Shown here one piece after another: positions 1 to 4,084 of a DNA stretch of 4,084 nucleotides. The notes below the pieces were generated by a model. It made no database searches. It had not been told where the DNA came from and saw only the letters and a list, made by a program, of their open reading frames with translations. The position numbers and the translations under genes were made by a program. Source of the DNA: a virus (lineage: Duplodnaviria; Heunggongvirae; Uroviricota; Caudoviricetes); the IMG/VR virus record IMGVR_UViG_3300029745_000166; one strand, given 5' to 3'. Numbering within the stretch: position 1 is the first letter of the stretch; the number at the start of each line of letters is the position of its first letter.

Positions 1-93
1 CAGAATATTTTGCTGAAAAATGCGGTTTTCTCACACGGACGGATAACACGAAATCCTGCGAACTGACAAAAACTAAGTGAATAAAAGTAAAAA

Positions 94-128
94 CCCCGTT
101 TGTTGGCTGCAAGCGGGGTTTTGTGTTT
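94..128 (+). terminator. Rho-independent terminator: 9-bp stem (one G.U pair) with 7-nt loop, followed by TTTTGTGTTT
   Basis: Seen in sequence: 94-102 ccccgtttg pairs with 110-118 caagcgggg, loop ttggctg, then a T-run at 119-128. An A-run precedes the stem (aaaagtaaaaa), so it could also terminate minus-strand transcription. Confidence 0.55.
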
Positions 129-197
129 CCTGACTCTGGAAAAGTCAAAGGGGAAAGTGTGTTTGATTTTAGCAAACTGATTCGGGAGATTCGAGTG

Positions 198-296
198 ATG
201 GCTGAAAAATTATCCACCTGGAAGTTCATTCTTATCTGGCTGGTGTTTGTGATTATGGCCTCCGGTTATTTCATCGGTCAGATACGCTGGTGGTGA
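198..296 (+). CDS. Hypothetical 32-aa single-pass membrane peptide ([32 protein letters not shown]), translationally coupled to Rz
   Basis: ATG at 198 with GGGAGA 9 nt upstream; hydrophobic core of about 20 residues; TGA at 294-296 lies one nt before the Rz ATG at 298. An in-frame GTG at 159 would give 45 aa. No homolog recognised; the call rests on coupling and hydrophobicity only. Confidence 0.3.
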
Positions 297-297
297 A

Positions 298-765
298 ATG
301 AACCGCGTACTGTGCGTGGTCATCATTGCCCTGCTGGTGGCCTGTGGTGCGCTTAGTCTGGGGCTGAATCATTACCGCGATAACGCCATCACCTACAAAG
401 CGCAGCGCGATAAAAAAGCCAGAGAGCTGGAGCTGGCAAACGCCACCATTACTGATATGCAGGTGCGCCAGCGCGATGTTGCTGCGCTCGATGCAAAATA
501 CTCGAGGGAATTAGCCGATGCGAGAGCTGAAAATGAAACTCTGCGTGCTGATGTTGCCGCTGGTCGTAAGCGCCTGCGGATCAACGCCACCTGCTCCGGT
601 ACCGTGCGTGAAGCCACCGGCACCGCCCGCGTGGATAATGCAACCGGCCCCCAACTGGCAGACACCGCTGAACGGGATTATTTCACTCTCAGAGAACGGT
701 TGATGCTGATGCAGAAGCAGCTGGAAGGGGCGCAGGACTATATCCGCACTCAGTGCCTGAAATAG
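298..765 (+). CDS. Rz: Rz, inner-membrane spanin subunit (i-spanin) of the phage lysis cassette
   Basis: The 155-aa product aligns along its length with lambda Rz as I recall it (shared blocks [53 protein letters not shown]). It has an N-terminal transmembrane segment followed by a charged, coiled-coil-like periplasmic domain. Confidence 0.93.
518..703 (+). CDS. Rz1: Rz1, outer-membrane lipoprotein spanin subunit (o-spanin), wholly embedded in Rz in the +1 frame
   Basis: The 61-aa product matches lambda Rz1 ([40 protein letters not shown]). It has a signal peptide with a lipobox (LVVSAC) and a proline-rich mature region. GAGGGA sits 8 nt upstream of the ATG at 518; an alternative ATG lies at 533. 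Confidence 0.9.
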
Positions 766-793
766 GTTTTGCTGATGCGCGGTATTGTCGCCG

Positions 794-858
794 TATCCCC
801 GCATTAACAGAGACCGCAGCCCGACAGGGAGACTCCTCTGCGCGAGTGTGCGGGGATA
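794..858. repeat. GC-rich nested inverted repeat: perfect 10-bp arms tatccccgca / tgcggggata around a 45-nt spacer that contains a second inner inverted repeat (cagag / ctctg)
   Basis: Seen in sequence: 794-803 is the exact reverse complement of 849-858; 807-811 cagag pairs with 836-840 ctctg. No ORF of meaningful length overlaps it on the + strand, and no U-tract follows. Confidence 0.45.
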
Positions 859-1115
859 ATCAAAAACGACACACACCGGGGTTTACCGCGTTAACGGAGC
901 GCGGCGTTGTCCCCTCATAGTCGCCTGTCCGGTGCGATGGTGGAAGAAGCCGGATGTTTATCACTATTAATTGATGACACAGAAATGGATTCATTGAATT
1001 TCAGCACGTTTTTGTATTCGTGTTATTGAACATCTGTTTATTTTACTTTTAACATATTGATAATAAAAAGAGCTGTAAATCTTTAGATGAGTCGATTTTG
1101 TCCGGGGAAGTTCAA

Positions 1116-1256
1116 ATGGATTTTATGCTGACGGTTTCTGGAGTGGTTATCCTGTCCATTGCTTATACTGCAGATAAATATGGCTGCCATTTGTTATCAC
1201 GTATTGGCGCTTATTGTTCGTTGATGCTGATTTTCTCGTCGCTTTTTTTTGAGTAA
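1116..1256 (+). CDS. Hypothetical 46-aa hydrophobic peptide (MDFMLTVSGVVILSIAYTADKYGCHLLSRIGAYCSLMLIFSSLFFE) with two hydrophobic segments
   Basis: ATG at 1116 with GGGGA 7 nt upstream; an AT-rich tract precedes it (about 960-1100) with several TTGA-type -35-like hexamers; TAA at 1254-1256. Below the ORF-track cutoff; no homolog recognised. Confidence 0.3.
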   Translation: MDFMLTVSGVVILSIAYTADKYGCHLLSRIGAYCSLMLIFSSLFFE

Positions 1257-1388
1257 GTTATATTAATTATAACAAATAATTTTCTGTGTTATTTTTTCAG
1301 GCTATCCCGTCAGAGGGGAAGCCTGTACTGCCAGGGAGCGAATGGAAAACTGATGTGTCCGGTAACTGCGTGTTCTGTGAACACCATG

Positions 1389-1574
1389 TTACTTAATTAT
1401 GTAATTCATACCCGAACTCTCTGTTGACAGCCTTCTTCTGCAGGCTTCAATAACCCACGCTGAAAAGTTTCCTGAACCTTTCAGATCAAGAGCGATGTTA
1501 ATTTGTTCAATCATCTGGTTTGGAAATCGGATGTTGCGGGTTGTTGTTCTGCGGGTTCTGTTCTTTGATGACAT
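1389..1574 (-). CDS. Small ribbon-helix-helix-like protein, 61 aa; resembles the DUF3950 / YlcI-type small proteins of lambdoid prophages (from memory, unverified)
   Basis: ORF-track translation MSSKNRTRRTTTRNIRFPNQMIEQINIALDLKGSGNFSAWVIEACRRRL... has a basic N-terminus, a short beta-strand-like RNIRFP, then two helices (NQMIEQINIAL, FSAWVIEACRRRL), the pattern of RHH DNA-binding proteins. The ATG at 1574-1572 has TGGGGAA 7-8 nt upstream on the minus strand. Confidence 0.6.
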   Translation of the reverse strand: MSSKNRTRRTTTRNIRFPNQMIEQINIALDLKGSGNFSAWVIEACRRRLSTESSGMNYIIK

Positions 1575-1780
1575 AATGTTTCCCCATATTCAGTGTTGCT
1601 GATTTGTATTATCTGAAGTTGCTTTTACGTTAATTTGACGCAGATCAATTAATACGATACCTGCGTCATAATTGATTATTTCTCGTGGTTTGATGGCGTA
1701 CACACATGTTGTGATAAACCTTATATAGATGATAATAATTATCATTTCGTGGGTCCTTTCCGGCGATCCGACCGGTTACG

Positions 1781-1792
1781 GGGCGGCGACCT
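1781..1792 (+). other. cosN: cosN 12-nt cohesive end GGGCGGCGACCT
   Basis: Exact match to the lambda 12-nt single-stranded cohesive end, flanked on both sides by lambda-like end sequence. Confidence 0.85.
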
Positions 1793-1821
1793 CGCGGATT
1801 TTCACTATTTATGAAAATTTT

Positions 1822-1933
1822 CCGGGATCCATGTCCGGTTTCTCTGCAAGTTAACCATATGAAAAATATAAAAACATGCTTTCCATGAACCGGACATGCG
1901 CAAAAAATAGACACTAAAACCGGACATGACCGG
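1822..1933. repeat. cosB: Three copies of a CCGGACATG core: one inverted at 1829-1838 (CCATGTCCGG) and two direct at 1890-1898 and 1920-1928 (the last within CCGGACATGACCGG); candidate small-terminase binding elements of cosB, analogous to lambda R3/R2/R1
   Basis: Repeats seen in sequence. They sit between cosN and the small-terminase start, with an A/T-rich spacer (1851-1884) between the first and second copy where lambda has its IHF site I1. Functional assignment is inferred. Confidence 0.55.
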
Positions 1934-1975
1934 TTTTGTTGTGATTGTGAGGTGAGAGTTTTTGCGAGGTGAGGA

Positions 1976-2485
1976 GTGGCTACGCAGACTGAAGTTGCCA
2001 GGCATTTAAGTCTGACCGATCGCCAGCTTCGCAGATTGCAGAAATTGCCGGGTGCCCCGATATCGAATAAGCGAGGGCAACTGGATCTGGATGCCTGGCG
2101 CGATTTTTACATATCGTATCTGAGAAGAAGTAAAAACGATGTGCCTGATGGCGATAGCGAAGACGACTATGAGGAGAAATTGCTTATTGCCAGATGGGAA
2201 CTGACAGCAGAACAGGCTGTTACACAGCAGTTAAAAAATGAGGTGTCAAAAGGAAAACTTATTGACACCGGGTTCTGTATTTTTGCCCTCAGCAAGCTGG
2301 CAATGGCGTTATCCAGTACGCTTGATTCCATCCCTTTATCCATGCAGCGACAGTTTCCTGATTTAACACCGCGCCATCTTGACCATCTGAAAACCCTTAT
2401 TGCGAAGGGGGCAAATCAGTGTGCGCGGGCGGGGGATAAATTACCGGATTTACTCGATGAATATATCAGAGCAACAACTGAATAA
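1976..2485 (+). CDS. nu1: Terminase small subunit (Nu1-like): lambda-like C-terminal two-thirds, non-lambda N-terminal DNA-binding domain
   Basis: GTG start at 1976 with GAGGT/GAGGAG upstream. The C-terminal part aligns with lambda gpNu1 (FC.F.LS..A...S.LD..PLS.QR.FP.L..RH.D.LK..I.K, LL.EYI); the N-terminal ~50 aa (MATQTEVARHLSLTDRQLRRLQKLPG...) does not resemble the lambda Nu1 N-terminus but looks helix-turn-helix-like. TAA at 2483-2485. Confidence 0.88.
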   Translation: MATQTEVARHLSLTDRQLRRLQKLPGAPISNKRGQLDLDAWRDFYISYLRRSKNDVPDGDSEDDYEEKLLIARWELTAEQAVTQQLKNEVSKGKLIDTGFCIFALSKLAMALSSTLDSIPLSMQRQFPDLTPRHLDHLKTLIAKGANQCARAGDKLPDLLDEYIRATTE

Positions 2486-2486
2486 T

Positions 2487-4084
2487 ATGATGAGTGCTGT
2501 CACAACAGCATTACAGCCCCTGATAAGGGCATTGCCGGTGACGCCAGTTGAATGGGCTGATCAAAATTATTATCTGCCTAAAGAATCTTCATATGGTGAG
2601 GGAGAATGGAAAACGCTGCCGTTCCAGATCGCCATCATGAACAGCATGGGGAATGATCAGATCCGGACTGTTAATCTGATTAAATCTGCCCGTGTTGGCT
2701 ATACAAAGATGTTGCTGGGGGTGGTCGGGTATTTTATTGAGCATAAATCCCGAAACAGTCTGCTTTTTCAGCCCACGGATTCTGCCGCTGAAGATTTTAT
2801 GAAGTCTCATGTGGAGGCGACGATTCGGGATGTGCCATGTCTGAAAGACCTTTCTCCATGGCTGGGGCGTAAACATCGTGATAATACTCTCACGCTGAAA
2901 CGCTTTTCATCGGGGGTGGGCTTCTGGTGCCTGGGCGGCGCTGCCGCCAAAAACTACCGTGAAAAATCCGTGGACGTGGTCTGCTATGACGAACTTTCCT
3001 CGTTCGAGCCGGATGTTGAAAAAGAGGGCTCGCCAACCCTGCTGGGGGATAAGCGTATTGAGGGCTCGGTATGGCCAAAATCCATTCGCGGCTCGACGCC
3101 TAAAATCAAAGGCTCATGCCAGATCGAAAAAGCGGCCAACGAGTCGGCGCATTTTATGCGTTTTTATGTGCCCTGCCCGCACTGTGGGGAGGAGCAGTAT
3201 CTGAAATTTGGCGATGAGTCCACGCCTTTTGGGCTTAAATGGGAGAAGGACAGCCCCGAAAGCGTTTTCTACCTCTGTGAGCATCATGGCTGCGTGATCC
3301 ATCAGTCTGAACTGGACCAGAGTAACGGGCGGTGGATCTGTGAAAACACGGGCATGTGGACCCGTGACGGTCTGACGTTTTTCAGCGCTGCGGGTAATGA
3401 AATTCCGCCGCCGCGCTCCATCACGTTCCATATCTGGACGGCGTACAGTCCGTTCACCACCTGGGTACAGATTGTCTATGACTGGCTGGATGCACTGAAA
3501 GATCCCAACGGCCTGAAAACCTTTGTGAACACCACGCTGGGAGAGACCTGGGAAGAGGCCGTGGGCGAAAAACTCGATCACCAGGTACTGATGGATAAGG
3601 TCGTGCATTACACGGCGGCGGTGCCAGCCCGGGTGGTTTATCTGACGGCGGGCATTGACTCGCAGCGAAACCGTTTTGAGATGTATGTCTGGGGATGGGC
3701 ACCGGGAGAGGAAGCTTTTCTGGTGGATAAAATCATCATTATGGGCCGTCCCGATGAGGAAGAGACGCTGTTACGTGTGGATGCGGCGATCAACAAAAAA
3801 TACTGCCATGCAGACGGAACCGAAATGACCATTTCCCGTGTCTGCTGGGACACCGGGGGGATCGATGGTGAAATTGTCTATCAGAGGTCAAAAAAACACG
3901 GTGTTTTCCGGGTGCTGCCGGTAAAAGGCGCATCTGTCTATGGCAAGCCGGTGATCACCATGCCGAAAACCCGCAATCAGCGGGGCGTGTATCTGTGTGA
4001 AGTGGGGACGGACACCGCAAAAGAAATTCTCTATGCCCGTATGAAAGCCGATCCCACTCCTGCGGATGAAGCCACGTCGTATGC
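2487..4084 (+). CDS. A: Terminase large subunit (gpA-like), 5' partial: first ~532 codons, continues beyond the window
   Basis: Hand translation from ATG 2487 (or 2490) runs without a stop to the window end and aligns almost continuously with lambda gpA (VEWAD.NYYLPKES.Y.EG.W.TLPFQ, KSARVGY.KMLLGV, KKHRDNTLT.KRF, FWCLGG.AAKNYREKSVDV, EGSP.LGDKRIEGSVWPKSIRGSTPK, CPHCGEEQYLKFGD, WTAYSPFTTWVQIV, KTFVNTTLGETWE, YLTAGIDSQ, WGW.PGEE, CWDTGGID, RSKKHG.FRV.P.KGASVYGKPV, GTDTAKE). Missing from the ORF track because there is no in-window stop. The start is one nt after the Nu1 stop (TAAtATG). Confidence 0.95.
   Translation, partial: MMSAVTTALQPLIRALPVTPVEWADQNYYLPKESSYGEGEWKTLPFQIAIMNSMGNDQIRTVNLIKSARVGYTKMLLGVVGYFIEHKSRNSLLFQPTDSAAEDFMKSHVEATIRDVPCLKDLSPWLGRKHRDNTLTLKRFSSGVGFWCLGGAAAKNYREKSVDVVCYDELSSFEPDVEKEGSPTLLGDKRIEGSVWPKSIRGSTPKIKGSCQIEKAANESAHFMRFYVPCPHCGEEQYLKFGDESTPFGLKWEKDSPESVFYLCEHHGCVIHQSELDQSNGRWICENTGMWTRDGLTFFSAAGNEIPPPRSITFHIWTAYSPFTTWVQIVYDWLDALKDPNGLKTFVNTTLGETWEEAVGEKLDHQVLMDKVVHYTAAVPARVVYLTAGIDSQRNRFEMYVWGWAPGEEAFLVDKIIIMGRPDEEETLLRVDAAINKKYCHADGTEMTISRVCWDTGGIDGEIVYQRSKKHGVFRVLPVKGASVYGKPVITMPKTRNQRGVYLCEVGTDTAKEILYARMKADPTPADEATSY

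Follow-up and report, generated by a model that had tools for sequence, protein, structure and literature searches.

What does a terminator followed by a very short membrane-peptide reading frame do immediately upstream of Rz, where an endolysin gene would normally be expected? The question was raised by an earlier note, made from the letters alone, on a 4,084-nt stretch of tailed-phage DNA (IMG/VR record IMGVR_UViG_3300029745_000166; hereafter the window), which called the context upstream of Rz atypical for a lysis cassette and recognized no endolysin C-terminus in bases 1–80. Here we describe the setting of this locus, the gene that it contains, the elements that accompany the gene in other genomes and a candidate regulatory RNA encoded on the opposite strand.

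The lysis region around Rz

The best database matches to the window are Escherichia coli prophages and Stx1 and Stx2 phages (94–98% identity), and the window represents part of the late genes of an E. coli prophage that is lambdoid and Stx-phage-like. The closest match, a prophage of E. coli G1/2 (locus L001), is 98.1% identical over window positions 1–800 and carries, upstream of the window equivalent, a class II holin gene (L001 4246–4461) followed by a GH24 lysozyme gene (L001 4466–4999). Window base 1 corresponds to L001 position 5001, and the lysozyme stop codon ends 2 nt earlier, at 4999. Bases 1–80 are indeed devoid of an endolysin C-terminus, because the window begins after R; the endolysin is not missing. 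The cassette is lambdoid in composition, since Rz with an embedded Rz1 lies in the window, and the holin and endolysin genes that the earlier note had proposed to look for upstream are both present in the 98%-identical L001.

The R–Rz spacer is 297 nt long. Its first part (window 1–89, plus strand) begins just 3′ of the position of the R stop codon in relatives and lies outside the mobile cassette described below; it has a GC content of 37% and is highly polymorphic among close relatives. Window 1–85/94 is common to the 933W/Sakai-type phages, in which the ant gene comes next. The Rz i-spanin gene occupies 298–765 on the plus strand (Pfam Phage_lysis, 7e-49; phrog_13), starting 1 nt past the stop codon of the peptide gene, and the Rz1 o-spanin lipoprotein gene lies inside it in another frame (518–703, plus strand; Pfam Rz1, 9e-21; phrog_3198), with the lipobox VSAC. 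Farther downstream are nu1 (1976–2485) and the large terminase gene (from about 2460).

Several small elements were observed around these genes. Within the 1.2-kb Rz–nu1 spacer, a 61-aa minus-strand ORF (1389–1574) matches Pfam DUF3950 (9e-19) and has the look of a genuine small gene in the opposite orientation. Also in the AT-rich DNA that follows Rz is a 52-aa hydrophobic ORF with a TTG start (1098–1256, plus strand), which has no Pfam match and could have arisen by chance. A second two-way terminator-like hairpin (AAAACCGG...CCGGTTTT, window 1915–1938) is located ~40 nt upstream of the nu1 start. Across the R–Rz spacer, phage CP-1639 has a 95-aa minus-strand ORF annotated as a hypothetical protein (EC_CP1639_38; L002 4942–5229), the equivalent frame of which spans L001 4942–5229, that is, from about window position 229 back to upstream of base 1. 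This ORF shares bases with both the hairpin and the peptide gene, and its annotation is likely an artefact.

A conserved membrane-peptide gene and its leader hairpins

The reading frame that the earlier note had singled out runs from ATG198 to TGA296 and encodes 32 aa; it is a single-pass membrane ORF, and its stop codon (TGA, 294–296) is separated by one nucleotide (A297) from the Rz ATG at 298, just as described. The same frame can be entered farther upstream, at GTG159, and there it is open with a GTG or TTG start and a Shine–Dalgarno (SD) sequence in 18/18 aligned homologs. Judged by this comparison, the frame conserved in evolution starts at GTG159 and encodes 45 aa (159–296, plus strand); it makes the better gene model, and it is the longer of the two versions that had been put forward for searching against phage proteins. 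Both versions match PHROG 6632, a family of unknown function: the profile aligns at 1.4e-29 over residues 13–57 of the 57-aa ORF, which is the whole 45-aa form, and at 5.5e-20 with the 32-aa form. The 45-aa form is already annotated in phage CP-1639.

The gene is under purifying selection, with dN/dS values of 0.08–0.40 against 12 diverged homologs, and 80 close viral copies, which were chosen by peptide similarity, differ by synonymous changes only. When 1.84 billion representative proteins were searched exhaustively with a profile, 41 clusters at 50% identity were recovered, with members of 32–86 aa ranging from Pseudomonas to Enterobacterales; an initial scan of viral contigs had returned only near-identical E. 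coli copies, and a scan with P0047 had returned none. Family members share the pattern x-D-x-S-K-L-I-R-E-L-R-x-M-x-E-K-L-x-x-W-K/R-F, which is followed by a transmembrane (TM) helix and often by a C-terminal I-R-W-W. In hydropathy and hydrophobic-moment profiles, the window peptide consists of an amphipathic N-terminal helix (about residues 3–14; moment 0.62), a WKF interface, a TM helix (about residues 23–42) and a C-terminal RWW. The net charge on the N-terminal side is +2, and an N-in orientation is therefore expected. The peptide had no match in Pfam, NCBIfam or PADLOC (the last at E ≤ 1), and a full-text literature search with its sequence found nothing. In the sources searched, the family likewise had no transcript or protein data and no mapped transcription start site.

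Two start sites appear to serve the gene. The SD region of GTG159 (AAAGGGGAAAG, 147–157, plus strand) reads AAGGAG in most relatives, which have A at position 152; the window has G at this position, as against A in 80/80 close viral relatives examined, and this changes AAGGAG to the weaker AAGGGG for the GTG start. A second, internal SD sequence, GGGAG (184–188), precedes ATG198 (184–200, plus strand), and the corresponding M14 is present in 18/18 aligned sequences. The invariant GAG of codon 10 belongs to this internal SD sequence, which supports a genuine second start and a 32-aa product. Some relatives (Serratia L020 and Dryocola L022) retain only the short form and do not have the leader elements directly upstream of it; because these two loci carry the bare 32-aa core, the leader platform is dispensable for the peptide.

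The leader itself opens with the hairpin that the earlier note had called a strong terminator, a description that is well borne out. This element, SL1 (84–131, with the stem-loop at 90–122), was recovered by terminator scan, folding and covariation. It comprises a 5′ A-run, a stem of 14 pairs and then TTTTGTGTTT, and its 3′ flank is a T-run. The folding energy is −21.6 kcal/mol (z = −4.2), and none of 200 shuffled sequences was equally stable. RNAalifold predicts 12 pairs, with compensatory changes at 7 of them, and a model-based alignment of 26 sequences retains 10 pairs, 6 of which covary and in which 99% of cells are paired; when the partner columns were slid against each other, pairing fell to 25–64%. 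Both flanks (AAAGCGAAAG ... CTTTCTGTTTC) are conserved in all contexts, and SL1 is therefore interpreted as a two-way terminator. In the sense direction it is probably leaky, because a strong sense terminator should harm the baseplate operons in which it is also found (see below). Its main role is probably to terminate the antisense RNA predicted below.

A second, smaller stem-loop, SL2 (131–147; TGACT-CTGGAAA-AGTCA), stands directly 5′ of the SD sequence. Its stem differs between lineages (CCTTG/CAAGG, CGTTA/TAACG, CCTTCTG/CAGAAGG and CATG/CATG, with TGACT/AGTCA in the window), and 4/5 pairs change on both sides in an alignment (A6) that was fitted to the model and so leans toward structure. 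A lone 5-bp stem of this kind occurs in ~20% of shuffled sequences, and the stem in the window lies 3 nt further 5′ than in most relatives. RNAalifold found SL1 only, with no conserved plus-strand structure over the invariant codons discussed below. A search of the whole window against Rfam at E ≤ 1 gave no match at or above the gathering score, including to AgvB, AsxR, STnc100, Sok and IsrK. The sole match was to rimP-leader, on the minus strand from 155 to 66 (29.2 bits against a gathering score of 47; E = 0.07). It falls on the same strand and in the same region as the antisense RNA predicted below, and is probably a chance match driven mostly by the terminator hairpin.

A mobile cassette in late operons

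On comparative evidence, the segment from about 84 to 296, comprising SL1, SL2, the SD sequence and the ORF, is a horizontally mobile unit between R and Rz/Rz1. Across the settings surveyed, the peptide gene is preceded by the same type of hairpin and is co-oriented with the flanking late genes. It lies between a GH24 endolysin gene and Rz in lambdoid phages of E. coli and Salmonella; in Edwardsiella, between a GH108 endolysin gene and a DUF2514 gene that contains an embedded lipobox ORF; in myophage-type prophages (SEN34, Rac-SA53 and those of Yersinia, Serratia and Dryocola), between the gene for the gpV baseplate spike and the following baseplate gene, W; in the tail-tip region of Pseudomonas siphophages; and, as free-standing tandem copies between ParE/RelB-type toxin–antitoxin pairs, in a bacterial chromosome (L122). 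A 138-aa Citrobacter protein at the endolysin position (L013) was considered as a third endolysin family and not counted, as it has no Pfam match. The GC content of the cassette is 44% compared with 54–57% in R and Rz, in line with insertion, and other close relatives have different contents in the same spacer, as in PhiR12_1, which shares window 1–155 and then continues with other small ORFs. Among 5,426 complete E. coli genomes, 899 carry the cassette, in up to six copies that are mostly unannotated. That this is a real mobile peptide cassette is, in our judgment, very probable. The suggestion in the earlier note that the terminator insulates an upstream moron fits poorly with this distribution, in which the hairpin belongs to the peptide cassette and moves with it between contexts, and does not belong to a moron or to R.

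The cassette itself shares two properties with morons such as lambda bor and lom and HK97 gp15: it is present or absent between otherwise collinear late genes, and its GC content deviates to below that of its neighbors. A classical moron, however, has a promoter upstream and a terminator downstream, whereas here the hairpin terminator lies upstream of the ORF, no conserved sense promoter was found and the lone promoter-like element faces backwards. EHEC prophages have been reported to carry short antisense-oriented ‘anti-sRNA’ genes with two-way terminators where morons are found (Tree et al. 2014, PMC4104026); the window had no match to AgvB or AsxR. A preprint on Pas sRNAs was also considered and rejected as a match, as the RNAs described there lie upstream of the holin gene, at another site.

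Some copies stand beside other small TM ORFs. In the chromosomal locus L122 (GCA_900156195.1), two tandem platforms (1416–1635 and 2120–2379) each carry a small TM ORF, one of the PHROG 6632 family (family A) and one PHROG 12997-like, flanked by ParE/antitoxin and YafQ/RelB pairs. In the Dryocola prophage (L022 2522–3110), a single platform is followed by four small TM ORFs between baseplate genes V and W, in the order PHROG 12997-like, PHROG 1115-like, PHROG 12997-like and family A core, and several of them end in IRWW. We tentatively propose, as a possibility that falls short of being probable, that the unit of SL1, SL2, SD and start codon, together with a backward promoter, is an undescribed portable phage platform that gates, and perhaps switches, the forms of small membrane peptides from at least three unrelated families (PHROGs 6632, 1115 and 12997), and that it has spread through lambdoid, P2-like or Mu-like and Pseudomonas late operons and chromosomal toxin–antitoxin islands.

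The same slot is filled differently in the 933W/Sakai-type phages, where a 44–48-aa single-TM ORF (family B; PHROG 4906) lies between ant and Rz (about L003 3351–3485 in VT2-Sakai; L116 19749–19895, ECs_5741, in Sakai Sp15). Family B was found in 276 phage records, almost all of them Stx-converting or related phages of E. coli and Shigella, and is mostly unannotated. One member, XECs191, has a ribosome-profiling signal in strain Sakai (PMC5597208). Hfq-CRAC (PMC4104026) and ribosome-profiling (PMC5597208) data sets of EHEC Sakai were consulted for experimental support of the cassette; the Sakai prophages Sp5 and Sp15 have ant and family B and are without it, and only family B has a ribosome-profiling signal there. 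Homology between families A and B was tested and rejected (hhalign probability 0.7%), as was homology between families A and D, which have only a C-terminal ...AIRWW stretch in common (72%). In phiSTEC1589-Stx1c (L117 1192–1469), families A and B stand in tandem between R and Rz, and so they are not simple alternatives.

A candidate antisense RNA and the readings of the cassette

The first codons of the peptide gene are constrained beyond what they encode. In 18/18 homologs, codon 3 is GAT, codon 4 is xTT, codon 5 is AGC and codon 12 is the rare CGA, and the third position of codon 10 is G; the remaining codons vary freely, and synonymous divergence among them is near saturation. Pooled synonymous divergence is 0.29 in codons 2–13 versus 0.75 in the core. 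For the GAG of codon 10 the internal SD sequence is the better explanation, and a bias toward A/T following a weak start may account for some of the other constraint. Read on the minus strand, codons 3–12 give TCGAAT-17-TGcTAAAAT, which we predict to be a sigma-70 promoter of the extended −10 type (166–194, minus strand), with a −35 element TCGAAT (194–189) matching the consensus at a weak 3/6 positions, a 17-nt spacer, TG (174–173) and a −10 element TAAAAT (171–166). A minus-strand TAnnnT within +4 to +14 of the start codon occurs in 27/27 modules compared with 0.8% per position elsewhere in the same ORFs; the module and homolog sequences are phylogenetically related, and counts of this type are not independent events. 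With a simple sigma-70 weight matrix, this site is the best on either strand within 250 nt in 20/26 modules and the second best in 4 more.

Changes in the protein leave the motif in place. Distant members keep TGnTAnnnT although S to I replacements, which hit only the free ‘n’, and replacements of D by E, Y, N or H, which spare the −7 T, have altered the peptide. GAT and TTT are disfavored codons in the GC-rich Pseudomonas host, and three diverged Pseudomonas phage copies keep GAT TTT AGC AAG while adjoining codons vary. In PhiR12_1 and in the second copy of L122, two cassettes whose ORFs are unrelated, a hexamer TATACT stands at the same +8 to +13. From the promoter geometry, transcription would begin near 159 and end near 86, giving a cis-antisense RNA of ~75 nt (86–159, minus strand) that folds into two stem-loops (z = −3.9). 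We consider the sequence-based case for the production of this RNA to be evenly balanced. A scan, the alignments and the sigma-70 matrix revealed no conserved promoter on the sense strand. Another promoter-like site on the minus strand that the scanner proposed (281–252) was dropped, as it falls within the TM-coding part and homologs do not share it.

The best overall reading of the locus, to which we give an even chance, is that of a late-expressed membrane peptide gated by a terminator and an antisense RNA. The cassette would consist of SL1, SL2, an SD sequence with a weak GTG start, the 45-aa single-pass inner-membrane peptide, and an internal SD sequence and ATG that can yield a 32-aa form reduced to the helix. 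As the sense strand has no conserved promoter, the peptide would be made only from the late transcript, which in the lambdoid setting would read through SL1 under Q antitermination. The minus-strand promoter would start an RNA at about the GTG start (~159) that runs through the SD sequence and SL2 and stops at SL1 (~86); this RNA would fold into two stem-loops preceded by a short 5′ tail that can pair with the GTG start and its SD sequence, and may block or delay synthesis of the long form. The internal SD sequence and ATG lie outside the RNA duplex, and the ratio of long to short form could therefore be switched. Terminator and antisense RNA together might thus act as a double lock that keeps a membrane-active and probably harmful peptide from being made before the late phase. 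A ribosome ending at 296 could re-initiate at the Rz ATG at 298.

The principal competitor to the gated reading is a plain moron-like membrane peptide with no antisense RNA, in which the hairpin is a leaky terminator or an mRNA-stabilizing stem and the frozen sites reflect the needs of translation initiation (A/T-rich codons after a weak GTG, and the internal SD sequence). The mosaic distribution and low GC content agree with it, the invariance of GAG coincides with the internal SD sequence, the −35 element is weak, no RNA family matches and L020 has its core without a platform upstream. It does not readily explain why serine is encoded by AGC in 18/18 homologs when AGT or TCA/TCT would be more A/T-rich, why arginine is encoded by the rare CGA in 18/18, why TGnTAnnnT survives amino-acid replacements, why a −10-like hexamer recurs at the same offset under unrelated ORFs, or why all contexts conserve the A-run on the 5′ side of the hairpin, an element required just for minus-strand termination. 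We regard this explanation as unlikely, though by no means far-fetched.

A dedicated lysis component, whether antiholin-like, pinholin-modulating, releasing a SAR endolysin or regulating the spanins, would give the dual start an antagonist/effector meaning as in lambda S107/S105, and we find it improbable. The gene adjoins Rz in lambdoid phages with both GH24 and GH108 endolysins, its dual start is conserved, and the same slot in the 276 other phage records is filled by family B, with its ribosome-profiling signal in Sakai (PMC5597208). Like lambda S105/S107 and S21 68/71, the gene encodes a small membrane protein in a lysis cassette with two in-frame starts and a charged N-terminal extension; in contrast to them, the extension has 13 residues instead of 2–3, and a single TM domain is followed by a 3-residue C-terminal tail. 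That tail is just RWW, without the long charged, hydrophilic C-terminal domain typical of holins, and searches of Pfam, PHROG and NCBIfam gave no match of the peptide to holin, antiholin or LysA families. Relatives have a separate gene for a class II holin upstream; no homology is detectable between families A and B, which can co-occur; and at least five other phage lineages have the peptide among baseplate or tail genes, with a free-standing copy in a chromosome as well.

Among the functions that the peptide itself might have, an effect on membrane integrity or energization, and hence on lysis timing, ranks first as a leading guess held with low confidence; a lysis or membrane-toxic role as such is rather doubtful. 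What links the peptide to lysis is its position, and that position is not constant. Stx phages habitually keep some small TM ORF beside Rz, which, like the adjacency to Rz, suggests lysis. Among the options put forward in the earlier note, an unrelated membrane peptide exploiting Rz translation comes closest to what was found, in that members of the family also occur at a distance from lysis genes, in operons for the baseplate and tail, and the peptide here ends one base before Rz.

A type I toxin–antitoxin system for prophage maintenance or abortive-infection defense, with the peptide as toxin and the antisense RNA as antitoxin, appears very improbable. Like hok/sok, ibs/sib, symE/symR and zorO/orzO, the cassette has a hydrophobic peptide of <60 aa (45 or 32 aa, with one TM helix), structured leader stem-loops and a tendency to tandem arrangement, as in the two copies between ParE/RelB pairs in L122; in type I systems the antisense RNA covers the translation-initiation region, as the predicted RNA would do here over the ribosome-binding site. 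Against this stand the failure to find a conserved sense promoter for the toxin, the co-orientation of the cassette with the late operons in which it is embedded, and the absence of any match to known type I toxin families or PADLOC defense models. A degenerate remnant, either the N-terminus of a SAR endolysin left behind, as the earlier note had considered, or a chance ORF behind the R terminator, has nothing in its favor beyond a hydrophobic peptide and its position next to R, and can practically be dismissed in view of the intact SAR endolysin gene upstream in relatives, the lack of any BLASTP alignment to the neighboring endolysin at E ≤ 100, and purifying selection in many contexts on a family that extends from Pseudomonas to Enterobacterales.

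The gated reading, a late membrane peptide under a terminator and an antisense RNA, has its nearest parallels in phage regulation. In temperate phage P22, sieB/esc/sas combines two in-frame starts, long and short membrane-associated products and a small antisense RNA that arises inside the gene and covers the upstream start, the arrangement predicted for the cassette; in contrast, SieB is about four times larger, has no sequence similarity to the peptide and is encoded in the immunity region, whereas the cassette is mobile in late operons. P22 sar RNA is a short, terminator-ended cis-antisense RNA to ant. The sar/ant and lambda OOP/cII pairs resemble the cassette in having an antisense RNA of ~70–77 nt that ends at an intrinsic terminator and is complementary to part of an operon mRNA, OOP RNA being 77 nt according to a review. 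The targets of sar and OOP are regulators, unlike the membrane peptide of the cassette; there is no Rfam or sequence match to either, and the cassette RNA is a prediction from sequence. Because the cassette has no homology to sieB/esc/sas, sar, OOP or the type I toxin–antitoxin loci, these likenesses indicate resemblance in design and not membership.

Synonymous changes suffice to destroy the predicted promoter, and the model is thus testable with the peptide unaltered. Roughly one complete E. coli genome in six carries the cassette, as do many Shiga-toxin phages, and it is almost never annotated. In Stx phages, lysis timing governs toxin release. If true, the gated reading would bring into the late or lysis program of these phages a new antisense RNA and a membrane peptide made in two isoforms under regulation, and it would mean that genes for small membrane peptides travel from phage to phage with their own compact control unit.

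Follow-up and report, generated by a model that had tools for sequence, protein, structure and literature searches.

Conserved anchors and a probably exchangeable cassette between Rz and cos of an Escherichia coli lambdoid prophage

The window, meaning the whole 4,084-nucleotide stretch of DNA that was analyzed, includes the interval between the lysis gene Rz and the cohesive-end site of a lambdoid prophage. The order along the late operon would be Rz/Rz1, an empty left slot (10 bp), a 179-nt block, a right slot, ylcI in antisense, cos and the terminase genes, with features located as follows.

298–765, + strand: Rz (i-spanin), the left anchor (Pfam Phage_lysis PF03245, E = 7e-49; DNA 82% identical to lambda Rz)
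518–703: Rz1, embedded in Rz
766–775: left slot, from the Rz stop to the block, empty here (10 bp)
776–954, + strand: conserved GC-rich non-coding block, a candidate structured RNA (covariance-model hit, 202 bits)
955–1388: right-slot cargo, an AT-rich moron-like insert (GC 0.36)
1036–1070: AT-rich stretch upstream of the 46-aa gene
1104–1110, + strand: Shine–Dalgarno-like GGGGAAG, separated by 5 nt from the start codon of the 46-aa gene (read from the sequence)
1116–1256, + strand: gene for a 46-aa orphan protein (RefSeq WP_000347013.1)
1389–1574, − strand: ylcI/ynfO-family gene (DUF3950, 61 aa), the conserved right anchor (Pfam, NCBIfam and PHROG matches)
1440–1780: lambda-like right-end sequence, running through most of ylcI and on into the cos-proximal DNA (86.8% identical to lambda 48,169–48,502)
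1781–1792, + strand: cosN 12-nt cohesive-end sequence GGGCGGCGACCT (read from the sequence; the lambda right end aligns up to 1780)

The interval 766–1640 is four separate things, namely the conserved block, the variable cargo, ylcI/ynfO and lambda-like AT-rich DNA, and the cosN 12-mer beyond it is identical to the lambda cohesive end. As the first-pass annotation had stated, ORFs of at least 100 codons are absent from the interval; the only one touching it is a 121-codon ORF at 511–876 on the minus strand, antisense to Rz. The same annotation had asked that small genes here be studied, and two such genes are annotated by RefSeq in copies of 100% identity, one for a hypothetical protein of 46 aa (1116–1256, +) and one for a YlcI/YnfO family protein (1389–1574, −), the latter overlooked at first pass. 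No tRNA or tmRNA was found by ARAGORN.

GC content is 0.57–0.60 for Rz and the block (776–954) versus 0.36 for the cargo at 955–1388 and, taken closer to the junction, 0.60 at 776–958 versus 0.29 at 959–1115. Measured with 180-bp arms, the drop at the 958/959 junction is 0.294, a value exceeded at only 9 of 3,724 positions (maximum 0.311, at 953). The compositional switch proposed earlier is therefore real on its left side, at about 955, but the proposed switch back at about 1300 is absent: GC stays at 0.39–0.42 throughout the small ORF, ylcI and the cos-proximal DNA until cosN, so composition alone is no guide to the right-hand boundary. Lambda-like sequence, earlier placed from 1641, begins instead at 1440 and is itself AT-rich; a mosaic junction falls inside the 3′ end of ylcI, at about 1389–1440.

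To survey the two slots, the gaps on both sides of the block were measured in 136 block-bearing loci. Block-to-ylcI gaps fell into classes of 37 bp (empty), ~246, 438, 557, 641 and 898 bp with differing contents; the right slot was empty in 21 loci, with unrelated inserts at the same junction in others. Besides the empty 37-bp site, the alternatives in relatives include a DUF1398 gene, a TonB_C lipoprotein gene and ORF-less DNA. Every cargo class is AT-rich (GC 0.31–0.44), and the 246- and 898-bp classes contain no plausible ORF. An accessory slot between Rz and cos had been postulated, and the right slot is indeed an ordinary moron-type accessory site with alternative cargo in related phages. 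On the other side of the block, the gap to Rz is 10–20 bp in 30 loci and elsewhere reaches ~1,750 bp, the left slot then containing bor (minus strand), Rha, KilA-N/ORF11CD3, ParE/ParD, DUF4406, DUF6979 or a 74-aa protein.

In lambda, 434 and DLP12 it is this left slot that contains bor. The reported absence of bor from the window was confirmed: Bor, lambdap78 and lambdap79 of lambda gave only chance hits to the window by tblastn (E ≥ 1.6), the best Bor match (E = 1.6) spanning 11 residues. The left slot is thus simply empty here, and the AT-rich right-slot cargo is not a replacement for bor.

The cargo at 955–1388 was found in 734 of 5,426 E. coli genomes versus only 2 phage records. At least 80% of the 875-bp interval was present in 715 genomes, versus 733 with at least 80% of the cargo; most cargo copies therefore appear to be placed between the same anchors. 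In O157:H7 prophages the cargo is 97% identical, but there the terminase module is a different one (HNH and another small subunit) and the left slot is filled. Block and cargo do not always co-occur, and the block is not missing from most relatives. In a five-phage alignment the block is nearly invariant and the DNA on either side divergent. The first-pass annotation had named uniform conservation across relatives as the sign of an ancestral interval; the block is widely conserved, whereas the cargo slot varies and includes empty sites.

That annotation had read the whole of 766–1640 as one horizontally acquired moron block replacing bor. The abrupt GC step, the lack of bor and the fact that many E. 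coli genomes carry the entire 875 bp at 100% identity would all suit such an origin, but the parts are distributed unequally, with 398 phage records for the block against 2 for the cargo, the ylcI and cos-proximal part is 87% identical to lambda, and the bor slot is a separate one to the left of the block. On these sequence comparisons the reading is refuted, and we regard it as very improbable. Its patchwork of acquired cargo is retained for 955–1388, which is variable, but not for the ancestral 776–954 or for 1389–1640, which is conserved ylcI and cos-proximal DNA. The Rz–cos interval of this E. coli lambdoid prophage is instead probably a set of conserved anchors with one swappable cassette. 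Homology could be provided by the block on one side and, on the other, by the 5′ two-thirds of ylcI, which are conserved; from the mosaic pattern we infer that co-resident or co-infecting lambdoid phages would swap the DNA between these anchors by homologous recombination.

Morons, in the sense of Juhala and Hendrix, are present in some and absent from other syntenic phages, deviate in composition, have their own promoter and terminator and are expressed from the repressed prophage. The concept is cited in PMC4104026. The cargo is present in some syntenic relatives and cleanly absent from others, and its GC content of 0.36 deviates, though the ylcI–cos DNA to its right is also AT-rich (0.39–0.41). 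The lambda right arm (Rz–bor–lambdap78–lambdap79–cos) holds AT-rich, present-or-absent cargo at the same late-operon position and, like the window, contains both anchors, the block and a ylcI homologue. The lambda cargo consists of Bor and DUF1398, whereas that of the window is a 46-aa protein with two hydrophobic segments; the bor slot is filled in lambda and empty in the window, and no flanking promoter or terminator was found for the window cargo. The K-12 prophage DLP12 (rzpD–borD–ybcV–ybcW–ylcI–nohD) has the same anchor order as the window, with ylcI preceding the Nu1-like nohD. In DLP12 both slots are occupied, by borD on the left and by ybcV and ybcW on the right, whereas the window fills only the right, with an unrelated gene.

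The cargo seems to contain a single genuine gene, whose 46-aa product, MDFMLTVSGVVILSIAYTADKYGCHLLSRIGAYCSLMLIFSSLFFE, has two hydrophobic segments and a GRAVY of 1.11. In a diverged copy from SHP24 (81% DNA identity overall), GGGGAA, the ATG and the length of the gene are kept, and 1036–1070 is 100% identical, making this stretch a possible promoter or regulatory site. Against the SHP24 copy, dN/dS is ~0.28 (12 synonymous and 13 non-synonymous differences over 33 and 102 sites, respectively), the substitutions being conservative and hydrophobic; close variants differ by 7 synonymous versus 1 non-synonymous change. These comparisons indicate that the gene is under purifying selection. Neither the 46-aa protein nor the other small ORFs matched a family in Pfam, NCBIfam, PHROGs or PADLOC, and a homologue search with the 46-aa protein returned only near-identical E. 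coli sequences and none outside E. coli. Defence or anti-defence genes had been suggested for such a site, and no family of this kind was recognized among the small proteins: the 46-aa protein and YlcI gave no hit at E ≤ 1 against PADLOC-DB 2.0.

When the window and the diverged copy from SHP24 were scanned, neither had a sigma-70 match of at least 9/12 on the plus strand near the 46-aa gene or an intrinsic terminator after it, and no promoter or terminator signal around the gene was shared by the two copies. Classic promoter–gene–terminator moron anatomy was consequently not demonstrated. One promoter-like match, TTTACA-17-TATGTT, runs from 1079 to 1051 on the minus strand; in a check for type I toxin–antitoxin organization, this site proved to lie upstream of the 46-aa ORF, directed away from it and with no terminator.

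Could the AT-rich segment be decaying spacer or remnant DNA and the 46-codon ORF a chance ORF propagated by annotation pipelines? Its lack of a family, of homologues outside E. coli and of a recognizable promoter or terminator would fit, as would the few frameshifted variants that exist and the sister cargo classes of 246 and 898 bp without any plausible ORF. The dN/dS of 0.28, the 7:1 ratio among close variants and the retention of ATG, Shine–Dalgarno-like sequence, length and hydrophobic character in the diverged copy argue against it, and we judge a chance ORF to be improbable. Our best guess for the selected gene, by inference, is that its product would be a small protein forming a hairpin in the inner membrane, with a basic loop on the cytoplasmic side, made by late read-through or, in the lysogen, from a weak AT-rich promoter. 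Its target may be the host envelope, where it might exclude other phages or modulate a membrane protein, to name two examples. HK97 gp15 is reportedly a small moron-encoded membrane protein that mediates superinfection exclusion and is located in the tail genes. Both proteins are tiny, hydrophobic and derived from an AT-rich late-operon insert, a likeness by description only, and the 46-aa gene lies between the block and ylcI rather than in the tail genes.

The product of 1389–1574 passes PF13132 (67.5 bits; cut-off 25) and NCBIfam NF041551 (35.2 bits; cut-off 30) and matches phrog_949 (E = 9e-32). In the YlcI/YnfO family the N-terminal 50 aa are nearly invariant and the C-terminal tail is variable; the window product is nearly identical to other members over the former, whereas its tail, STESSGMNYIIK, is specific to the cargo type of the window. 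Lambda itself encodes an unannotated 64-aa homologue. An AF2 model of YlcI (pLDDT 71.8) has an extended N-terminus and helices at 19–32 and 37–59. Foldseek of this model against the PDB returned nothing at E < 6 and the ribbon-helix-helix protein HP0222 at E = 7.9; a sequence search of the PDB gave nothing significant, and PHROGs gave a weak HicB-like match (E = 0.012). A ribbon-helix-helix fold is only suggested by these comparisons.

The most conserved piece of the region is the GC-rich block, which is ancestral and not acquired. Its 398 phage records include lambda (46,868–47,032), 434, Stx1 and Stx2 phages and Salmonella ES18, and it is present in at least 1,888 of 5,426 E. coli genomes. 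The K-12 copy, in DLP12, lies at NC_000913.3 579,009–579,174 (134 bits) in the unannotated borD–ybcV gap. Polarity relative to the late operon is constant, and by their 3′ half the copies sort into discrete types, which suggests recombination. A single genome-contig hit to the search pattern, in a Clostridiales MAG, was dropped as a chance match. RefSeq leaves the block unannotated in every copy listed, save for an overlapping ylcI end.

Some phage records call an 81-aa ORF across the block, which two of them label 'Rz-like spanin', and in the window an ORF at 753–920 matches phrog_6954 (E = 1.4e-14). These are the grounds for regarding the block as a protein-coding gene (PHROG 6954). However, the best frame is open in just 31 of 68 distinct copies, 26 copies having TAG or TAA in place of TGG or TGC. 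Block lengths of 163–182 nt differ by other than multiples of 3, with 1-nt and 10-nt indels, and variability by codon position (0.091, 0.094 and 0.052) lacks a third-position excess. Within the block, the 753–920 ORF lacks a start codon. To the extent that sequence analysis can decide, the coding reading is refuted, and we give it almost no credence.

Covariation among the copies, in an alignment fitted to a covariance model, supports a multi-helix fold on the late-operon strand, with the following helices.

782–788/866–872: H1
794–804/848–858: H2
812–813/837–838: H3
820–822/827–829: H4
878–880/912–914: H5
887–890/900–903: H6
928–933/949–954: H7

In this fold 97–98% of cells pair, versus 36–66% in slid registers, and 9–11 pairs are changed on both sides, versus ~3.5 in shuffles (0 of 500), although shuffle controls overstate the significance because the sequences are related. 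A separate RNAalifold run recovered the same helices. The plus strand is favored (98.2% paired versus 88.8% on the minus strand), with G·U at 9.9% of plus-strand cells versus 13 A·C cells, an asymmetry that fits RNA and not duplex DNA. Compensatory pairs above controls and strand asymmetry were thus both observed, in related sequences whose alignment is partly model-fitted. When the block was folded singly, its stability on either strand did not differ significantly from that of shuffled sequences (z-scores of −0.6 and −0.1). Two further candidates, a leader peptide starting downstream of GGAAG, an SD-like sequence in the loop of H7, and an ACARGGA motif of the CsrA type, were dropped because neither, judged by eye, is conserved across block types.

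Conservation of the block as DNA, either as a recombination linker that promotes exchange or as a protein-binding or hairpin-forming site, offers another explanation. It draws on the position of the block exactly at mosaic junctions on either side, the discrete types of its 3′ half and its unremarkable single-sequence folding energy. H6 and H7, however, keep their pairing with entirely different sequences (CCGCG/CGCGG, CTGTG/CGCAG, CTCAT/ATGGG and CAGC/GCTG; TCCGG/CCGGA, TCCTG/CAGGA and CTCGA/TCGAG), and the asymmetry between G·U and A·C cells and the constant polarity likewise speak against a DNA element. We consider this explanation rather unlikely.

Rfam 15 gave no match within 776–954 when the whole window was searched at E ≤ 1, and lax filters over 740–1400 at E ≤ 10 returned only chance hits of 12–18 bits, versus gathering scores of at least 37. 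The prophage small RNAs of pathogenic E. coli (AgvB, AsxR, Esr41, STnc100 and PasA–D) resemble the block in being non-coding and in occupying conserved lambdoid positions that adjoin moron sites. They lie mostly downstream of Q/pR′ near holin, or within structural genes in the case of PasB, whereas the block follows Rz; they are Hfq-binding RNAs of 50–240 nt, whereas the block is ~179 nt with six or seven helices and no terminator. Those with Rfam models did not match the block, and the window contains none of the Pas probe sequences. In the partial coverage of the prophage sRNA literature (Tree 2014; Pearl Mizrahi 2021; Zhu 2026 preprint), no element was described at the block position, nor was one in that on YlcI/YnfO/DUF3950 and borD/ybcV, where coverage of journals was likewise partial and novelty is unproven.

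Most likely, the block would form a structured part of the late mRNA that acts in cis. In lambda the late operon is transcribed after induction, so transcription of the block is expected at that stage given its sense orientation within it. It may serve mRNA processing or stability, placed as it is in the long untranslated stretch that separates the lysis genes from the packaging genes. More broadly, and tentatively, the block could be an undescribed functional structured RNA common to lambdoid phages with differing packaging modules. Under this one reading it might act in cis, governing processing, stability or expression of the late transcript across the lysis–packaging junction, or in trans, as a separate RNA after its release from that transcript.

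That lambdoid phages have exchangeable accessory genes in the Rz–cos interval is already known, and the cargo described here is one more such cassette. With two slots, a fixed block between them and a junction inside the 3′ end of ylcI mapped, annotators can delimit cargo by homology in a region where GC content is a misleading delimiter. The slot itself is ordinary; the potentially new item of the region is the block, a candidate structured RNA that K-12, lambda and Stx phages share with at least one third of the complete E. coli genomes. If functional, it would be a new element in the late operon of the best-studied phage, unannotated even in lambda.

The window is part of an E. coli lambdoid prophage, in which the interval between Rz and the cos-flanking DNA (766–1640) is a composite of parts, with conserved anchors and two variable slots. 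The landmarks are as follows:

298–765: Rz (Pfam Phage_lysis, E = 7e-49)
518–703: Rz1, embedded in Rz
1116–1256, plus strand: hypothetical protein of 46 aa (RefSeq annotation)
1389–1574, minus strand: YlcI/YnfO family protein (RefSeq annotation)
1781–1792: lambda cohesive-end 12-mer GGGCGGCGACCT, read from the sequence
1976–2485: Nu1-like small terminase gene
Also in the window: start of terminase A

Many E. coli chromosomes carry the interval with 100% identity, and 715 of 5,426 complete E. coli genomes have 80% or more of it. The first-pass annotation had described an accessory site without bor or long ORFs, and both observations were confirmed. All ORFs lying within 766–1640 are shorter than 100 codons, and searches with lambda Bor, lambdap78 and lambdap79 found no homologue anywhere in the window (best E = 1.6). 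A minus-strand ORF of 121 codons (511–876), antisense to Rz and entering the GC-rich segment, merely reaches the left edge; it is the sole ORF of more than 100 codons touching the interval and is most likely spurious. The reported compositional break is sharp, with GC falling from 0.60 (776–958) to 0.29 (959–1115). At 958|959 GC drops by 0.294 (180-bp arms), a value exceeded at only 9 of 3,724 positions, all nearby (maximum at 953). The proposed switch back on the right was not found, as GC remains 0.39–0.42 across 1116–1784, and lambda-like sequence begins at 1440 instead of 1641 (window 1440–1780 is 86.8% identical to the last 334 bases of lambda). Nor is this DNA bare spacer, since two RefSeq genes lie within it.

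Upstream of Rz, a strong 14-bp hairpin at 90–122 (AAAACCCCG...CGGGGTTTT) is terminator-like on both strands; a sub-threshold minus-strand Rfam match to the rimP leader (29 bits; gathering score 47) probably reflects nothing more than this hairpin. A small ORF just before Rz (123–296, RefSeq start 164) has a hydrophobic C-terminal half and matches phrog_6632 (E = 1e-29), a family of unknown function. Between cosN and the Nu1-like gene, CCGGACATG occurs in three exact copies (1830–1838, minus; 1890–1898, plus; 1920–1928, plus) and again with one mismatch (1925–1933, minus), the last two forming a hairpin at 1915–1938. With up to one mismatch, five copies were observed versus 1.0 expected, and the repeats could be cosB-like binding sites for the terminase small subunit.

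The window was aligned with four phages that match it in different ways. About 180 bp of the GC-rich segment (hereafter the block) was nearly invariant in all five sequences. Its left neighbor was the Rz stop in two of them, a Rha gene in one and a different ORF in the remaining two; the right side also differed, and the AT-rich middle was common to the window and PPyecE_EH1910 only. Searched alone, the block matched 398 phage records at 76–97% identity, including lambda-like phages, 434, Stx1 and Stx2 phages and Salmonella ES18, whereas AT-rich 961–1388 matched just two. Among complete E. coli genomes, the block was found in at least 1,888 (megablast), with up to nine copies per genome, and the AT-rich cargo in 734, usually as a single copy. 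The block was unannotated among the E. coli matches listed, except for two overlapped by the end of ylcI.

The invariant core of the block was then used as a survey pattern, giving at least 120 IMG/VR loci and seven genome contigs, one of them a chance match. Over the 136 block occurrences listed, gaps were measured to the nearest upstream Rz and the nearest downstream ylcI homologue. The left gap is 10–20 bp in 30 loci listed, the window's type, and 80 to about 1,750 bp in the others. Its contents include bor (minus strand, 97–102 aa), a 74-aa protein of unknown function, DUF4406, DUF6979, Rha, KilA-N/ORF11CD3 regulators and a ParE/ParD pair. In lambda, 434 and K-12 DLP12, bor sits left of the block; its absence here therefore reflects an empty left slot (766–775). 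One surveyed locus (L020; IMG/VR UViG 3300045988_154548) carries two block copies, 5057–5234 and 6007–6184, about 950 bp apart, which bracket cargo including a DUF4406 gene. The right gap falls into discrete length classes.

Right-gap classes (block to ylcI) among the loci listed
37 bp: 21 loci, empty
About 246 bp: 3 loci, no ORF
About 438 bp: 11 loci, 46-aa gene (the window's type)
About 557 bp: 17 loci, DUF1398/YbcV gene, minus strand
About 641 bp: 13 loci, lipoprotein with a TonB_C domain
898 bp: 1 locus, no convincing ORF

The AT-rich DNA of the window thus fills a second, right-hand slot, and its cargo is one of several alternatives. Every right-slot cargo class has a GC of 0.31–0.44, and the TonB_C cassette is a clean insertion placed before the 37-bp empty-site sequence. 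In lambda and DLP12, DUF1398 (lambdap78/ybcV) and lambdap79/ybcW lie right of the block. The window's cargo also occurs, at 97% identity, in O157:H7 prophages whose left slot is occupied and whose packaging module is of the HNH type, direct evidence that it moves between different phage backbones. No ylcI was detected in the available downstream sequence in 70 of the 136 occurrences, 10 of which had less than 600 bp of sequence left. Where ORFs were readable in these, other small-terminase-like genes usually followed 220–320 bp later, so the block is not bound to one packaging type. The synteny comparison suggested by the first-pass annotation revealed alternative cargo in discrete classes at the same site. 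Its patchwork of moron cargo holds for the swappable right slot; the GC-rich block is conserved and is not cargo, and the delimitation was partly wrong. As submitted, the finding is an ordinary lambdoid moron site with some delimitation errors.

The 46-aa ORF behaves as a real gene on comparative grounds. Searches of Pfam, NCBIfam, PHROGs and PADLOC returned nothing for its product, whose relatives among 5.8 billion proteins were near-identical E. coli sequences only. A diverged copy in strain SHP24 (81% DNA identity) retains the ATG and the GGGGAA Shine–Dalgarno motif; its length is preserved (45 aa), and the substitutions are for the most part conservative hydrophobic ones. Nei–Gojobori counts against this copy were 12 synonymous changes over 32.7 sites and 13 non-synonymous over 102.3 sites (dS 0.51, dN 0.14, ratio 0.28); close variants showed seven synonymous versus one non-synonymous change. 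The product is very hydrophobic (GRAVY 1.11), and the loop between its two hydrophobic segments holds K21, H25 and R29, which by the positive-inside rule would place the loop in the cytoplasm and make the protein a membrane hairpin. No plus-strand consensus promoter or intrinsic terminator was found flanking the gene in the window or the SHP24 copy, and the AT-rich 35 nt upstream (1036–1070) are perfectly conserved between the two. Expression would occur either in the lysogen or solely through late read-through.

The right anchor is ylcI. Its 61-aa product scores above the curated cut-offs of both DUF3950 and NF041551 and also hits phrog_949, and a 64-aa homologue lies unannotated in lambda. 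The first ~50 residues of the family are almost invariant and the C-terminal tail differs between phages, which, with lambda homology starting at 1440, places the mosaic junction inside the 3′ end of ylcI. The tail (1389–1440, alignment A7) varies with the neighboring cargo. With no cargo in the right slot, the reading frame continues into the block's antisense strand and ends in tails such as ...EGTTPRSVNAVNPGVYRF (record P0083). In an AlphaFold model (pLDDT 71.8, core 85–90), an extended N-terminal stretch is accompanied by two helices, as in a ribbon-helix-helix monomer. Foldseek with this model returned nothing significant, and similarity to HicB-like antitoxins in PHROG was weak (E = 0.012); the predicted fold is a lead.

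In several phage records an ORF is annotated across the block, mostly as a hypothetical protein and twice as an Rz-like spanin, and ORF 753–920 of the window matches phrog_6954, labeled 'Rz-like spanin'. A coding role was rejected. The best frame is stop-free in only 31 of 68 distinct copies; in 26 of the 68, TAG or TAA stands in place of the TGG or TGC of other copies. The copies vary in length (163–182 nt), with indels of 1 and 10 nt, and variability by codon position (0.091, 0.094 and 0.052) is the reverse of the coding pattern.

The 5′ half of the block is nearly invariant, while the 3′ half exists in several sequence types with the same hairpins (H6: CCGCG/CGCGG, CTGTG/CGCAG, CTCAT/ATGGG and CAGC/GCTG; H7: TCCGG/CCGGA, TCCTG/CAGGA and CTCGA/TCGAG). 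RNAalifold on 25 block sequences of <95% identity gave 35 pairs in seven helices, with 97.1% of cells pairing versus 38–60% when 3′ partners were slid and nine pairs changing on both sides versus 3.6 ± 1.2 in shuffles (0/500). After curation, the alignment was used to build a covariance model, which matched the window once (776–954, 179 nt, 202 bits), lambda at 46,868–47,032 (130 bits) and DLP12 at NC_000913.3 579,009–579,174 (134 bits). K-12 Qin retains only a 16.5-bit remnant between ydfO and gnsB (locus L143, 2968–3063, minus strand); its Rz-to-ydfO interval holds cspI, ynfQ, ynfR, ynfN and gnsB. With 69 distinct copies aligned by the model, the paired share of cells is 98.2% versus 36–66% slid and eleven pairs change on both sides versus 3.4 ± 1.2 (0/500), values from related sequences, a structure partly derived from them and a block alignment (A6) fitted to the model. 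An independent alifold run recovered H1, H2, H4, H5, H6 and H7.

A rival reading is that the block acts as a DNA-level linker, and the window block, folded by itself, had no stability advantage over shuffled sequence (z = −0.6 and −0.1). Pairing by strand, 98.2% (plus) versus 88.8% (minus), points to RNA in the sense of the late operon; the plus strand pairs better because 9.9% of its cells are G·U while only 13 cells are A·C. The block could also be a trans-acting RNA. Published prophage sRNAs of EHEC and EPEC lie downstream of pR′ near the holin or within structural genes, and none of their probe sequences occurs in the window. The block matched no Rfam 15 family, and literature on ylcI/ynfO, borD/ybcV and Rz1/terminase, with most subscription journals outside coverage, held no description of it; the block is probably novel.

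We infer that homologous recombination within two conserved stretches, the block and part of ylcI, would exchange the cargo, and that the 46-aa product may be a small inner-membrane protein benefiting lysogen or phage. The block itself would belong to the late mRNA as a structured segment, plausibly one that affects processing or stability, within the untranslated stretch from Rz to terminase, which can be 0.5–2 kb. The conserved block is an unexpected by-product of this analysis: it is present in lambda and K-12, the public records examined either leave it without annotation or show an ORF there, and it lends itself readily to testing.

Follow-up and report, generated by a model that had tools for sequence, protein, structure and literature searches.

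The 46-codon gene that lies in an AT-rich island between the lysis genes and the cos site of a lambda-like prophage of Escherichia coli is best explained as a moron, expressed in the lysogen and encoding an orphan small protein of the inner membrane; we put the probability of this explanation at about 0.6. The gene is ordinary in kind: it is already annotated, as ECs1538, and it figures in a published translatome table. The evidence comes from the anatomy of the slot in which the gene is found, from the divergence of its alleles, from the predicted structure of its product and from published expression data for an uninduced lysogen.

The whole stretch of DNA that was analysed (the window, 4,084 nt) is the right end and packaging region of the prophage, and over its full length shares 99.6% identity with a prophage of E. 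coli O104:H4. The prophage has a class II holin upstream of the ORF. The end of the lysis cassette is marked by the Rz spanin gene (298-765, + strand; from the list of open reading frames, and called 'lysis protein' in matching RefSeq genomes), with Rz1 (518-703) embedded in it. Rz/Rz1 are followed by 1.2 kb of small features and then by a lambda-type cos. The match of the window to the lambda right end extends up to ...GGTTACG, directly 5' of the lambda-type cosN GGGCGGCGACCT (1781-1792, + strand), the cohesive-end sequence of lambda. Downstream are nu1 (1976-2485) and the gene of the large terminase subunit (terminase A), both placed by terminase annotation. A 55-aa ORF at 753-920 matches a PHROG 'Rz-like spanin', but it shows single-base indels relative to the lambda copy and its variation is without codon periodicity; it was rejected as coding.

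The slot and its cassette

The left border of the slot is fixed by a GC-rich non-coding element (775-955, + strand, 60% GC), which has 4485 copies, distributed over 1888 of the 5426 complete E. coli genomes, and goes unannotated by PGAP there; it is also present in 398 phage records, including lambda, Stx1 and Stx2 phages and Salmonella phage ES18. Rfam has no match for the element and nothing relevant in the window. The lambda copy is at ~46.86-47.04 kb; there, as in DLP12, the element stands between bor and p78/ybcV. Whatever precedes it, the element is usually located just upstream of cos or of a small terminase gene. It is probably a structured RNA on the strand of the late transcript: its predicted helices (784-788/866-870, 794-804/848-858, 820-822/827-829, 878-881/911-914 and 886-890/900-904) are followed by a terminal hairpin (927-933/949-955) that keeps its purine-rich loop, GCGAUGGUGGAAGAA, and the 38-pair structure is 94.6% paired across 18 diverse copies. 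Ten pairs are changed on both sides, compared with 3.6 +/- 1.4 in shuffles (0 of 500 reaching that number) and 2-5 in slid controls, a test that is not fully independent, the structure having been drawn partly from the same sequences. The terminal hairpin covaries at five of its seven pairs (for example, UCCGGU/ACCGGA versus CUCGAU/AUCGAG in ES18), and the G-U pairs are compatible only with the + strand, which is that of the late transcript. The element may hold broader interest than the peptide.

The preliminary description of this DNA, which was made from sequence alone, proposed that the ORF occupies the slot in which lambda carries bor, that bor is absent, and that the slot is a site for accessory cargo. 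These proposals hold. A tblastn search of the window with lambda Bor yields only a spurious match (E=1.7, over 11 residues), and the slot between lysis genes and cos is a real cargo slot, with at least 14 alternative fillings of the same junction. That count comes from 112 unselected viral contigs, gathered by the GC element alone, in which at least 14 unrelated sequence classes are found directly 3' of the element's last base (...GGAAGAARCCGGA). A 110-aa lipoprotein-like ORF fills the slot in 26 of these contigs, the AT-rich island in 21 and the lambda-type p78 gene in 17, while 11 lead directly into ylcI and several directly into the cos region. In the complete E. coli genomes the island is present at 788 places in 734 of 5426 genomes (O157:H7, O104:H4, ST131 and APEC lineages among them), that is, at 788 of the 4485 copies of the GC element.

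The island is a cassette inserted into the slot, and its base composition is foreign. It extends over 956-1430 and is 36% GC, the AT-rich tract that had been noted at ~960-1100 being 27% GC (0.27-0.29 in 100-nt windows between 951 and 1100) as against 57-60% in the flanks; the GC fraction of Rz and the 775-955 element is 0.55-0.60, and the terminase genes are 51% GC. Its left edge is exact, at 955/956. Its right edge, at ~1430, lies in the usual arrangement within the terminal codons of ylcI, the last ~13 of which are part of the island. ylcI (1389-1574, - strand; YlcI/YnfO family, DUF3950, NCBIfam NF041551, Pfam PF13132, with a weak HicB-like match) is the usual right-hand neighbour of the peptide gene and is convergent with it. 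In a prophage of ST131 (L087) the GC element is joined straight to ylcI, without the island.

Whether the peptide travels as a cassette had been raised as a question for comparison across related prophages, and such comparison shows that it does, and with different packaging modules. The block 775-1583 is mobile as a unit among prophages with lambda-type nu1/A, HNH-TerS-TerL and other terminase modules, four different packaging modules having been found with it. A further context, that of loci L088, L089 and L212, has only ~956-1365 in common with these prophages, a shorter core with a different right-hand context in which ylcI is absent.

The open reading frame and its product

The 46-aa ORF, MDFMLTVSGVVILSIAYTADKYGCHLLSRIGAYCSLMLIFSSLFFE, occupies 1116-1256 on the + strand (ATG at 1116, TAA to 1256) and is identical with ECs1538 and WP_000347013.1. 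The Shine-Dalgarno sequence that had been assigned to it is indeed there (GGGGAAG, 1104-1110, + strand, with 8 nt from the G-run to the ATG; given as 4 bp upstream with a dG of -3.6 in Table S4 of Huecker et al. 2017, PMC5597208), and CGGGGAA is kept in all three alleles, the remaining leader being 67% identical. The supposition that a gene of this size would have been missed by annotation was mistaken: PGAP calls WP_000347013.1 a 'hypothetical protein' in every RefSeq genome examined, and the ORF has been ECs1538 of prophage Sp6 of E. coli O157:H7 Sakai since the original annotation, dated 2001. In the phage GenBank collection it occurs in two records and is unannotated in both.

Relatives outside E. 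coli were sought and none was found in 5.8 billion proteins, in the genomes of GTDB species or in viral and metagenome contigs. The 5.8-billion protein set holds only E. coli clusters, fragments and frameshift variants included; an exhaustive HMMER search of 1.84 billion cluster representatives returned, apart from the peptide, only fragments and repetitive proteins; with a protein pattern and a degenerate DNA pattern, no match was found in the genomes of GTDB species (one per species); and the search of metagenomes for non-standard alleles produced a single contig, whose allele is close to that of L088. Pfam, NCBIfam, PHROGs and PADLOC have no family for the peptide at E<=1, and no homologue of known function was found for it. 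Full-text literature searching on WP_000347013, ECs1538 and the peptide sequence turned up no papers, the peptide sequence is absent from the supplements of the EHEC Ribo-seq papers, and the part of the supplements of Tree et al. (2014) that was available lists no sRNA at the coordinates of the locus.

The peptide gene is single-copy. Eighty-eight of 109 copies encode the same 46 residues, only one copy has a mid-ORF frameshift, and cluster P0002 has 46 member sequences. The one diverged allele is that of strain SHP24, its product having 45 aa and 71% protein identity. A T8 run within the last codons (1243-1250, + strand) is a slippage hot spot that alters the C-terminus: the T9 variant has a 45-aa product, and T7 and other variants have tails that bring the product to 49-51 aa. 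The same run was considered as a terminator and rejected, there being no preceding stem.

The length of the ORF is not in itself evidence of a gene, because 34% of shuffles of the island contain an ATG ORF of at least 46 aa; that it is more than a chance ORF is argued by comparative and published expression evidence. The frequency of equally long chance ORFs also counts for an alternative in which the transcript is the functional product, a non-coding or antisense RNA that extends into the convergent 3' end of ylcI and modulates ylcI, with the 46-codon frame incidental. We consider that alternative unlikely, and comparison with SHP24 supplies several of the arguments against it. Only three or four alleles are known, and the selection test, which rests mainly on the one pair of window and SHP24, counts 25 differences within the ORF, of which 12 are synonymous and 13 non-synonymous (pS 0.37, pN 0.13, dN/dS 0.28, Fisher p=0.004), with synonymous divergence at the level of the non-coding flanks. 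Amino-acid replacements are of conservative kinds (V/I, S/A, M/I, F/L) and preserve hydropathy: in simulation, only 1.25% of mutation sets left the frame open with an equally small change of hydropathy. Variation within the common allele is in the proportion of 4 synonymous to 1 non-synonymous. Together these results are coherent evidence, moderate in strength, of selection on the protein.

The distribution of divergence along the block points the same way. Identity to SHP24 is 95% in the GC element (775-955), 71% in the 5' part of the island (956-1035), 100% in an invariant block (1036-1070), 67% in the 5' leader (1071-1115), 81% in the ORF (1116-1250), 62% in the 3' spacer (1257-1388), 67% in the ylcI tail (1389-1430) and 87% in the ylcI core (1431-1574). 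It is the spacer that would carry an antisense function, and it is less conserved than the ORF. When relatives were checked for the stops and frameshifts expected of a chance ORF, the start codon, Shine-Dalgarno sequence and length were found to be kept in all alleles (in one variant GTG replaces ATG, so that the start codon is retained), which again is not what an incidental frame would lead one to expect. The cassette's occurrence without downstream ylcI also argues against an RNA directed at ylcI.

The two hydrophobic segments recognised at the outset are at residues 1-19 and 26-45 (Wimley-White 19-mer values of -2.7 and -8.5 kcal/mol), and the GRAVY of the peptide is 1.11. The C-terminal segment is strongly hydrophobic; the N-terminal segment is a borderline transmembrane segment in the common allele and a clearer one in SHP24. 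Topology prediction, from AlphaFold2 and hydropathy, gives a two-helix hairpin in the inner membrane, the AlphaFold2 model (three-sequence alignment, mean pLDDT 72) having helices at 2-22 and 24-44, interrupted at G23; Huecker et al. 2017 (PMC5597208) also predict ECs1538 to be an inner-membrane protein with two transmembrane helices. K21, H25 and R29, all basic, lie together at the turn, with acidic residues at both termini, and the loop is predicted to be cytoplasmic because of the positive-inside rule. Conservation is highest in the loop and at the beginning of helix 2, ADKYG..LLSRIGAYC (A19-D-K-Y-G ... L26-L-S-R-I-G-A-Y-C34). Conservation in that location suggests a specific contact rather than bulk damage to the membrane.

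This last point bears on the suggestion that the peptide is a type I toxin, that is, a membrane-depolarising peptide kept under an antisense RNA and serving prophage stabilisation or abortive infection. As a description of a small hydrophobic membrane peptide of 46 aa in an AT-rich locus the suggestion stands, in that size and hydrophobicity are suitable. A perfect extended -10 sequence, TGTTATAAT, is also present on the minus strand at 1274-1266, just past the stop codon, and transcription from ylcI is convergent, so that read-through from that gene might supply an antisense RNA. As an assignment to a known toxin family the suggestion fails: no match to Hok, Ldr, TisB, Ibs, ShoB, Zor or any other toxin family is found in Pfam, NCBIfam, PHROG or PADLOC at E<=1. 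Moreover, the minus-strand -10 is unconserved in the SHP24 and L088 alleles, and in a sigma-70 scan the minus strand gives no promoter, either over the ORF or beyond it. The leader is poorly conserved and unstructured (z = -0.16 for its fold relative to shuffles). The gene is single in the genome and measurably translated in growing cells, and two helices with a conserved polar loop are not the one transmembrane helix and charged tail of such toxins. We hold the toxin interpretation to be very improbable. RNA folds predicted for the leader, ORF end and spacer are no better than those of shuffles, or are unconserved, which argues in addition against the reading of the transcript as a functional RNA. 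As a separate observation, a hokD gene is present in the same O157 prophage.

Expression in the uninduced lysogen

Strand-specific RNA-seq and Ribo-seq of uninduced Sakai (Huecker et al. 2017, PMC5597208) show ECs1538, one of the 250 'short annotated genes' in that study, to be transcribed and occupied by ribosomes in the uninduced lysogen. In LB at 37 C its RNA RPKM is 57.6 and its footprint RPKM 26.1, with an RCV of 0.46 and a coverage of 0.98 (Table S2), so that it passes the authors' thresholds for translation (coverage >= 0.5, RCV >= 0.25) in that medium. The corresponding values are 32.7, 7.3, 0.23 and 0.81 in the BHI control (Table S2), and 2.1, 0.6, 0.29 and 0.13 in BHI at 14 C with 4% NaCl; the read numbers are small, the differential-expression table having single-digit counts. 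Upstream, the old ORF over the GC element (ECs1537) has an RNA RPKM of 3.0, a footprint RPKM of 2.1 and a coverage of 0.18 in LB; the values are 10.1, 6.7 and 0.35 for ECs1536, and 8.4, 8.4 and 0.49 for the holin, ECs1530. The RNA RPKM of ylcI (ECs1539), on the opposite strand, is 45.6. Translation in the repressed state, for which a lysogen had been proposed as the place to look, is thus supported by RNA ~19-fold above the upstream segment and by footprints on 98% of the ORF, with the qualification that footprints are also found past the stop codon.

Because RNA is ~19-fold higher over the ORF than over the GC element, a promoter within the island is indicated and simple read-through of the late transcript from spontaneously induced cells is disfavoured, with the proviso that the upstream late-region genes are multi-copy in O157 and that read assignment could lower their values and exaggerate the step-up. 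The step-up is also evidence against an account of the peptide as a late accessory in lysis or packaging, which would be produced chiefly from the Q-antiterminated late transcript, directly after Rz/Rz1, and would tune holin or spanin action or late membrane events. In favour of that account, the ORF has the orientation of the late operon and is ~350 nt downstream of the spanin genes with no intervening terminator, its two TM-like helices invite comparison with class II holins and pinholins, and no strong promoter of its own has been recognised. However, RNA in uninduced cells is 6- to 19-fold higher over the ORF than over the holin and upstream late segments, which points to independent expression; most related phages lack the peptide, ~80% of slots having other cargo or no cargo; and searches of Pfam, PHROGs and NCBIfam show no resemblance to any holin, antiholin or spanin family. 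Nor does position make it a holin or antiholin: the ORF is not by the endolysin gene but after the spanins, beyond the conserved non-coding element. We judge the late-accessory account to be distinctly unlikely.

The promoter itself is less readily pointed to. The four -35-like hexamers originally listed are present (TTGATG 971-976, TTGAAT 994-999, TTGAAC 1026-1031 and TTGATA 1057-1062), but they do not add up to a recognisable promoter: the sigma-70 scan finds no full + strand promoter over 960-1100. The enrichment of TTGA in that interval is mild (4 occurrences, 1.2 expected, p ~0.03). The best candidate for a promoter or operator is, we infer, the invariant block at 1036-1070, whose 35 positions are all identical between the window and SHP24, its neighbours being 67-71% identical. 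It is the same in 104 of 110 copies, the other variants differing at 1-2 positions, and hand arithmetic puts the chance of 35 unchanged positions at ~30% divergence at ~1e-5. Candidate promoter elements are the -35 sequence TTGAAC (1026-1031) with a -10 sequence TAACAT (1050-1055), or a -10 sequence GATAAT (1059-1064); TTGAA (1026-1030) is conserved and lies upstream of the -10-like hexamers of the block. The sole hit of the sigma-70 scan at the block is on the minus strand (1079-1051). Also on the minus strand, TATCAATATGTTA (1062-1050) fits the IHF consensus, WATCAANNNNTTR. The marked fall of expression at 14 C with salt would fit an AT-rich promoter with thermoregulation of the H-NS type, but this is only a suggestion. 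A BPROM promoter 248 bp upstream (Table S4 of Huecker et al. 2017) was rejected as the source of the transcript, since it is within the segment with an RNA RPKM of 3.0.

Transcription does not stop with the gene. No terminator after the ORF was found by scanning, the hairpins there are unconserved between alleles, and none is given in Table S4 of Huecker et al. 2017 (PMC5597208). The 3' spacer (1257-1388, + strand) has no recognisable terminator, and in Sakai + strand transcription continues through it from the ORF. The 'novel genes' XECs147 and XECs148, which are in the spacer, have RNA RPKM of 38-50, footprint RPKM of 18-19 and RCV of 0.37-0.52 (PMC5597208), and the transcript thus enters the 3' end of ylcI unterminated. 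These data favour the functional-RNA reading: + strand RNA persists for at least 130-165 nt past the stop codon and into ylcI, and the downstream footprint density and RCV are near those of the ORF, the drop in density after the ECs1538 stop being only ~30%. The RCV of ECs1538, 0.46, also falls short of the 1.55 that short annotated genes average in LB (PMC5597208). Part of the Ribo-seq signal of ECs1538 may be background or translation in another frame.

The two kinds of function might be combined. The gene would then be a young one of E. coli prophages, derived from AT-rich phage DNA, that specifies a novel kind of two-helix membrane effector, expressed in the lysogen (for superinfection exclusion, or for regulation of a host transporter or envelope protein), and its unterminated transcript would serve as an antisense brake on ylcI, making the cassette dual-function. 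We regard this proposal as a long shot.

Known systems and a proposed mode of action

The nearest positional counterparts of the peptide gene are bor, ybcV/p78 and ybcW/p79 of lambda and DLP12, which share the Rz-cos slot and the conserved GC-rich element; like Bor, the peptide would be a product of the cell envelope. Bor is expressed in lysogens. It differs from the peptide in being an outer-membrane lipoprotein of 97 aa whose gene is on the other strand and left of the GC element; the peptide, with 46 aa, is a predicted inner-membrane hairpin, and its gene is on the late strand, right of the element. The two sequences are unrelated and the peptide has no lipobox, which sets it outside the Bor family.

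Small inner-membrane regulators of E. coli provide a different comparison. AcrZ, MgrB, SgrT, KdpF and MgtS have one transmembrane helix and known partners, and their genes belong to the chromosomal core. The peptide resembles them in having fewer than 50 residues, in its hydrophobicity and in a short conserved polar stretch that might be a contact surface; it differs in having two predicted helices, in being phage-borne and in its restriction to E. coli prophages. Its resemblance to the type I toxins Hok/Gef, Ldr, TisB and ZorO is one of size, hydrophobicity and a prophage/AT-rich context; unlike them it would form a two-helix hairpin, and no family match, conserved antisense partner or structured leader was found for it.

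The concept that suits the island best is that of the moron as defined for HK97 gene 15 (Juhala/Hendrix; review PMC3594210). The island is inserted between sequences that are adjacent in relatives, as the junction in L087 and the variety of fillings show, and its base composition is unlike that of its surroundings. Like HK97 gene 15, the peptide gene is an addition relative to related phages, deviant in GC content and, on the published RNA-seq data, apparently active while the prophage is repressed; the predicted product is likewise a small membrane protein. It differs from gp15 in its position in the genome and in the absence of homology; its promoter is a candidate, and no terminator of its own was found, RNA continuing into ylcI. 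The best reading of the island is as a moron, a ~475-bp AT-rich cassette placed at a recombination-prone junction between the conserved GC-rich element and the ylcI-cos-terminase end.

A mode of action can be sketched for such a moron. The cassette carries one small gene, ECs1538/WP_000347013.1, which would be served by a promoter of the island that most likely falls in the invariant block or beside it. Transcription of the gene is seen in the uninduced lysogen, and in lytic growth the late transcript would run through the gene as well. Its 46-residue product would form a helical hairpin in the inner membrane, with the loop probably in the cytoplasm and the acidic termini in the periplasm. The conserved loop and second helix may make a specific contact with a membrane protein, whether the host's or that of a phage entering the cell, so that the peptide would act as a small-protein regulator or an exclusion factor and not as a general membrane poison.

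The analysis fixes the exact anatomy of the slot, which starts at the last base of a conserved 180-nt element that is also present in lambda. If the peptide is functional as a factor of lysogenic conversion, it is one that is carried by ~1/7 of sequenced E. coli strains; as a functional peptide without a described family, it would offer a tractable new case of the way in which small proteins of prophages alter the envelope of their host.

The GC-rich left border of the cargo slot

The left border of the cargo slot is fixed by a conserved, unannotated GC-rich element of 180 nt (775-955, plus strand). E. coli genomes carry this element at about 4485 sites, and it is also present in lambda, where it occupies the bor-p78 intergenic region, in Stx phages and in ES18. 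The pattern of covariation supports a folded RNA with several helices on the strand of the late transcript, including a terminal hairpin (927-955) with the conserved loop GCGAUGGUGGAAGAA; Rfam has no match. In uninduced cultures of the Sakai lysogen, RNA across the element is low (Huecker et al. 2017, PMC5597208).

A CDS is annotated over the element in some phage records, and in Sakai the former gene ECs1537 lay at the same place as a 55-aa GTG ORF of the window (753-920, plus strand), which matches PHROG 6954, 'Rz-like spanin', with E=1.4e-14. The ORF differs from the lambda sequence by single-base indels, and its variation lacks codon periodicity. These features indicate that the ORFs called here are annotation artefacts and that the element is non-coding.

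The base that follows the element (955/956) is a hot junction in the compared loci L092-L211. Among 112 unselected viral contigs, at least 14 unrelated sequences lie downstream of the element: these include the lambda p78/ybcV type, direct passage to ylcI or to cos, and two distinct lipoprotein-like ORFs of about 110 aa each (MKMKRNLPLIILLSSLVMGC... and MKRRLLLLFLLSVLAVGC...).

The insert between endolysin and Rz

Endolysin and Rz are separated by a 300-nt insert that carries a strong terminator-like hairpin (90-122; AAAACCCCG...CGGGGTTTT, followed by a T-rich tail) and an unannotated hydrophobic ORF of 32 aa (198-296, plus strand), whose stop falls one base ahead of the Rz start. At the equivalent position an ST131 prophage carries a 28-aa ORF that is annotated, and both ORFs end in the C-terminal sequence IRWW.

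The 3' end of the peptide gene and its convergent neighbour

The final codons of the 46-aa ORF contain a run of eight T (1243-1250) that slips: a T9 variant yields a 45-aa product, while T7 and other variants yield tails of 49-51 aa, and one cluster of such variants has 46 member sequences. Just past the stop, a perfect extended -10 (TGTTATAAT, 1266-1274, minus strand) is directed back into the ORF. The SHP24 allele of the island does not keep this motif and the L088 allele has lost it by deletion; it therefore probably arose by chance in AT-rich DNA.

The YlcI/YnfO (DUF3950) gene (1389-1574, minus strand) faces the peptide gene in convergent orientation and always adjoins the packaging genes. 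Its product has a weak HicB-like match, and the pattern of its sequence resembles that of ribbon-helix-helix proteins; the last 13 or so codons of the gene, at the C-terminal end, belong to the island and differ among island alleles. The gene is expressed in the Sakai lysogen (RPKM 45.6; Huecker et al. 2017, PMC5597208). The same study reported two 'novel translated ORFs', XECs147 and XECs148, which fall at about 1260-1424 on the plus strand, with 38-50 RPKM of RNA and 18-19 RPKM of footprints; a GTG ORF at 1286-1396 is the counterpart of XECs148. RNA and footprints on this strand show that the transcript of ECs1538, the Sakai copy of the peptide gene, is unterminated, and that it runs on to an antisense overlap with the 3' end of ylcI.

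Follow-up and report, generated by a model that had tools for sequence, protein, structure and literature searches.

The window, by which we mean the whole stretch of 4,084 nucleotides analyzed here (IMG/VR record IMGVR_UViG_3300029745_000166), spans the junction between lysis and head genes in a lambdoid phage genome whose genes stand in prophage order. Its left part contains Rz (298-765) and the embedded Rz1 (518-703), followed by an AT-rich island (960-1300) in which the GC content is 0.34-0.39, versus ~0.55 in the Rz-side flank (600-900). A hydrophobic ORF of 46-52 residues within this island (1098/1116-1256), annotated in O104:H4 only as hypothetical, looks like a small cargo ("moron") gene placed between the lysis genes and cos. 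Further to the right, a DUF3950/YlcI-YnfO ORF with a PF13132 match is encoded on the minus strand (1389-1574) inside lambda-like right-end DNA; no gene is annotated in NC_001416 for its lambda counterpart, which is 88% identical. One instance of GGTTGTTGTT, the R motif of N15/Monarch, is found within this ORF at 1539-1548, ~240 bp left of cosN; it is present in lambda too and is probably a chance occurrence. Right of the cos region, the gene for the small terminase (169 residues) extends on the plus strand from a GTG at 1976 to 2485, and the large terminase gene, also on the plus strand, starts at 2457, overlaps the small terminase gene and is cut by the window end. A direct repeat, TTGTGAGGTGAG (1945-1956) and TTGCGAGGTGAG (1962-1973), lies just 5' of the small terminase GTG, and its second copy supplies the ribosome-binding site of that gene. 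The best matches in complete genomes are E. coli prophages, at no more than 97.6% identity across the whole window (e.g. O104:H4), and at least 80% of the window is covered in 360 genomes of the complete-genome search. Among isolated phages, PhiR12_1 to PhiR12_5 come closest, and the literature search returned no source paper for them. Assignment of the window to a phage-inducible island (PICI) was considered and rejected, since Rz/Rz1 upstream and, in matching genomes, a full terminase and head operon downstream identify it as part of a phage.

The segment between the DUF3950 ORF and the small terminase gene presents the components of a lambda-like cos, which in lambda itself are arranged in the order cosQ-cosN-I2-R3-I1-R2-R1 and served by the gpNu1/gpA terminase. 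The packaging termination signal, cosQ (GGGTCCT), is found on the plus strand at 1751-1757; it is identical in lambda, occupies the phage 21 position (-30 to -24) and is unchanged in all eight diverged relatives of the alignment described below. It precedes the 12-nt cohesive end GGGCGGCGACCT within cosN (1781-1792, plus strand), which matches both lambda and 21 at 12 of 12 positions. By homology with these phages, the nicks would fall between 1780/1781 on the top strand and 1792/1793 on the bottom strand. A conserved block leading from cosN to cosB (1793-1825, plus strand; left-end positions 13-45) and holding TTATGAAAATTTTC is identical to lambda at 31 of 33 positions and to 21 at 30 of 33, with 1809-1822 near-invariant among the diverged relatives. 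The features that mark a lambda-like cos are therefore present here, namely the 12-base end, a cosQ ~30 bp left of the nick and a Nu1/GpA terminase pair, in which the gene for the GpA-family large terminase overlaps that of the Nu1-family small terminase immediately right of cos. A preliminary description of this DNA had proposed that the phage genome termini lie inside the window, which homology bears out, and that the cohesive end and the end sequences around it are identical to those of lambda. Identity is complete for the cohesive end and is limited to its 12 nt: the lambda-like right-end DNA (1440-1780, plus strand) is part of a blastn match to lambda that covers 1440-1825 at 87.8% identity, with 87.6% over 1641-1825. 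The lambda-likeness of the right-end and left-end flanks thus stands, but not the extent of ~140 bp that had been given for it, since the similar stretch runs over the whole of 1440-1825.

Beyond this stretch, lambda is matched by blastn only at 2542-3964, at 69.7% identity. Phage 21 presents matches at 1730-1821 and then at 2539-4084 (90.9%), and N15 a single match at 2539-4024. No blastn match to lambda, 21 or N15 was obtained for 1826-2538, and cosB is 50% identical to lambda, which is the level of unrelated sequence. The right border of the unmatched segment falls inside the large terminase gene. Its first ~27 codons (2457-2538, plus strand), encoding what by analogy with lambda gpA would be the small-subunit-binding segment, belong to the swapped DNA, and its body (2539-4084, plus strand) encodes a GpA-family protein that is phage-21-like. 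The same transition is visible at the protein level, where identity to the 21 large terminase is 40% over residues 1-40 and reaches 95-100% from approximately residue 80. When loci with the same C-terminal type of the small terminase are compared, the large terminase N-terminus has 70-85% identity. The large subunit aligns over its full length with lambda gpA and 21 gp2, its 542 visible codons are open, and PF05876 and PF20454 are recorded for homologous large subunits. Because 1826-2538 is unmatched, the exchanged module can be delimited as cosB together with the entire gene for the small terminase and the initial ~27 codons of that for the large one. The alignment against lambda, 21 and N15 that the preliminary description had recommended hence confirms a lambda-like cosQ and cosN, and assigns the body of the large terminase to a 21-like rather than a lambda-like type.

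The cosB region had been described as carrying three repeats, one inverted and two direct. Three exact copies are indeed present, at 1830-1840, 1888-1898 and 1918-1928; the repeated unit, however, is longer than first reported, being the 11-mer AACCGGACATG, and is accompanied by a degenerate fourth copy. The copy at the R3 position (1830-1840, plus strand; left-end positions 50-60) reads CATGTCCGGTT and contains the core TCCGGTT at 1834-1840. The copy at the R2 position (1888-1898; left-end positions 108-118) is inverted with respect to R3, lying on the minus strand and reading AACCGGACATG on the plus strand. In the R1 region (1917-1936, without assigned strand; left-end positions 138-155), an exact AACCGGACATG in minus orientation (1918-1928) is overlapped by a one-mismatch copy in plus orientation, CATGACCGGTT (1925-1935), and the third repeat site is therefore a palindrome. 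Of 20,000 dinucleotide shuffles, only 5 produced three occurrences of any 11-mer in 1781-1975, and the core TCCGGTT occurs four times in the window, against an expectation of 0.47, with three of the four instances in cosB. In phage 21, the annotated sites span left-end positions 50-65 (R3), 107-122 (R2, inverted) and 150-166 (R1). The repeats thus occupy the R3 and R2 positions of lambda and 21, and the third copy lies 12-22 bp left of R1. R3 and the inverted R2 fit the pattern of a complex cosB, which has three R elements and an R3 situated ~48-65 bp from the left end, and the orientation rule for R1 is fitted loosely, with copies in both orientations. The third repeat may equally well be a hairpin; many close variants in E. 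coli do not have it, and where it is present its orientation changes from lineage to lineage.

Between R3 and R2, a candidate IHF site I1 was identified on the minus strand at 1852-1864. Its sequence, TTTCATATGGTTA, has two mismatches to the consensus WATCAANNNNTTR, which makes it a weak part of the site, and a consensus scan allowing at most one mismatch returned no instance in cosB or elsewhere in the window. The candidate spans left-end positions 72-84, compared with 74-86 for I1 of phage 21, and the TAA within it forms an invariant island in the alignment of relatives. Two relatives (L038 and L039) present a perfect IHF consensus at the aligned place, and by our own reading of the lambda sequence, lambda I1 is as imperfect against the consensus as the candidate in the window.

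The small terminase consists of a predicted N-terminal DNA-binding domain of a type designated here "MATQ" (residues 1-55; 1976-2140, plus strand), with a predicted recognition helix at residues 15-22 that includes R16, R19 and R20, and of a linker and C-terminal Nu1-family domain (2141-2485, plus strand; PF07471 at residues 49-150), for which homology indicates roles in oligomerization and large-subunit binding. The N-terminus had been described as non-lambda and the C-terminus as lambda-like. The former holds, since the N-terminal 55 residues (MATQTEVARHLSLTDRQLRRLQKLPGAP...) yield no BLAST match to lambda Nu1 or to the corresponding proteins of 21 and N15, and represent a different sequence family. 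The latter is correct as regards membership of the Nu1 family but overstates the likeness to lambda, as residues 73-164 are only ~46% identical to lambda Nu1, and lambda-type proteins align only from residue 73. Full-length alignments were obtained with the small terminases of Pseudomonas phage LPPA33 (43%), Aeromonas phages phiARM81ld and PhAER-1, and E. coli phage vB_EcoM-705R4. Profile comparison of the N-terminal domain, or head, with the lambda/21 head places the helix-turn-helix in register in a weak match (probability 17%), and an AlphaFold model (pLDDT 75) contains a strand, helix 4-10, helix 15-22, a wing-like loop and helix 38-55, followed by long helices. A Foldseek search against the PDB produced no match at E ≤ 0.001, the top non-significant ones being MerR-type winged-helix proteins; the small terminase sequence gave only chance matches among PDB chains (E ~1), lambda Nu1 not being among them, and no NCBIfam model was found for it. 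The fold of the N-terminal domain is probably the same as that of the Nu1 head (lambda gpNu1 residues 1-68), a helix-turn-helix with a wing that leads into a long helix. An exhaustive search with the 56-residue head domain, a query too short to size the family, retrieved 42 cluster representatives. Two long proteins, P0105 (2465 aa) and P0122 (349 aa), were matched by the head domain over 20 and 6 stretches, respectively, and may be artefacts or repeat proteins.

Comparison of the window protein (1976-2485) with P0056, P0059, P0069, P0073, P0076, P0063 and P0087 revealed that one and the same C-terminal domain occurs fused to three head types, "MATQ", N15/Monarch and lambda/21. The presence of this domain on three unrelated-looking heads implies that head and tail are shuffled as separate modules. 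According to established lambda genetics, reportedly from the Feiss laboratory, the contact between the small and large subunits is formed by the Nu1 C-terminus and the gpA N-terminus. Given that contact in lambda, the module in the window would hold two matched pairs, one composed of the DNA site and the head domain and the other of the tail domain and the large-subunit N-terminus.

The association between repeats and head type was assessed across 218 related loci, comprising 91 distinct combinations. A first scan of viral contigs returned near-identical E. coli loci only, and more distant queries supplied diversity. Eight relatives with small terminases 60-80% identical, drawn from Klebsiella, Salmonella, Citrobacter, Enterobacter and E. 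coli, were aligned over the cos region (alignment A6). In this alignment the spacers have diverged, and the invariant positions are TCCGGTT (1834-1840), AACCGGA (1888-1894), cosQ, the nick flanks and the TTATGAAAATTT block. As regards the geometry of the site, the distance from cosQ to the core is 82-85 bp over the 91 combinations, in complex cos and N15-like simple cos alike, and the inverted R3 and R2 are exactly 54 bp apart in every complex cosB examined. In the simple cos of Aeromonas, Pseudomonas, Azospirillum and others, the terminase gene starts ~80 bp from the end.

Throughout the 218 loci, the TCCGGTT core always accompanies the "MATQ" N-terminal domain, barring those members of the head family that do not have Asp15-Arg16 (L031, L032, L035, L141, L142 and L145), upstream of which no TCCGGTT was found. 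In L031, the region upstream of position 1201 contains CGGGTTGCGGGTT repeats instead, which hints at further specificity variants inside the head family. Where the same C-terminal domain is joined to heads of N15/Monarch type (P0056 and others), the gene adjoins GGTTGTTGTT repeats, and where it is joined to a head of lambda/21 type (P0063), the adjoining repeats are of the AGATCC(G/T)TTCTT type; L045, a true Monarch-type locus, provides a contrast case. Co-variation extends to a single residue and base. For heads with Arg20, of which six are distinct, the base before the core is G at 436 sites, A at 2 and T at none, whereas for the 34 distinct heads with another residue at this position (Asp, Asn, Glu, Ser, Thr or Lys) it is T at 65 sites and G at none, although these counts do not represent independent events, because the sequences are related, and document approximately two independent Arg/G switches. 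In a separate simple-cos lineage with Arg20, GTCCGTGTCCGGTT is found in place of the TTCCGCTTCCGGTT of its relatives, and hence both half-sites have changed.

These results bear on the earlier proposal that cosB and the small-terminase N-terminus have been exchanged together, as they have between lambda and 21. The concerted change of repeat type and head type over the 218 loci, the placement of the repeats at the R3 and R2 positions of phage 21 and the invariance of the core where the spacers have drifted are all in agreement with it. The exchange does not stop at these two elements, however, as the module also holds the C-terminal domain and ~27 large-subunit codons. Position, conservation, geometry and co-variation are four lines that all identify the repeats as predicted docking sites for the terminase. 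The repeats could instead be operators of another regulator, or the third palindrome a terminator or RNA hairpin preceding the head genes, in which case their placement at the R positions would be coincidental. Such a reading could draw on the R1 palindrome (1915-1938), which scores as an intrinsic-terminator-like hairpin on both strands, and on promoter-like hexamers at 1709-1739. The promoter scan, however, is at chance level (3 found versus 2.6 expected), the Rfam search yielded nothing relevant, with all matches far below gathering scores, and it is the single AACCGGA core, and not the palindrome, that is kept in relatives. Since a fixed distance to cosQ and co-variation with the recognition helix would also be unexpected for an unrelated regulator, we consider this explanation very improbable.

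The predicted docking sites could also be diverged R elements of phage 21, recognized by the terminases of both phages and conferring the same packaging specificity. The large terminase body is 91% identical to that of 21, and in the annotated record the R elements of 21 share CATGTC..GG with the window repeat, the 21 core CATGTCGG resembling CATGTCCGG of the window. The latter, however, has one inserted C, a one-base insertion that shifts the register of the GG step, and 21-type heads elsewhere pair with different repeats. Shared specificity with 21 is unlikely because the part of the repeat conserved in the family is TCCGGTT and not CATG, and because the heads are unrelated in sequence, that of the window having no BLAST similarity to 21 gp1 and only a weak profile match.

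We favor, with considerable confidence, the interpretation that 1751-1936 is the cos of an E. coli lambda-like temperate phage or prophage, laid out in the complex manner of lambda and 21, whose R elements and reader domain lie outside the lambda, 21 and N15/Monarch classes. In the mechanism proposed for it, the N-terminal domain of the small terminase (residues ~1-55), a putative winged helix, would bind the CAT(G)TCCGGTT elements, and a dimer would engage the inverted R3/R2 pair, 54 bp apart and joined by an IHF bend. Residue 20 would read the base pair just 5' of the core, with Arg corresponding to G and Asp, Asn and others to T. The C-terminal domain would hold the large subunit via the first ~30-40 residues of the latter, which would thereby be positioned to introduce into cosN two nicks separated by 12 bp, at 1780/1781 and at 1792/1793. 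R1 may be an accessory element, as indicated by its absence from numerous close variants in E. coli and by its lineage-dependent orientation. It is from sequence comparison that we infer binding, bending and the nick positions, as well as the inability of lambda and 21 terminases to use the site; a distinct packaging specificity is, likewise, what the window site is predicted to have.

When 5,426 complete E. coli genomes were searched, the module was matched in 1,186, with a query coverage of 80% or more in 1,154 of these and a median of two places per matching genome. The matching genomes include O157:H7, O145 and O104:H4 strains, and in many EHEC genomes the module is present in two to four prophages. 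Lambdoid prophages of E. coli are defective in many cases, and the window might accordingly derive from a decayed prophage remnant in which cos is out of use and its anatomy historical. The fact that the best match among complete genomes reaches no more than 97.6% identity to the window points in this direction, as does the loss of R1, or of an exact R2, in some close variants. In the window itself, however, cosQ, cosN, R3, R2 and R1 all remain intact, the ORF of the small terminase has its full length and the 542 visible codons of the large terminase are open. Moreover, PhiR12_1 to PhiR12_5, which are isolated and viable phages, have this cosB and this small terminase with 97-99% identity. 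We judge a decayed remnant to be improbable.

A cos of the window class was also found in a satellite-like island. The island, in E. coli strain 135 (NZ_CP080260.1, ~3,777,000-3,785,900; L269 6927-7125), encodes an Icd-like protein, a RepA helicase, an SSB, PerC, and capsid (lambda-E-type) and decoration proteins, and its end is formed by a complete cos composed of cosQ, GGGCGTCGACCT, CATGTCCGGTT, AACCGGACATG, AACCGGACAT and AACCGGAAGTG. No small terminase ORF was found after this cos, and 44 genomes contain at least 80% of the island segment. In O145:H28, a sister island (L270 7440-8162) instead has its own N15/Monarch-type small terminase and a matching cosB. Retention of the site where the small terminase gene is missing is as expected if a helper terminase recognizes the site in trans, and suggests that such satellites may depend on a helper terminase of the window class. 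The broader proposition that emerges is that of a fourth and very common class, defined by a TCCGGTT-reading head with an Arg20-G and Asp/Asn20-T code, operating in complex and simple cosB and used in trans by satellites lacking a small terminase; taken as a whole, we regard its chances of being correct as evenly balanced.

Packaging specificity decides which DNA is encapsidated by a helper, and so which prophages, satellites and cos plasmids travel together. Since approximately one in five complete E. coli genomes contains the module, frequently more than once, the sharing of cosB and terminase might account for the mobilization of defective prophages and islands in pathogens, and the class, if real, could set which of these elements are co-packaged in EHEC. 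The co-variation of residue 20 with the base before the core amounts to a simple recognition rule, of possible use for re-targeting cos packaging in phage and cosmid engineering, and the window class as a whole constitutes a natural data set for cos recognition.

In the literature searched, the coverage of which leaves out key older papers, the packaging classes described are those of lambda, 21 and N15/Monarch, within a group of lambda-like cos phages defined by their 12-nt 5' cohesive ends (Feiss et al. 2015, PMC4669245). The window repeat motif was not found described there, and its sequence strings retrieved unrelated primer sequences only. With lambda, the window shares the identical 12-nt end and cosQ, an R3 at positions ~50-60, an inverted R2 that follows after ~55 bp and, in the interval, a candidate IHF site. 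It differs from lambda in its R sequence, which is CGTTTCC-type in lambda and CATGTCCGGTT in the window, and in the opposite orientation of its third repeat, when taken as the exact copy; neither the lambda R sequence nor a lambda-type recognition helix, which would place it in the lambda specificity class, was found in the window. Phage 21 has the same architecture, near-equal R coordinates and, as noted above, a closely similar large terminase body. Its gp1 N-terminal domain, however, belongs to the lambda sequence family, unlike that of the window, so that both the core and the sequence family of the head set the window apart from the 21 specificity class.

N15/Monarch provides the precedent for a class of this nature, being a third class with its own head and R motif and with both a simple (N15) and a complex (Monarch) cosB. 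The head family of the window is similarly found in simple cos, in Aeromonas phiARM81ld and in Pseudomonas and Azospirillum prophages, and in complex cos, in enterobacteria. In contrast, the GGTTGTTGTT motif of N15/Monarch and its recognition helix ISVQAFDKWG are absent from the cosB and head of the window. A Monarch-type identity had been entertained on account of the N15 left end, which resembles the R1 region (GGACATGA..GGTT..TTGTTGT), and was rejected, as the recognition helix differs. According to a published report (PMC4669245), lambda DNA can be packaged by the N15 terminase even though the R sites are unrelated, and differing R sites are therefore no guarantee of exclusive specificity. 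The window also differs from the cos of Gram-negative PICIs with Rpp (Fillol-Salom 2019, PMC6739421; Murialdo & Feiss 2022, PMC9026076), in which the reader is an island protein that hijacks the terminase of the helper, whereas the reader in the window is a full small terminase encoded in a phage late operon, with Rz upstream and the large terminase downstream. In comparison with these systems, the window leaves the known mechanism unchanged and probably adds one more specificity class to a well-understood kind of site.
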